From positions 2,400,001 through 2,464,000 of the forward strand of contig OZ243972.1 of NCBI GenBank assembly GCA_965214705.1: a stretch of 64,000 nucleotides of DNA, read 5' to 3'. Source of the DNA: Alphaproteobacteria bacterium (GTDB lineage: Bacteria > Pseudomonadota > Alphaproteobacteria > UBA828). Within the stretch, counting starts at the first letter, position 1. Every line of letters starts with the position of its first letter. A model generated the notes under the pieces. It made no database searches. It saw only the letters and a program-made list of their open reading frames with translations, and was not told where the DNA came from. Below, piece after piece: positions 1-64,000 of this stretch. The position numbers and the translations under genes were made by a program.

Positions 1-282
1 CAGTTCACTCTCGAGTCCGGCGAGTGGCTGCGGGCGGTGGAAGGAGGCGGAGCCGGTTATGGCGATCCGTTGACGCGGGATGTTGAGCGCGTGCTGCACG
101 ACGTGGCCGAGGGTTGGGAAACGCGCGACCGCGCGCTGAACGCCTACGGCGTCGTTCTTTCGGAGCCGGGCTGTGGCGGCCCGCTTGCTGTCGACGAGAC
201 GGCGACCGAGGCCCGGCGGCAGGCGCTCACTCGGCGCGGATGGTGCGCCGGCGAGACAGAACCGATCCGATCACCATCATGA
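1..282 (+). CDS. Hydantoinase B/oxoprolinase family protein, C-terminal part (runs off window start)
   Basis: Frame +1 is open from base 1; GGGAGYGDPLTRD..V.HDV.EG...A..AYGVV is the typical HyuB C-terminus. Confidence 0.75.
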   Translation, partial: QFTLESGEWLRAVEGGGAGYGDPLTRDVERVLHDVAEGWETRDRALNAYGVVLSEPGCGGPLAVDETATEARRQALTRRGWCAGETEPIRSPS

Positions 283-1129
283 CGAAGGCGGCGAGCATCA
301 GCGCCGCCGCTCCCCACACGTAGGTCGAATGGGTCTCGCCGAAGAAGAGAATGCCCCATCCGATGCCGCCGACCACGCCGATGATGTTCATGACGGAAAA
401 GAGCGAGGCCCCGGCGCGGCGCACGATCACGTAGAACATCGGCCACATGATGGCGTTGATGACGACCGCGGCGACGAGCGAGAGGTCGCCGTCCAGGTCC
501 GGCCCGGGGAAGAGGTAGAGCTGCCCGGTTGCCGGCAAGAAGGGGACAAGAAGCAGCGCGCCAGCGAAGAGGTTGCCGATCGCAAGGCCGAGCGAAGATG
601 ACTCAGGCGGACGGAAGCGCTCGACGAACACGTTGAGTGCGCCGAACCCGAAGGGAATCAACAGCGCGATGACGAACCACACTGCCATGTTGGGTGCAGG
701 CAGGCTTTCCCCCGGAATGACGATTAAAAGGACACCTGCGACGGCTGTCAGCAGGCCCGCCGCACTGATCAGGCGAAAGCGATCGAGCCGGAAAACAACC
801 GCGAGCGCATAGGTGAAGACCGGGGTCAGCGTAAGAAGTAGCACGGTGACGCCGGAGGGCAGCTTGGTCACGACAAAGGCGAGCAGCGCGAAGGGAAAGG
901 CGAAGCCCAGGGCGGCGCTCACGAAATAGAGCCTGATGTGGGGCCAGGTGAGTTGCGGTAGCTCGCGCCGGGCGATTGCCGGTCCCAGAAGAACTAATCC
1001 AGCGCCGAGTGCGTACCAAAACACGTAGGCGAAATTGGGGAAGCCGGCGTCGCCCGCAATCTTGTTGACCGGGATCAGCAGACTGAAATTGATGCCGGCG
1101 ATGAGGATGAGGACGAGAGAAAGTGCCAT
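227..1129 (-). CDS. DMT/EamA family transporter
   Basis: About 10 hydrophobic segments in two EamA-like halves; start taken at MALSLVL just after the lpxB stop. Confidence 0.85.
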   Translation of the reverse strand: MALSLVLILIAGINFSLLIPVNKIAGDAGFPNFAYVFWYALGAGLVLLGPAIARRELPQLTWPHIRLYFVSAALGFAFPFALLAFVVTKLPSGVTVLLLTLTPVFTYALAVVFRLDRFRLISAAGLLTAVAGVLLIVIPGESLPAPNMAVWFVIALLIPFGFGALNVFVERFRPPESSSLGLAIGNLFAGALLLVPFLPATGQLYLFPGPDLDGDLSLVAAVVINAIMWPMFYVIVRRAGASLFSVMNIIGVVGGIGWGILFFGETHSTYVWGAAALMLAAFVMMVIGSVLSRRRTIRAE

Positions 1130-1137
1130 TGCGGGCG

Positions 1138-2328
1138 TCAGGTTGCGGTGTGGCTCTGCCGGTGCCCCGCGCCGGCTTCGATCAGGTTCAGGACGACCTC
1201 GGCGGCACGCTCGCTCGGTGGCGTTCCGCCGCGCCCGAGCCGGGCAGCGATCTCGCGAAAGCTCTCGATCTGCTCGCACCGAAGCTCGGCATCACGCAAT
1301 AGCTCCTCGACCGCGGGAACCAGACGCCGCGGAGAGCATTTGCGCTGCACGAATTCCGGCGCCGCGCGGCGATTGGCGATGATGTTGGGCATCGCGATGT
1401 GATCCACCAGGAGGATGCGCTGTGCGATCGCCGCGGTGAGCGGATTCGCCCGGTAGCAGACGATCATGGGAACGGCCGCGAGCGCGAGCTCCAGCGTCGC
1501 CATGCCGGAGACCGTGAGCGCCGCGTCGCTCGCGGCGAAGGCGGCGTATTTCTCGGCCTTGCCCTCCACCACGGTCACGGGTGCGGCCCATGACGCGGTC
1601 TTGGCGGTTACGACTGCGCGGTTCTGCGGCAGCGTCGGCACGAGGATGTGGAGACCGTCTATGCGCCGGCCGAGAGTGCGCACGGTCTCCGCGAATACCG
1701 GCTCGTGCCGGCGCAGCTCGCTCGCCCGGCTGCCCGGCAGGACGGCAAGCACCGGCTGGTCGGATGCCAAGCCATGTCGCTTGCGGAAGTCCGGCCCGTC
1801 GGCGCTCTCGATGGGCTCCTGGACCAGCGGATGGCCGACGAAGCTGGCATCCAGGCCCACGGCCTCAAAATAGGACGGCTCAAACGGGAACAGGCAGAGC
1901 ACGTGGTCGAGATAACGCGCGATCTCGGCCGCGCGCCCCGGCCGATAGGCCCAAACGGTTGGCGCCACGTAGTGGATCAGGGGAAAACCTGCCCCCTTCA
2001 GCTTTGGCGCGACCCGGAGCGAAAATCCCGGCACGTCGACCGAGACAAAGGCCGCCGGCCGCAACCGGCGGGCCGTGCGCGCCGTGGCCCGAATGCGCCC
2101 GAGAATCCGTGGCACGTGGGGGACGATTTCTAGAAGTCCCATCAACGACAGCTCGGAGTAGGGAAACAGGCTCTCCAGCCCCTGCTCGGCCATGAGAGGG
2201 CCGCCGATGCCGGCGAAACGGACTCGATCGCCCGTGTGCCGCCTGAGCGCTTCCATCAGGCGGGAAGCGATGAGGTCGCCGGACGGCTCGCCCGCGATCA
2301 GGAAGATCAGCGGCGCGTCGCGCTCCAT
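1138..2328 (-). CDS. lpxB: Lipid-A-disaccharide synthase
   Basis: IAGEPSGD, HYVAPTVWAYRPGR, FVGHP and LPGSR motifs; last gene of the lpx operon. Confidence 0.97.
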   Translation of the reverse strand: MERDAPLIFLIAGEPSGDLIASRLMEALRRHTGDRVRFAGIGGPLMAEQGLESLFPYSELSLMGLLEIVPHVPRILGRIRATARTARRLRPAAFVSVDVPGFSLRVAPKLKGAGFPLIHYVAPTVWAYRPGRAAEIARYLDHVLCLFPFEPSYFEAVGLDASFVGHPLVQEPIESADGPDFRKRHGLASDQPVLAVLPGSRASELRRHEPVFAETVRTLGRRIDGLHILVPTLPQNRAVVTAKTASWAAPVTVVEGKAEKYAAFAASDAALTVSGMATLELALAAVPMIVCYRANPLTAAIAQRILLVDHIAMPNIIANRRAAPEFVQRKCSPRRLVPAVEELLRDAELRCEQIESFREIAARLGRGGTPPSERAAEVVLNLIEAGAGHRQSHTAT

Positions 2329-2336
2329 TCCGCCCG

Positions 2337-3158
2337 TCAGCTCACGCCGACCAAGAACACGCCATGCTCGTCGGCGCGCGCGACCGCCCGATCGCGCTCC
2401 AGGATCAGCGTCTCGCCGGCTTCGACCGCGACCCCCCTGAAACCGGCTTCGGCAAGCCTCTCGATCGTGTCCGCTCCGATCGTCGGCAGGTCGGCCCGAC
2501 GCTCCTGACCGGGCTTTTTCATCTTGACCAGCACGGCGCCGGGCCCCGCCTCCTGCAGCGCAGCGCAGCGTTCGATCAGCCCGTCCGTCCCTTCGACGCC
2601 TTCGACGCCGAGGACGCGGCCCGCCTGTACGACCACGGCCTGCCCGATGTCCTGCGCGCCGAGGGCGCGCGCAGCCTCGATGCCGACGGCGATGTCGCGT
2701 TCGGCGTCTTCGTCGGGAGCACGCTGGCCAATCACGCTGGCGGGCGCGCAGAGCGTTGCAATCAGGTCGTCGGCGCCGACGACGGTGAAGCCCTCGTCTT
2801 CAAGCTCGGCAATCACGAGGGAGAGGAGCGCATCGTCGCCCTTGGTCTTTGCGCGCGCGATACGCCCCATGAGGCGCATGCCGCGCAGGTCGACCTTGAG
2901 AGAGGAGAGGGAGGGCCGGCGGATCGAGCCGGCAAGCACAACCTCGCGGCAACTCGCTTGCCTCAGCGACTTGAGCAAGGCGCCGACCGCACCGAGCCCG
3001 AGCCAACGGTGGGGGACGCCAACGCACGTCTCCGGGTCCGTCTCGCCCTCGAAGGCAATGACCAGGACTTCGCGGCCTTCGCCCCTGCACGCCCGCGCGA
3101 TGAGGCTCGGCAGCGGCCCGCCGCCGGCAATAATTCCTAGGCTACTCGCCGCCATCAT
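2337..3158 (-). CDS. lpxI: UDP-2,3-diacylglucosamine diphosphatase LpxI
   Basis: LGIIAGGG, DIGQAVVV, EGTDGL and DLPTIG motifs; sits between lpxA and lpxB. Confidence 0.93.
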   Translation of the reverse strand: MMAASSLGIIAGGGPLPSLIARACRGEGREVLVIAFEGETDPETCVGVPHRWLGLGAVGALLKSLRQASCREVVLAGSIRRPSLSSLKVDLRGMRLMGRIARAKTKGDDALLSLVIAELEDEGFTVVGADDLIATLCAPASVIGQRAPDEDAERDIAVGIEAARALGAQDIGQAVVVQAGRVLGVEGVEGTDGLIERCAALQEAGPGAVLVKMKKPGQERRADLPTIGADTIERLAEAGFRGVAVEAGETLILERDRAVARADEHGVFLVGVS

Positions 3159-3942
3159 CCCGTGGCTGGCAAATCGAGCGTTCGCGGTCGACCCGCATGA
3201 AGTCGACGATATCCATGACCGGCTCGTTGTCCTGGAACAGCTCGGTGACGTCCGCGAGACGCTCGGTCATGGTCCCTTCCTGCGCGAAGAGCAGCCGGAA
3301 AGCCCGCCTGAGATCGTGGACGATGTCGCGGCTGAAGCCACGGCGCTTGAGCCCGACCAGGTTGAGCCCGGTCAGGCGCGCGCGGTCGCCCATGGCCGAG
3401 CCATAAGGAATGATGTCGTGCTCGACCCCGGACATGCCGCCGACGATCGCGTGGCGCCCGATGCGGACGAATTGATGAATACCCGCGAGGCCACCGATAA
3501 TGGCCCAGTCGTCCACCGCTACGTGGCCGCCCAGCGTCGCGTTGTTGGCCATGACGACGTGGTCGCCGACGATGCAGTCGTGAGCGACATGGGTCGCGAT
3601 CATGAACAGGCAGTTGTCGCCGACGCGTGTCAGCATGCGGCCGTGGGGCGTGCCCGGATTCATGGTCACGTGCTCGCGGATGACATTGTCGTGGCCGATC
3701 TCGAGACGCGAGGGCTCACCTCGGTACTTGGTATCCTGTGGCGGGTGGCCGATGGAAGCGAAGGGATAGATGCTGGTGCGTGGGCCGACCGTCGTGCGCC
3801 CGGTGACGATCGCGTGAGAGACCAGCCGCACCTCGTCGCCGAGGACGACGTTGGGCCCTACGATGCAGTAGGGGCCGATGCTGACGCCGTCGCCGAGTTC
3901 CGCGCCCGGCTCTATAATGGCTGTCGGGTGGATGTCCGCCAC
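3142..3942 (-). CDS. lpxA: Acyl-ACP--UDP-GlcNAc O-acyltransferase
   Basis: IHPTAIIE start, hexapeptide repeats, HVAHDC, IHQFVRIG. Confidence 0.97.
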   Translation of the reverse strand: MADIHPTAIIEPGAELGDGVSIGPYCIVGPNVVLGDEVRLVSHAIVTGRTTVGPRTSIYPFASIGHPPQDTKYRGEPSRLEIGHDNVIREHVTMNPGTPHGRMLTRVGDNCLFMIATHVAHDCIVGDHVVMANNATLGGHVAVDDWAIIGGLAGIHQFVRIGRHAIVGGMSGVEHDIIPYGSAMGDRARLTGLNLVGLKRRGFSRDIVHDLRRAFRLLFAQEGTMTERLADVTELFQDNEPVMDIVDFMRVDRERSICQPRDDGGE

Positions 3943-3943
3943 G

Positions 3944-4414
3944 TCAGGTGTCTTCCAGGATCATCGCCGAATATGTGGCCTCCGCCACCGCCTCGCCCTC
4001 AACTTCGGCTCTGGCCTCGAACTTCCACACGTTCCGGCGGCGGTGCTTCTTGGTGACGTGAATGAAGAGCTGATCGCCCGGCACCACGGGCCGGCGGAAA
4101 CGGCAGTTCTCGACCGACATGAAGTACACGAGCTTGCCGGCCATGGCAGGGCCGAGGGTTGCGACCACCAGCACGGCCGCGCTTTGCGCCATCGATTCGA
4201 TGATCAGCACGCCCGGCATGACCGGCATACGCGGAAAGTGCCCGTGGAAGTACGATTCGTTGATCGACACGTTCTTGATGCCGATTGCGCTCACGTCGGG
4301 GATCACGTCGACCATGCGATCGATCATGAGGAACGGGTATCGGTGGGGGATCGCTTGGAGGATATCCTCGATGTCCATGCGTTCCACTGTTGGCATGGGT
4401 GCCGTTTCGTTCAT
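3944..4414 (-). CDS. fabZ: 3-hydroxyacyl-ACP dehydratase
   Basis: PHRYPFL, FHGHFP and [12 protein letters not shown] motifs; ATGA overlap with the lpxD stop. Confidence 0.96.
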
Positions 4415-5439
4415 TCCGGGGCCACCTTGCCTGTTGCCAGCCGCGCCAGATGCGCGCTTTGGCGGTGCCATTGTCGGATCGGCACGGCGGGCGTGCCGCC
4501 GTAGGTCCCGCCCGGCTCGATATCGCGGGTCACGCCCGTCTGGCCTGCGAGCCGGACGCCGTCGCCGATCGTGCGGTGATCCGCAACGCCCACTTGGCCC
4601 GCGATCTGAACGAATTCACCGACCCTCGCGCTGCCGGCGAGCGCGCTTTGGGCCGCAATCACGCTGCCCCGCCCGACGCGGACGTTGTGGGCGATTTGCA
4701 CCAGATTGTCGATCCGGCATCCTTGGGCGATCACCGTGTCCGGGCCGGATCCGCGGTCGATGGTGGTGTTGGCACCGATTTCGACGTCGTCCTCGATCAG
4801 GACACGGCCGAGCTGCGGTATCTTCACGTGGCCGCCCCGATCGATCGCGAAGCCGAATCCCTCCTGGCCGATGCGGACGCCGGGGAAGATCGCCACCCGG
4901 GCGCCGATCAAACAGTGGCTGAGAGAGGCGCCAGCGCCGATCCTCGTGTCATCACCGATCTCGACAGCGGGACCCACGGTGACGTTGGCTCCGATGAGGC
5001 AGCGGGCTCCGATACGCGCACCGGCGCTGATGACGGCACCCGCCTCAACCCGGCATCCGGTGCAGAGAACCGCCGCGGGATCGATCACCGCCGCAGGGTG
5101 CACCCCCGGCTCTGGAACTGGAATCGGATGAAACAGCTGGGCGGCCAGCGCGAAGGACTTGTAGGGGTTATCGCTGGTCAGGACCGCCACGTCCGCGGGA
5201 GCGTGGTCAGCCAGCGAAGCGGGCGCGATGCAAGCGCCGGCGCGGCAGGCGGCGAATGCGTCGACATATTTTGAATTGACGAGGAAGCTCAGGTGCTGCG
5301 ATGTGGCGTGGCTGAGGGGTGCCACGTCGGAGAGCCGCCTTGCTGGGTCAGCGCCCGCCGCGAGCTCTGCCTCTGCAGCTTCGGCGATTTCGGCCAGCGT
5401 GAACGGTCCCGCCACGGCGTAAAAGCGTGGATCGGGCAT
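4411..5439 (-). CDS. lpxD: UDP-3-O-acylglucosamine N-acyltransferase
   Basis: [28 protein letters not shown]. Confidence 0.97.
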
Positions 5440-5999
5440 CAGTTCTCGTCGAACGTCAGCGCAATCTCGGGATACGCCTCGTTCAACCGTTCGATTATCA
5501 AGTCGGTCAGATTGAACTCGGCGACGGCAAAAATCGCCTCGTGAACCGGCAGCACGATTTCAATTCCCTGCTCGGTCGCGATCTCTTCGACAACAATACC
5601 CAGGACTTCGCGAAAACGAATTTCGCCATTAGCCACGGCGCGCTGTAGGATTTCGCCACGCGCTTTCGCCCTCTGGTCGGCTGCCGCGACTTCGGCGTTG
5701 AAGGTGCGCTGGCGCTCCTCCAGCACCGCGGGCGTTAGCAGCGTCGCCTGCTGTTGGAGCTCGTCGCGCACGCCACGCAGCCGCACCGACTCTCGCTGCG
5801 TATCTTCGGCATAAGTCTTGCGCTGCGCCTCGCCCTGGGTCCGGATCGAGTGAATCGCCGTCGCTTCGCCGAGAATCCGTGCCATCTCGATAACCGCGAC
5901 ACGCGTCCCATGCTCGTCTGCCCACGCTCTCGTATTACCGCCCACCCCGCAGGCAACGGCCAGCGCGAAGACAAGCCAGATCCGGCTCAATCCCTGCAT
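5439..5999 (-). CDS. skp: OmpH/Skp periplasmic chaperone
   Basis: Signal peptide, coiled-coil body, [12 protein letters not shown]-terminus; between bamA and lpxD. Confidence 0.85.
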
Positions 6000-6001
6000 T
6001 T

Positions 6002-8317
6002 CTAGAACCTCGTTCCGAAACTGAAGCGGAAGTTCTCGGTCCGGTCGAAGTCTTCTTTGATGAGGGCTCGTGAGAAGTCCAACCGAATTGGGCCGATCGG
6101 TGAACGGAATTTTAGCCCCACACCAACCGAAAGCCGCGGCGAGGCCTCGTCCAGGAGTTCCGGTCCAGAAACGTCGATCTCGGTGAGACTGCCGATATCG
6201 GTGAAGGTCGCGCCCCGCAGGTCGAGCTCTTCGGCCAGCCCCAGCGGGAAACTCAGCTCGCCCGTCACCGAATAGAAGAGATTGCCGCCGAGCGAATCGT
6301 CGGTCTCGGCATCGCGCGGGCCCACGCCACTAGGCTCGAAGCCCCGCAGACTTCGGCCACCGAGGAAGAACCGGTCGACAATACCCACGTCGTCGTCGAG
6401 GCCGGCGATATAGCCGCTACGAAGCAACCCGCTCAGGATCCATCCATCGGCTATCGAAAAGTAGTGGCCGTAGCGAAGGGTATGCTTGATGTATCGGTTG
6501 TCGCCGCCAAGCCCGGCGAGCTCTTGCCCGAAGCGGACAACATACCCTTCGGTCGGGTCGATGATGCTGTCGCGCAGATCGTAAGTCAGCCGGTGCGAGA
6601 TGGCCGAGGTCGTCGTCTCGCCTTCCTGCTCACGGATAAATCGCGACGTGGTCGGCGAGACATCGCTGACTTCATCGTTCTTGAACGTGTAGGCGACAGA
6701 ATGCCGCAACCGCTCGGACAATGGATAGCCTAAGCGCAACGAGAGACCGACGGTTTCGCGATCGAAAGAGCTCTCGTCTTGTAGATCGGCAGTCCGACGA
6801 AAAACGTCGAATCCCGCCGCGACGTCCCGGTCCATGAAATAGGGCTCGGTGAAACTCAGGTCGATCTCCTGGCGGCTATCCGAGGCCGTGAGCCCGAGCC
6901 TGAGGTCCTGTCCTCGGCCGAGAAGATTGCGCTCACGGATGGCAATGTCGCCGAGCACGCCTTCAGCCGATGAGACGCCGGCGCCAAAGCTGATCTCGCC
7001 CGTGGGGACCTCGCTGACCTCTACCGTGAGGATCGAGCGGTCCGGCGCCGAGCCCTCGCTGGTGCTGATGTCGACCTTGTCGAAGAAGCCGAGGTTCATG
7101 ATGCGCTGTCGCGAGCGGCGGATCAGGGCCGAGCTGAAGGCATCGCCTTCCACCAACCGGAACTCGCGGCGGATCACCTCGTCGAGGGTGCGGACGTTGC
7201 CCACGATGTCGATACGCTCGACATAGACCCGCGGGCCCTCGTCGATCTCGAAGGTGACGTCGACGGTTGTCGCCTCCCGGTCTCGCTCGATGCGGGGCTG
7301 GACGTCGACGAACGCGTAACCGCGGCTGCCGACGACCTCGGTGAGCGCGACCAGCGTCTCCTCGACTTGCTCCGCGTCATACCAATCACCCGTTTCGATC
7401 TCGACGATGGGGAATAGCTCATCCGGCGCCAGATCCCGCAGCTGGCTTTCGATATCGATGGCGGCCACTTGATAGCGATCTCCTTCCTCCAACGAGAAGG
7501 TGACGATGAAATCGCTGCGGTCGGGCGTGAGCTCGGCGACCGCTGAGACGACGCGAAAGTCGACGTAGCCGTTGGCGAGATAAAACCGGCGGAGCAGTTC
7601 TCGGTCGAAGGTCAGCCGGTCGGGATCGTAGTTATCGGCGGTCGTGGCGAAGCGATACCACGCGCTTTCTCGGGTCTGGATGACGTCTCTGAGAGCGCTG
7701 TCGCTGAAGTGGGCGTTGCCGATGAAGTTGATCCGCCGGATTCCTGTAACCGGGCCTTCATTCACTTCGAAGACGAGGTCGACCCGGTTTTGCGGGAGCT
7801 GGATGACCTTGGGCTCGATGGTGGCGGCGAAGCGACCGCTACGCCGGTAGATATCGGTCAACCGCTGCAGGTCCGACTGCACCCGCGGCCGAGTGTAGAC
7901 CACCCTCGGTTGGAGCTGAATCTCCGACTCCAGATCGTCGTCCTCGATCGCGTCGTTACCTTCGAAGAGCACGCGATTGATGATCGGGTTCTCGACCACG
8001 CTGACGATGAGGGCGTCTCCCTCCCGCCGGATAGCCACATCGGCGAACAGGCCGCTTTCGAAAAGACTCTTGAGGGACTCGTTGAGCGCGTCGGCATCGA
8101 ACGCATCGCCAGGGCCCACCGCCATGTAGGACCGCACAGTGTCCGCTTCGATACGCTCGTTGCCCTCGACGAGCACGGATTCGATCAACCATTCCTGCGC
8201 CGTGGCAGCACCCATCCACAGGCCGAGGATGACCGCTGCCAGCCAGACGACGTGTCGCGTCCGGCCCCTTGCACCCGCCGCTGTCGCTCCGCGCATCTGC
8301 TTCGCTCGCTGGGTCAT
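6002..8317 (-). CDS. bamA: Outer membrane protein assembly factor BamA
   Basis: POTRA repeats (VEGNERIE...), LRGF motif, C-terminal FSFGTRF; start at ATGA overlap with rseP. Confidence 0.96.
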   Translation of the reverse strand: MTQRAKQMRGATAAGARGRTRHVVWLAAVILGLWMGAATAQEWLIESVLVEGNERIEADTVRSYMAVGPGDAFDADALNESLKSLFESGLFADVAIRREGDALIVSVVENPIINRVLFEGNDAIEDDDLESEIQLQPRVVYTRPRVQSDLQRLTDIYRRSGRFAATIEPKVIQLPQNRVDLVFEVNEGPVTGIRRINFIGNAHFSDSALRDVIQTRESAWYRFATTADNYDPDRLTFDRELLRRFYLANGYVDFRVVSAVAELTPDRSDFIVTFSLEEGDRYQVAAIDIESQLRDLAPDELFPIVEIETGDWYDAEQVEETLVALTEVVGSRGYAFVDVQPRIERDREATTVDVTFEIDEGPRVYVERIDIVGNVRTLDEVIRREFRLVEGDAFSSALIRRSRQRIMNLGFFDKVDISTSEGSAPDRSILTVEVSEVPTGEISFGAGVSSAEGVLGDIAIRERNLLGRGQDLRLGLTASDSRQEIDLSFTEPYFMDRDVAAGFDVFRRTADLQDESSFDRETVGLSLRLGYPLSERLRHSVAYTFKNDEVSDVSPTTSRFIREQEGETTTSAISHRLTYDLRDSIIDPTEGYVVRFGQELAGLGGDNRYIKHTLRYGHYFSIADGWILSGLLRSGYIAGLDDDVGIVDRFFLGGRSLRGFEPSGVGPRDAETDDSLGGNLFYSVTGELSFPLGLAEELDLRGATFTDIGSLTEIDVSGPELLDEASPRLSVGVGLKFRSPIGPIRLDFSRALIKEDFDRTENFRFSFGTRF

Positions 8318-9660
8318 GAGGTCAGGCCGATGATGTCCTTCGTCGTCACCCATACCATCAATGCGATAACGAGCGTTAGCCCCACCGTCGCGCCGATCTG
8401 CTGAAGCCGTGCGTTCAGCGGGCGCCGGAACAGGGCTTCGATGCCGTTGTATAGCAGGTGGCCGCCGTCGAGCGGCGGGATCGGAAACAGATTGATCAGG
8501 CCGAGGGCGATGGAAATCAACGCTGCGAACTCGATGAACCCAGAGACGCCGCGCTCGAGCACGCTCCGCGACATGACGGCGATGCCGACGGGACCGCTCA
8601 ATTGCTCGGTGGAGCGGGTGCCGGCGATCATCTGCCCGATTGCACGCAAGTTGGCGGCGGCGAGCGCATACGTGTGTTCGACCCCTGCCCAAATTGACTC
8701 ACCGACTCCAAGATTGCGGAACGCCGTCTGCTGCTCGGGGTAGACACCGATCCGCCCCGTCCCGTTCGCGTCGTCCGGGGTGACGGTCAGCGTCTCCTCG
8801 CCGCCGCTCCGTTCGACGACGAAAGTGAGCGGCACGCCCGCGTTCCGCTCCGCGATGGTGCGAAGGTGGTCGAAGCTCTCGATCGCCACATCGCCGATAC
8901 GGACGATGCTGTCGCCGGCCTGGAGGCCGCCCCGCTCAGCCGGGCTGCCCGCCACCACCTGCGAGACAGAAGCTGGTGTGAACGGCCGGACCCCGATATC
9001 GCCCAGTTGCTGCGGCCGGTCGAAGGCGTCCAGAACCTCGATGATCTCCGGCTTGACCGTGAATTCGAGCAACTCACCGCTTCGTTCGACTGCGAGCGTG
9101 AGCGGCTCGCCCACGCTCTGGAGGAGGGTGAAGTCCAGCTCCTCGAAGCGTTCGACGCGACTGCCGTTGAGCTCGACCAGTCTGTCGCCCGGCTGGAGCC
9201 CGGCAACGGCGGCAGGGCTGCCCGCGCGCACGGTGCCGATCTCCACCGGCGTGTAGCGCTGGCCGACCACAATGAAGAAGACGGCGAAGATCGCCGCTGC
9301 GAGCAGGAGGTTGGCGAACGGACCCGCGAACGCGATGGCCGAGCGTTTCCCCACCGACTTGGCGAAGAACGAATCGGGCGGGGGCGGCGCGTCGTCATCC
9401 TTGGCCGACGTGCTGGTGACATCGGCGTCGCCGTGGAACTTCACATAGCCGCCGAGCGGCAGCGCACACAGCTTCCAGCGTGTCCCGTGGCGGTCGTCGA
9501 TGCCGACGAGCTCCGGCCCGAAGCCGACAGCGAACACCTCCACGCGCACGCCGTTGATCCTGGCCACGAGGTAATGGCCAAGCTCGTGGAAGAACACCAC
9601 GGGCGTGATCACCGCGAGAAACGGCCAAATATAGTTTAGTTTGTCGACAAGCAGGTCCAT
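8314..9660 (-). CDS. rseP: RIP metalloprotease RseP, two PDZ domains
   Basis: HELGH, LGGYVKF, NLFPIPPLDGG; two GSPA...GLQ.GD PDZ repeats. Confidence 0.95.
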   Translation of the reverse strand: MDLLVDKLNYIWPFLAVITPVVFFHELGHYLVARINGVRVEVFAVGFGPELVGIDDRHGTRWKLCALPLGGYVKFHGDADVTSTSAKDDDAPPPPDSFFAKSVGKRSAIAFAGPFANLLLAAAIFAVFFIVVGQRYTPVEIGTVRAGSPAAVAGLQPGDRLVELNGSRVERFEELDFTLLQSVGEPLTLAVERSGELLEFTVKPEIIEVLDAFDRPQQLGDIGVRPFTPASVSQVVAGSPAERGGLQAGDSIVRIGDVAIESFDHLRTIAERNAGVPLTFVVERSGGEETLTVTPDDANGTGRIGVYPEQQTAFRNLGVGESIWAGVEHTYALAAANLRAIGQMIAGTRSTEQLSGPVGIAVMSRSVLERGVSGFIEFAALISIALGLINLFPIPPLDGGHLLYNGIEALFRRPLNARLQQIGATVGLTLVIALMVWVTTKDIIGLTS

Positions 9661-9912
9661 GGTGGCGAACAAGTGGCTATGATCGGACGTCGGCGCAAGG
9701 CCAAGCTACGCCGGGCGATCGGTTTGGCGGGGCGATCGCGGCGGCGCCCGGGATTATACATGACCGCGCCGCCCGCGCCCCGCAATTCCCTGTGAGCTTG
9801 CGGGCGTCCGGCAATAGGGGGCAAGTAGCGAGACGATGGGACCCGGCTCGGCGAGCGGTTTGCGTTGCGGCGAGAGACGGCCCAGGGTGGCCGGCTTCCC
9901 GAGCGTGCGGCG

Positions 9913-12657
9913 ATGAACGCACCTGACTCTCCGCCGGACCTCTTCGACCGACGGACTCTTGCAGATGCGATCCACCGGCTCCGTCGCGACGACCGGAAGA
10001 GCGTGCTCGAAGTTATGCGGCGCGCCCGCGATCAAGGCCGTGAGGCGCTTCGGCGACGCCTCGAAGCCGGAGCGTCGGGTGCCGAGATCGTTGCAGCCCA
10101 GACCACTCTGATCGACCAGCTTCTGCGCGTGCTGCTGGATCGGGCGGCCGAGGTCCTCTACCCGCTGCCCAACCCGACCACGGCCAACCGTCTTTCGCTG
10201 CTGGCGGTCGGCGGCTACGGCCGGGGCGATCTGTCGCCCCACTCCGATATCGATATCCTCTTCCTGCACCCCTACAAGCTCACCGCCCGCAGCGAGCAGA
10301 TCATCGAGCATCTGCTCTACATGATGTGGGACCTCGGCTTCACGGTCGGCCATGCGACCCGTTCGGTCGCCGATTGCCTTGGGCGGGCACGGGACGACAT
10401 GACGATCCGCACCGCGGTGCTCGAATCGCGCCGCGTGTGGGGCGACCAGGCGCTCTATGACGGGTTCCGCCATCGATTTCTTGCCGAGCTGGTGCCTGGC
10501 ACCGAGGCCGAGTTCGTGGCCGCCAAGATGCGCGAACGCGATGAGCGACACGTGCGCGCAGGCGATTCGCGTTATCTCCTGGAGCCTAACGTGAAGGACG
10601 GCAAGGGTGGCTTGCGCGACCTCCACGTGCTGTTCTGGATCGCCAAGTATCTCTTCCGTGTCGAGCGTTTCGGCGAGCTGGTGGAGCGCGGCGTGCTCAA
10701 TCAGCACGAATACGATCGCTTTGCGCGGGCTGAGGACTTCTTGTGGCGGGTTAGGGCGCACCTCCACATCGTCTGCGACCGCGCCGAGGATCGCCTCACC
10801 TTCGACCGGCAACCCGAGATCGCAGCGCGCATGGGCTACGGGCCGCGCCGCGGCAATCTCGCCGTCGAGCGGTTCATGAAGCACTATTTTCTGGCTGCGA
10901 AGGAGGTGGGCGAGCTCACGCGGGTCTTCTGCGCGGTGCTGGAGGCAGAGCGGCTCCACAGCGCTCCGGTCCACCGCTCCGGGACGGTGACGGGCCCTGC
11001 CCGCGACGGGCTGTTCGTCTCCGGTGGACGCATCGCGGCGGTCAGCGTGGACACCTTCATGGAGCGCCCGGTGCGTCTCGTGACGATCTTCCGCCGCGCC
11101 CAGATCGAAGGCCGCGACATCCATCCCGCCACTGCGCGCTTGATCCACCAGGGCCACGGTCTGATCACCGCCGAGGTGCGCGACGACCCCGAGGCCAACC
11201 GCGCCTTCCGCGCGATCCTCACCGACAGGCGCGATCCCGAAAAGATTCTTCGGATGATGAACGAGGCCGGCGTGATGGGGCAGTTTCTGCCGGACTTCGG
11301 CCGCGTCGTCGCGCAGACCCAACTCGATCTGTATCACGTCTATACGGTCGACGAGCACAGTATTCGGGCCATCGGCGTGCTCGCCGCGATCGAAAGAGGC
11401 GACCATGCCGACGAGCTGCCGCTCGCCAGCACCCTGATTCACCAATTGCGGATGCGCGATGTGCTCTATCTCGCGCTTCTCCTGCACGATGTCGCGAAGG
11501 GACGGGGCGGCGACCATTCGGAGATCGGCGCCGAGATCGCACGCGAGGTCGCCAACCGGCTACAATTCACACCGGATGAGGTCGAGACCGTCGCCTGGCT
11601 CGTCCGCTGGCATCTCCTGTTCAGCATGACCGCGTTCAAACGCGACCCCAACGATCCGCGCACCATTGACGATTTCGTCGGCCGGGTCCGCTCGCTCGAG
11701 CGCCTGCGGCTCCTGCTGGTGCTGACCGCCGCCGACATCACCGCCGTTGGGCCGGGGCGCATGACGGCGTGGAAAGGCTCGCTCCTGCGCATGCTCTACC
11801 ACCGGGCCGAGGCGGTGCTGGCCGGCGGCCGCGAGGCCGAGGACCGGGAGGCGCGCGTGACGAATGCCCGGCAGGCTCTGCATGCCCGCCTATCGGACTG
11901 GACCGAGGCAGAGGTCGCGCAATTCGAGGCCAGACTTCCCGAGAACTATTGGCTCTCCACCGACAGCGCGATGCAGGAACGCCACGCCCGCCTCGTGCAA
12001 GGCGGGGACAGGGGGCCCCTGGTCGAGACCCGCATCGATCAGACCAGGGAAGCGACGGAGATGACGCTCTACACGCCCGATTACATCGGCCTGTTCGCCG
12101 CCATTGCCGGCGCAATGGCCAATTCGGGTGCGAACATCATCGACGCCCGCGTCTTTACCACCAGTGACGGGATGGCCATCGACACGATCTGGATTCAGGC
12201 CGCAGGCGGCGGCGCGATCCGCGACGAAGAGCGCCTGGAGCGGCTCGAGCAAAGCGTGGTGCGCGCGCTCTCCCAAGATGACGCGGGTGCCGAACGCGCG
12301 GATGAGGCGGCCTTCGTGGCCGCACCTCTGCCAGCGCGCTCTGCCCCGATCGCGCTCGAGCCCCATGTCCTCGTCGATAACGGTGCGAGCATCGGCTACA
12401 CCGTAATCGAGGTGAGCGCGCGCGATCGCCCAGGGCTCCTCTACGACATCACGCGGACGCTCAGCGCCTGCGGCGTCTCGATCGGCTCGGCGCACATTTC
12501 GACTGTGGGCTCCCGCGCCGTCGACGTCTTCTACGTGAGGGACCGTTTCGGCCTGAAGCTTTCCCGCGAAGCGCAGATCGCGCAGGTGCAGGGCCGCCTG
12601 ACCGAAATGCTCTGGCGCCAGTCCGGCGATGCGACGCGCCGCCGCGCGGCCGGCTAA
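9913..12657 (+). CDS. glnD: [Protein-PII] uridylyltransferase
   Basis: AVGGYGRG.L.P.SDID nucleotidyltransferase motif, EPNVKDGKGGLRD, HD domain (YTVDEH, LLHDVAKG), two ACT domains. Confidence 0.96.
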   Translation: MNAPDSPPDLFDRRTLADAIHRLRRDDRKSVLEVMRRARDQGREALRRRLEAGASGAEIVAAQTTLIDQLLRVLLDRAAEVLYPLPNPTTANRLSLLAVGGYGRGDLSPHSDIDILFLHPYKLTARSEQIIEHLLYMMWDLGFTVGHATRSVADCLGRARDDMTIRTAVLESRRVWGDQALYDGFRHRFLAELVPGTEAEFVAAKMRERDERHVRAGDSRYLLEPNVKDGKGGLRDLHVLFWIAKYLFRVERFGELVERGVLNQHEYDRFARAEDFLWRVRAHLHIVCDRAEDRLTFDRQPEIAARMGYGPRRGNLAVERFMKHYFLAAKEVGELTRVFCAVLEAERLHSAPVHRSGTVTGPARDGLFVSGGRIAAVSVDTFMERPVRLVTIFRRAQIEGRDIHPATARLIHQGHGLITAEVRDDPEANRAFRAILTDRRDPEKILRMMNEAGVMGQFLPDFGRVVAQTQLDLYHVYTVDEHSIRAIGVLAAIERGDHADELPLASTLIHQLRMRDVLYLALLLHDVAKGRGGDHSEIGAEIAREVANRLQFTPDEVETVAWLVRWHLLFSMTAFKRDPNDPRTIDDFVGRVRSLERLRLLLVLTAADITAVGPGRMTAWKGSLLRMLYHRAEAVLAGGREAEDREARVTNARQALHARLSDWTEAEVAQFEARLPENYWLSTDSAMQERHARLVQGGDRGPLVETRIDQTREATEMTLYTPDYIGLFAAIAGAMANSGANIIDARVFTTSDGMAIDTIWIQAAGGGAIRDEERLERLEQSVVRALSQDDAGAERADEAAFVAAPLPARSAPIALEPHVLVDNGASIGYTVIEVSARDRPGLLYDITRTLSACGVSIGSAHISTVGSRAVDVFYVRDRFGLKLSREAQIAQVQGRLTEMLWRQSGDATRRRAAG

Positions 12658-12691
12658 TCTGCCGGCCCTCTACCGGCCACCCGTGTAACCG

Positions 12692-14269
12692 ATGGCACTC
12701 GCCCGCTGGGCCGCGACGGTCGGCGGCTACACCATGGGCTCGCGCGTTCTCGGCTTTCTGCGCGACATCCTGATCGCGTCCGTTCTCGGCGCGAGCCCAG
12801 TCGCCGATGCCTTCTTCGTCGCATTCAAGCTGCCCAACTTCCTGCGGCGGCTGTTCGCCGAAGGCGCATTCAACGCTGCCTTCGTGCCGCTCTTCGCGGG
12901 CACACTGGAGCGCGACGGGCGCGAGGCGGCCAAATCGTTCGCCGAAGACGTGCTGACCGTCCTGCTATGGACGCTGCTGGTGCTCGTCATCGCGGCGCAA
13001 GTCTTGATGCCCTGGCTCATGCACGTGCTGGCGCCGGGCTTCGCGGACGAGCCCGGCAAGCTCGATCTGACCGTGCAGCTCACACGCCTCACGTTCCCCT
13101 ACATCCTCCTGATTTCGCTCGTCTCCCTCCTCGGCGGCGTGTTGAATTCTCTCTACCGCTTCGCCGCCGTGGCGGCGACGCCGATCCTGCTTAATCTCTG
13201 CCTGATCGGGGCCTTGCTCGGGCTCGCGCGCTGGACCGAGACGCCGGGGCATGCGCTGGCGGTGGGTGTCACGGTCGGCGGCATCGTTCAGTTCGTCTGG
13301 CTGGTGGTCGCCGCCTCGCGCGCAGGGATGTCGCTCCGCCTGCGCCGGCCCCGGCTCACACCGGGGGTCAAGCGACTGCTGATCCTCGCCGCACCGGCGG
13401 CGCTCGGCGCCGGCGTCGCCCAGATCAATCTGGTCGTCGACATCATCATCGCTTCGCTCTTGCCCACCGGCTCGGTCTCCTACCTCTATTACGCCGACCG
13501 CGTAAATCAGCTTCCCCTCGGCGTCGTCGGGGTCGCGGTCGGGACCGCGCTGCTGCCGCTGCTGAGCCGCCAGCTGCGGGCGGGCGAGACGGACGAGGCG
13601 TCGAACAGTCTGAACAGGGCGATCGAGATGGCGCTGCTCTTGGCAGTGCCGGCGGCGGTCGCGCTCATCGTCATCGCTGGCCCCGTGATCGCGGTCCTGT
13701 TCGAGCGCGGCGCCTTCGGCGTGACAGAGAGCGACGCCACGGCCGGCGCGCTGGTCGCCTATGCCGCCGGGTTGCCCGCGTTCGTCCTGATCAAGGTGCT
13801 GGCGCCCGGCTATTTCGCGCGCCAGGACACCAGGACGCCGGTGCGGATCGCCATCCTCTGCCTCGCGGTGAACGTCGTGCTGAACCTCGCCCTCATGGGC
13901 CCGCTCGCCCACGTCGGGATCGCGTTGGCAACCACGCTCGCCGGCTGGCTCAATGTCGGTCTTCTGGCTGCGGGCCTGGCCCGACGCGGCTTCCTCAAGC
14001 CGGACCGCAGGCTTAGGCGCCGATTGCCGCGCATGATCGCGGCGTCGGCCGGCATGGCGGTCGTGCTCTGGGCGCTCGCGCTGGCCCTGGAGATGGCGCT
14101 GGAAGTGGCGGGCTTGCGCATCGCAGCGCTCGCCGCCCTCGTCGCCGCTGGTCTCGTCGTCTACGGCGCGCTCGCCATCGTCACAGGAATCGTTTCGGTG
14201 GGCGAAATGCGCGCGCTGTTGGCCCGGCAGCAACGGCAAGACAAAGGGCAAGACCAAGGCCAAGGTTGA
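12692..14269 (+). CDS. murJ: Lipid II flippase MurJ
   Basis: [35 protein letters not shown]. Confidence 0.96.
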
Positions 14270-14321
14270 CGGCGGCGCGCGAGGGCGCGATAAGGCGCGC
14301 CCCCGGTGGAGCGTTCCTGAC

Positions 14322-15314
14322 ATGAAGCGGGTCTTTTCCGGCGTACAGCCGACCGGCAACCTGCACCTCGGCAACTACCTCGGCGCGATCAAGAACTGGG
14401 TCGCGATGCAGCAGGAGTACGACTGCATTTATTGCATCGTCGATCTCCACGCGATCACGGTGGCGCAGGATCCGGAAGAGCTCACGAACAACACGCGCGA
14501 GGTCACGGCCGGGCTGATTGCCGCCGGGCTCGACCCCAAGACCTGCATCATCTTCAACCAGAGCAGCGTGACGGGACACGCGGAGCTTGCCTGGATTCTC
14601 AACTGCTTCACTCCGCTCGGCTGGCTCAACCGCATGACGCAGTTCAAGGAGAAGGCGGGGAAGAAGCGGGATAGCGCGCTCCTCGGCCTCTATGCCTACC
14701 CGGTGCTGATGGCCGCCGACATCCTGCTCTACCACGCGACGGCCGTGCCGGTGGGCGAGGACCAGAAGCAGCACCTGGAGCTTTCGCGCGATATTGCGAG
14801 CGCGTTCAATCGCGCCTACGACGTGGAATTCTTTCCCCTGCCCGAGCCGATGATCTTCGGCGCCGCGACGCGGGTGATGAGCCTGAGAGACGGGCGCAAC
14901 AAGATGAGCAAGTCGGACGGGTCCGACTACGCGCGAATCAATCTGACCGATGATGCCGACACGATCGCGCTCAAGATCAAGCGCGCCAAGACCGATTCCG
15001 AGCCCGGCCTGGCCCACGACCTCGAGTGGCGTCCCGAAGCGGCGAACCTGCTGAGCATTTACGCGGCGCTCGCCGACGAGCCCATTGAGAGGGTGGCCGC
15101 CGAGCATTCCCTGATGGGTTTTGCCGACTTCAAGGGCAAGCTTGCCGATCTCGCAATCGAGACGCTCGGCCCGCTCGCTGCACGCATGCGTGAGCTGTTG
15201 GCGGACCCCGGCTACATCGACGAGGTGCTCGCCGACGGCGCCGAGCGCGCCCGGCACATCGCCGACGCCAACCTTGCCGAAGTGCGGCGCATTATGGGGC
15301 TGCTCGACGCCTGA
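14322..15314 (+). CDS. trpS: Tryptophan--tRNA ligase
   Basis: [30 protein letters not shown]. Confidence 0.97.
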
Positions 15315-15445
15315 GCGGCTCCAGGCAGCGCTTTGCGGCCCAAGTCAGCGACAAAACTGCACGATTACAGACTTTTCGCTTGCGCTACTTGAGCGGGAGG
15401 CGCATGTAACGTGCGCATCCCCATACGCACGACGCTGTTTTCCCG

Positions 15446-16360
15446 ATGGAGATCTATCTCCCAATCGCCGAGCTTTCAGCCAATGCGCTGATTCTGCTCG
15501 TTCTCGGCGGCGGGGTGGGCTTGCTGTCGGGTATGTTCGGCGTGGGCGGCGGCTTTCTGATGACACCCCTCCTGATCTTCCTCGGGGTGACGCCCTCGGT
15601 CGCCGTTGGAACCGGTACCAACCTGATCATCGCGTCGTCGGTCTCCGGTACGATGGCGCACTGGCGCCGGGGCAACGTCGACTTTCTGATCGGTGCGCTG
15701 ATCTCCTGCGGCGGCGCGGGCGGCGCCTGGCTCGGCGCCTTCCTCTTCAAGCTGCTCAGCGACGCGGGCCAGATCGACCTGGTGATATCGCTCTCCTACG
15801 TGCTGTTTCTCGGGGTGGTCGGCTGCCTGATGGCGGTGGAGAGCGTGAGGGCGACGGTGCGGCGCCAGCGCACGGCGCACCGCAAGGCGCACCACCACAC
15901 CTGGATTCACGGGTTGCCGCTCAAGCTGCGCTTCCGCCGCTCGCGCCTCTACGTCAGTGCGATCCCGCCGTTCGTCCTTGGCTTCCTCATGGGCATCATT
16001 GCCTCCATCATGGGCGTCGGCGGCGGGTTCTTCATGGTGCCGGCGATGATCTACCTCATCGGCATGCCGACGGCGGTGGTGGTGGGCACCTCGTTGCTCG
16101 GGATCATCGTGATCAGCTCGGTTTCCTGCTTCGCCCACGCCATCAACAACAACAACGTGGACATCATCCTCGGCCTTCTGCTGGCGGTCGGCGCCGTCAT
16201 CGGCGCCCAATACGGCACGCGGCTCGGCGGGCGCATCCGGGCGGAGCATCTCCGGGGCCTGCTTGCGCTTATGGTGCTCGCGGTGGGTGGCCGGCTGGCA
16301 TACTCGCTGGTGGTGATGCCCGACGATCCCTTCGCGGTCGCACCGCTGTGGGGGAACTGA
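15446..16360 (+). CDS. TauE/SafE (TSUP) family transporter
   Basis: MEIYLPIAEL start, two GVGGGF motifs, multiple TM helices. Confidence 0.88.
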   Translation: MEIYLPIAELSANALILLVLGGGVGLLSGMFGVGGGFLMTPLLIFLGVTPSVAVGTGTNLIIASSVSGTMAHWRRGNVDFLIGALISCGGAGGAWLGAFLFKLLSDAGQIDLVISLSYVLFLGVVGCLMAVESVRATVRRQRTAHRKAHHHTWIHGLPLKLRFRRSRLYVSAIPPFVLGFLMGIIASIMGVGGGFFMVPAMIYLIGMPTAVVVGTSLLGIIVISSVSCFAHAINNNNVDIILGLLLAVGAVIGAQYGTRLGGRIRAEHLRGLLALMVLAVGGRLAYSLVVMPDDPFAVAPLWGN

Positions 16361-17115
16361 TGCGGCGCGTGCTCCAACTGCTCGGGATGGTCTTCGCCGT
16401 CGGCGTCGCGGCAGTGCCCGCCGCGGCACAGGAGCACGACGAGCCCTTGCTGATCGCGCTCTCGACCCAGCGCATCGAGATCGACTCGAACTTCGCCGGC
16501 ACCTCGATCCTGCTCTTCGGTGCGACCGACATGGCGGGCGACGTCGTGGTCTCCGTGCGCGGGCCGGAGGAGCCGGTGGTGGTGCGCCGCAAGCTGCGGT
16601 CCGTCGGCGTCTGGGTCAACCAGGAAGCGATCGCCTTCCGCAACGTGCCCGGCTACTACTTCGTCGCTGCCTCAAGCCCGCTCGAGGACATCGCCCCGGA
16701 AGAGTTTCTCAATCGCGAGCAACTGGGCTCGAAGCGTCTGCTGCTCGAGGCGATCTGGTTCGACACGTCGGGCGATGCGGACGAGTTCCGCGCCGCCCTG
16801 CACCGCCACAGGGAACGCGACTCGCTGTACAGGTCGGAGCCGGGCGTGGTCGAGTTCATCGACGAGCGATTGTTCCGCACCACGATCGACCTGCCCGCCC
16901 ACGTGCCGACCGGCGAATACCTGGTGGAGGGGATGCTCCTGGTCGACGGCCAAGTGCTCAGCACGCGTTCGGCGGCGCTCACCATCGAGAAGGCGGGCTT
17001 CTCGGCGGACATTTCCACCTTCGCGCGGACGGACGAAGCCCTCTACGGCATCATTGCTATCGCGCTCGCGCTGGTGGCAGGATGGTTGGGCAGCTTCGCC
17101 TTCCGCAAGGGCTGA
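16360..17115 (+). CDS. TIGR02186-like conserved membrane protein
   Basis: Signal peptide, I.SNF.G..ILLFGA, VVRRK...GVWVN, C-terminal TM; usual partner of the upstream TauE gene; TGATG coupling. Confidence 0.8.
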   Translation: MRRVLQLLGMVFAVGVAAVPAAAQEHDEPLLIALSTQRIEIDSNFAGTSILLFGATDMAGDVVVSVRGPEEPVVVRRKLRSVGVWVNQEAIAFRNVPGYYFVAASSPLEDIAPEEFLNREQLGSKRLLLEAIWFDTSGDADEFRAALHRHRERDSLYRSEPGVVEFIDERLFRTTIDLPAHVPTGEYLVEGMLLVDGQVLSTRSAALTIEKAGFSADISTFARTDEALYGIIAIALALVAGWLGSFAFRKG

Positions 17116-17136
17116 GGACGCGGCGGGATCGATGCG

Positions 17137-17643
17137 ATGACCGAGCAGGCGCCGCCCGAAACGGACGCGGCCCACGTCGCCGGGCAGGTCACCTTCCTGG
17201 TCTGCGTCGCGGACGACGGCCATTCCGAAGTGGCGGCGCGGTTCGCCGCGCTGCGCGCCCGCAATTCCGGCGGCCGCGTGGCACTCATTCACGTGGTGCA
17301 GCCGCCGGAGTTCCAGCATTGGGCCGCGGTCGGCGAGCTGATGCGGCAGGAGACGCGGGAGGAAGCGGAAGCCCTCCTCCAGTCCATCGCCGCCAAGGTG
17401 GAGGACGTCACCGGAGAGTCGCCGAGCGTGGCGGTGCGCGAGGGCGGCATCGGTGACGAGATTCTGGGCCACGTGGCCGAGAACGAAGCGATCAACCTGT
17501 TGGTCGTCGGCGCGGCCCCGCCCGATCAGGGGCAGGGATCGCTGATTTCCTGGCTGGCCGGGCAGCTCGCCGGCCAGCTCAATATCCCGCTCGTGGTCGT
17601 CCCCGGCAACCTGAACGATCAGCAGCTCCAGGATTTGACTTAG
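17137..17643 (+). CDS. Universal stress protein
   Basis: FLVCV.D N-terminus, LLVVGA, IPLVVVPG C-terminus. Confidence 0.87.
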   Translation: MTEQAPPETDAAHVAGQVTFLVCVADDGHSEVAARFAALRARNSGGRVALIHVVQPPEFQHWAAVGELMRQETREEAEALLQSIAAKVEDVTGESPSVAVREGGIGDEILGHVAENEAINLLVVGAAPPDQGQGSLISWLAGQLAGQLNIPLVVVPGNLNDQQLQDLT

Positions 17644-17679
17644 CCGGCTGTGCAGCCTCGGCAAAGGCGCAATTGCGGC

Positions 17680-17699
17680 TGTGCATAAGCTGTGGAATA
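17680..17699. promoter_or_regulatory. Tandem DnaA-box-like sites upstream of the nfu gene
   Basis: TGTGCATAA (= TTATGCACA) at 17680 and degenerate TGTGGAATA at 17691. Confidence 0.35.
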
Positions 17700-17802
17700 T
17701 CGCCAAAATCGCTTATATTCAGATAGTTAGCCAATGGGCTTGACCTCGCAGGGAGTCTGCACCACGTTTTAGGCGCCCACTTTGGGCAGGGTTGGGAAAA
17801 GC

Positions 17803-18360
17803 ATGTTCATCCAGACCGAGCGGACCCCGAACCCGGCGACATTAAAATTCCTGCCCGGAGAGGCGGTGATGTCGTCTGGGACTGTGGACTTCCGCGATGT
17901 CGAATCGGCGGAGCGTTCGCCGCTTGCGCGGCGGCTGTTTCAGGTCGAGGGCGTCACCGGCGTTTTCTTCGGTGGCGACTTCGTCTCTGTCTCCAAGTCC
18001 GATGATGCCGACTGGCAGTTGCTGAAACCCGTGATCCTCGGCGTGATCATGGAGCACTTCGTGGCGGGCCATCCACTCCTCCTCGACGATGCCGCGCAGA
18101 CGGCTGAGGAGGCGGCGGACGAAGGCGCCGATGCGGAGATCGTCGGCCAGATCAAGGAGCTGCTCGATACGCGGGTGCGGCCCGCCGTCGCACAGGATGG
18201 CGGGGACATCATCTATCGCGGATTCCAAAACGGCATCGTGATGCTTCAACTGCAGGGATCGTGTCAGGGCTGTCCCAGCTCGACCATGACCCTGAAGATG
18301 GGCATCGAGAACATGCTGAAACACTACATCCCGGAAGTCGTGGAGGTGCGCGCCGTCTAG
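17803..18360 (+). CDS. NifU/Nfu family Fe-S cluster carrier
   Basis: MFIQTE.TPNPATLKF, RVRPAVAQDGGD, GSCQGCPSS. Confidence 0.93.
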   Translation: MFIQTERTPNPATLKFLPGEAVMSSGTVDFRDVESAERSPLARRLFQVEGVTGVFFGGDFVSVSKSDDADWQLLKPVILGVIMEHFVAGHPLLLDDAAQTAEEAADEGADAEIVGQIKELLDTRVRPAVAQDGGDIIYRGFQNGIVMLQLQGSCQGCPSSTMTLKMGIENMLKHYIPEVVEVRAV

Positions 18361-18408
18361 TGCGGCTCGTGCGCTCCCGGCGAAGCCGGGGGAGGGAGTT
18401 AGGGCGTT

Positions 18409-19866
18409 TTGATAAGTGCCGAGGGGCGGGCCCCTGCGCGCGCGCGCAGGGGGAGTGCCCGGTGTTCCCGGCGAAGCGCGCTTGACGCGCCGGCGGAATC
18501 GGCAGGCGGTCAGGGGGTCGCTTCCCTGTCAGTGCCTGGCGTATGGGGAGTTGCGGCACTCGCGGCTCTCGTCTTGACTGCTGCCGGCGCTGAACCGATC
18601 AAGCCGGCCGCTGCCCGAGACGCATCGCCGTTAGGTTTCCTCGCCGCCGGGCCAGTGTCGATGACCGATGCCGCGGCGGAAGCGCCCGCACCCGCAGCCG
18701 ATTCACCGTCCGTGCTCGACCGCTTCGATTTGGTCTTCTCTCTGTCGGAGGCTGCACCTCAGGACATCCTCCCGCTCGCAGTGGTTGACCGGCTTCTTTC
18801 ACTGGCACTCGTTCCTCCCGGTGGTCCGCAGGAAGCCGCGTGGCAAGTGACGGCTGCGGTGCCGGATCGGCCGATCACCGCGTCGCCCCGCTACGCGCCG
18901 ACGATCATGCGGCTCGGGACGCTGCAGGCTGAAGATCCGCCGCCGCTACCCCCGCTGGTGTCGAAGCCGCGCAAGCTGGCACATACCGGCACGAGCGACG
19001 CGATACCGTTGGTTGTGCTCAAGCCTCCAATAAGGGGCACGTCGGCCAACGCCGTCATCGCGCGCTTCGAGTCGATCGGCTACGACCTCGACCAGGTGCG
19101 GAGGGCGGCCAGTCCCGTGCCGCGCTTCTATCTCGATGCGCTCCCGCGCGATCTCGCCGGCATGTCGCCGATCAGTGCAAAGAAGCGGCTTTTCTTCCAG
19201 GCGGTCCTCCCGATCGTTCTCCAGGTCAACGAGGAGATCACCGTCGACCGCTGGCGGCTGGAGCGACTGGCAGACAGGTTCACGCGGGCCGACACGCCTT
19301 CACCTGCCGACGCGATCTCGTCCGCTGACCGGGAATGGCTCGCCACAATGGCCGACCTCTACGGAACGGCCCCGTTCGACGTGCGGGAGCTTCTGAACCG
19401 GATGGATGTCGTGCCGCCCTCGCTGGCGCTGGCACAGGCGGCGGAAGAGTCGGGGTGGGGTACCTCCCGCTTCGCGCGGCAGGGCAACGCGCTCTTCGGT
19501 CAATACACCTACAAGTCCAAGTCCGGCATCCTGCCCGCGCGGCGCGACGCGGACAGAAGGCATCGCGTGCGCAGCCATGACAATCTGCTCGCGGCGGTGC
19601 GCGCCTATGTCCACAACCTCAACAGCCATTGGGCCTATGATGACTTCCGCCGCCGGCGGGCTCAGCTACGCCGGGATGGTGGCCAAATTAGCGGCTACGT
19701 TCTGGCCGGCGAGCTGCGGACCTATTCAGAGCGACGCGGGGCTTACGTAGAGAGCATCCGCCGGATCATTCGGCAGAACCGGCTCGGCGACTTCGACCGG
19801 GCGTGGTTGTACAACCGCCAGTGGACGACGGTGGTCGGCCCGCCGAGCAGGCGGCCGCCCATCTGA
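18409..19866 (+). CDS. Glucosaminidase (GH73/Bax-like) protein with a long Pro/Ala-rich N-terminus; start uncertain
   Basis: LAQAAEESGWGTSRF, GNALFGQ, NLNSH.AY, YSER..AY motifs. Confidence 0.82.
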   Translation: MISAEGRAPARARRGSARCSRRSALDAPAESAGGQGVASLSVPGVWGVAALAALVLTAAGAEPIKPAAARDASPLGFLAAGPVSMTDAAAEAPAPAADSPSVLDRFDLVFSLSEAAPQDILPLAVVDRLLSLALVPPGGPQEAAWQVTAAVPDRPITASPRYAPTIMRLGTLQAEDPPPLPPLVSKPRKLAHTGTSDAIPLVVLKPPIRGTSANAVIARFESIGYDLDQVRRAASPVPRFYLDALPRDLAGMSPISAKKRLFFQAVLPIVLQVNEEITVDRWRLERLADRFTRADTPSPADAISSADREWLATMADLYGTAPFDVRELLNRMDVVPPSLALAQAAEESGWGTSRFARQGNALFGQYTYKSKSGILPARRDADRRHRVRSHDNLLAAVRAYVHNLNSHWAYDDFRRRRAQLRRDGGQISGYVLAGELRTYSERRGAYVESIRRIIRQNRLGDFDRAWLYNRQWTTVVGPPSRRPPI

Positions 19867-19917
19867 CCAGTCGGCTGCGTGCGCAGGCGGTTAGTGGGAA
19901 CCGCCAGTCGCGCGCCG

Positions 19918-20946
19918 TCAAGGCACAACGAACTGCAGGCCGAACCAGCGCCAGCGCCCCTCTTCGGCGGGGGCGGTGCAATTGAGCCGGGCCCGGCCGG
20001 GCGGGAAGGGCCCGTCAAAGTTGACCTGCACGCGTCCACCTTCCTCGTGCTCGATGGTGGCAACGACGCCGCCCGACGCGAAGCAGGCGAGGGCGTTGCG
20101 GTTCGCCAGCGGCGGCTCGATCGTAAAGCCGATCACCGGCGGGTTCTGCTCCAAGATCTGATCTGCCGGCGTCACGTCGCGGGCGCCAAGCGACAGGGTG
20201 TCCACGATCAGCTTGAAGCGGTCGAACTCGCCGTAGCGCTGATTTAGCGCAAAGCGCGGCAAGTTGAGCGTGTCCGAATGCGCTCCGACGGCGCCGGAGT
20301 GTTGGCCGAAGGCCGCGGCGAAGCCCAACTCCGCGACGAGCGTTCGCAGGGCGCCGTTCCATTCGCCGTAGGGGTAGGCGAAGAGCGCGGCGTCCAAGCC
20401 GAGCTCCTCCTGAATTCGTTGGCGTGCCTTCTCAAGGTCTTCTCTGTTTGCAGCGTCGTCGTTCTGCCACATGCGTCCGTGCGCGGCGCCGTGATTGCCG
20501 ATGGTCACGCCGGCCGCGACCAGCTGACGGAGCTCGTCCCAGCTCATGATGCTCGCGTGGCCCTGGTCGACCGGATCGGTGGAGACGAACACGGTGAAAG
20601 GGAAGCCCGCGGCCTCGAATCGCGGCCATCCCTCGACGAAGGTCGAGCGCGTTGCATCATCGACGGTGATGCCGATGGTGCGATCCGGCAGAGACCGGCC
20701 GGCGTCGAGAGCGGCAAGAATCTCCGGAACCGGAAGCACGGTGTAACCGCCGGTCGAAAGGTGCTCGATGTGCGCCTCGAACTGCTCGATGGTGACGCTC
20801 GTCGACGGATACGCGTCCTCGCCGAAGCGGTGATATTGCAGGATGACGGCCGAATCTGCGGCGACTGCCGGCCCGATGCCGGCCGCAATCGTGGCGGTCA
20901 TCGCCCAGCCGATGCATATGGTGCGGAGGAGCCGACGAGCGCTCAT
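19918..20946 (-). CDS. Polysaccharide deacetylase family protein, exported
   Basis: ILQYHRFG, ITVDD, IGNH...H, FAYPYGE; signal peptide. Confidence 0.87.
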   Translation of the reverse strand: MSARRLLRTICIGWAMTATIAAGIGPAVAADSAVILQYHRFGEDAYPSTSVTIEQFEAHIEHLSTGGYTVLPVPEILAALDAGRSLPDRTIGITVDDATRSTFVEGWPRFEAAGFPFTVFVSTDPVDQGHASIMSWDELRQLVAAGVTIGNHGAAHGRMWQNDDAANREDLEKARQRIQEELGLDAALFAYPYGEWNGALRTLVAELGFAAAFGQHSGAVGAHSDTLNLPRFALNQRYGEFDRFKLIVDTLSLGARDVTPADQILEQNPPVIGFTIEPPLANRNALACFASGGVVATIEHEEGGRVQVNFDGPFPPGRARLNCTAPAEEGRWRWFGLQFVVP

Positions 20947-21506
20947 GGGCTCATGAGCCCGGTGCCGGCGGCGGAGTCCCAGAGCAAGGGATAACGGCGC
21001 GGTGTGAACATCTGATAGTGCCACCATTCGTTGAGATAGTGATCCCAGCCGGCAGACGCCATCAGGCCGAGAAGCAGCATACGGTTGCGCTGGGCCGCCG
21101 ACGTCGGCGCGGTGCTACCGTGGAACGCGCGTGGCGTCAGGTCGTCGAAACCGGTGCCCATGTCGAGCGGCACCCCGGTCTCCCGGTCCGCGAGGCTGAG
21201 ATCGACCGCGACGCCACGCGAATGCGGCGATCCGCGCCGCGGGTCCGCGAGGAAGGTCGGGTCCGGACACTGCCGCCAGAGAGCCCATTGCGCCTCCACC
21301 GGACGATAGCCGTCGAAAACGACCAGCTTCAGGCCCTGGGTGTCGGCGAGTCCAATGGCGCGTTCCAACAGCGCTGCGGCTTCGCGGTGCAGGTAACACG
21401 CCGCCCGGCGGTAGATGGGGTGGCCGGTGACGTTGTCGTCGGTGGCGTAGGCGAGCGCCAGCGATACGTCGAAGCGCGGCGGTGCGATCTCGACCAGGTC
21501 GGTCAT
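20943..21506 (-). CDS. ddpX: D-alanyl-D-alanine dipeptidase (VanX/DdpX family)
   Basis: FDGYRP, SPHSRGVAVD, DMGTGFD, EWWH. Confidence 0.92.
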   Translation of the reverse strand: MTDLVEIAPPRFDVSLALAYATDDNVTGHPIYRRAACYLHREAAALLERAIGLADTQGLKLVVFDGYRPVEAQWALWRQCPDPTFLADPRRGSPHSRGVAVDLSLADRETGVPLDMGTGFDDLTPRAFHGSTAPTSAAQRNRMLLLGLMASAGWDHYLNEWWHYQMFTPRRYPLLWDSAAGTGLMSP

Positions 21507-21638
21507 GAACCCCAGGGTGTCGCGGACGTGGGCAGGGGCAACAACAATAGCACCGGCATGCCCGGCGTTGCATGGTTGCGGGTACGGCCGGACGGGTGCT
21601 AGAGCCGCGGACGACGGGAAGACGGCACAGCTCGGCTC

Positions 21639-22361
21639 ATGACCTCGGATGGATTGACGATACTCGGGTTCGACACGGCGACGACGGCCTGCTCCGGCGC
21701 GCTTTGGGCGGGTGGGGAGGTGATCGCCCACAGGCGCGTCGAGGCCGGGGGCCGGCACGCCGAGACTCTCGTCCCCATGCTGCGCGAGGTCGCGGCCGAA
21801 GGGAACACGACGCTTGCGGCGGTGGACCAGTTCGCGGTCACGGTCGGCCCCGGCTCGTTCACCGGCATCCGAATTGGCCTTGCGACCGCCCGCGGCCTCG
21901 CCCTCGCTCTGAAGCGGCCCTTGGTCGGCCTCTCGACGCTGGAAGTTCTTGCCGCCGGCGTTCCCAAAGCAGAGCGCGGCGGGCCAATCCTCGCCGCGCT
22001 CGATGCCAGACGGGGGCGTCTCTACGCCCAACTCTTCGATCGCTCGCTAAGCGCGCTTTCTGAACCCCAGGCCCTCCACGTGGAGGCGTTGCCCGGCCTT
22101 GTGGCGGCGGCAGGGAACGAAGAGCCGCTTGTCGTGGTGGGGACCGGGCAGGCCGCGGCGGTCGCGGCGCTCGCGCCAACGATCGACGCGCTCCAGGCGA
22201 CCGGCTCGCCCACGCCCGATGCCCGCGTGCTCGTGCGCCGTGCCGCTACCCGCATCGAAACGGGAGGCGGTGAATGCAACGCCGTGCGACCTCTCTATCT
22301 CCGGGAGGCGGGAGCGCGGCCGCGTACGCGGCCGGCTGCAGGGGGACCGCCGCATGCGTGA
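21639..22361 (+). CDS. tsaB: tRNA threonylcarbamoyladenosine biosynthesis protein TsaB
   Basis: ILGFDTAT, GPGSFTGIRIG, DARRG, PLYLR. Confidence 0.93.
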   Translation: MTSDGLTILGFDTATTACSGALWAGGEVIAHRRVEAGGRHAETLVPMLREVAAEGNTTLAAVDQFAVTVGPGSFTGIRIGLATARGLALALKRPLVGLSTLEVLAAGVPKAERGGPILAALDARRGRLYAQLFDRSLSALSEPQALHVEALPGLVAAAGNEEPLVVVGTGQAAAVAALAPTIDALQATGSPTPDARVLVRRAATRIETGGGECNAVRPLYLREAGARPRTRPAAGGPPHA

Positions 22362-22431
22362 GCGGTTTGGCGAAGTAGCGATGACCATCCAGGTGTTGCG
22401 TCCCGGCGATTTGCCGGCGGAAGCAAGTTAG
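22354..22431 (+). pseudogene. Possible N-terminal remnant of a RimI-type GNAT acetyltransferase
   Basis: Short ORF overlapping the tsaB stop, containing MTIQVLRPGDLPA, at the position where rimI usually follows tsaB. Confidence 0.35.
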
Positions 22432-23237
22432 GCGGGGCGCGGGGCCCAGAAACGTTTTCTGATCGGCGGGGTGAGTTTGCCGCTGATCGCGCGGGAGACC
22501 CCATCGGCGATCGCGGCCTGGCAGGCTTCGGCCATCTCCTTGCGGGAGCCGAACTGCTCGATGGTCACGGGCTCGTGGAACTGGATGGCGATGGTGGCAT
22601 TGCCGAGACCGGCCACCTTCCAGAGATGGCTCGCGAGCTCCATGTCCCCGTACCAGGCGTAGAACGGGCGGTAGGGCCGCCCCATGGGAATTCCGTTCAG
22701 CCGTGTGTAGGCGATCGAGACCGGCTGGACCGTGAGCGGTTTGCCCCTGACCGGCTTCTCGGCAATGCCGAAGAAGGCGCTCTTGAACGGCAGCACCCTG
22801 TTGCCGTCGTTGCTGGTGCCTTCCGGGAACAGGATCAGGTTGTCGCCGGCTTCGAGCCGGGCGGTCATGTTGTCGCGGTGATGGGCGGTCCGCGACGCGC
22901 GGCGCTCCACGAACACGGTCCGCTGCAGTTTGGCGAGGAAGCCGAACAAGGGCCAGTTCCGCACCTCGGCTTTGGCGACGAAGCTCCCCGGCACCACGGC
23001 GCCCAGCGCGCTGATGTCGAGATAAGAGGTGTGATTGCACACGAAGAGGGTGGGCACGGTCCGCGACGCCGTGCCGTACCGCTCGATCCTGAACCCGAAG
23101 ATGCGGCACACGCCCCGGTGCCAGACCATGGGCAGACGCTTGGCGAGCGGCGCCCGGATCGCCATGAGGACCAGTTGAAACGGGACCAGACTGATGGTCC
23201 AGCCGAAGAAGCGAAGCAACACCACGAACGCGATCAT
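22428..23237 (-). CDS. olsA: Lyso-ornithine lipid acyltransferase (PlsC family)
   Basis: NHTSYLD, FVAKAE, FPEGTS; translationally coupled to olsB. Confidence 0.82.
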   Translation of the reverse strand: MIAFVVLLRFFGWTISLVPFQLVLMAIRAPLAKRLPMVWHRGVCRIFGFRIERYGTASRTVPTLFVCNHTSYLDISALGAVVPGSFVAKAEVRNWPLFGFLAKLQRTVFVERRASRTAHHRDNMTARLEAGDNLILFPEGTSNDGNRVLPFKSAFFGIAEKPVRGKPLTVQPVSIAYTRLNGIPMGRPYRPFYAWYGDMELASHLWKVAGLGNATIAIQFHEPVTIEQFGSRKEMAEACQAAIADGVSRAISGKLTPPIRKRFWAPRPA

Positions 23238-24013
23238 GTGAGCTTGTCCCGGTAGCGTTGGGTCACGAGGTCGGTCTTGACGACGATGCTGACATCGACG
23301 CTGCCCCATTGCCAGTCGATCACCCCGCCGTCGCCGACGAAGCCGTTGAGCCTGAGATAGCCCTTGATCAGAGGCGGCACAGCCTTGAGCGCGGCCCGCC
23401 TGTCCAGCGCCTCCTTGGGTATCAGGTCCATGTTGACGTAGTGCTCGTCCCTGGCGCGCGGGCGGAGCGCCGGCGGCGCAAGGTAGTTGTGGTAGAGGTA
23501 GGAAAGCGGCTCGGCGTGCTCCTGAGGATCGGTGCCCGGAAAACTGGCGCAGCCGAACATGACCGGCACGTCGTAGTGCAGCACATAGGCCGCGTTGCCC
23601 CGCCAGAGCAAGGTCATGGTGGTGCCGTTGCGGTAGGCGGGGTCGACGCAGGAGCGGCCAAGCTCCAGGATCTCGCCGGGTTGGGCGACGATCGTATCGA
23701 TGTCGTACTCCCAGGACGAGTAGAAGCCGCCGTGGGCGTCCGCCACCGAGCGCCGAAGCAGGCGGTAAGTGCCGACCACCTTGTCGGCGGCGCTGCGGTC
23801 GTGGTCGATCACCATGAGATGGTCGCAATAGGTGTCGAAGCGGTCGAAGTCGCGCTCGCGCGCCGCCATCTCGCCGCTCGGGTCGGCCGCCATCTCCTCG
23901 TAGAAGACGCGATAGCGCAGCGCTTGGACGGCGTCCACGTCCGCCGCCGAGCGGGCCAGGCGAACCTCAAGGCTACCGGCGACGATCCCGGCCATGAAAT
24001 CATCGTCGGTCAT
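23234..24013 (-). CDS. olsB: Ornithine N-acyltransferase (GNAT)
   Basis: ALRYRVFYEEM, ELGRSCV, FGCASF, PPLIKGYLRL. Confidence 0.88.
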   Translation of the reverse strand: MTDDDFMAGIVAGSLEVRLARSAADVDAVQALRYRVFYEEMAADPSGEMAARERDFDRFDTYCDHLMVIDHDRSAADKVVGTYRLLRRSVADAHGGFYSSWEYDIDTIVAQPGEILELGRSCVDPAYRNGTTMTLLWRGNAAYVLHYDVPVMFGCASFPGTDPQEHAEPLSYLYHNYLAPPALRPRARDEHYVNMDLIPKEALDRRAALKAVPPLIKGYLRLNGFVGDGGVIDWQWGSVDVSIVVKTDLVTQRYRDKLT

Positions 24014-24028
24014 GGGCTCTCGCTTGCG

Positions 24029-24451
24029 CTAGTCCTCGGGCGTGTCCAACGGGACCGCGTAGAGCTCCAGCCGGTGATCCACCAGCTTGTAGCCGAGCGC
24101 CTTGGCGACGGCGGCCTGGAGCGCCTCGATCTCTTCGTTCTGAAACTCGATCACCTTGCCCGACGTGAGGTCGATCAGGTGATCGTGGTGCTCGTCGGGA
24201 TGCTCCTCATAGCGCGCCCGCCCGTCGCGGAAGTCGTGGCGTTCCAGCAGCCCGCATTCCTCGAAGAGCCGCACCGTGCGATAGACCGTCGCCAAGCTGA
24301 TGCGCGGATCGATGGCGGTCGCGCGCTGGTAGAGCCCCTCCACGTCGGGATGGTCCTTGGCGTCCGAGAGGACGCGCGCAATCACGCGCCGCTGCTCGGT
24401 CATCTTCAGACCGATTTCGGCGCATCGCTTTTCGAGGTTCGATGCCGGCAC
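24029..24451 (-). CDS. fur: Fur/Mur family transcriptional regulator
   Basis: MTEQRRVIA, DHPD, SLATVYRT, HHDHLID; a TATAAT -10 lies just upstream. Confidence 0.9.
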   Translation of the reverse strand: MPASNLEKRCAEIGLKMTEQRRVIARVLSDAKDHPDVEGLYQRATAIDPRISLATVYRTVRLFEECGLLERHDFRDGRARYEEHPDEHHDHLIDLTSGKVIEFQNEEIEALQAAVAKALGYKLVDHRLELYAVPLDTPED

Positions 24452-24614
24452 GGGGGCCTGCTTCTCCACGGCCGTGTGACTCACGGCATTATAAGCCAGT
24501 GCGCGGGGCGTGGCGACCACTGCGGCCCAGAATCGGCTTCCAGCGGTGGCAATCGAACCGCGATTGCCCTAGGTTTCCTGCACTGGAGCGCCACGCACCC
24601 GGCGAAGCGGGTCC

Positions 24615-24953
24615 ATGACCAATCAAAAGCCCGACCTTTCGAAGCAGCAGATCCTGGAGTCGATCGGCCGCATCGTCGCAGACGGCGAGGGGCGCGAGCC
24701 GGACCCCGGCGAGGACGACGACATCCTCGACCTGATCGACGTGGTGGACGAGCAGGGCAACGCGATCCATCTGGATCAGGAGCGTGGAGGCGCGCCGGAA
24801 GTCGCGGAGGACGGCCGGGCCAGCGAGGAGCAGGTGCTGGAGACGCTCCGGCCGATGCTGCAGACGTGGCTCGACACCCACATGCCTCCGATGGTCGAGC
24901 GCTTGGTCAAGCGCGAGATCGAACGCGTGTCGAGCCGCGCCGAGCCCGAGTAA
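24615..24953 (+). CDS. DUF2497/PopZ-like polar organizing protein, short form
   Basis: ILESIGRIV N-helix, acidic linker, LRPMLQTWLD.HMPPMVERLVKREIER; directly upstream of valS. Confidence 0.8.
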   Translation: MTNQKPDLSKQQILESIGRIVADGEGREPDPGEDDDILDLIDVVDEQGNAIHLDQERGGAPEVAEDGRASEEQVLETLRPMLQTWLDTHMPPMVERLVKREIERVSSRAEPE

Positions 24954-25026
24954 GCCGCTCCCGCAAGGTGCCATTCCACCTGCCGCCACACTAGCCCCAT
25001 CTCCCTGAAACGGTTACGAGACGACG

Positions 25027-27678
25027 ATGCTGGAGAAGACCTATCGGCCTGCCGATTTCGAGGGCCGTCTTTACGATCTTTGGGAGAAGAGCGGCGGTTT
25101 CGCCGGGAACCCAGGCGGCGGTACGCCCTGGTGCGTGATGATGCCGCCGCCGAATGTCACCGGCAGCCTGCACATGGGGCACGCGCTCAACAACACGCTG
25201 CAGGACGTGCTCACCCGCTACCGGCGCAAGACCGGCCGTAACGCGCTCTGGCAGCCGGGCATGGACCACGCGGGCATCGCGACGCAGATGGTGGTCGAGC
25301 GCCAGCTGGCCGAGGAGGGGACGGATCGGCGCAGCCTCGGCCGCGATGCCTTCATCGATCGGGTCTGGTCCTGGAAGGCGGAATCCGGCGGCGCCATCGG
25401 GCGCCAGCTCCGCCGCCTCGGTGCTTCGCCCGACTGGTCGCGCGAGCGCTTCACCATGGACGAAGGCTTGAGCCGGGCGGTGATCGAGGTCTTCGTCACC
25501 CTCTACCGGCAAGGCCTGATCTACCGCGACAAGCGCCTGGTCAACTGGGACCCGGTATTGGGCACTGCGATCTCCGATCTGGAGGTCGAGCAGCGCGAGA
25601 TGCGGGACGGCAAGCTCTGGCACATCCGCTATCCGCTGGAAGGGCGGCCCGGCGCGCACATCGTCGTCGCCACCACCCGGCCCGAGACCATGCTGGGCGA
25701 TACCGCCGTCGCCGTGCACCCGGAGGACGAGCGCTATCGGGGTCTCATCGGCAGCCGCGCCGTGTTGCCCCTCGTCGGTCGCTACCTGCCGATCGTTGCC
25801 GATGACTACGCCGACCCCGAGCAGGGCTCGGGCGCGGTGAAGATCACGCCGGCCCACGACTTCAACGACTTCGAGGTGGGCCGTCGTCACGACCTCGAGA
25901 TCGTCAACGTGTTCGACGCCGAGGCCCGGATCAACGAGAACGCGCCCGAGGCCTACCGCGGCCTCGACCGGATGGAGGCGCGCGAGCGCGTGCTTGCCGA
26001 CCTGGAAGCGCAAGGCCTGATCGAGGCGGTCGAGCCCCACGTCCACGCCGTGCCCCACGGCGACCGTTCGGGCGCGGTGATCGAGCCGTGGCTCACCGAC
26101 CAGTGGTACGTCGATGCCGAGACGCTGGCCAAGCCTGCGATCGAGGCGGTGGAGGACGGCCGCATCCGCTTCGTGCCGGAGCGTTGGGCCAACACCTATT
26201 TCGAGTGGATGCGCAACATCCAGCCCTGGTGCATCTCGCGCCAGCTCTGGTGGGGCCACCGCATCCCGGCGTGGTACGGGCCCGACGGCCAGGTCTTCGT
26301 CGCCGCCACCGAGGCCGAGGCGGAGGAGCAGGCAGCGCTACATTACGGCCGAGCCGAGCCGCTCACGCGCGACGAAGACGTGCTGGATACCTGGTTCAGC
26401 TCGGGCCTCTGGCCCTTCTCGACCCTGGGCTGGCCCGAGCGTACCGACGCGCTGGAGACCTACTACCCCAACAGCGATCTGATCACGGGCTTCGATATCA
26501 TCTTCTTCTGGGTCGCCCGGATGGTGATGTTGGGAATGCACTTCATAAGCGATGTCCCCTTCCGCACGGTCTACATCCACGCACTCGTGCGCGACGAGAA
26601 GGGGCAGAAGATGTCGAAGAGCAAGGGCAACGTGATCGACCCGCTCGCGCTCATCGACAAGTACGGCGCCGATGCGCTGCGCTTTACGCTGGCGGCGATG
26701 GAGGCGCAGGGGCGCGACATCAAGCTCGCCGAGAGCCGCGTCGCCGGCTACCGCAACTTCGCCACCAAGCTCTGGAACGCGGCGCGCTTTTGCGAGGCCA
26801 ACGGGTGTACGCCCGTCGCCGGCTTCGATCCCGCCGAGGCCGAGGGCCAGGTCAATCGCTGGATCGTGGGCGAGGCCGCCCGCGCGGCCCGCGAGGTGAC
26901 GGACGCGCTCGACGCCTATCGCTTCGATGCGGCGGCGGGCGCGGTCTACCATTTCACCTGGGATGTCTTCTGCGATTGGTATCTTGAATTTTCCAAGCCC
27001 ACGCTGTCGGGTCCCGACGGACCGGCGAAAGCGGAGACTCGCGCTACTGCCGCCTGGGTGCTGGATACGATTTTGGGTCTGCTCCATCCCTTCATGCCCT
27101 TCGTCACCGAGGAGCTTTGGGGCCGGATCGACGAGAGCCGCGCGGGCACGCTAATCACGGCGTCCTGGCCGGCGCTCGACGAGAGCATCGGCGATACCGA
27201 TGCCGCGCAAGAGATGGACTGGGTGGTGCGACTGGTCACGGCGGTGCGCGCCGTCAGGGCCGAGATGAACGTGCCGGCCGGCGCCCGCATCGCTCTCGGA
27301 TTGCGCGGGTGCGCGCCGGAGACGGCAGCGCGCCTCGATCGCCACCGTGAGGTCATCGCTCGGCTCGCCCGCCTCAGCGAGGCCGAGGCGCTGGACGGCG
27401 ACGTGCCATCTGGCTCGGTGCAGATGATGCTGGACGAAGCGACCGTCGTGCTCCCGCTCGCGGGTGTGATCGAGTTCGACAAGGAACGCGCAAGGCTCGA
27501 CCGGGAGCTCGGCAAGGTGGGCATGGAGCGGGCCAAGCTGGAGCGGAAGCTGGAGAACGAGCAATTCCTGTCGCGGGCGCCGGCCCACGTCGTCGAAGAG
27601 CAGCGCGGACGCCTCGACGAGGCGTGCACGGTAGAAGCCCGGCTCAAGGCCGCGCTGGAGCGCATCGCCGCGTCGTAA
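25027..27678 (+). CDS. valS: Valine--tRNA ligase
   Basis: [29 protein letters not shown]. Confidence 0.98.
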
Positions 27679-27825
27679 CGGTGCCGCGACGACGCGCGCC
27701 GCTTGACCGCGGCCCACCGGGGCGAGTAAGCCGTGCGCCGTCGGGCCGGGGCTGGGTAGGTCGGCCCGCACTGCAAATACCGCACCGCCCCGCAACCGAG
27801 GGCGGCGCGTAGGGGGAAGGGCGCC

Positions 27826-29547
27826 ATGAGCACGAAATTCGACAAGTCGAAGCTGCCGAGCAGGCACATCACCGAAGGGGCGAAGAGCGCCGCGCACCGG
27901 TCGTTCTTCTATGCCATGGGCGTCTCCCGCCAGGCGATGAGCCGGCCCATCGTGGGCGTCGCCACCACCTGGAACGAGACCGCGCCCTGCAACATCACGC
28001 TGCGCCGCCAGGCGCTGGCGGCGAAGGCGGGTGTGGACGAGGCCGGCGGCACACCGCGGGAGTTCACCACGATCACGGTGACCGACGGCATCGCCATGGG
28101 CCACCAGGGCATGAAGTCTTCGCTGGTCTCTCGCGACGTGATCGCGGATTCGGTGGAGCTCACCATGCGCGGCCACTCCTACGACGCGCTGGTGGGCATC
28201 GCCGGCTGCGACAAGTCGCTGCCCGGAATGATGATGGCGTTGGTCAGGCTCAACGTGCCGGGCGTCTTCCTCTATGGCGGCTCCATCCTGCCGGGGCGCT
28301 TCCGTGGCAAGGACGTCACGGTGATGGACGTCTACGAGTATTACGGCAAGCTCAACCAGGGCGACGTCACCGAGAAAGACCTTGAGGAGATCGAGGCGGC
28401 GGCATGCCCCTCCGGCGGCTCCTGCGGCGGCCAGTTCACCGCCAACACCATGGCCTGCGTCTCCGAGGCCATCGGCCTCGCGCTGCCGCATTCGGCGGGC
28501 GCGCCGGCGGTCTACGAATCCCGCGACGAGTTCGCCGTGGCCTCCGGCACGTGCGTCATGGACCTGATCGAGAAGAACCTTCGCCCGCGCGACATCGTGA
28601 CCCGCAAGGCGATGGAGAACGCGGCGACGGTGGTGGCGGCGACCGGCGGCTCGACCAACGCGGGGCTGCACCTGCCGGCCATCGCGAACGAGGCGGGGAT
28701 CGACTTCGATCTCGCGGCGGTGGCGGAGGTGTTCAAGCGCACCCCCTACATCGCCGATCTCAAGCCGGGCGGCCGCTACGTCGCGAAGGACCTGTTCGAG
28801 GTCGGCGGCGTGCCCATCGTGCTCAAGGCGCTGCTCGAGGGCGGCTACCTGCACGGCGACTGCGTGACTGTGACCGGCCGCACGCTCGCCGAGAACCTTG
28901 CGGACGTGAAGTTCCCCACCGAGCAGGACGTGGTGGTGCCGACGTCCGCCCCGCTCTCGCCCACCGGCGGCGTGGTGGGGCTCAGCGGCAACCTCGCGCC
29001 GGAGGGCGCCATCGTGAAGGTGGCCGGCCTCTCGCGCCTCCGCCACGTCGGGCCCGCGCGCTGCTTCGACACCGAGGAAGAGGCGATGAAGGCCATCGTC
29101 AGCCGCGACTACAAGTCCGGCGACGTGATCGTCATTCGCTACGAGGGGCCGAAGGGCGGCCCCGGAATGCGCGAGATGCTGGCCGTCACCTCGCAGATCT
29201 ATGGCCAGGGCAAGGGCGAGGAGGTCGCTCTCATCACCGATGGCCGCTTCTCCGGCGCGACGCGGGGCTTCTGTATCGGCCATGTGGGGCCCGAGGCCGC
29301 GGTGGGCGGCCCCATCGCGCTCTTGCGCGATGGCGATCAGGTGACCGTCGATGCGACCAGCGGCGAGCTCAGCGTGGCCCTCTCCGACGCGGAGCTTGCG
29401 GAGCGTCGCAAGTCCTGGACGGAGCGCACGCACGACTACCAGGCCGGCGCGCTCTGGAAGTACGCGGCGACCGTCGGCCCGGCCTATCAAGGTGCGGTGA
29501 CGCACCCCGGCGGTGCGGCGGAAACCCATTGCTTCGCCGACATTTGA
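27826..29547 (+). CDS. ilvD: Dihydroxy-acid dehydratase
   Basis: [35 protein letters not shown]. Confidence 0.93.
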
Positions 29548-29572
29548 GCGATCGTCCGGGCGGTCACAGGCC

Positions 29573-30796
29573 ATGACCAAGGATGACGGCGACAAGGGGC
29601 GCTACCGGGACGAGACCCTGCTCTCGGTGCTCGGCCGAGACCCCGCGGCGAACCACGGCGTGGTCAATCCGCCCGTCTATCACGCGTCCACGATCCTGCA
29701 CGAGACGGCGGCGGCGCTGAGGGAAGCCACTTTCGGCGCGCGCCAGTACGGCAAGACCTATTACGGCCGCTACGGCACGCCCACGACCTTTCCGCTCCAG
29801 GATTCCATTGCCGCGCTGGAGCGGGGTCACCGCTGCTATCTGTTCGGCTCCGGCAAGGCGGCGATCGTGGCGGCGCTGCTCGCCTTCGTGAAGAGCGGCG
29901 ACCACGTGCTGATGACCGACAGTGCCTACGGCCCGACGCGGGGCCTTGCGAACGGGCTGCTCAAGCGCATGGGGGTCGAGACCACGTTCTACGACCCCTG
30001 TCTCGGTGTCGGCATCGCCGACCTGATGCGCCCCGAGACCAGCGTGGTGGTGGGCGAATCGCCGGGCTCGATCACCTTCGAGATCCAGGACTTTCCGGCG
30101 CTTGCCGAAGCGGCGCACGCGAATGACGCCGTGCTGATCGTGGACAACACCTGGGCCTCGCCCCTCTTTTGCCAGCCGCTTGCGTTGGGGGCGGACGTCT
30201 CGATCCAGGCCTGCACCAAGTACATCGTGGGCCATTCGGACGCGATGCTGGGCGCGGTCACCACCACCGAGGCCCACGTCGAGCCGGTGCGTCGCATCTT
30301 CGAGGAGCTTGGCGCCGCGCCCGGACCGGACGACTGCTATCTGGGCTTGCGCGGCCTGCGCACGCTCTCCGTCCGCCTGCACCGGCACCAGGAGACCGGC
30401 CTTGCGCTCGCCCGCTGGCTGCAGGCGCGCCCCGAGGTCCGCCAGGTGCTCCACCCCGCGCTGGAGGACGACCCCGGCCACGCGCTTTGGAAGCGCGATT
30501 TTTCCGGCGCCTCCAGCCTCTTCGGCGTGATACTGGAGCCGGTGCCGGAGTCTGCGGTCGATGCCTTCCTCGACTCGCTTGCGCTGTTCGGCCTCGGCTA
30601 CTCGTGGGGCGGCTACGAGAGCCTGGCGCTCCCCACCTATCCGTGGAAGCTTCGGGACGCGACCCGTTGGGACCCGGCCTATCCGCTGCTCCGCATCTAT
30701 GCGGGGCTGGAAGACCCGGACGACCTCATCGCCGACCTGGAAAAGGGATTCGAGCGCATGGCGGCAGCCCGAGACACCGCGACCATGGCCGATTGA
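29573..30796 (+). CDS. metC: Cystathionine beta-lyase
   Basis: VNPPVYHAST, YGRYGTPT, TKYIVGHSD (PLP lysine), GYSWGGYESL. Confidence 0.92.
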   Translation: MTKDDGDKGRYRDETLLSVLGRDPAANHGVVNPPVYHASTILHETAAALREATFGARQYGKTYYGRYGTPTTFPLQDSIAALERGHRCYLFGSGKAAIVAALLAFVKSGDHVLMTDSAYGPTRGLANGLLKRMGVETTFYDPCLGVGIADLMRPETSVVVGESPGSITFEIQDFPALAEAAHANDAVLIVDNTWASPLFCQPLALGADVSIQACTKYIVGHSDAMLGAVTTTEAHVEPVRRIFEELGAAPGPDDCYLGLRGLRTLSVRLHRHQETGLALARWLQARPEVRQVLHPALEDDPGHALWKRDFSGASSLFGVILEPVPESAVDAFLDSLALFGLGYSWGGYESLALPTYPWKLRDATRWDPAYPLLRIYAGLEDPDDLIADLEKGFERMAAARDTATMAD

Positions 30797-30844
30797 AGCG
30801 CCGAGCCCGCGCCTACCCTTGGCGTCCCGCCTCGCGCTTCCCAG

Positions 30845-31108
30845 CCCGCAATTCCCACCAGGGTCATGGTCTGCGCGGCGCTGTCCGGCCGCCAGGGTAG
30901 GAACGGCGCGCAGCGCGATGCGGGGACATCGGGGGAGTGGCTTGACGCACTCTGTCGGCCGGAGAGCGCCGCCCTTCGGGTCGCGCCCAGGCGCCCGCCC
31001 GCGTCGTCGCGGGCCTCAACCGTATTCCCTGATACGCCTTTCGGCCCGCTCCTCGCGGATCGAACACCTGAGCGCGACGCAGGCCGTGACCGTGGTGAGA
31101 ATTACGGG
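30845..31108. mobile_element. MITE-like non-autonomous element
   Basis: About 38-bp imperfect terminal inverted repeats (CCCGYAATTCYCACCASGGTCAYGGYCTGCG), flanked by CCAG and CTAG; no credible ORF. Confidence 0.65.
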
Positions 31109-31139
31109 CTAGATTAGTCACTCGCCATCAGGGGTTCCC

Positions 31140-31607
31140 ATGTACAACTGGTATTTTGAAGACCTGACGCCCGGCGCGCGTTTCGAGAGCCTGGGCAAGA
31201 CCTTGAGCGAAGCCGAGATTCTGGACTTCGCCTTCCAGTACGATCCGCAGCCCTTTCACATCGACATCGAGTACGCCGAGGCCGGTCCCTACGGCGGGCT
31301 CATCGCGAGCGGCATCCAGACCATCGCCGTGGCGCTCCGCATGATGGTCCAGACGCGGGTGTTCGCGCCCGAGATCGTCATGGGCTCGCCGGGAGTCGAG
31401 GAGCTGCGCTGGCTGCAGCCGGTGCGCCCCGGCGACACCATCCGCTCCACCGGGGAGATCCTCGAGACGCGGGTGTCGCGCTCCAAGCCAGAGCGGGGCC
31501 TCGTGCGCTATCGACTGGACGTGCTCAACCAGCGCGACGACGTGGTGATGACCATGACCAGCACCACGATCGTGCGGCGCGAGCCGGCGGCGGGCGGCGC
31601 CGCGTAG
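31140..31607 (+). CDS. MaoC family dehydratase
   Basis: YFEDL.PG, DPQPFH.D, LIASG, PVRPGD. Confidence 0.88.
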   Translation: MYNWYFEDLTPGARFESLGKTLSEAEILDFAFQYDPQPFHIDIEYAEAGPYGGLIASGIQTIAVALRMMVQTRVFAPEIVMGSPGVEELRWLQPVRPGDTIRSTGEILETRVSRSKPERGLVRYRLDVLNQRDDVVMTMTSTTIVRREPAAGGAA

Positions 31608-31610
31608 ACC

Positions 31611-32111
31611 TTGGTCGCGACGCTGCAGCGGTGGGTGGGCGCGCGCGCCATCCCGCTCCTCGTCGCGGCGGCCAGCGCCGGCCTGCTGCTCGGCGCCTAT
31701 CTCTCCCAACATGTGGGCGAGCTTCATCCTTGTCCGCTCTGCCTGATTCAGCGCTATCCCCACTTCGCCGTCATTGGGCTGGGCCTCGTCGCCGCCATCG
31801 TCGCGGGCGGCCGGGCGCGGATGGCGCTGCTCGCGCTCTGTGGCCTCGCGCTCCTGGTGACGACCGGCTATGGCGTCTACCATGTCGGCGTCGAGCAGGG
31901 CTGGTTCGCGAGCGCGTGCGCCGCGCCGATGAGCGGCGGCACCATCGAGGACATCAGGGCCCAGGTCATGAACGCGCCGCTCACCCGCTGCGACGAGGTT
32001 CCCTGGTCGCTGATCGGCGTCTCGCTCGCGGGCTGGAACGCCATCGCTTCCGCCGTCATGGCGATAGTGGCGGCCTTCGGCGCGGTCCGGCTGTGGAGGG
32101 CCGGCACATGA
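31611..32111 (+). CDS. Disulfide bond formation protein DsbB family
   Basis: PCPLCLIQR, YHVGVE, second Cys pair, four TM helices. Confidence 0.87.
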   Translation: MVATLQRWVGARAIPLLVAAASAGLLLGAYLSQHVGELHPCPLCLIQRYPHFAVIGLGLVAAIVAGGRARMALLALCGLALLVTTGYGVYHVGVEQGWFASACAAPMSGGTIEDIRAQVMNAPLTRCDEVPWSLIGVSLAGWNAIASAVMAIVAAFGAVRLWRAGT

Positions 32112-32692
32112 ACGAAGACGTGACGCGCGAAGACGCCCGGCCCGCCGTCACCGGCGAGGACCGGCTGCCCGGCGACCCGACCCGTGAAGAGATGATCGCC
32201 CGCATGATCCGGGTCGATCACGCCGGCGAGTACGGCGCCAAGCGGATCTACGACGGCCAGCTCGCGGTCCTCGGCCGCAGCGGCGCCGCGCCTGCGATCC
32301 GCGCGATGGCCGAGGCCGAGCAGGCGCATCTGGACGCCTTCGACAATCTGCTGGTCGAGCGCCGGGTGCGACCCACCGCTCTCTCCCCGGTCTGGCATGT
32401 CGCGGGCTATGCGCTGGGCGCAGCGAGCGCGCTGCTGGGCGAGCGGGCGGCGATGGCGTGCACGGTCGCGGTCGAGGAGGTGATCGAGCAGCACTACGCG
32501 GGCCAGGCGGAACGCCTCGGCGAGGACGAGGCCGGGTTGCGACAGACGCTCGAGGAATTCGGCGCCGACGAGGCCCGGCACCGCGAGACCGGTCTCGCCC
32601 ACGGGGCCGAGCGGGCGCCCGGCTACGAGGCACTCTCCGCCGCGGTCAAGCGCGGCACCCGGCTCGCAATCTGGCTTTCGGAACGAATTTAG
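32108..32692 (+). CDS. coq7: Demethoxyubiquinone hydroxylase (di-iron)
   Basis: MIRVDHAGEYGA.RIY.GQ, CTVAVEEVI.QHY, DE.RH. Confidence 0.92.
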   Translation: MNEDVTREDARPAVTGEDRLPGDPTREEMIARMIRVDHAGEYGAKRIYDGQLAVLGRSGAAPAIRAMAEAEQAHLDAFDNLLVERRVRPTALSPVWHVAGYALGAASALLGERAAMACTVAVEEVIEQHYAGQAERLGEDEAGLRQTLEEFGADEARHRETGLAHGAERAPGYEALSAAVKRGTRLAIWLSERI

Positions 32693-32833
32693 AGCGGTCT
32701 TCCTGCCGGGATCGCGGACCGCTCTCGGCACGCAATGTGAGCGGCGCACGCCAAGCCTCTCCTTCCTGCCGAGCATCGCGACAGAGGAGGAGGGCAGCGG
32801 CCAGACATTCTGCCGATCGCCGGGGCCTGCTGC
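32691..32833. repeat. Three consecutive hairpins with related loops, between convergent genes
   Basis: AGAGCGGTC/GACCGCTCT stem plus two further stems, each enclosing TT(C)CTGCCG...ATCGC. Confidence 0.45.
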
Positions 32834-32853
32834 GGTCTCCGTGAACCGACGAG

Positions 32854-33885
32854 TCAGACCGCGCGGGCGGCGTCGACGAGGCGGGCGAGCTTGGCGCGCG
32901 CGAGTTCGGAGCCCAGCATGATCAGCCCGCAGTCGGGCGCAGCCACCAGCCGGTCGGCATCGATATGGTCGAGCGCCGCGCGCAGGCGCGTGACGATCTC
33001 GTCCACTGTCTCCACCCGGCTGGAGGCGATCTCGACCACGCCCAGGATGACCGTGGTGCGCGAGAACGTGTCCAGCAGGGAAAGATCGTTGTGCCGGTGC
33101 GCGTCCTCGATGGAGACCGCATCGACGATGCTGGCTTCCAGCGCGCCGGCGAGCCGCCGGTAGACCTCCGGGTCGGCCTTCACGTAGTCGGTCTCGTCCA
33201 GCTTGTCGGGATAGCCGCAGCACATGTGCATGGTGCGGGTCACGCCGGCGGGCAGGCCGTGGAAGCACCGTTCGAGGGTTTCGATCCCGAAGTCGAGCGC
33301 CTGGTCCGGCAGGCGGGCGAAGAGCGGCTCGTCGACCTGAATGTGGCGGCATCCGGCGTCGGCCAGGCGCCTGATCTCCACGTTGAGGGCATCGGCCAGC
33401 GCGGCGCACCAGGACCGGCGGTCGGGGTTGACCACGTTGGCGGTCGAGTCCGCGATGGTGAACGGTCCGGGAACGGTGATCTTGACGGGCCTATCCGTCG
33501 CCGCCTGCGCGATCTCCCAGTCGCGCACCAGGAAGGGCTCGCGCGCAGCGACCTTGCCCGTGAAGGTAGGGGCCTCGGCGGTCCAGGCGCCGCCCCGCAT
33601 GGTGCACTCGGTCAGCGTATCGGGCTCGAAGCCGTCGAGATGGCTGCAGTGATAGTGGATGTAGTTCCCGCGCCGCATCTCGCCGTCGGTCGGGATGTCG
33701 ATCCCCATCGCAACTTGCTCGGCGACGACCTCCCGCGTGGCTCGGTCGAATGCGGCCTGTCGCTCCTCTGGCGAAAGGGCCTCATCCTCGACCTCGCCGG
33801 CCTCGACGTCCTCGTGCATCCAGGCCAGGCGCGGCACGTAGGGCGGCTTGGGGTAGGAGCCGATGCAGGTGGTCAGGAGCGGCAC
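32854..33885 (-). CDS. Cobalamin-independent methionine synthase II family protein (single barrel)
   Basis: IGSYPKP, TDGEMRR, K...PGPFT, IQVDEP, Zn ligands HMC and PDCG. Confidence 0.85.
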   Translation of the reverse strand: MPLLTTCIGSYPKPPYVPRLAWMHEDVEAGEVEDEALSPEERQAAFDRATREVVAEQVAMGIDIPTDGEMRRGNYIHYHCSHLDGFEPDTLTECTMRGGAWTAEAPTFTGKVAAREPFLVRDWEIAQAATDRPVKITVPGPFTIADSTANVVNPDRRSWCAALADALNVEIRRLADAGCRHIQVDEPLFARLPDQALDFGIETLERCFHGLPAGVTRTMHMCCGYPDKLDETDYVKADPEVYRRLAGALEASIVDAVSIEDAHRHNDLSLLDTFSRTTVILGVVEIASSRVETVDEIVTRLRAALDHIDADRLVAAPDCGLIMLGSELARAKLARLVDAARAV

Positions 33886-33915
33886 GCAAACAGTGATCGT
33901 GGCGAAGAGTGCGGG

Positions 33916-34704
33916 TCAGCGGCCCGTGAACTTCGGCGGGCGCTTCTCCATGAAGGCGGTGCGGCCCTCGGTGTAATCCGCGCTGGTGAAGCAGGCCGTC
34001 ACCAACTCGTCGCAGAGCGCCGGGTCCACCCCCTCGGCGCCGCTCCGTGCGAGCTCGGCGATCATGCGCTTGCTCGCGCGCATGGAGAGCGGCGCGTTGG
34101 CGGCGATGCCCGCGCAGTAGCCCTCGACGGTCTCGTTCAGCGAGTCGTCGGGTACTGCCTGGTTGACGAGGCCGATACGCTCGGCCTCTGCGGCGTTGAA
34201 GCGCCGCGCGGTGATCAGGATCTCCTTGGCGAAGGCCGGGCCCACGAGATCGGTCAGCAGCTTGAGCGAGCCGATACGGTAGCCGACCCCGAGCCGCGCC
34301 GCCGGGATCGCGAAGGTGGCGCCGGCGCCGGCGATCCGCATGTCGCAGGCGATGGCGAGGCCCAGCCCGCCCCCCATGCAATAACCCCGGATCATGGCGA
34401 TGGTCGGCCGGTCCGCGTTGCGCAGCCGTTGGGTCGCGCCTTCCGCGAGCTCGTCGTAGGCCGCGACCGCGTCCTCGCTTGCGCGCTCGGTCGCGAACTC
34501 CGAGATGTCCGCGCCCGAGACGAAGGCCTTCTGGCCCGCGCCCTTGAGCACGATCACCCGGATCGCCGGGTCCGCCTCCAGCCGGTCGAGCGCCTCGGGC
34601 AGCGCGCGCCACATGGCGACCGAGAGCGCGTTATGCTTCTTCGGGTTGTTGAAGGTGATCCAGCCGACGGCGTCGGCGGACTCGACAAGCAGTTGATCGG
34701 TCAT
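33916..34704 (-). CDS. Enoyl-CoA hydratase/isomerase
   Basis: AFVSGADI, GYCMGGG, DYTEG..AF.EKR.P.F.GR. Confidence 0.9.
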   Translation of the reverse strand: MTDQLLVESADAVGWITFNNPKKHNALSVAMWRALPEALDRLEADPAIRVIVLKGAGQKAFVSGADISEFATERASEDAVAAYDELAEGATQRLRNADRPTIAMIRGYCMGGGLGLAIACDMRIAGAGATFAIPAARLGVGYRIGSLKLLTDLVGPAFAKEILITARRFNAAEAERIGLVNQAVPDDSLNETVEGYCAGIAANAPLSMRASKRMIAELARSGAEGVDPALCDELVTACFTSADYTEGRTAFMEKRPPKFTGR

Positions 34705-34716
34705 GTCATTCCCACG

Positions 34717-35910
34717 TTAGACAACGCCCCGGCTCCGCAAGTCCTCGATTTCCGCCGCACCGTAACCGAGAGCCCCCAGGATTTCGTCGGTGTGAGCGCC
34801 GAGCTCGGGCGTCGCGCCATGCACGTTGAACGGCGTGCGGCTGAGCCGGGCCGCCTGGGAGACGATGCGCGTCGGCCCGAGGGCCGGGTGCTCCACGGGA
34901 TGCGCCATGCCGAGGTGCTGTACCTGCGGGTCGTCGAACATCTCGTCGATGGCGTAGATCGGCCCGCACGGCACGCCGGCCCCGTTGAATGCCTCCACCC
35001 ATGCCGTGCTCGGCTTCGTGCGCGTGCGCTCGTTGATGAGCGCGTTCAACTCCACGCGGTTCTCGGAGCGGCCGTCGCCGGTCGCGAAGCGCGGGTCGGT
35101 GATCAGCTCCGGCATACCGAGCGCCTCGCATAGGCGCTCGTAGATGGCGCCGCCGGAGGTCGCGATGTTGATGTAGCCGTCGGCAGTCTCGAACACGCCT
35201 GTCGGGATGCTCGTCGGGTGGTCGTTGCCGGCCTGGCCGGGTGGCACGCCCTCGAACAGGTAGCGCGCGGCCTGGAAGTCGAGCTGCGCGATCATCGCCT
35301 GCAGCAGGGAGGACTGCACCCACTGCCCTTTGCCCGAGTGCTCGCGCTCCAGCAGGGCGACGAGGATACCGATGGCGGTGTAGAGCCCGGCGCTCAGGTC
35401 CGCGACCGGGATGCCGACCCGCATCGGCCCCCGGCCGGGCTCGCCGGTGATCGACATGAGCCCGCCCATGCCCTGGGCGATCTGGTCGAAGCCCGGCCGC
35501 TTGGCATAGGGGCCGTCCTGGCCGAAGCCCGAGAGGCTGGCATAGACGAGGCGGGGGTTGAGCGCGCTCAGGGTCTCGTAGTCGACGCCGAGCCGGTGCT
35601 TCACGTCGGGCCGGTAGTTCTCCACCACCACGTCGGCGGTCTCCGCCAGCCGCTTGAAGATGGCGACGCCGTCGGGCTCCTTGAGGTTGAGCGTGAGGCT
35701 CCGCTTGTTGCGGTGCAGGTTCTGAAAGTCCGGGCCATGCCGGGCCTTGATGGGATCGCTCGCCGTCCCCGGCGTATCCGGCGCCTCGATCTTGATCACG
35801 TCGGCGCCCCAGTCCGCGAGCTGGCGCGCCGCGGTCGGCCCCGCCCGGTAACGGGTGAGATCGAGCACGGTGTAGCGCGCGAGCGCGCCGTCTGCGGGAG
35901 GATGCGTCAT
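34717..35910 (-). CDS. CaiB/BaiF family III CoA transferase
   Basis: AGP..ARQLADWGADVIKIE, RNKRS, ENYRP, GFDQIAQG. Confidence 0.92.
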   Translation of the reverse strand: MTHPPADGALARYTVLDLTRYRAGPTAARQLADWGADVIKIEAPDTPGTASDPIKARHGPDFQNLHRNKRSLTLNLKEPDGVAIFKRLAETADVVVENYRPDVKHRLGVDYETLSALNPRLVYASLSGFGQDGPYAKRPGFDQIAQGMGGLMSITGEPGRGPMRVGIPVADLSAGLYTAIGILVALLEREHSGKGQWVQSSLLQAMIAQLDFQAARYLFEGVPPGQAGNDHPTSIPTGVFETADGYINIATSGGAIYERLCEALGMPELITDPRFATGDGRSENRVELNALINERTRTKPSTAWVEAFNGAGVPCGPIYAIDEMFDDPQVQHLGMAHPVEHPALGPTRIVSQAARLSRTPFNVHGATPELGAHTDEILGALGYGAAEIEDLRSRGVV

Positions 35911-35943
35911 CGGAGGCCGTTCAACCGCTATTGTAGAACGCGC

Positions 35944-36843
35944 TCACTCTTCGGAAAAATCGCGGACCGCACTGTCGAAGCGCCCGTAGTCCGCATAGTC
36001 CACGATGTCATAGAGGTGCGCCCGGGTCATCATGCGGGGCACGAGGCCCGGCTGGTCGTCGCGCTCGTCGAGGTCCCGGAGCCCGTCCTCCACGGCCTTC
36101 ATGGCGAGCCGGAAGGTCGTCACCGGGTAGATCACCAGGTTGTAGCCGAGCTCCGCCAGCGTCTTGCGCGAGAGCAGGGGCGACTTGCCGAACTCGGTCA
36201 TGTTGGCCATGAGCGGCGCGTCGATGGCGGCGCGGAAGGCCTCGAACTCGCGCTCGTCCTGCAGCGCCTCGGGGAAGATCATGGCCGCGCCAGCATCGAC
36301 GTAAGCCTTCGCCCGGTCGATGGCCTTCACCAGCCCCTCGGGTCCGCGCGCGTCGGTGCGGGCGATGAGCAAAAAATCCGGGTCGCTTTGGGCCTCGGCC
36401 GCGGCGCGCACGCGGCGCACCATCTCCGCCGTCGGCACCAGGGTCTTGCGGTCGAGATGGCCGCAGCGCTTCGGGCTCTCCTGGTCCTCCAGGTGGCAGC
36501 CGGCAAGCCCGGCCTCCTCGAGCAGCGCCACGGTGCGGGCGGCGTTGAGTGGCGCGCCGAATCCGGTGTCGACATCCACGATGACGGGAAGCGTGCAGGC
36601 CCGCACGATCGCCTGCGCCCGGGCGATCACCTCGCTCTGCGTCACCAGCCCGATGTCCGGCAGGCCGAGATCGGCAGCCAGCGCCGCCCCGGAGACGTAG
36701 ACCCCGTCGAAGCCCTGGCGCTCGATCAGCTTCGCCACGATCGGCGCAAATGCGCCAGGGAAGCGCAGCAATGCGCCGCTCGCGAGCGCCTTGCGCAGCG
36801 CCCGCCGGCGCGCGGGCGCAGGCACGTCTGCGGCCCCGATCAC
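35944..36843 (-). CDS. prpB: Methylisocitrate lyase (ICL/PEP-mutase family)
   Basis: DVDTGFG, EDQ..PKRCGH, ANMTEFGK. Confidence 0.8.
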   Translation of the reverse strand: MIGAADVPAPARRRALRKALASGALLRFPGAFAPIVAKLIERQGFDGVYVSGAALAADLGLPDIGLVTQSEVIARAQAIVRACTLPVIVDVDTGFGAPLNAARTVALLEEAGLAGCHLEDQESPKRCGHLDRKTLVPTAEMVRRVRAAAEAQSDPDFLLIARTDARGPEGLVKAIDRAKAYVDAGAAMIFPEALQDEREFEAFRAAIDAPLMANMTEFGKSPLLSRKTLAELGYNLVIYPVTTFRLAMKAVEDGLRDLDERDDQPGLVPRMMTRAHLYDIVDYADYGRFDSAVRDFSEE

Positions 36844-36983
36844 GCGGCGCCTCCCACCGTCCGGCGGGCCCCGCGCGCTAGTGTGCGGCGCCGCATCCGA
36901 TGGTATATGGTGCGCCGGGCCGCCCGGCGACGGGCGGGCAAGGGAGTTGCGCGCGCAGTGCTGCGGGACATGGGAGGAGATCG

Positions 36984-38087
36984 ATGAAGCTGGGCCTGTT
37001 CATGATGCCGATCCACAACCACACGAGGGACTATCACACGACCCTCATGGAGGATATCGAGGCGATCGTCCATGCCGACAGCCTCGGCTTCTCGGAGGCC
37101 TGGGTCGGCGAGCACTACAGCTCCAAGTCGGAGCAGATCACCTCGCCGCTGCTCTTCCTCGCGCATGTGCTGCCGCACACCAAGCAGATCGTCGCCGGCA
37201 CCGGCGTCATCTGCCTGCCCCAGTACCACCCGGCGGTGACGGCCGGGCAGATCGCCATGTTCGATCACCTGGCGAAGGGGCGCTACATCGCGGGCCTCGG
37301 CCCCGGCGGGCTGCCGCCGGACTTCGAGATTTTTGGCGTCATGGACGCGGACCGCAACTCGATGATGATCGAGGCCATCGATATCATGGTCGATATCTGG
37401 ACCTCGGATCCGCCCTACAAATACGACGGCAAGCACTGGCAGATCTCCCTCAAGGACTGGGTCCACGAGGATATCGGGCTCGGCTACATGGCCAAGCCCT
37501 ATCAGAAGCCCTATCCGCCCATCGCGATCTCGGCGATGAGCCCGTTCTCGGGCTCGATCAAGTTCGCGGGCTCGCGCGGCTACATTCCGATCTCGGCCAA
37601 CTTCATCGGCACCTGGTCCGCCAAGTCCCACTGGCAGGTCTATGCTGACGCAGCGGCCAAGGCGGGCCATTCGACCGATCCGGAGATCTGGCGCGTCGCC
37701 CGCAACGTCCACGTGGACGAGACCGACGAGGCGGCCGAGGCCTTCGTCAAGAAGGCCGATGACAGCACCGACTGGTACTTCAGCTACCTCTTCCGGATCT
37801 TCGAGCGCGCCGAGATGAAGGGGCCCTTCGTGGTCAACCAGGGCGACGATCCGGCCGAGCTCACCCACGAGTCGATCCGCGACAACTACACGATCTACGG
37901 CAGCCCGGAGACGGTGGCCGAGAAGATCCTGGCGTTGCGCGACCAGATCGGCCACTTCGGCACGCTGATGCTGACCGCGCAGGACTGGACCGACAAGGAG
38001 CGGATGAAGCGCTCCATGTCGCTGCTCGCCGACGAGGTCATGCCCAAGGTCAACGCCGCCATCGGCACGCAGGCGGCGGCGGAGTAG
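36984..38087 (+). CDS. LLM class flavin-dependent oxidoreductase
   Basis: MKLGLFMMP.H, EAWVGEH, FDHL.KGR, GSPETV; GGAGG SD upstream. Confidence 0.88.
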   Translation: MKLGLFMMPIHNHTRDYHTTLMEDIEAIVHADSLGFSEAWVGEHYSSKSEQITSPLLFLAHVLPHTKQIVAGTGVICLPQYHPAVTAGQIAMFDHLAKGRYIAGLGPGGLPPDFEIFGVMDADRNSMMIEAIDIMVDIWTSDPPYKYDGKHWQISLKDWVHEDIGLGYMAKPYQKPYPPIAISAMSPFSGSIKFAGSRGYIPISANFIGTWSAKSHWQVYADAAAKAGHSTDPEIWRVARNVHVDETDEAAEAFVKKADDSTDWYFSYLFRIFERAEMKGPFVVNQGDDPAELTHESIRDNYTIYGSPETVAEKILALRDQIGHFGTLMLTAQDWTDKERMKRSMSLLADEVMPKVNAAIGTQAAAE

Positions 38088-38118
38088 GGCCGCCGCTCTC
38101 GCGCCGGGAGGGCGGGCG

Positions 38119-38847
38119 ACGACCGATTACGCCCTCATCACCGGCGGCGCGCGCGGGATCGGCCGGGCGACGGCGGCCCGGCTCCGCGCCGAGGGCTGCC
38201 GGGTCGTGGTCTTCGACCGCCTGGAGCCGGAAGACCCGGTGGACGAATTCGTGGCGGTGGACCTCGCCGACACCGAGGCCACCGCGCGGGCGCTGGAGCA
38301 GGCGCTTGCCGGGCGCACCATCACGCGGCTGGTCAACAACGTGGGTGCCGTGCGGCCTGCGCTGCTGGGGGACGCGACCCTCGACGACTTCGACTACCTG
38401 ATGGCGCTCAACGTGCGCTCGGCAATCCAGTGCACCAAGGCGGTGGCACCGGGGATGCGGGCTGCCGGCTTCGGGCGCATCGTCAACGTCTCCAGCCGCT
38501 CGGTGCGCGGCAAGGAGCTTCGCACCAACTACGCCGCGACCAAGGCGGCGCTGATCGGGCTCACGCGCACCTGGGCGCTGGAGCTCGGCGCCGACGGCAT
38601 CACGGTCAACTGCATCTGCCCCGGCCCGACGGCGACCGAGCTTTACGTCGAGGCCAACCCGCCGGATTCGCCCCGCACCAGGGCCGCGCTCGCCGCGATC
38701 CCGGCCGGCCGCATCGGCACGCCCGAAGACATGGCCCACGCCATCGCCTTCTTCTTCGACGAGCGGAGTTCCTTCGTCACCGGGCAGGCGATCATGGTCT
38801 GCGGCGGCTCCAGCCTCGGCGCCCGCGAGAGCTACGCACCGGCGTGA
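38119..38847 (+). CDS. SDR family oxidoreductase; predicted start codon is ACG
   Basis: TGGARGIG, VNNVG, YAATK, CPG; the frame extends 5' of the ORF-track start to ACG-ACC-GAT behind GGGAGG. Confidence 0.8.
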   Translation, partial: TTDYALITGGARGIGRATAARLRAEGCRVVVFDRLEPEDPVDEFVAVDLADTEATARALEQALAGRTITRLVNNVGAVRPALLGDATLDDFDYLMALNVRSAIQCTKAVAPGMRAAGFGRIVNVSSRSVRGKELRTNYAATKAALIGLTRTWALELGADGITVNCICPGPTATELYVEANPPDSPRTRAALAAIPAGRIGTPEDMAHAIAFFFDERSSFVTGQAIMVCGGSSLGARESYAPA

Positions 38848-38855
38848 GCCGCTGA

Positions 38856-38886
38856 CCTACACCGGGCAGATGAAGCTGCCGGTGCC
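38856..38886 (-). repeat. Direct repeat of the amidohydrolase 3' end (copy of 39699-39729)
   Basis: 28/31 identical; encodes GTGSFICPV* versus GTGSFIRPV*. Confidence 0.85.
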
Positions 38887-38895
38887 AGAAACGGA

Positions 38896-39333
38896 TCAGG
38901 CGGCCTCGTCGACGGTAACGGTCACGCATTTCCCAAGTCGGCGCAGGGCGCGGTCCATGGTTGCGGCCTTGGTGCTGTGCTCCGGGTTCAACATGCGCCG
39001 CACCTCGCTCTCGGCAACGTCGAGATCGCGAGCGAGGCGGCGTTGCGAAATCCCGGCCTGGCGCCACGCCTCATAAAGGGCCGCCTTCAACGCGATTTGC
39101 ACCGGCGGGACGACAAGAGGTCTCCGCTTACCGGCGCGCGACGGCTCGGGGAGGTCCTCGCCCTCCCGAATCGTGGTTGCGATCAGCTCGCGCAACAAGT
39201 CCTTGGCTTCGAGGAGCGCCTCGTCGCGCGTGGCGCCGTCCGTCGCGCCCCATCCGAAATCGGGGAACGCGACGACATACCGCCCGTCCTCGTCGCGTTC
39301 GATCTCGGCAGGATAGTGGTAGGTGTCAGGCAT
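38896..39333 (-). CDS. hicB: HicB family antitoxin with C-terminal HTH
   Basis: YVVAFPD...ATDG.T.DEAL, then HTH ISQRRLARDL; downstream of hicA. Confidence 0.88.
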   Translation of the reverse strand: MPDTYHYPAEIERDEDGRYVVAFPDFGWGATDGATRDEALLEAKDLLRELIATTIREGEDLPEPSRAGKRRPLVVPPVQIALKAALYEAWRQAGISQRRLARDLDVAESEVRRMLNPEHSTKAATMDRALRRLGKCVTVTVDEAA

Positions 39334-39372
39334 TCGTTCGGTCTCCGGGGACGCTCGCGTCGTTCCGTCCCC

Positions 39373-39585
39373 CTAGAATTCGTCTTTGTCGATCCCAAGG
39401 TCGGTGAGCATCTTGGCGAGCAGTCCCTTGCCGATGTCCTTCTTCCGGTCCTTCACGGTCGTCTTGTGTTCACCCGCATAGAGCGTTCCATGCGAACCGG
39501 CTCCTTCGGATGCGACGAAGCGCACCTCAATATTCCGGCGCCTCGCCCACCTGCGCACTCTCGCAATGAACTGCCTCCCGTTCAT
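39373..39585 (-). CDS. hicA: HicA family mRNA interferase toxin
   Basis: 70-aa basic protein with GSH motif and I.KGLL..ML.DLG. Confidence 0.85.
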   Translation of the reverse strand: MNGRQFIARVRRWARRRNIEVRFVASEGAGSHGTLYAGEHKTTVKDRKKDIGKGLLAKMLTDLGIDKDEF

Positions 39586-39620
39586 GCCGCGACAGTGTGG
39601 GATGTCGCCAGCATCGGTCA

Positions 39621-39649
39621 ATGATAAATGCGCACATTTTTGTGCGCAA
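39621..39649 (-). promoter_or_regulatory. hicAB promoter with overlapping palindromic operator
   Basis: TTGCGC-N17-TATCAT on the minus strand; perfect inverted repeat TGCGCACA-N4-TGTGCGCA at 39629-39648. Confidence 0.7.
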
Positions 39650-39699
39650 CAGTTCAATCCCGGCGACAACTCGGGTCAAATGTGCTGGAGCACTCTTTC

Positions 39700-41043
39700 C
39701 TACACCGGGCGGATGAAGGAGCCGGTGCCGGGGGCGCCGATCACCGCCCCATCGGCATAGACCGGCGTGCCCCTCACATACGTGCTCGTCACGCGCGCGC
39801 CGAAGGTCATGCCGTCGTAAGGGCTCCACTTCACCTGAGACGCCATGCCGGCGGCATCGAAGGTCCAGGCGCCGGGGGCGACGATGGCGAAGTCCGCGTC
39901 GGCGCCTGGGGTGAGCGCGCCCTTGCGCGGATAGAGGCCGAAGTGCCGTGCCGGCCGTTCGGCGAGCAGCGCCGCCACCCGGCTCGGCGCAAGCCCCCGC
40001 TCGGTCACCATGCCCGTGTAGAGCGCGGCGAACAGGGTCTCCAGCCCCGGCACGCCCGAGCCGTTCTCCGAGAACTCCGGGCTCGACTTGCGCGAGAGCG
40101 GCCAGGCCACGTGATCCGACGAGACGAAGTCCACCTCGTCCGCCACCACCTTCTCCCACAGCGCCTCGCGCTCGTGCGCCGGGCGAATGGGCGGGTTCTG
40201 CTTGAGGCGCGCGCCCATGGTCAGCACCTGGCTTTCCTCGAACACCAGGTACTGCACGCAGGTCTCGGCCGTGGCCGCGACGCCTTCCTCGCGGTAGTGC
40301 TTCGCCTGGTCGATGCCGCGCGCGAGCGAGCTGTGCACGATGTGGCAGCGCACCCCGGTCACGCGCGCGATCTCGAAGACCGCCGCGTTGGCCACCACCT
40401 CGGCGACTGCCGGGCGGCCCGCACCGTGGCTCTCCGGCGTGTTGCGCCGCTCGTCGAGGAAGCGCTGCGTCAGGCGGCGGACGATGGCGGCGTCCTCGTT
40501 GTGGAAGGCGACCGAAAGCCCGGTGTCGCGGATCGCCGGGAACAGCTCGTAGAGCTCGCCCATGTCGTAGCCGGGGAAGCGCACCGGGTGATACTCGTAG
40601 GTGGACACCTTGAAGGCGCAGACGCCCGCCTCGGCGAGTTCCGCGATGCCCTCGGTGCCCGCGCCCTTCTTCGGCGCGCCGTAGAGCGCCACGTCCACGA
40701 CTGCAATCCGCTCCAGGGTCTCGACCTTGGCCTCGAGCAGCTCGACCGAGTTGACCGGCAGCGGGTCGTCGAAGGGCATGTCGACGATGGTGGTGACGCC
40801 GCCGGCAGCAGCCGCGACCGAGGCGTCGCCCAGCCCTGCGATCCCCTCGCAGCTCCCGGCATGGACCTGGCCGTCGATGACGCCGGGGAAGATCAGCTGG
40901 CCCGTCGCATCGACCGTCTCCGCCGCCTCCGGCGCCTCGCCGGTGCCGAGCGCGCCGATCAGCCCGCCGCGAACCGCGAGGAAGCCGTCCGCCAGCACCC
41001 GGTCCGGGAGCACGAGGTCGCCGCGCACCACGAGGTCGTACAT
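39700..41043 (-). CDS. Allantoinase/dihydroorotase-like cyclic amidohydrolase
   Basis: PGVIDGQVH, GGVTTIVDMP, KQNPPIR, SSDH, GADADF, SPYDG. Confidence 0.85.
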   Translation of the reverse strand: MYDLVVRGDLVLPDRVLADGFLAVRGGLIGALGTGEAPEAAETVDATGQLIFPGVIDGQVHAGSCEGIAGLGDASVAAAAGGVTTIVDMPFDDPLPVNSVELLEAKVETLERIAVVDVALYGAPKKGAGTEGIAELAEAGVCAFKVSTYEYHPVRFPGYDMGELYELFPAIRDTGLSVAFHNEDAAIVRRLTQRFLDERRNTPESHGAGRPAVAEVVANAAVFEIARVTGVRCHIVHSSLARGIDQAKHYREEGVAATAETCVQYLVFEESQVLTMGARLKQNPPIRPAHEREALWEKVVADEVDFVSSDHVAWPLSRKSSPEFSENGSGVPGLETLFAALYTGMVTERGLAPSRVAALLAERPARHFGLYPRKGALTPGADADFAIVAPGAWTFDAAGMASQVKWSPYDGMTFGARVTSTYVRGTPVYADGAVIGAPGTGSFIRPV

Positions 41044-41054
41044 GCGTCTGCTCC

Positions 41055-41426
41055 CTAGCGCCCCGGCACGTCGTAGTAGTCGCCGGCGTCCTCGGTGTAG
41101 ATGTGGCGCTCGATGGCGAGCCCGGTCGCGCCGTCCAGCGTGCCGGCGGTGATCGAGACGCGGTTCTCGCCCGCCGGCTTCCAGAACAGGTTGCCGCCGC
41201 AGCGGTTGCAGAAGCCGCGCCGTGCGCTCTCCGAGGAGTGGAACCAGACCAGGGTCTCGTCGGCCTCCAGGGCGAAGCGCGCCAGCGGCACCGAGGTCAT
41301 GGCCGCATGGTGGCCGGAGGTCTTGCGGCACTGCCCGCAGTGGCAGGCGATGACATGGCGCAAGGGCCCGATCGCCCGGTATCTGACGCCGCCGCAGAGG
41401 CAGCCGCCGGTATGAATGTCGGTCAT
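41055..41426 (-). CDS. GFA (glutathione-dependent formaldehyde-activating) family Zn protein
   Basis: GGCLCG, CHCGQCRK, FCNRCG. Confidence 0.88.
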   Translation of the reverse strand: MTDIHTGGCLCGGVRYRAIGPLRHVIACHCGQCRKTSGHHAAMTSVPLARFALEADETLVWFHSSESARRGFCNRCGGNLFWKPAGENRVSITAGTLDGATGLAIERHIYTEDAGDYYDVPGR

Positions 41427-41448
41427 CCCTTTCTCCGCGTGCGGGTCG

Positions 41449-42744
41449 CTAGGCGGCGAGCCGGGCGATCGCGGCAGCGAGCACCGCGGCGCCCGCGCCG
41501 AAGTCCTCGAGCGTCATGGCCTCGTCCGGGTTGTGGCTGCCGTGGGCGTTGCGCACCAGCACCATGGCGGCCGGAATCCCTGCGCGCTGAAAGACCGCGG
41601 CATCGTGGCCCACGGTGGCGAAGCTGCGCGTCGGTATCTCGATTGCTGCGGCCGCCTCTTCCAGCACAGAGCGAAGACCCGCGTCCAGCGGCGCCGGCGG
41701 GGCGCCGACGCACTCGCCGAGATCGAACGTGACCCGGCGGCGCGCGGCGATCTCGGCCGCGCGGGTCTCGACCTCGGCCCGGCACGCATCGAGAAAGCCC
41801 TGGCTCGTGCCGCCGAAGTTGAGGGTGAAGTCGCAGCGGCCGGGAACCTTCGTCATGGCGTGGTGGGCGCCGTCGGTGAAGAGCTTGCCCACGGTAAACA
41901 CCGTGTCGGCCTCGCCGCTCTTCTCCTGCGCGATCCAGAACGCCTCCAGCCCGTGCACGAGCTCGCTCACGGCCAGCACCGTGTCCTGCCGGTGGTCGCG
42001 CGGCGTGGCGCCGGAATGGTCGTAGCGGCCGTGGCAGGTTGCGCCCGGCCAGCGCACGTTGCCGCGAATGACGGTGGGCACCGCCACCTGCGCGCCCTCC
42101 GCCACCAGTACCGGACCCTGCTCGATGTGAAGCTCCAGGAAGGCGCGCGCGTTGGCGGGCGTGAGCCGGGGCGCATCCTCGCAGCGGAGCGCGTCCGCAT
42201 CGAGGCCGAGCGCCGCCATGTGCTCCGCCAGCGTCCGCCCGGTGTCCGAGCGCTTCAGCGTGTCGAGATGATCGTGGGAGAGCGAGCCCAGCGCGAGACG
42301 CGCGCCGATGAACGGGATACCGAACCACACACTCTCCTCCGCGCGCGTGGCGATGGCGGTCACGTCGCTGTTCGGCTGCCAGCCCATATCGCGGAACGCG
42401 GCGAGCACGATGAGCCCGGCCACCGCGCCCGCGAGCCCGTCGTAGTGCCCGCCGGTCGGCACGGAATCGGTGTGCGAGCCGGTCAGCACGGCGGGCGCGC
42501 TCCGGTCGCGGCCCTGCAGCGTGCAGTAGAGGTTGCCCGCGTGGTCGTAGGCGGTCTCCAGCCCGAGCGTGCCGGCGGCATTGGCAAGCCACTCGCTGGC
42601 GAAGTGATCCTCCGCGCTCCAGGCGGGACGGGTCACGCCGGCTTGCGCCGCGCTCGCCGCCCGGATCTCGTCGAAGAGCGATTCGGCCAGCGGCAGCCGG
42701 GCCTCCACCGCGGTGCGCAACCCGCGCCCGTCGACCGCACTCAC
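41449..42744 (-). CDS. N-carbamoyl-amino acid hydrolase/beta-ureidopropionase family (M20)
   Basis: GSHTDSVP.GG.YDG, EES, FLELHIEQGP, GHDA, SHNPDE; GTGA overlap with the upstream gene. Confidence 0.88.
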   Translation of the reverse strand: MSAVDGRGLRTAVEARLPLAESLFDEIRAASAAQAGVTRPAWSAEDHFASEWLANAAGTLGLETAYDHAGNLYCTLQGRDRSAPAVLTGSHTDSVPTGGHYDGLAGAVAGLIVLAAFRDMGWQPNSDVTAIATRAEESVWFGIPFIGARLALGSLSHDHLDTLKRSDTGRTLAEHMAALGLDADALRCEDAPRLTPANARAFLELHIEQGPVLVAEGAQVAVPTVIRGNVRWPGATCHGRYDHSGATPRDHRQDTVLAVSELVHGLEAFWIAQEKSGEADTVFTVGKLFTDGAHHAMTKVPGRCDFTLNFGGTSQGFLDACRAEVETRAAEIAARRRVTFDLGECVGAPPAPLDAGLRSVLEEAAAAIEIPTRSFATVGHDAAVFQRAGIPAAMVLVRNAHGSHNPDEAMTLEDFGAGAAVLAAAIARLAA

Positions 42745-43742
42745 GGCGCGAAGACCTCCAGGATCTCGTCGTAGTTGCGGCTGAGCGGAATCAGGATGAG
42801 CTGATCGAGTCCGGTGTCGAGCCAGCGTTGCGCACTGGCCACGCATTGGTCCGGGGTGCCGTGGGCGATCAGCTCGCCCACCAGCGCATCGTCGACCAGC
42901 GCCATGGCGTCCTCGATGCCGCCGGGACGGGGCGGCCAGCCGCCCATCACCTCCTTGATTTCGGCGAGCCGGTCCTCCGGGTACTCCCAGGCCTTGGCGA
43001 AGTGCGGCTGCTGGCCGAGGTACTGGGTCACCACCCGCTTGGCGTCGTAGAGCGCCTTCTCGCGATCTGCGTCCATCGAGATGTTGACGAGCTGCAGTTT
43101 CTCCACGTCGGCGAGCGTGCGGCCCGCGTGCGCCGCGCCTGCGGCGATGCGCTCCAGCGAGCGGCGGGTGTAGGCCGGCGGGAGGATGCCGTTGATCAGC
43201 GCGCCGTCCGCGATTTCGCCGGAGAGCTCCATCATGCGCGGCCCCGTCGGGCCGATGAAGATCCTGACCGCCGGCGGCACGCGCGCATCGCCGTGGCCGA
43301 GATCGAGGGTGAGGTCTCGCACCGTCACCAGCTCGCCCTCATGCGTGACGCCGCCTTCGAGCGCGAGCAGCCGGCGCAGGACGCCCACGTATTCGCGCAT
43401 CTGGGTGAGCGGCTTGCGGCGATCGATGCCCTGCTTCCAGGCGAGCGGGTCCCAGTAGGCGCCGAGGCCGAGGTTCATCCGCCCCGGTGCGAGGTTGTCG
43501 AGCGTGGCGAAGGTCATGGCCATCAGCGCCGGACCGCGGGTCCAGCTATTGACGATGCAGGAGCCGAGCCGCACCCGCTCGGTAGTGGCGGCCATGGCGC
43601 CCAGCACCGAGACCGCGTCACGCGCGAGCCTGGTCTCGGTGACCCAGAGGGAATCGTAGCCCAATGCCTCGGCCTTGGCGGCGAGCCTCAGTTGCTCGCG
43701 CACCCCCGGACGGTCGAGGAAGCCGAAGCCGACCTTGCTCAT
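42741..43742 (-). CDS. LLM class oxidoreductase, Mer-like (possibly F420-dependent)
   Basis: AEALGYDSLWV.E, APGR..LGLG, GP.GPRM.EL.GEIADG. Confidence 0.82.
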   Translation of the reverse strand: MSKVGFGFLDRPGVREQLRLAAKAEALGYDSLWVTETRLARDAVSVLGAMAATTERVRLGSCIVNSWTRGPALMAMTFATLDNLAPGRMNLGLGAYWDPLAWKQGIDRRKPLTQMREYVGVLRRLLALEGGVTHEGELVTVRDLTLDLGHGDARVPPAVRIFIGPTGPRMMELSGEIADGALINGILPPAYTRRSLERIAAGAAHAGRTLADVEKLQLVNISMDADREKALYDAKRVVTQYLGQQPHFAKAWEYPEDRLAEIKEVMGGWPPRPGGIEDAMALVDDALVGELIAHGTPDQCVASAQRWLDTGLDQLILIPLSRNYDEILEVFAP

Positions 43743-43786
43743 GCGCACCTCATGCGTGTCTCATCGCGGCCTGCCTGCCGCGCTCG

Positions 43787-44038
43787 TCAGCTGCGCGCCT
43801 GGACCATGGTGCAGGCGATGAGCTCCTCGCCGAGCGCCTTGCACGCTTCGAGCCGGTGCAGGCCCTCCACCAGCACGTAGCGCGCGCCGTCCTGGCGCAC
43901 GAGGATCGGCACCTTCAGCCCGTCCTCCAGAATGCTCTCGGCGAGCGTGTCCACCGTCGCCTGCTTGAGCGTGCGGCGGCGCTTGGCTGGCACGTAGATG
44001 TCGGCCACCGCGAGGTCCTTGTTCTCCAGTAGCGGCGT
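43787..44038 (-). CDS. Small stand-alone ParB/Srx N-terminal domain protein; predicted start ACG (alternative GTG at 44008)
   Basis: LAESILEDGL.VPILVR, EGLHRLEA (GxxRxxA); GGGAGG 5 nt upstream of the ACG. Confidence 0.75.
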   Translation of the reverse strand, partial: TPLLENKDLAVADIYVPAKRRRTLKQATVDTLAESILEDGLKVPILVRQDGARYVLVEGLHRLEACKALGEELIACTMVQARS

Positions 44039-44241
44039 CGTTTCCTCCCTGCTCCGGCGGCGGTTTCCCCCGCACGCTCCGGCGTTCCGTTGCGTGCCGG
44101 ATCGACTCTCGCAAAGGCTCCCGGCGCGCGCAATATCGGCTCGTGCGTCGGGTTGTCAGGAAGGGCGTGGGCCGACACTCTGCGCCCAAAGGCGAGGGGC
44201 GCAGGGCTGCGTTCCCCTCGCATCTGGAGATCGCGGACGCC

Positions 44242-45360
44242 ATGACGGCAGACACCATCGAGATTCGCGCCGCGGTCTGCCGCGCCTTCGGCGAGCCGCT
44301 CTCCATCGAGACGCTGCGGCTCGCGCCGCCCCAGGGCAGCGAGATCCGGGTCAAGGTGCGCGCCAGCTCGATATGCCATTCGGACATCACCTACATGGAC
44401 GGCGGCTGGGGCGGGGAAGACGCACTGCCGGCCGTGTTCGGGCACGAGCTGGCAGGCGTGGTCACCGGCCTCGGCCCCGCCGTGCCGCCGGGCGGTATCG
44501 GCGCGGGCGACCGCGTGCTCGTCTCGCTGCTGCGCTCGTGCGGGCGCTGCGCATACTGCGAAGCCGGAAGCCCGGCCCAGTGCACGGCCGAATACGCCAT
44601 CGACTCCACCCCGCGGCTCGCCGACGAGCAGGGTCAGCCGGTGCGGGCCGGGCTCCGGGTCGGCGGCTTCGCCGAGAGCGTGGTGGTGGATGTCTCGCAG
44701 GCCGTGACGCTGCCGGCGCATGTGGCCGACGAAGTCGCCAGCCTGCTCTCCTGCGGCGTGCTCACCGGCTTCGGTGCGGCCGTCAACACCGCGAGGGTGC
44801 GGGTGGGCGATGCGGTGGCGGTGGTCGGCTGCGGCGGCGTCGGGCTCAACTGCGTCCAGGGCGCGGCGCTCGCCGGTGCGCTCCCGCTCGTCGCCATCGA
44901 CGTGACCGAGGGCAAGCTGGAGCACGCGCGGGCCTTCGGGGCGACGGATGCGATCGACGCCAAGGACGAGCAGGCCACCGCGAAGGCGCTGGCGTTGACC
45001 GAGGAACGCGGCTTCGACGTGGTCATGACGGCGGTGGGAAGTGCTCGGGCGATCGAGCAGGCGCTGCCGCTGCTCGCGCCGGAGGGCGCGCTGGTCGTGG
45101 TGGGAATGCCGCCCTACGACGAGCGGGTCAGCCTGAACGCCACCGACCTCTCGCACTTCGGGCAGCGCATTCTGGGTTGCAAGATGGGCAACGCCAGGCT
45201 CCGCGTTGACGTGCCGAAGCTGTTTCGCCTCTACCGGAGCGGCCGGCTCAGGCTCGACGAGCTGATCGCCTCGCGCAGACCGCTGGAGGAGATCGACGAA
45301 GCTCTCGCGCTTGCGCGGCGCTCCCACCACCTGCGCCACGTCATCGTCTTCCCCAAGTGA
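44242..45360 (+). CDS. Zn-dependent alcohol dehydrogenase (MDR family)
   Basis: CHSD, GHE.AG, CxxCxxC..C structural Zn, G.GGVG. Confidence 0.9.
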   Translation: MTADTIEIRAAVCRAFGEPLSIETLRLAPPQGSEIRVKVRASSICHSDITYMDGGWGGEDALPAVFGHELAGVVTGLGPAVPPGGIGAGDRVLVSLLRSCGRCAYCEAGSPAQCTAEYAIDSTPRLADEQGQPVRAGLRVGGFAESVVVDVSQAVTLPAHVADEVASLLSCGVLTGFGAAVNTARVRVGDAVAVVGCGGVGLNCVQGAALAGALPLVAIDVTEGKLEHARAFGATDAIDAKDEQATAKALALTEERGFDVVMTAVGSARAIEQALPLLAPEGALVVVGMPPYDERVSLNATDLSHFGQRILGCKMGNARLRVDVPKLFRLYRSGRLRLDELIASRRPLEEIDEALALARRSHHLRHVIVFPK

Positions 45361-45378
45361 ACCCGTACGAGCCGGCCG

Positions 45379-46485
45379 ATGAGAATCCAGAAGATCGAGA
45401 CATTCTGCACCCGCGAGGTCGGGCTCACGCGCGTTACTACGGACGACAGCGCAGAGGGCTGGGGCCAGGTCTCGACCTACCACGCCGACATCTCCGCGAC
45501 CGTGCTTCACCGGCAGGTCGCGCCCTGGGCGCTCGGCCAGGACGTCTCGGCGCTCGACGGACTGGGGGACCTGCTCGATCTGATCTGCGAGCGCGAGCAC
45601 AAGTTTCCGGGCTCCCACCTGTGCCGGGCGCTGGGCGGCCTCGATACCGCGATCTGGGACCTCCACGGCAAGCTCCAGGGCAAGAGCGTCTGCGCGCTCC
45701 TGGGCGGCACCCCGCGCCCGCTTCGCGTCTACGCCTCCAGCATGCAGCGGGAGATCACGCCGGAGGCGGAGGCCGAGCGCTTCCTGAGACTGCGTGAGCG
45801 CCACGGCTACGATGCCTTCAAGTTCCGCGTGGGCGCGGAGTGCGGCCGCGGGCGGGACCAATGGCCCGGCCGCTCCGAGGCGATCGTGCGGCAGGTTCGC
45901 CGCGCGCTCGGCGACGATGTCGCGCTGCTGGTCGACGCGAACAGCTGCTACGCGCCGGCGCAGGCCATCGCGCTCGGCAGTGTCCTGGAAGAGAACGGGG
46001 TTTGCCACTTCGAGGAGCCCTGCCCCTACTGGAAGCCGGACTGGACGCGCCAGGTGAAGGAGGCGCTCGATCTGGACGTGACCGGCGGCGAGCAGGACAA
46101 CAACCTCACGCTCTGGCAGTTCCTGATCGAGAGCCGAACCATGGACGTGGCCCAGCCCGACGTCTGCTACGTCGGCGGCGTCGACCGCTTCCTCCGCGTC
46201 GCGCGCATGGCGCAGGATGCCGGCATGCCGGTCACGCCCCACGCCGCCAACATGTCCCTGGTCACGATCTTCACCCTGCACCTGATGGGCGCGCTGGAGA
46301 ACGCAGGGCCCTACGTCGAGTTCTCCATCGAGGGCGCCGACTTCTATCCCTGGCAATACGGCATCTACGACGAAATGCCGGTCGCGAAGGACGGCAAGGT
46401 CGAGATTCCCGGCGGCCCCGGCTGGGGAATCACGGTCCGCCCGGAATGGCTGGAGAAATCAGTCCATCAGGCCAGTGAGATTTAG
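45379..46485 (+). CDS. Mandelate racemase/muconate lactonizing enzyme family
   Basis: DTAIWDL.GK, VDAN, FEEP, GGE, QPD. Confidence 0.9.
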   Translation: MRIQKIETFCTREVGLTRVTTDDSAEGWGQVSTYHADISATVLHRQVAPWALGQDVSALDGLGDLLDLICEREHKFPGSHLCRALGGLDTAIWDLHGKLQGKSVCALLGGTPRPLRVYASSMQREITPEAEAERFLRLRERHGYDAFKFRVGAECGRGRDQWPGRSEAIVRQVRRALGDDVALLVDANSCYAPAQAIALGSVLEENGVCHFEEPCPYWKPDWTRQVKEALDLDVTGGEQDNNLTLWQFLIESRTMDVAQPDVCYVGGVDRFLRVARMAQDAGMPVTPHAANMSLVTIFTLHLMGALENAGPYVEFSIEGADFYPWQYGIYDEMPVAKDGKVEIPGGPGWGITVRPEWLEKSVHQASEI

Positions 46486-46597
46486 ACCCTAAGCCTCCAC
46501 CGCCGGGTTCGGCCATGGCAAGCCGTGGACGGGTGCCGACCGGCGCGGCATGATAAGCGCAAGGGATGAGGGCTCTCGACCCTCCAGGGAGGCGACG

Positions 46598-48010
46598 ATG
46601 ACTGCGACCGTGATTCGGAACGGGCGGATCGTTACGGCGGTGGACGACTACACGGCCGACATCCTGATGGAGGACGGCCGGGTCCGCATGATCGGCACGG
46701 ACTTGCCCGTCGGCGACGGGATTCCGGAGCACGATGCGGCAGGGCTGCTCGTGCTGCCCGGCGGCGTCGACGTGCACACGCACCTCGACTGGGATTTCGG
46801 GCCGGCGCGGACGGCGGACACCTTCTACACCGGCTCCCAGGCCGCGGCCTTCGGCGGCACCACCACGGTCGTGGACTTCGCCGCCCAGGTGAAGGGGACG
46901 AGCCCGCTCGCCGGTCTTGCCGACTGGCACGAGCGCGCCTCGGTCGCCGCCGTCGATATGGGCGCGCACATGATCATCACCGAGGTGAACGACCAGACGC
47001 TGGTCGACATGAAGAGCCTGATCCACGACGAGGGCGTCAGCACCTTCAAGCTCTTCACCGCCTATCCCGACGTGCTGATGATCGACGACGGCCAAATCTT
47101 CAAGACGATGCGCCAGGTCGGCGCTCACGGCGGCATGGTGCAGATCCACGCCGAGAACGGCCATGTCATCGACGTGCTGGTGCAGGAGGCGCTCGACGCC
47201 GGCAACACCAGCCCCAAGTGGCACATGCTGACCCGCCCGACCCTGATGGAGGGCGAGGCCACCCACCGGGTCATCCGCATTGCCGAGCTTGCCGAGGCGC
47301 CGGTCTATATCGTGCACCTCTCGGCGGGCGAGGCGCTCGACGCGGTGACGGAGGCGCGCGATCGTGGCCTCCCGGTCCATGCCGAGACCTGCCCGCACTA
47401 TCTCTTCCTCACGGACGAGGAGTACGAGCGGCCGGGTTTCGAGGCCGCGAAGTTCGTGATGACGCCGCCGCTCCGGGGCGCTGCGCATCAGCATGCGCTC
47501 TGGCGCGGGCTGAAGACCGACGACCTCCAGGTCATCGCCACCGACCATTGCCCCTTCTGCTTCAGTGAGAACGTGCTGGGCCTGCGGCTCTCGAAGGAGC
47601 TCGGCCGCGACGACTTCAGCAAGATCCCGAACGGCGCGCCGGGGCTCGAGACCCGCATGCCGCTGGTCTACGACGGCGGCGTGCGGCGCAACGGCATGTC
47701 GCTCAACCGCTACGTCGAGCTGACGGCGACCGCGCCGGCGAAGCTCTTCGGCCTGTTCCCGCGCAAGGGCACGATCGCCGTGGGCTCCGACGCCGACATC
47801 GTGCTGTTCGACCCGGACGAGCAGTGGACCGTCCGCGCCGCCGAGCATCACAGCCGGGTGGAGTACTCGCTCTTCGAGGGCCGCGAGGTCACCGGCCGGG
47901 TGAGCAAGGTGTTCCTGCGCGGCGAGTTGATCGTCGACGGCCGCGAGTGGCTCGGCCGCGAGGGCGGCGGGCAGTTCCTCAAGCGCGGCCAGGCGGGGAA
48001 GGCGAAGTAA
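46598..48010 (+). CDS. hydA: Dihydropyrimidinase/D-hydantoinase
   Basis: PGGVDVHTH, FKLF.AY, HAENG, ETCPHYL, TDHCPF, FSKIPNG. Confidence 0.9.
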   Translation: MTATVIRNGRIVTAVDDYTADILMEDGRVRMIGTDLPVGDGIPEHDAAGLLVLPGGVDVHTHLDWDFGPARTADTFYTGSQAAAFGGTTTVVDFAAQVKGTSPLAGLADWHERASVAAVDMGAHMIITEVNDQTLVDMKSLIHDEGVSTFKLFTAYPDVLMIDDGQIFKTMRQVGAHGGMVQIHAENGHVIDVLVQEALDAGNTSPKWHMLTRPTLMEGEATHRVIRIAELAEAPVYIVHLSAGEALDAVTEARDRGLPVHAETCPHYLFLTDEEYERPGFEAAKFVMTPPLRGAAHQHALWRGLKTDDLQVIATDHCPFCFSENVLGLRLSKELGRDDFSKIPNGAPGLETRMPLVYDGGVRRNGMSLNRYVELTATAPAKLFGLFPRKGTIAVGSDADIVLFDPDEQWTVRAAEHHSRVEYSLFEGREVTGRVSKVFLRGELIVDGREWLGREGGGQFLKRGQAGKAK

Positions 48011-48013
48011 GCT

Positions 48014-48195
48014 TTACGGCACCAGCACCATCTTGCCGAAGACCTCGCGCTCGGCAGTACGCCGAGCCGCTTCCTGGATGTCGGCGAGGGGGTAGACGGT
48101 ATCGATCACCGGCGCGAGCCGGCCCTCCGCCATCAGCGCGAAAACCCGCGCAAGCTCGCGGCGGCCGCAAAAATGGCTGCCGTGAATGGTCATGT
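48014..48195 (-). pseudogene. C-terminal fragment of the quinone-oxidoreductase-type MDR gene split by the IS
   Basis: MTIHGSHF...PVIDTVYPLADI.EA...FGKMVLVP*; rejoins ...FRKH in frame once the IS is removed. Confidence 0.88.
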
Positions 48196-50291
48196 CCCAT
48201 CTTTGCCACTTTTCGGTCCCGAAGGCCTGATTTTGGGTAGCCTTTGGGATCTAAGGCACTGATTTTGTTGGATTGTGTTTTGGGAAGTCCATTGTAGTGC
48301 CATAATCTTTGGTCTGTGGGCCGGCGCTCCTTGACAGTCCGCAAACTGTCCGTGACCCTGCCGCCATGTTCATTCGCAAAACCCTCACCGGTCGCGGAGA
48401 CGGTGGCGAGCGCTATGCCACCTACCGCCTCGTGCGCAGCGAACGCATCGGCGGAAGGGTGCGCCAGGTCACGCTCCTCAATCTCGGCGCCGACTTCGGT
48501 GTGCCCGAGGAGCAATGGCGCGAATTGGCGCTTCTGATCGAAACCCTTCTCGCCGGCAGCGAGCCGCTGCTGGAGCCGGATGCCGCCTTGCGCCCCGTCG
48601 CCGAGGACGTCGTACGGCGGCTTCACGCCCGCGATCTCGGCGCGTCGCGGCCCGGGGACGAGAGCGACCTGGCCACGGTCCGTCTCGATAGCCTCTCCCA
48701 CGAACAGGTCCGCTCGGTGGGCTGCGAGCGCCTGGCTCTCGCCGCGCTTGACGACCTTCGCTTCATCGAGACGCTGGAGAGGCTGGGCGCAAGTGAGCGC
48801 GACGCACGCATCGCGGCGGCACTGGTGGTCGCGCGCATGATCCATCCCTCCAGCGAGCGCGAGGCCTTCCGCTGGCTGAGCGCGAACAGCGCGACCCTGG
48901 AGTTGCTCGATGTCGACAGCGGCAAGTCGCTCACGCTCAGCAAGCTCTACCGCATCGGCGACCTCTTGTGGCGTCACCGCGCGGCGCTTGAAGAGGCGCT
49001 GTGCGCCCGGGAGCGCGATCTCTTCGGCATCCCCGACACCATCGTCTTCTTCGACCTGACCAACACCCATATGACCGGACGGCCCAGCTCCGCGCTGGCC
49101 CGCTTCGGGCGCTCGAAGCAGAGGCGTGACGATTGTCCGATCGTGACCCTGGCCCTGTCGCTGAACCAGGCCGGCTTTCCGCAGCACAGCGAGATCCTGC
49201 CCGGCAACATCTCCGAGCCGGCCACTCTCGCCGACGCCATCGGGCGGCTGGAATGCCAAGCGCGCGGCAGCAACGCCCCCAGGCCCACGGTCATCATGGA
49301 CGCCGGCATCTCCACCGAGGCCAACCTCGCCTGGCTGCGGGCGGGCGGCTATCACTGGATCACCGTTCGCCGCGGCGTCTCGGCGCCGCCCGGGCGCGAA
49401 GCCGATGCCGCCTTCGAAACCCGGGCCGGCCACGATGCCCGCGCCTGGCGTCTCGCGGCAGGGGACGACGAAGCGCACCTGTGCGTCTGGAGCCATGAGC
49501 GCCAGCAGAAGGACGAGGCCGTGCTCGCCCGTCAGCGTCACAACTTCGAGGACGCCCTGCGCGCCCTGCATGGCGGGCTGTCGAAGAAGAACCACATCAA
49601 GCAGTTCACCAAGGTGATGGAGAAGCTGGGCCGGCTGAAGGAAAGGTACAGGCGCGTCCACCGTCAGTACGACATCGAGGTCGAGCCCGGAGAGAAGGGG
49701 CGGGCCAGTGCGGTCCGCTGGAGGCGCAACGCTCTCCATGCCGAGCGCGACCGCCAAGCGGGCATCTATGTGCTGCGCACCAGCCACGTCGAGTGGGATC
49801 TTGAAACCGTGGTCCGAACCTACTGGAAGCTCACAGAGCTCGAGGCCACCTTCCGCAGCCTGAAATCCGAAATCGGCCTGCGCCCGGTCTGGCACTCCAA
49901 GACCTCGCGCATCGCCGCCCACCTGTTCATCGCCGTCCTCGCCTACCACGCGGTTCATCTGCTGCGAACCCGTCTGGCGGCGCACGGCTTGCATGACCGC
50001 TGGAGTACGATCCGCGACAAGCTCGCGGGCTGGGTGCGTCTCACCTCCACCATCCGGGAGGTGGACGGAAACCGCATCGTCATCCGCCAGGATGCTCAAC
50101 CCGACGCCGAGGCGCGCGTCATCGCGCAGGCGGCGGGCCTCACGGTGGATCCCCACAGGCGCCGGGCGGTGCTCCCGGGAGTGTCGCGATGAGCGCACAA
50201 ACGTAGTGCCATAATCCCAGATGGGCCAGAAAATCAGCCCATCATCGCAACTACTTAGGTCGCAGGCGCGCGCCAAAATGGCAAAGATGGG
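48196..50291 (+). mobile_element. IS1634-family insertion sequence, 2096 bp
   Basis: 13-bp perfect terminal IR CCCATCTTTGCCA; ATGT duplicated at 48192-48195 and 50292-50295. Confidence 0.93.
48366..50192 (+). CDS. IS1634-family DDE transposase
   Basis: MFIRK..YRLV.S.R.GG.VRQ, FDLTN, FGRSK..R.D, MDAG, Y..L.E.E..FR.LK. Confidence 0.88.
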   Translation: MFIRKTLTGRGDGGERYATYRLVRSERIGGRVRQVTLLNLGADFGVPEEQWRELALLIETLLAGSEPLLEPDAALRPVAEDVVRRLHARDLGASRPGDESDLATVRLDSLSHEQVRSVGCERLALAALDDLRFIETLERLGASERDARIAAALVVARMIHPSSEREAFRWLSANSATLELLDVDSGKSLTLSKLYRIGDLLWRHRAALEEALCARERDLFGIPDTIVFFDLTNTHMTGRPSSALARFGRSKQRRDDCPIVTLALSLNQAGFPQHSEILPGNISEPATLADAIGRLECQARGSNAPRPTVIMDAGISTEANLAWLRAGGYHWITVRRGVSAPPGREADAAFETRAGHDARAWRLAAGDDEAHLCVWSHERQQKDEAVLARQRHNFEDALRALHGGLSKKNHIKQFTKVMEKLGRLKERYRRVHRQYDIEVEPGEKGRASAVRWRRNALHAERDRQAGIYVLRTSHVEWDLETVVRTYWKLTELEATFRSLKSEIGLRPVWHSKTSRIAAHLFIAVLAYHAVHLLRTRLAAHGLHDRWSTIRDKLAGWVRLTSTIREVDGNRIVIRQDAQPDAEARVIAQAAGLTVDPHRRRAVLPGVSR

Positions 50292-51142
50292 ATGTGCTTG
50301 CGGAACAGCTCGATCACGTTGAGCGGCACTTCCTCGCCCGCGTGCGCTCCGCAGGTGACGAGGCGGCCGTTGAAGCAGACCGCGTCGATGCTCTGGCGCA
50401 GCACGTCGCCGCCCACGCTCTCGATCACGAGATCGACGCCGCGGCCGTCTGTGAGCCTGAGCGCCTCGTCGCGGATGCTCTGGCGGGTGTAGTCGATAGT
50501 CTCGGCGGCGCCGAGCGCGCGCGCCTTCTCCAGCTTGGCGGCGGAGCCCGCGCTTGCGATCACCCGCGCGCCGTGCAGTAACGCGACCTGGATCGCCGAC
50601 GAGCCGACCACGCTGCCGGCCGCGTTGACCAGCACCGTCTGCCCCGCCTGCACACGGCCGAGAGCGACCGTCATGTGCCAGGCGGTGCCGAGCCCGATCA
50701 TGCCGGCGGCGGCGGTCTCGAAGGAAAGCGCGTCCGGCAGCGGGATCACCGAAAGCGCGTGGGAGACGCAATACTCGGCGTGCGTCCCCCACTGGCCCGC
50801 GCCGATGCGTCCGTGGGTGAAGTCGACGCCGTCGAGCCCGCTCAGCCAGGGCTCGGAGAGCGGATCGCCTTGGGCGAAGTCGATGGCGACGCGGGTGCCG
50901 GGCGCGGGGCCCTCCACGCCGGGGCCGAGGGCCGCGATCTCGCCCACGCCTTCGCAGCCGGGCACGTGCGGCAGCGTCACCGGGATGCCGGAGATACCCT
51001 CGCGCACGTCGTGGTCCAGGTGGTTGATCCCGCTCGCGCGGATACGCACCAGGACCTCGCCCGGCCCCGGCTCGGGCGTCTCGATCTCCTCGTAGAGCAG
51101 GGTCTCGACGCCGCCGTGGGCGCGGATGACGACCGCCTTCAC
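50292..51142 (-). pseudogene. N-terminal part of a quinone-oxidoreductase-type MDR gene, interrupted by the IS
   Basis: MKAVVI..HGG, GINHLD, AAGSVVG; reading frame runs into the IS end. Confidence 0.88.
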
Positions 51143-51151
51143 GGCGGGTCC

Positions 51152-51796
51152 CTACTCGGCAGCTTCGGCCGCGACCGCGCCGGAGAGCGCGGCGATGGCT
51201 TCGGCGCTCGTGATGATGTCGGCGTACTTCTGGCCCATGTCGAAGAGGTTCGCCTCGTGGGGTCCGAGCGCCCGGTCGCCGACACAGTCGCTGATCACCA
51301 CCGGGCGGAAGCCGTGGCACATGGCGTCCAGCACGCTCGCGCGCACGCAGCCCGAGGTCGTGCAGCCCGCCACCATCACCGTGTCCACGCGCATCTTGGC
51401 GAAGGCCGGCGCGAGGTCGGTGCCGAAGAAGGCCGACGGCACGCGCTTGCGGATGACGATCTCGCCCGGCGCCGGCGCCAGAGCATCGACGATCTGGCTG
51501 TCTGGCGCGTCCTCGGTCAGCCCCGTGAGCGAGGGCACCTTCATGCACATGATGTTCGCGTCCGCCGCGTCGTCGGCGAAGATGACGCGGGTGTGCGCCA
51601 CCGGCACGCCGCGCTCGCGGCAGAAGGCGAGCAGCCCCACGGTCGCGTCGATCGCCTCCTGGATATTGCCGCCGCCGAACTTCGCCGGGTCGGTGAAGCC
51701 GTTGACGAAGTCGACGATGAGCAGCGCCGCCTTCTCGCCGAAGCCGAGCCGGTTGCCAAAATTCTGGGTCTTGTAGATGTCGATGTCCGAAGCCAT
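51152..51796 (-). CDS. Isochorismatase family cysteine amidohydrolase (N-carbamoylsarcosine/maleamate amidase-like)
   Basis: ALLIVDF, K..PSAFFGT, GCTTSGCVRAS. Confidence 0.88.
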   Translation of the reverse strand: MASDIDIYKTQNFGNRLGFGEKAALLIVDFVNGFTDPAKFGGGNIQEAIDATVGLLAFCRERGVPVAHTRVIFADDAADANIMCMKVPSLTGLTEDAPDSQIVDALAPAPGEIVIRKRVPSAFFGTDLAPAFAKMRVDTVMVAGCTTSGCVRASVLDAMCHGFRPVVISDCVGDRALGPHEANLFDMGQKYADIITSAEAIAALSGAVAAEAAE

Positions 51797-51849
51797 GCCG
51801 CACCCCGCCTCCGTTAGCCGTTGGAGAACAGACGGAACCCCGCCATGTG

Positions 51850-52230
51850 TCAAGCGTCGCCGCCGTCGCTCTCGACCGTGACCGCGGCCAGCTTGCCGTT
51901 CTCCAGGTGGAACTCGGCGCGCCCGCTGGTCTCCCGCGCGTGCCCCTCGGCATCTTCGAGCCTGAGGGTGAAGCGGCAGGTGGAGCGCTGCCCGGCCTCG
52001 TCCACCTCGTGCTCCAGCAGCTCATGCCGGATCGAGGGATAGTCCGACAGCATCTGCGCGAGATACTGCTTGATCTCGCCGTCCCGCCCGCGGTGGCTCT
52101 GGCCGTCTACCGAGAGCACCGCGTCGTGGGCGAAGCAGTCGAGCACCGTGCCGAGGTGCCGGAAGTCGATATTGCTGTAGTAGCTGTGCTCGACCAGATT
52201 GACGATCTGGGCGCGCCTGAGCATCACCAC
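51850..52230 (-). CDS. NTF2/SnoaL-like protein
   Basis: YY..ID......LDCFA.DAV, GR..I..Y pattern; GGAGG SD. Confidence 0.7.
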   Translation of the reverse strand: MVMLRRAQIVNLVEHSYYSNIDFRHLGTVLDCFAHDAVLSVDGQSHRGRDGEIKQYLAQMLSDYPSIRHELLEHEVDEAGQRSTCRFTLRLEDAEGHARETSGRAEFHLENGKLAAVTVESDGGDA

Positions 52231-52364
52231 CGGCGCCTCCTCTCACCCGCGGGCCCATCGTAGCCGGCACCATCGGCCGTCCGAAAGGCCGGCAGCCTCC
52301 GGACGATGGTTCTCTGGTCAATTCGGTGCGAAGGCCATAGTCTGATTCGAAAGGAGGCGGCGCC

Positions 52365-53156
52365 ATGCATGCATTCAACTATCGTCGTGCGACATCGGTG
52401 GAAGACGCGGTTGCCGCCTTCAATGGCGCGGACGACGGCGCCTATCTCTCGGGCGGCCACACGCTGCTGCCGACGATGAAGCAGCGCCTGGCGGCGCCCT
52501 CCGACCTGATCGACCTCGCGGGGCTGACGGCGCTCAACGGAATCACGGTGGACGGCGAGGCGGTCGAGGTCGGCGCGCTCACGCCCCATGCGGCCGTCGC
52601 GGCCTCCGCCGAGGTGCAGGGCGCGATCCCGGCGCTCGCCACGCTCGCCGGCAAGATCGGCGACCCGCAGGTGCGCAACAAGGGCACCATCGGCGGTTCC
52701 ATCGCCAACAACGACCCGGCCGCGGACTATCCGGCTGCGCTGGTCGGGCTCGCCGCCACTGTGGTGACCGAGCGCCGCACCATTGCGGCGGACGACTTCT
52801 TCACCGGGCTGTTCGAGACCGCCCTGGAGGAGGGCGAGCTCGTCACCGCGGTGCGCTTCCCCCGTCCCGTGAAGGCCGGTTACGCCAAGTTCCCGAACCC
52901 CGCGTCGCGCTACGCCATCGTCGGCGTCATGGCGGCGGAGACGGCGTCGGGCGTTCGCATCGCGGTGACCGGCGCCGGCCCCTGCGTCTTCCGCGCCTCC
53001 GCCATGGAGGCCGCGCTGAGCGGCGGGCTGGACCCCGAGGCGACGCTGCCGGCGCTCTCCGACGAAGGTCTCAACTCCGACATCCATGCGAGCGCCGAAT
53101 ACCGCGCGCATCTGGTGGGCGTCATGGCCCAGCGGGCGATGGCCGCAGCCGCTTAG
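52365..53156 (+). CDS. Molybdenum hydroxylase FAD-binding subunit (CoxM-like)
   Basis: LSGGHTLLP.MKQRL, IGDPQVRN.GTIGGS.ANNDP, EYRAHL. Confidence 0.9.
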   Translation: MHAFNYRRATSVEDAVAAFNGADDGAYLSGGHTLLPTMKQRLAAPSDLIDLAGLTALNGITVDGEAVEVGALTPHAAVAASAEVQGAIPALATLAGKIGDPQVRNKGTIGGSIANNDPAADYPAALVGLAATVVTERRTIAADDFFTGLFETALEEGELVTAVRFPRPVKAGYAKFPNPASRYAIVGVMAAETASGVRIAVTGAGPCVFRASAMEAALSGGLDPEATLPALSDEGLNSDIHASAEYRAHLVGVMAQRAMAAAA

Positions 53157-53212
53157 CGGGGGGAGAGAACCGGCCGCAAAACACAAAACTACAAAACGAA
53201 CCCAATTTCACG

Positions 53213-53225
53213 TAACCACTTGATT
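53213..53225. promoter_or_regulatory. IHF consensus site in an AT-rich patch
   Basis: TAACCACTTGATT matches YAANNNNTTGATW exactly, with A-tracts next to it. Confidence 0.5.
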
Positions 53226-53358
53226 CATAATAAATTACATACATTTCGCCAGTTCATAGCCCCGGTGCGGGCTCGTCACGACAAGTTGAAGCAAAGCGAT
53301 TGGCGCCGCACCCCGGCAGGCCCGACATTCCAACCGTCACAGGACGGAGGATTGCTCA

Positions 53359-54366
<1,008 letters not shown>

Positions 54367-54371
54367 GCCCA

Positions 54372-54589
54372 GCTTATTCGTTTCCCTCAGGCGCCGGGCG
54401 CGAACTTTTTCATTTCCCTCAACGGCGGGCGCTCGTTCCACTCGCTTGCCTACGCGCTACGCGCGCGGCGCATGTGCGCCGTCCGAGCCTGACTTTATCA
54501 TTTCCCTCAGTCGCCGGGCGCTCGCTCCGCTCGCTTGGCTACGCGCTTACGCGCGCGGCGCTGTCGCGCCGTCCGGGCCTGCGGCCCGG
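54372..54589. repeat. Tandem ~88-bp repeats (2 full + 1 partial), rich in mini-hairpins
   Basis: Units at about 54404 and 54492, partial at 54372; each contains TTTCCCTCA...GGGCGC. Confidence 0.85.
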
Positions 54590-54688
54590 TTCGCGTCAAC
54601 GGCAAACTCCTCGTTTGTTGCCGGCAGCATGAGAAACCGGACCATGGTGCGGTGCACAGGGAGGGGCGGCGCGGGGCAGCATCGCGGG

Positions 54689-55501
54689 ATGAGCCAGAAA
54701 ACATCCCGCGAGCGTATCCACACCATGCAGAACGAAACTCCCCGGAAATCCCCCGAGAGCACCCCCAAGAGCACAACGGCCGGGACGTTCGGCCGCTCCT
54801 CCATCAAGCGCCTGCCGTCCAAACTCCGCGAGGCCGTCAATCAGGCCATCGCGGACGGCGCCACCATCGACGAGATCACCGCCCGCATCCGGGCCGAAGG
54901 CGAGACATGCTCGCGCTCGGCCGTCGGCCGCTACGCCAAGAACGAGCGCGACCTGATCCGCCAGCAGCAGGAGACCGACCGCACCATCAAGGCGTGGGTG
55001 GACGCGCTGGGCGAACGGCCGGAGGGCCAGGCGGGACTCATCCTGATCGAGACCCTGCGGACCATGGCGCTCGCCACCATGGCTCGTCTCAGCGCGCGGG
55101 AAGAGCCCGTCTCGACGGAGGAGTTCGCCCGCCTCGCCCTCACCCTCAAGCGCATCGAAGGCACCGACAAGCTCCGCAAAGACCGGGAGCGGGCGGCGAA
55201 GAAGGCGGCGAACGACGCAGATCGCGCCAAGGGCCAGGGCGGGCTCTCGCCGGAGGTGGTCGCCATCATCCGCGCGGAGGTAGAGGGCAGGCCCCCGCCA
55301 CCCCCGCCTGCTCCCCGCACCGTCACATCGGTGCCGGTGGACCCGTGGAACCCCGCCGAAGCCCGCCTATACCCATCGATCCCAGCTGATCCCGGCGAGT
55401 CCCACTTGAGCCCGGATCATCGCTATGAATCCTGGACGGAAATCGCGCCGCGGGTGTTTCGCACCAGCCCCACATCGATCCTGTCCCTCGGGCCGGAGTG
55501 A
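54689..55501 (+). CDS. DUF3486/Mu gp27-like protein with Pro-rich C-terminal extension; start uncertain (54689 or 54725)
   Basis: GRSSIKRLP..LRE......GATIDEI...SRSAVGRY and GLS.E.VA.IR match the family as I recall it. Confidence 0.72.
   Translation: MSQKTSRERIHTMQNETPRKSPESTPKSTTAGTFGRSSIKRLPSKLREAVNQAIADGATIDEITARIRAEGETCSRSAVGRYAKNERDLIRQQQETDRTIKAWVDALGERPEGQAGLILIETLRTMALATMARLSAREEPVSTEEFARLALTLKRIEGTDKLRKDRERAAKKAANDADRAKGQGGLSPEVVAIIRAEVEGRPPPPPPAPRTVTSVPVDPWNPAEARLYPSIPADPGESHLSPDHRYESWTEIAPRVFRTSPTSILSLGPE
55342..55414 (+). repeat. 10-bp-phased CCCR array
   Basis: CCC[AG] at 55342, 55352, 55362, 55372, 55381, 55391, 55401 and 55411. Confidence 0.7.
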
Positions 55502-55507
55502 GGCGGG

Positions 55508-56293
55508 CTAGTACGCCGAGAGAAACGACTTCAGCGCGGCCGTGAACGCCGGCGCCCGCTCGATATTCGAGAGGTGAGCGGCGTCGAGTTCCAGATACTG
55601 AGAGCCGCCGATCCGCTCGTGCATCAGTCGCATGCCGGCCGGCGGCGTGCCGGGGTCCTGCGAGCCGGCAATCAGCAGAACGGGATGATCGATCGAGCCC
55701 AGCCGGTCGAGGTTCGCGAGCGATTGGATGGCGCGCGCGCAGCCCGTATAGCCCGCGACCGAGGTCGTGCGAATCATGTGCCGCACATCGTCGATGCGCG
55801 CGGCGCCGCTTGCCCGATAGCCCTCGGAGAACCAGCGCTCGATGGTCGACTCGACGACCGCCTCCATGCCCCCGTCGGCGACCGCGGCCACGCGCTGGTC
55901 GAAGGCGGCAATGAATGCTTCACCGCTGTGCGCAGAGGTGTTCGCCATGACCGTGGCCGTGACCCGATCCGCATGGTTGAGCAGGAGTTCCTGCACCGTC
56001 ATCCCGCCGATGGAGAGGCCCACGAAGTGGCTCTTGCCGATACCCAGGTGGTCCCAGAGGCCCACGACATCGCCCACCAGGTCGTCGAACGTGTACGGTC
56101 CCTCCACCGGCGCGGATTTGCCATGCCCGCGCTTGTCGTAGCGCAGGATGTGGAAGTCCTCGGCGAGCGCGGCCTCCTGCTCGTCCCACATGTGCAGGTT
56201 CGTTGCCAGCGAGTTGGAGAAGGTCAGCCAGGGTCCGCTCTCGTTCCCCGAAATCTCGTAGTTGATTGAGACGCCACGGATATCGGCAAGCAT
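55508..56293 (-). CDS. pcaD: 3-oxoadipate enol-lactonase-like alpha/beta hydrolase
   Basis: [31 protein letters not shown]. Confidence 0.82.
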
Positions 56294-56452
56294 TCGCTCT
56301 CTCCCTGTCGGTCGGGCGCATGTCTTACCACGGTCATGGTGTGCGTGGCATCTCGGCAGCGCTTGACCGCCCCGGAGTTCGCTGCGAAAACCGCCGCACG
56401 GCGCGGCCGGATGCCGCCTGTCTCCGAAACATCATCATCGTCGGGGGAAACC

Positions 56453-57622
<1,170 letters not shown>

Positions 57623-57656
57623 GGGCGCGCCCGGCCGGCGCCCGTCCTGCCGTGCG

Positions 57657-58355
57657 ATGGAAGAGCGCCGCCGCCGCGTCTACGGGCGGAGGCTAAGCCA
57701 CCGTCTTCGCCCCGGCCGTCAGGCACTGCTTGAGCGTGCCCTGCCGGCGCTCAGGATCGACCTTCCAGAGGACTCGCGGGCTCGGATCGACCTGAGCGGG
57801 CTGTTTCCGTCGCCGGTCCGTGACCTTTGGCTCGAGATCGGCTTCGGCGCGGGCGAGCATCTCGCCCATCAGGTCCGCGCCAATCTGGCCGTGTGCTTCA
57901 TCGGCTGCGAGCCCTTCGTCCAGGGCGTCGCCGGTCTCCTGCGGCATCTGGAGGCGGACGGCACGGCAGACAGGGTCCGCATCTTCCCCGACGATGCGCG
58001 GCTCCTGCTCGATCGCCTGCCCGATGCCAGCATCGGCCGGCTGTTCGTGCTGTTTTCCGACCCCTGGCCCAAGAAGCGCCACCACAAGCGGCGCCTGATC
58101 GATGCCGAGACGCTCTCCGCCTTCGCGCGCATCCTGAAGGACGGCGCCGAGTTCCGTTGGGCGTCCGACGATGGCGGCTATGTGGAGTGGACGCTGGAGC
58201 ATGTCGCCCGGAACGAGGCGTTTGCCCTAAGCGATCGAATTTCCGGCGATTGGCCGGCGCGGCCGGTCGACTGGCCGGAGACGCGCTATGAGCAGAAGGC
58301 CCGCGCCCAAGGACGCACGCCTGTCTTCCTCCGCTACGTCCGCAGCTCGCGCTGA
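57657..58355 (+). CDS. trmB: tRNA (guanine-N7)-methyltransferase
   Basis: LEIGFGAGEH, DPWPKKRHHKRR, TRYEQKA. Confidence 0.94.
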   Translation: MEERRRRVYGRRLSHRLRPGRQALLERALPALRIDLPEDSRARIDLSGLFPSPVRDLWLEIGFGAGEHLAHQVRANLAVCFIGCEPFVQGVAGLLRHLEADGTADRVRIFPDDARLLLDRLPDASIGRLFVLFSDPWPKKRHHKRRLIDAETLSAFARILKDGAEFRWASDDGGYVEWTLEHVARNEAFALSDRISGDWPARPVDWPETRYEQKARAQGRTPVFLRYVRSSR

Positions 58356-58508
58356 TGGCGGCTTACCGCAATTCGCAGGCGTTGATGAGGGCGCAGCGGG
58401 GAGAAACACCTTGAAGAGAATCCACAAAGCGCGATAGGTTAGCGGCGCTGCGCTCTTCGGGGGTGTGAGGAGCGCGGCAAAGAGCGTGCCCAGGGTTTGA
58501 GTGATTGT

Positions 58509-58535
58509 GGTGGGCAGTGGTGGCCCGCCTTTTTT
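58509..58535 (+). promoter_or_regulatory. rimP leader, terminator-like hairpin
   Basis: GGTGGGC-N7-GCCCGCC followed by T6, immediately before rimP. Confidence 0.65.
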
Positions 58536-58547
58536 CTGTTCTGCGGT

Positions 58548-59057
58548 ATGACGAAGACGCGAGACGTGGACTCGGAACGGCAGATCGAACATGCGATTGC
58601 ACCGGTGCTGGCGGCGATGGGCTATGAGGTCGTTCGAATCCGCCTCGGCGGGGGCAGGCAGACGGTGCTCCAGGTGATGATCGAGCGGGCCGACCGCGTG
58701 CCGCTGACCGTGGACGACTGCGCCGCGGCCAGCCGCGCCCTCTCCGCGCAATTCGAGAACGACAACCTGCCGGCGACCGACTACGCGCTGGAGGTGAGCT
58801 CGCCGGGGATCGACCGGCCACTGGTGCGGCTCGCCGACTTCGCCCGCTTCGCCGGATTCGAGGCCAAGGTGGAGATGAGCGAGCCGCTGGAGGGTCGCCG
58901 CCGCTTTCGCGGTCGGCTGCAGGGCGCCGGCGATGGGTGCGTTCGCATGACCGTGGACGATCAGAACGTCTCACTGCCATTCGACGGGATTCGCGCGGCC
59001 AAGCTCGTGTTGACCGACGAGCTGATCACGGCCAGCCAAGCGGCGGAGCGGGTGTGA
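58548..59057 (+). CDS. rimP: Ribosome maturation factor RimP
   Basis: DDCA..SR, Y.LEVSSPGIDRPL; first gene of the nusA operon. Confidence 0.94.
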   Translation: MTKTRDVDSERQIEHAIAPVLAAMGYEVVRIRLGGGRQTVLQVMIERADRVPLTVDDCAAASRALSAQFENDNLPATDYALEVSSPGIDRPLVRLADFARFAGFEAKVEMSEPLEGRRRFRGRLQGAGDGCVRMTVDDQNVSLPFDGIRAAKLVLTDELITASQAAERV

Positions 59058-60670
59058 TGGCGGACGGCGACACTGCGGGCCTCGCCCGCCTCGAGCTTCT
59101 CCAAGTGGCCGATGCCGTGGCCAGGGAGAAGGGCATCGAGCGCGAGCTCGTGCTGGAGGCCATGGAGCAGGCCATCACCCACGCGGGCAAGCGGAAGTAC
59201 GGCCAGGAGCACGACATCCGCACCGACATCGACCGCGATACCGGCGAAATCAAGCTGATGCGCTATCTTGAAGTGGCCGAGGAGATCGAGAACGAGGCCA
59301 CCCAGATTGCACTGAGCGAGGCGCAGGAGCGCAACCCGGCCGCGCAGGTGGGCGACTATCTGGCGGACCCGCTGCCGCCCATCGACTTCGGCCGCATTGC
59401 GGCGCAGACGGCGAAGCAGGTGATCGTCCAGAAGGTGCGCGAGGCCGAACGCGCGCGTCAGTACGAGGAATACAAGGACCGCGTGCAGGAGATCGCCAAC
59501 GGCCTCGTCAAGCGCACCGAGTACGGCGGGCTCACCGTCGATCTCGGGCGGGCCGAGGCCGTGATCCGGCGGGAGGACCTGCTGCCGCGCGAATCCTTCC
59601 GCAACGGCGACCGGGTGCGCGCCTACATCTACGACGTCCGCCGCGAGCCGCGCGGGCCGCAGATCTTCATGTCCCGCACGCACCCCAACTTCATGGCCAA
59701 GCTCTTCGCCCAGGAGGTGCCGGAGATTTACGACGGCATCATCGAGATCGATGCCGTGGCCCGCGACCCCGGCAGCCGCGCGAAGATCGCCGTGCACTCC
59801 AACGACAGCAGCATCGATCCCGTTGGCGCGTGCGTCGGCATGCGCGGCTCCCGCGTGCAGGCCGTGGTTGGCGAGCTGCAGGGCGAGAAGATCGACATCA
59901 TCCAGTGGTCGCCCGATCCCGCCGCCTTCATCGTCAACGCGCTGGCGCCGGCCGAGGTCACCAAGGTGGTGCTCGACGAGGAGGCGAAGCGCATCGAGGT
60001 GGTCGTGCCGGACGAGCAGCTTTCGCTCGCCATCGGCCGGCGCGGGCAGAACGTGCGGCTCGCGTCCAACCTCACGGGCTGGGACATCGATATTCTGACC
60101 GAGGCCGAGGAATCGGAACGCCGCCAGGAGGAGTTCCGCACGCGCTCCGAGATGTTCATGGAAGCCCTCGACGTCGACGACGTGATCGCCCATCTGCTCG
60201 TGACGGAAGGGTTCTCTACCGTGGAGGAGGTGGCCTACGTCCCGATCGAGGAGCTCGCCATGATCGAGGGCTTCGAGGAGGAGCTGGCGGCCGAGCTTTC
60301 GAGCCGCGCCGCGGCCTACGTCGAGGCGATGAACAAGGAGCTCAACGAGCGCCGGATCGAGCTCGGCGTCAGCGACGAGATCGCGGCCATCGACGGCCTG
60401 GACCCGGCAATTCTCGTCGCCCTTGGCGAGAACGAGGTCAAGACGCTCGACGATCTCGGCGATCTCGCGGGCGACGAGCTCATCGAGATATTGGGCGACT
60501 TGGCACCGTCGATCGAGGAGGCCAACGCCGTCATCATGATGGCGCGGGCTCACTGGTTCGACGACGAAGAACCGATGGATGGTGCGGAGGCCGGTGAAGC
60601 CGACGAGGCGGCAGAGGCCGGCGACGTCTCCGAGACCGTCGCCGAGGAGCACGAGAGACCGAACGTTTGA
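59057..60670 (+). CDS. nusA: Transcription termination factor NusA
   Basis: [34 protein letters not shown]. Confidence 0.97.
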
Positions 60671-61293
60671 CCGCATCGGCACACATGAAAGACCGCCCGG
60701 CCTCGCCGGATGCCGGCTCCCGGCGCTGCATCGCGAGTGGCGCCAGCAAACCCCGCGACGCTCTTCTGCGCTTCGTGGTCGATCCGGCTGGCGCGTTGGT
60801 GCCGGACCTGGGCGAATCGTTGCCGGGCCGGGGGCTCTGGGTCTCTGCCGAGCGTGCCGCGCTGGAAAAGGCCCGCGAGCGCGGCCTGTTCGCCCGCGCC
60901 GCGCGACGGCCGATCGCCGTGGCGCCCGATCTGATCGACGAGGTGGAGCGTCAGTTGACCGCAAGGGCGCTGGATATTCTCGGGCTGGCACGCCGCGCAG
61001 GCGCGCTGGTCACGGGCTTCGACAAGGTGCAGCGCGCGCTCACCGAGCGACGCGTGGCTGTCCTCGTGGAAGCGAGCGACGGCGCGCGGCACGGCCGGGC
61101 GCGCCTCGGTGCGCTGGCGCGGGACATTCCCGTGATCGCGCAATTCGATGGCGCCGCGTTGAGCCGCAGCCTGGGGCGTGAGAATGTAGTGCACGCCGCG
61201 CTGGCACCTGGCCGCCTTGCCGATCGTTTCCTTCGGGAATCCGCTCGGCTTGCCGGTGTGCGCGGAATTTCCGGCGATCGGGACATGGCGTGA
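60667..61293 (+). CDS. YlxR (DUF448)/L7Ae RNA-binding protein
   Basis: RRCI, LLRFV, PGRG.W; between nusA and infB. Confidence 0.85.
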
Positions 61294-63938
61294 TGACTGA
61301 CGAAACCGAAGCCGGTGATCAAGAGCGGCGCAAGCCCCTGTCGCTGAAGCGTCCGGGGCGGCTCGAGCTCAAGAAGACGGTCGATGCCGGCCAGGTTCGG
61401 CAGAGCTTCTCGCACGGCCGCAGCCGGGCCGTCGCCGTCGAGGTTCGCAAGAAGCGAACGCTGAAGCGTGGCGCCGCTGCGGACGGTGTGGCGGCGCCCA
61501 AGGCAAGAGCGCCGGCGCCCAAGCAGCCGCCGCCCGAGCCGGTGGCCGAGGCAGCGCCGCCACCGCCTCAGGAGGAAGTGCAGCAGACCTCCACGGCGCC
61601 ACGCTCTCGCGTCGTCCTCCGCACGCTGACAACCGACGAAAAGGCCGCACGCGCACGGGCCGTCGAGGACGCGATCCGCGCCGAGCGTCAGGAGCGGGAG
61701 CGGGCGGAGGAAGAGGCCCGCCGCCGCGCTGCGGATGAAGAGCGTCTCGCTGCCGAGCGCGCGGAGGCCGAACGGCGGAAGAGCGAGGAAGACGCCCGCC
61801 GCAAGGCCGAAGAAGATGCGCGCAAGCGGGCGGAAGAGGATGCCGCGCGCCGGCTTCCACAGCCCGAGGAACCCAAGCCGGAAGATGCCGCGGCTCCCGA
61901 AGCCGCGCCGGCAGCGCGGCCCGCCCGACCTGGAGAGGCTCCGGCGGAAGAGGATCGCGGCAGGCCCCGCCGCCGCGGCGAGCAGCGCCGCCCCCCCACT
62001 CCTTCGCGGCGCGACCAGCCGCGCCGGCGCGGCGGCAAGATCACGCTTTCCGAGGCCCTCGACGGCACCGTCGGCGAGCAGCGCGGGCGCAGCCTCGCGT
62101 CGCTCCGCCGTCAGCGCGAGCGCGAAAAGCGCCTCGCGCGCGAGGCGATGCGCGCGGACGAACTCAAGCCGGTGGTGCGCGAGGTTATTCTTCCCGAGGC
62201 GATTACGGTGCAGGAGCTCGCCAACCGCATGGCCGTGCGCGGCGCCGAGGTTGTCAAGCGCCTGATGGAGATGGGCACGGTCGTCACCATCACCCAGTCG
62301 ATCGATGCCGACACGGCTCAGCTCGTGGTCGAGGAGTTCGGCCACAAGGTGAGGCGTGTCAGCGAGGCCGACGTCGAGATCGGGCTCAAAGGCGAGGACG
62401 ATGCCGACGAGGCCCTGATGGCCCGCTCGCCCGTGGTCACGGTCATGGGCCATGTCGATCACGGCAAGACCTCGCTGCTCGACGCCATCCGCTCCAGCGA
62501 CGTGGTGTCCGGCGAGGCGGGCGGGATCACCCAGCACATCGGTGCCTACCAGGTGGAGACGCCGAAAGGCTCCCGCATCACCTTCATCGACACGCCCGGC
62601 CACGCCGCCTTCACCGAAATGCGCGCACGGGGCGCAAGCGTGACCGATATCGTCGTTCTCGTGGTCGCGGCGGACGACGGCGTCATGCCGCAGACCGCCG
62701 AAGCGATCAATCATGCGCGCGCCGCAGGCGTGCCGATGCTGATCGCCATCAACAAGATCGACCGGCCCGACGCCGACCCCAACCGGGTGCGCCAGGACCT
62801 GCTCCAGCACGAGATCGTGACCGAGGAGATGGGCGGCGACGTGCTCGCGGTCGAGATTTCGGCAACCGAGAAGCAGAACCTCGACAAGCTCGAGGAGGCG
62901 ATCCTGCTGCAGGCGGAGCTGCTCGAGCTCAGCGCCAACCCGGACCGCGCCGCCGAGGGGATCGTGATCGAAGCCAAGGTCGATCGCGGGCGCGGTGCGG
63001 TGGCCACCGTGTTGGTTCAACGCGGCACGCTCAACGTCGGCGACATCGTGGTCGCCGGCGCGCAGTGGGGCCGGGTGCGGGCGATGTACGACGACCACGG
63101 CGCCGCGGCCAAGGCGGCGGGGCCTGCGGTGCCGGTCGAGATTCTCGGGCTCAGCGGCGTGCCCCTGGCGGGCGACGAGGTGGTGGTGGTCGAGAACGAG
63201 CGCCGTGCGCGGGAGGTCTCCGAGTTCCGCCAGGCGCGCGCCAGGGAGAAGGAGGTCGCGCGCGGCGCGCCGCTCAACCTGGAGCAGCTCTTCTCCGAAA
63301 TCCAGGAGAAGGAAGGCAAGAGCGAGCTTCCCCTGGTCATCAAGGCCGATGTCCAGGGCTCGGTCGAGGCGCTGGTCGGCGCGCTCGGCAGGCTCGGCAC
63401 GGAGGAAGTGGCCGTGCGCGTGCTGCATTCGGGCGTCGGCGGCATCACCGAATCGGACGTGACGCTTGCCGCAGCGTCGGATGCGACCATCGTCGGCTTC
63501 AACGTGCGTGCCAACGCGCAGGCGCGCGAGCTCGCCGCTCGGTGCGCCATCGAGCTCCGCTATCACGCCGTCATCTACGACGTGGTGGACGAGATCAGGG
63601 CCAATCTCGAAGGGATGCTGCGCCCGGAGGCGCGCGAGCGGACGATGGGCAGCGCCCAGATCCTCCAGGTGTTCGACGTGGGCCGCGTCGGCAAGGTAGC
63701 GGGCTGCCGCGTGACCAACGGCCTCGTGCGCCGGGGCGCGAAGGCGCGGCTGCTGCGCGACGATGTGGTCATCCACGACGGCGCGCTCAAGACGCTTCGG
63801 CGCTTCAAGGACGACGTGCGCGAGGTGAAGGAAGGCTACGAGTGCGGCATGTCGTTCGAGAACCACTCCGACTTGCGCGAGGGCGACGTCATCGAGCTCT
63901 ACGAGATCGAGGAGGTCGCGCGCACGCTCGAGACTTAG
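61293..63938 (+). CDS. infB: Translation initiation factor IF-2
   Basis: [27 protein letters not shown]. Confidence 0.98.
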
Positions 63939-63959
63939 GGCGCGCCTGTCCAACGATCG

Positions 63960-64000
63960 ATGACGAGGAGAAGCGGCAGCGCTGGCACGCCGAGCCAGCG
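63960..64000 (+). CDS. rbfA: Ribosome-binding factor A, N-terminus (partial)
   Basis: MTRRSGSAGTPSQ(R) directly after infB; only 13 full codons visible, so mostly synteny. Confidence 0.6.
   Translation, partial: MTRRSGSAGTPSQ

What the first reader, a model, noticed from the sequence alone, without database searches (positions are those of the whole stretch)
54372..55505. Best candidate for a new system: orphan Mu gp27/DUF3486-like gene flanked by two different DNA repeat arrays
Seen: a 1.13-kb unit between convergent DUF3179 and pcaD genes, made of hairpin repeats, one HTH-like ORF and a helically phased array in the ORF tail, with no other phage gene in the 64 kb. Known: DUF3486/gp27 genes normally precede the large terminase in Mu-like phages. 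Inference: a minimal selfish or domesticated element whose small-terminase-like protein binds its own phased sites, for example to redirect helper-phage packaging (satellite or gene-transfer-like), to interfere with phage packaging as defence, or to organise DNA.
Basis: inference. Interest (0 to 1): 0.75.

Follow-up and report, generated by a model that had tools for sequence, protein, structure and literature searches.

The report
Multi-copy small-terminase cassettes with phased arrays
The lone phage-like gene is one of about nine small-terminase genes, each with its own promoter and a 10-base-periodic DNA array, that appear to serve a phage-derived particle machinery kept by a whole genus of sponge- and coral-associated bacteria, possibly to start DNA packaging at many chromosomal sites.

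Summary
ORF 54689-55501 is a full-length Phage_Mu_Gp27 protein, which PHROGs names a small terminase (TerS). Hairpin repeats lie upstream of it. Eight CCC runs spaced 9-11 bp lie in its 3' end.

It is not a lone oddity:
- The genome has 8 gp27 genes plus 1 weak match, all among housekeeping genes.
- Each gene sits in a cassette: a 21-nt near-palindromic motif with a -10-like box and ATG, then terS, then a 10-bp phased array.
- About 30 mini copies keep only the motif and the array.
- The same motif precedes a single-copy large terminase, a Mu-type portal, a 15-kb head-tail cluster and a DUF5675 gene, all at other loci.
- gp27, TerL and capsid are found together in 15 of 20 genomes of the genus and are all missing in 3. 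TerL and capsid were found in 0 of 20 outside it, gp27 only as two weak matches.
- Array flavour (TCCC, GGCC, TGCC, TCTC) follows the TerS clade.
- A complex model places the conserved C-terminal helix of gp27 on the TerL ATPase domain.

The upstream hairpin repeats are a genus-wide REP-like repeat and are not part of the unit.

Best reading: these are TerS/pac-like cassettes of a domesticated, GTA-like system of Mu/B3-like ancestry. DNA binding, particle formation and packaging are all untested.

The parts
54366..54589 (+). REP-like hairpin repeat of about 89 bp: a partial copy at 54366-54401 and full copies at 54404-54491 and 54492-54589. It is a neighbour of the cassette, not an integral part.
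   Evidence: TRF gives period 89, 2.0 copies, 87% matches. Direct-repeat families D1-D5. Hairpin folds. 35 places in G000, mostly without gp27. Many matches in each of 5 relatives. Absent from the cassette in L056.
54590..54636 (+). Linker between the REP-like repeat and the motif. It is shared only by those cassettes and minis that follow a REP copy.
   Evidence: Alignment of six G000 copies. The same linker appears before minis C1:57717, C3:2775947 and C3:2851328.
54637..54657 (+). Conserved 21-nt motif CCGGACCATGGTGCGGTGCAC. Its first 16 nt are a near-palindrome, which is perfect in copies reading CCGCACC. I read it as the operator or -35 region of a shared promoter.
   Evidence: 15 exact copies, 12 with one mismatch and 49 hits in all at up to 3 mismatches in G000. 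50 profile hits at E <= 0.1. Also found before the portal, the head-tail cluster and DUF5675. The promoter role is inference.
54658..54691 (+). GC-rich spacer, a -10-like hexamer CAGCAT (54677-54682), a 6-nt spacer and ATG (54689-54691). The spacing would place a transcription start at or near the ATG, giving a leaderless mRNA.
   Evidence: 28 of 39 aligned modules have CANN[AC]T-N6-ATG and 37 of 39 have the ATG. The coordinates are read. No canonical sigma-70 promoter was found. This is inference, with no transcript data.
54689..55501 (+). terS-like gene of 270 aa. The Phage_Mu_Gp27 domain is encoded by 54803-55288.
   Evidence: Pfam and PHROG matches. Intact in 6 close paralogues, with dN/dS 0.31-0.63 over the domain. 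AF2 models an HTH at residues 38-90 with pLDDT above 90, then long helices.
55232..55291 (+). Codons for residues 181-200 (GGLSPEVVAIIRAEVEG), a C-terminal helix conserved in all paralogues and in phage homologues. It is the predicted contact with TerL.
   Evidence: Alignment. Complex model ipSAE 0.72 against 0.00 for the best of 3 controls, with the interface at gp27 181-200 and TerL 24-124. A prediction only.
55289..55341 (+). Proline-rich linker (RPPPPPPPAPRTVTSVPV). Its length varies between copies.
   Evidence: Alignments. pLDDT falls below 65.
55342..55414 (+). 10-bp phased array, TCCC flavour (units such as GATCCCAGCT, GATCCCGGCG, AGTCCCACTT). It lies inside the open frame here. In the GGCC-flavour paralogue it lies after the stop codon.
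   Evidence: Periodicity statistics. Unit number varies between copies. The array lies after the stop in C1:2152434. The same array type ends about 30 gp27-less minis.
55415..55505 (+). 'Long tail' present in 3 of the 6 close G000 copies and in many relatives. The other 3 copies diverge at about 55405. It ends ...CCCTCGGGCCGGAGTGAGG. It is read through by the ORF but modelled as disordered.
   Evidence: pLDDT is 35-45. Its function is not known.

Best explanation
Window 54637-55505 is one copy of a repeated cassette with three parts: a shared promoter-like module, a small-terminase (TerS) gene of the Mu gp27 family, and a 10-bp phased array.

The cassette belongs to a dispersed, phage-derived gene set that the whole genus keeps:
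- one large terminase and one Mu-type portal at a syntenic locus;
- a 15-kb head and siphovirus-tail cluster with a short tape measure;
- a DUF5675 gene;
- several TerS paralogues.
All stand behind the same 21-nt motif.

Proposed mechanism:
1. A common regulator turns on all modules.
2. TerS assembles through its long helices.
3. Its N-terminal HTH domains read the phased units of the array next to (or in trans to) its gene, one unit per helical turn.
4. Its conserved C-terminal helix recruits the single TerL.
5. Headful packaging of chromosomal DNA then starts at the cassettes, as in a gene transfer agent (GTA) with many built-in pac sites.
6. The gp27-less minis (module plus array) would be served in trans.

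What is shown by computation: family membership, copy number, cassette anatomy, the shared motif, and the co-occurrence and synteny of the structural genes.

What is predicted only: the TerS-TerL contact.

What is inferred: the promoter function of the module, TerS binding to the array, particle production, and packaging from the arrays.
For: 1. Family. PF11985 at E 2e-25 over the full profile and PHROG 426 terS at E 6e-31. AF2 gives an HTH at residues 38-90 with pLDDT above 90, then long helices and a C-terminal helix. This is a TerS-like layout by my recollection of solved TerS structures.

2. Copy number. G000 has 8 PF11985 matches over the cut-off and 1 weak one. All 9 lie among housekeeping genes or IS elements, with no terminase, portal or capsid gene within about 5 kb. 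17 of 20 genus genomes have matches, up to 19 per genome.

3. Cassette anatomy. The six close copies align from about 54549 to about 55405 at 78-90% identity. Of 65 gp27 domains with at least 250 nt of downstream DNA, 61 have the motif upstream. The four without are one copy at a locus start, one genus copy (L094), and the two from other taxa (L070, L072), which also lack an array. A distant paralogue (50% identity, C1:2152434) has motif, gene, stop codon and then a GGCC-flavour array. C1:2166963 is an internally deleted derivative that keeps the motif, the gp27 C-terminus and the array.

4. Array flavour follows the TerS clade. There are 5 changes on a tree of 57 domains against a mean of 18.1 in shuffles, with 0 of 200 as low. 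GGCC arrays fall in one clade with support 100, with the single TCTC row nested in it. TGCC arrays fall in one clade with support 95.

5. Shared motif. It lies between TerL and the portal (C3:1238322), before the protease-capsid-tail operon (C3:2819249) and before DUF5675 (C3:2897534). A degenerate copy stands before TerL in G000 (by eye) and in G002.

6. Domestication signals. TerL is mostly single-copy, at 78-97% identity, in 16 of 20 genus genomes and 0 of 20 outside the genus. Its upstream flank is syntenic in 9 of 9 loci checked. The capsid is 88-99% identical in 16 of 20 genus genomes. G011, G015 and G016 (each 100% complete) lack gp27, TerL and capsid alike. The flanks of the structural loci are housekeeping genes or IS66, with no lysogeny, replication or transposition genes. 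The tape measure is only 269 aa.

7. TerS-TerL. The complex model scores 0.72 against 0.00 for the best of 3 controls. That mark was reached by 116 of 157 solved complexes and 2 of 215 mismatched pairs. The runs share at least 44% of contacts and the partner pLDDT is at least 60. The interface is gp27 181-200 with TerL 24-124. RcGTA TerS also binds the TerL ATPase domain through its C-terminus (PMC6854486, section heading seen in the outline).

8. Selection. All 6 close copies are intact, with dN/dS 0.31-0.63 in the domain. The cassette sits at this same locus in G006, G017 and G008 and in the MAG loci L033, L038, L042 and L050, some of which may be the same genomes.
Against: No experiment or read-level data shows particles, packaging starts or transcription. 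The only RNA run was contigs at low depth and proves nothing.

A gene and its array are physically linked. The flavour-clade match can therefore arise by descent plus concerted evolution of tandem units, without any protein-DNA recognition (caveat).

The predicted recognition helix (CSRSAVGRYAK) is nearly invariant across flavours and even in phages. Only a few positions differ: G/V/A after RSAV and K/R/T at the end. This is weak for a specificity switch.

The window's own array is loose. Only the CCC[A/G] phasing is regular.

No canonical sigma-70 promoter was found, and no Mor/C-type activator gene was found. Only 28 of 39 modules fit the -10/ATG spacing.

dN/dS of 0.3-0.6 is only moderate constraint.

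TerS-TerL is a textbook pair, so the complex pass may reflect likeness to known complexes. My own alignments were used, so the calibration counts hold only roughly.

Foldseek and VIA gave no significant TerS match.

G018 has TerL and one gp27 match but no capsid match. G007 (67% complete) has gp27 and capsid but no TerL match.

About 45 sites in 7.9 Mb would not cover the chromosome evenly with small heads.
Confidence: 0.55

Rival explanations
1. The cassettes are selfish elements. The gp27-bearing copy is 'autonomous' and the minis are MITE-like internal-deletion derivatives. They spread for their own sake, for instance because DNA beside a TerS-bound array is preferentially packaged and transferred, or by an unknown transposition route. 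They give the host no benefit. This overlaps with the best explanation and differs mainly in who benefits.
For: The family is multi-copy, and copies lie at contig ends in fragmented assemblies. Deletion derivatives keep both ends (C1:2166963; minis). A gp27-bearing cassette in a relative (L067) is orthologous to a mini in G000 (C1:3291405). Presence differs at one orthologous site, L056 against G000 C2:171.4-171.6k. One contig each in DNA runs X1 and X5 joins 54353 to 55510, skipping 1156 bases. Rearrangement break-points coincide with cassettes (L045, L049).
Against: There is no catalytic (transposase or recombinase) domain. Pfam finds only PF11985 above its cut-off. I saw no terminal inverted repeats or target-site duplications in the alignments of six copies with flanks. 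The exact ends could not be set because the intergenic DNA is a patchwork of other repeats. Copies are 78-90% identical, not near-identical as in active IS families. The cassette is kept at the same locus in several species.
Confidence: 0.15
2. The cassettes are an anti-phage or satellite-like device. The TerS copies and arrays are switched on by an infecting Mu-like phage and divert or jam its terminase, as PICI/SaPI TerS proteins redirect helper packaging.
For: TerS-only units with their own candidate binding sites resemble the satellite strategy (recalled knowledge). The module looks like an activator-dependent promoter, with a dyad about 44 bp upstream of the ATG, similar to Mu middle and late promoters (recalled). 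The genus also carries extra TerL and capsid paralogues at 27-79% identity in G002, G006, G010 and G012, which may be true prophages.
Against: The same module drives a resident TerL, portal and head-tail cluster that are vertically inherited. The partner is therefore in the genome. PADLOC has no match for gp27, TerL, portal, DUF5675 or the S24 protein at E <= 0.001; the only match listed (gp27 against Helicase_II, E 0.0019) is weak. The 21-nt motif is absent from 2.9 million viral contigs, and the closest viral gp27 is only 28-40% identical. No Mor/C gene was found.
Confidence: 0.1
3. The module plus array is a family of small RNA genes or a transcription-linked signal. gp27 is only a passenger in some copies. 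On this reading the array acts as RNA (for example as a protein sponge), or is merely a low-complexity coding tail.
For: About 30 units have no plausible ORF and are 150-300 nt long from the putative start to an A/T-rich end. The array is read through as protein in the window copy but lies outside the ORF in the GGCC-flavour copy. The 10-nt period is therefore not a codon feature.
Against: Rfam has no match at E <= 1. RNAalifold finds no consensus structure in 39 modules. The arrays have no regular self-complementarity (read by eye). There is no transcript evidence.
Confidence: 0.08
4. It is a decaying relic of an old Mu-like prophage with no present function.
For: The gene is isolated from other phage genes. 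Truncated copies exist: C3:2393952 matches only profile positions 1-134, and several matches in relatives contain stop codons.
Against: The ORF is intact in 6 of 6 close copies, with dN/dS below 1. The cassette is kept at the same locus in several species. Motif and array are conserved in paralogues only 40-50% identical. It co-occurs with conserved TerL and capsid genes.
Confidence: 0.07

Closest known systems
Small terminase of Mu-like phages (Mu gp27, Pfam PF11985, PHROG 426)
   Same: Full-length profile match. N-terminal HTH, long helices and a conserved C-terminal helix. In real Mu-like phage contigs the homologue stands directly before TerL and the portal (L070, L084, L086-L090).
   Different: Here the gene is separated from TerL, which lies on another replicon. 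It is present in about nine paralogous copies, each with its own promoter-like module and a 10-bp phased array. Neither feature is seen beside the two homologues from other taxa (L070, L072). Viral homologues are only 28-40% identical.
RcGTA-type gene transfer agents of Alphaproteobacteria
   Same: A phage-derived head-tail gene set without lysogeny or replication genes. It is split over several loci, conserved and syntenic within a bacterial lineage, and has a short tape measure. The TerS C-terminus contacts the TerL ATPase domain (model; RcGTA: PMC6854486, outline heading seen).
   Different: The lineage of parts differs: a Mu-type portal (PF06074) and no HK97-type capsid Pfam match. [quoted passage not shown] Here TerS keeps a confident HTH, is multi-copy and is paired with arrays. 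Particle production is not shown here.
pac sites inside or beside terS genes (SPP1 pacL/pacC/pacR, P22 gene 3) - recalled, not checked in a call
   Same: A TerS gene carries its own recognition DNA in or next to its coding sequence. Phasing near one helical turn suits wrapping of DNA on a TerS ring.
   Different: There are dozens of such sites spread over a bacterial chromosome rather than one on a phage genome. There are several flavours, each with its own TerS paralogue.
Satellite TerS (SaPI/PICI) that redirect helper packaging - recalled
   Same: A TerS gene stands apart from the structural genes and has its own target DNA.
   Different: No integrase, replication or interference genes belong to the cassette. 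The 'helper' genes are resident, vertically inherited and share the cassette's promoter-like motif.
Autonomous element with MITE-like deletion derivatives; REP elements
   Same: Short copies keep both ends of the long copy. The upstream hairpin repeat behaves like a REP family.
   Different: No transposase, no terminal inverted repeats and no target duplications were seen. The copies are old, at 78-90% identity.
Centromere-like or iteron arrays bound by small DNA-binding proteins (plasmid R1 parC/ParR, pBtoxis tubC/TubR) - recalled
   Same: Head-to-tail 10-12-bp units lie next to the gene of a small DNA-binding protein.
   Different: There is no partition NTPase gene beside the cassette. The protein is a terminase subunit with a predicted TerL-binding helix.

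Membership tests
Phage_Mu_Gp27 / small terminase (PF11985, PHROG 426) | Profile match above the curated cut-off over the whole domain | tested here: met
   90.5 bits against a cut-off of 28, profile positions 1-171 of 173. PHROG 426 at E 6e-31.
Phage_Mu_Gp27 / small terminase (PF11985, PHROG 426) | N-terminal HTH DNA-binding domain plus a helical oligomerisation region | tested here: inconclusive
   AF2 models helices 43-54, 59-68 and 75-106 with pLDDT above 90, then long helices. No significant structural match was found. Small terminases appear only at Foldseek E 1-3, and VIA Z is at most 7.3, on helical hairpins only.
Phage_Mu_Gp27 / small terminase (PF11985, PHROG 426) | Gene directly upstream of the large terminase gene | tested here: not met
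   The neighbours are a DUF3179 gene and a hydrolase gene. TerL lies at C3:1238360-1239769 on another replicon. This adjacency is a usual context, not a strict criterion.
Phage_Mu_Gp27 / small terminase (PF11985, PHROG 426) | Binds the large terminase | tested here: inconclusive
   The complex model scores 0.72 against 0.00 for the best of 3 controls. This is a prediction only, and a textbook pair may pass by likeness.
Phage_Mu_Gp27 / small terminase (PF11985, PHROG 426) | Sequence-specific binding to a pac-like site | not testable with these tools
   Only indirect evidence exists: an array beside every paralogue and flavour following clade.
Gene transfer agent (general definition) | Host-encoded, vertically inherited phage-like structural genes without phage replication or lysogeny functions | tested here: met
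   TerL is syntenic in 9 of 9 loci checked and found in 16 of 20 genus genomes. The capsid is 88-99% identical in 16 of 20. The flanks are housekeeping genes or IS66.
Gene transfer agent (general definition) | Particles that package host DNA and transfer it | not testable with these tools
   There is no culture. Only contigs of public runs were available.
RcGTA-type GTA | HK97-type major capsid (PF05065) and RcGTA-like gene set | tested here: not met
   PF05065 has no match in G000. The portal is the Mu type, PF06074. The capsid matches PHROG 1005 and weakly Phage_cap_E.
RcGTA-type GTA | TerS without a specific DNA-binding domain | tested here: not met
   An N-terminal HTH is modelled at pLDDT above 90. 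The RcGTA property is taken from PMC7947584.
Phage satellite (PICI/SaPI/P4-like) | Integrase, replication and regulatory genes in the same island | tested here: not met
   None lie within about 5 kb of the window copy. 2 of 9 gp27 copies and one mini lie next to a P4-type integrase gene. This was not followed up.
Insertion sequence / MITE | Transposase (autonomous copy), terminal inverted repeats, target-site duplication | tested here: not met
   Pfam finds only PF11985 above its cut-off. No shared inverted termini or duplications appear in the alignment of six copies with 400-bp flanks. The exact ends are not resolved.
Known anti-phage defence systems (PADLOC-DB 2.0) | Match to a PADLOC model | tested here: not met
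   No family at E <= 0.001 for gp27, TerL, portal, DUF5675 or the S24 protein. The only match listed is weak: gp27 against Helicase_II at E 0.0019.
Rfam RNA families | Covariance-model match | tested here: not met
   0 matches at E <= 1 in 54200-55700.

The most novel reading that the evidence does not exclude
An independent, previously undescribed gene transfer agent of Mu/B3-like siphophage ancestry exists in a genus of sponge- and coral-associated Alphaproteobacteria. Unlike RcGTA, it packages DNA from dozens of built-in, sequence-specific start sites.

Each start site is a 10-bp phased array. The arrays are read by one of several TerS paralogues whose specificity has diversified into the TCCC, GGCC, TGCC and TCTC flavours.

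The TerS-plus-array cassettes and their TerS-less minis would behave as 'packaging drivers'. They bias which chromosomal regions, and which cassettes, are exported.
Probability: 0.3. Interest if true: 0.9.

Novelty: new variant of a known kind. Interest (0 to 1): 0.8.

Why it matters
Known gene transfer agents are thought to package host DNA without specific start sites. The RcGTA small terminase has lost its specific DNA-binding domain (PMC7947584, passages read).

A domesticated packaging system that kept a DNA-reading TerS, multiplied it and paired each copy with a phased array would be a different solution. It would amount to programmed, multi-site chromosome export. That reading makes three questions directly testable:
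- how TerS rings read DNA, using natural flavour variants with matched sites;
- whether hosts or selfish cassettes control what a GTA carries;
- how gene flow works in uncultured sponge and coral symbionts.

It also explains a conspicuous repeat family, about 50 modules per genome, that breaks assemblies and marks rearrangement points in these genomes.

I found no description of multi-copy TerS-array cassettes in the held library. Subscription journals are largely outside that library.

Tried and rejected
- Rfam scan of 54200-55700: no match at E <= 1.
- RNAalifold on 39 modules gave an empty consensus. My hand-drawn stem (CAUGGUGCG with CGCGCCAUG) is broken by two mismatches in the gp27 copies, so I dropped it.
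- Foldseek against PDB: no match at E <= 0.001. Small terminases of P74-26, G20c and Sf6 appear only at E 1-3.
- VIA wide search: best Z 7.3, on helical hairpins only.
- PDB sequence profile search: nothing meaningful.
- The sigma-70 consensus scan found no promoter in 54300-55600.
- Pfam searches of the genome found no match for Mor, Terminase_6N, Phage_Mu_F, Mu-like_gpT or Phage_capsid.
- A viral-contig scan found no instance of the motif.
- A first, over-permissive regex for modules gave 1545 mostly random hits and was discarded. A profile search replaced it.
- A phmmer run of phage ORFs against all genome ORFs timed out. A tblastn run replaced it.
- The RNA run X20 is contigs only, at low depth and about 10% divergence. 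It cannot show transcription of this locus.
- The comparison of L056 with G000 did not give exact cassette ends, because the intergenic DNA differs throughout.
- In G003 the gp27 next to TerL is a truncated copy followed by REP-like repeats, not an ancestral 'gp27-array-TerL' arrangement.
- Several modules are followed, after a mini, by ordinary metabolic genes (phenol hydroxylase, BKACE, racemase, aldehyde dehydrogenase, beta-lactamase-fold protein). I do not count these as part of the system.
- I considered flavour-specific pattern counts across genomes. I dropped the idea because descent alone predicts the same result.
Full report
WHAT IS AT THE COORDINATES

The window is G000:C1:2400001-2464000 of a 7.9-Mb, three-replicon, 67% G+C genome. 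Between a DUF3179 gene (53359-54366, +) and an alpha/beta-hydrolase gene (55508-56293, -) lie three things:
- about 2.3 copies of an 89-bp hairpin repeat;
- a 270-aa ORF (54689-55501);
- inside the ORF's 3' part, a strikingly periodic stretch.

The ORF is a full-length Phage_Mu_Gp27 protein. Pfam gives E 2e-25 over profile positions 1-171 of 173. PHROG 426 'terminase small subunit' gives E 6e-31.

The periodic stretch has eight CCC runs from 55342 to 55411, spaced 9-11 bp. Its lag-10 autocorrelation is 0.52 against 0.32 in shuffles. 0 of 5000 base shuffles and 0 of 5000 codon shuffles reach it. It is the strongest such signal in the 64 kb.

THE GENE IS NOT ALONE

The genome has 8 PF11985 matches over the cut-off and one weak one. 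All nine sit among housekeeping genes or IS elements. None has a terminase, portal or capsid gene within about 5 kb.

Five other places repeat the unit from about 54549 to about 55405 at 78-90% identity. Three of the six copies, this one included, continue to 55505.

The family is found in 17 of 20 genomes of the genus, with up to 19 matches per genome and often at contig ends. It is found in 0 of 4 other genera of the family. In the 16 more distant genomes there are only two weak matches, at E 2e-4 and 2e-12.

Record titles show uncultured Alphaproteobacteria and Rhodospirillales MAGs, one of them titled Defluviicoccus sp.. The runs that hold the stretch are mostly sponge and coral metagenomes.

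THE UPSTREAM REPEAT IS A BYSTANDER

The 89-bp unit occurs at 35 places in this genome, mostly without gp27. In each of five relatives searched, 45-59 matches were scored, most of them to this stretch. It folds into a row of hairpins, like a REP family. A cassette in a relative (L056) lacks it.

THE REAL UNIT IS A THREE-PART CASSETTE

The start. Just before the ORF lies a 21-nt motif, CCGGACCATGGTGCGGTGCAC (54637-54657). Its first 16 nt are a near-palindrome.
- The motif occurs 15 times exactly, 12 times with one mismatch, and at 49 places in all with up to 3 mismatches.
- A profile finds 50 hits at E <= 0.1.
- It is followed by a GC-rich spacer, a -10-like CANNAT, six bases and ATG. 28 of 39 aligned modules fit that spacing and 37 of 39 have the ATG.

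The end. Most of these modules have no real ORF behind them. After 70-150 nt they run into an array of 10-bp units that ends in an A/T-rich word (...GCCTTAAAA or ...GCCTCAAATTTT).

Two array flavours exist in this genome:
- TCCC, for example AATCCCGGCGAATCCC. The window's array is of this flavour.
- GGCC, for example CCACCTTGGGCCACTTTGGGCCGGAATAGGCCG.

Two copies are especially telling. A gp27 paralogue only 50% identical (C1:2152434) has the same module, then its gene, then a stop codon, and only then a GGCC array. C1:2166963 is an internally deleted copy of that type. It keeps the module, the last part of gp27 and the array.

So the array is a DNA-level feature of the cassette. Its translation as a proline-rich 'tail' in the window copy is incidental, or at least secondary. 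AF2 gives that tail a pLDDT of 35-55.

ACROSS THE GENUS

Of 65 gp27 domains with at least 250 nt of downstream DNA, 61 have the motif upstream. The four without are one copy at a locus start (L051), one genus copy (L094), and the two from other taxa (L070, L072), which also lack an array.

Further array flavours appear: GTGCC (L096, L104), GTCTC (L110) and mixed (L109).

On a tree of 57 distinct domains the flavour follows the clade. There are 5 changes against a mean of 18.1 in shuffles, with 0 of 200 as low. I set three labels by eye (L032, L104, L106). Seven rows had no array within 340 nt, five of them a long-tailed clade and two the outgroups.

The caveat is important. Gene and array are linked and tandem units evolve in concert, so this result is compatible with protein-DNA co-evolution but is not proof of it. 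The predicted recognition helix is nearly invariant, and only a few positions differ between flavours.

WHERE THE PARTNERS ARE

The genome has no Pfam match for Mor, Terminase_6N, Mu F, Mu gpT or the HK97 capsid. It does have the following.

- One Mu-type portal (C3:1237022-1238020, E 9e-88) lies next to a 470-aa large terminase with a Terminase_6C domain and several PHROG TerL matches. The 21-nt motif lies between the two genes. A degenerate copy with the same -10/ATG spacing lies before TerL, by eye in G000 and in G002.
- tblastn with 110 ORFs from seven Mu-like phage or prophage loci hit only the gp27 copies, TerL, the portal and one further gene, a capsid at C3:2816658-2817602.
- That capsid lies in a cluster of about 15 kb directly behind another copy of the motif (C3:2819249). 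The cluster encodes a head protease, the major head protein, a neck protein, a tail tube protein, a chaperone, a 269-aa tape measure, DUF1833, a 1225-aa GpJ-like protein and a collar-domain fibre. Its flanks are housekeeping genes and an IS66 element.
- A DUF5675 gene also follows a motif.

CONSERVATION

TerL is mostly single-copy and 78-97% identical in 16 of 20 genus genomes. It is found in 0 of 20 outside the genus. Its upstream flank is syntenic in 9 of 9 loci checked. The capsid is 88-99% identical in 16 of 20.

The pattern of presence is as follows:
- G011, G015 and G016 (each 100% complete) lack gp27, TerL and capsid alike.
- G007 (67% complete) lacks a TerL match.
- G018 lacks a capsid match.
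- The other 15 genomes have all three.

This is the pattern of a domesticated, vertically inherited phage-derived system, not of a mobile prophage.

DOES THIS gp27 FIT THAT TerL?

AF2 models an HTH (residues 38-90, pLDDT above 90), long helices, and a short C-terminal helix (187-198) that is conserved in all paralogues and in phage homologues.

A complex model of TerL with gp27 residues 34-205 scores 0.72 against 0.00 for the best of three controls. That mark was reached by 116 of 157 solved complexes and 2 of 215 mismatched pairs. The runs share at least 44% of contacts and the partner pLDDT is at least 60. The interface is gp27 181-200 against TerL 24-124.

The model supports binding but does not show it. 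TerS-TerL is a textbook pair, so the pass may reflect likeness. The RcGTA TerS likewise binds the TerL ATPase domain through its C-terminus (PMC6854486; I saw the abstract and section headings only).

STATE OF THE GENE

All six close copies are intact. Pairwise dN/dS in the domain is 0.31-0.63, at dS 0.07-0.24.

The cassette sits at this same locus in G006, G017 and G008 and in the MAG loci L033, L038, L042 and L050.

In DNA contigs of two runs, one contig each joins 54353 to 55510 and skips 1156 bases. This hints at an empty-site allele in a divergent relative. The letters between the two sides are not known.

Elsewhere, a gp27-bearing cassette in a relative (L067) is orthologous to a mini in G000. 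Several rearrangement break-points coincide with cassettes.

HOW IT MOST LIKELY WORKS

1. A shared regulator switches on all modules. This is inferred. The dyad lies about 44 bp before the ATG, and no canonical -35 was found.
2. TerS oligomerises, and its HTH domains read the phased units, one per helical turn. This is inferred from the anatomy and from the general model of DNA wrapping on TerS rings, which I recall and did not check.
3. The C-terminal helix recruits the single TerL (predicted).
4. TerL cuts and fills heads made from the C3 cluster (inferred).

The result would be a gene transfer agent with many built-in start sites. The minis would be served in trans.

A selfish twist is plausible. 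A TerS gene linked to its own start site would be exported more often than other DNA. That would explain the multiplication of cassettes and the survival of TerS-less minis.

COMPARISON WITH WHAT IS KNOWN

The protein is a member of the Mu gp27/TerS family by profile.

The system works like a GTA but is not of the RcGTA type. It has a Mu-type portal and no HK97-type capsid match. [quoted passage not shown]

It is not a satellite, because no island genes belong to it and the helper is resident. It is not an IS or MITE, because there is no transposase and no inverted termini or duplications were seen. It is not a listed defence system.

My searches of the held library found no description of multi-copy TerS-array cassettes.

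VERDICT

The finding is more interesting than a lone relic. It opens onto a genus-wide, dispersed, phage-derived packaging system with diversified TerS/array cassettes. Everything beyond sequence anatomy, distribution and structure prediction remains to be tested.

Noticed in passing
G000 genome-wide, e.g. C1:6614, C2:59218, C3:288762: The exact 17-mer CAATCCCGGCGAGTTCC occurs about 100 times in the genome. It is probably part of a high-copy IS element. It is unrelated to the arrays but confounds word searches for them.
   Followed up: no
L075:9537-10826, L080:9895-11181, L081:6167-7363 (G000 C1:2967k, C1:2800k, C1:56k): P4-type tyrosine integrase genes (Arm-DNA-bind_3 plus Phage_integrase) lie divergently next to two gp27 cassettes and one mini. 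These may be islands that insert beside cassettes or REP copies.
   Followed up: no
window 54646-54680 and 55287-55321: A 35-nt inverted repeat, 74% complementary, links the GC-rich spacer of the module to the proline-rich linker just before the array (I1). It may be chance between G-rich and C-rich DNA. I did not check it in other copies.
   Followed up: no
L075 downstream of C1:2966512; L056:6850-6950; L040, L041: Another dispersed repeat family built of GGGCATGAC, CCCGGATACCCGGAT and CCCCCGGACTTGATCCGGGGG words often follows the cassettes.
   Followed up: no
G000 C1:2152320-2152440: In the GGCC-flavour cassette the module's ATG opens a 21-codon upstream ORF whose stop overlaps the gp27 start (TAATG). 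In the TCCC flavour the same ATG is fused in frame to gp27 through a 36-nt insertion. In C3:2394432 the ATG is missing.
   Followed up: partly
L113:18116-19069 (G000 C3:2898.1-2899.1k): A 317-aa Peptidase_S24 protein (LexA/CI-like) is encoded next to the DUF5675 gene that follows a module. It is a candidate regulator of the system.
   Followed up: no
G002, G006, G010 and G012: Extra TerL paralogues (38-70% identity) and capsid paralogues (27-79% identity) occur in some genus genomes. They may be true Mu-like prophages related to the ancestor of the domesticated set.
   Followed up: no
L080:8455-9633 (G000 C1:2799454-2800437) and L101-L103, L108: One gp27 clade has a weak or atypical HTH region and a long acidic, repeat-rich C-terminal extension of 100-200 aa. 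No array lies within 340 nt of the domain.
   Followed up: no
L053:6150-6360: One relative's cassette has an array expanded to 18 consecutive TCCC units through a 40-bp higher-order repeat. Arrays can therefore grow by slippage.
   Followed up: no
L043 and L049 versus G000 C1:57717-58006: At one orthologous site, relatives carry a TCCC-flavour gp27 cassette where G000 has a GGCC-flavour mini. This suggests cassette replacement at a fixed site.
   Followed up: no
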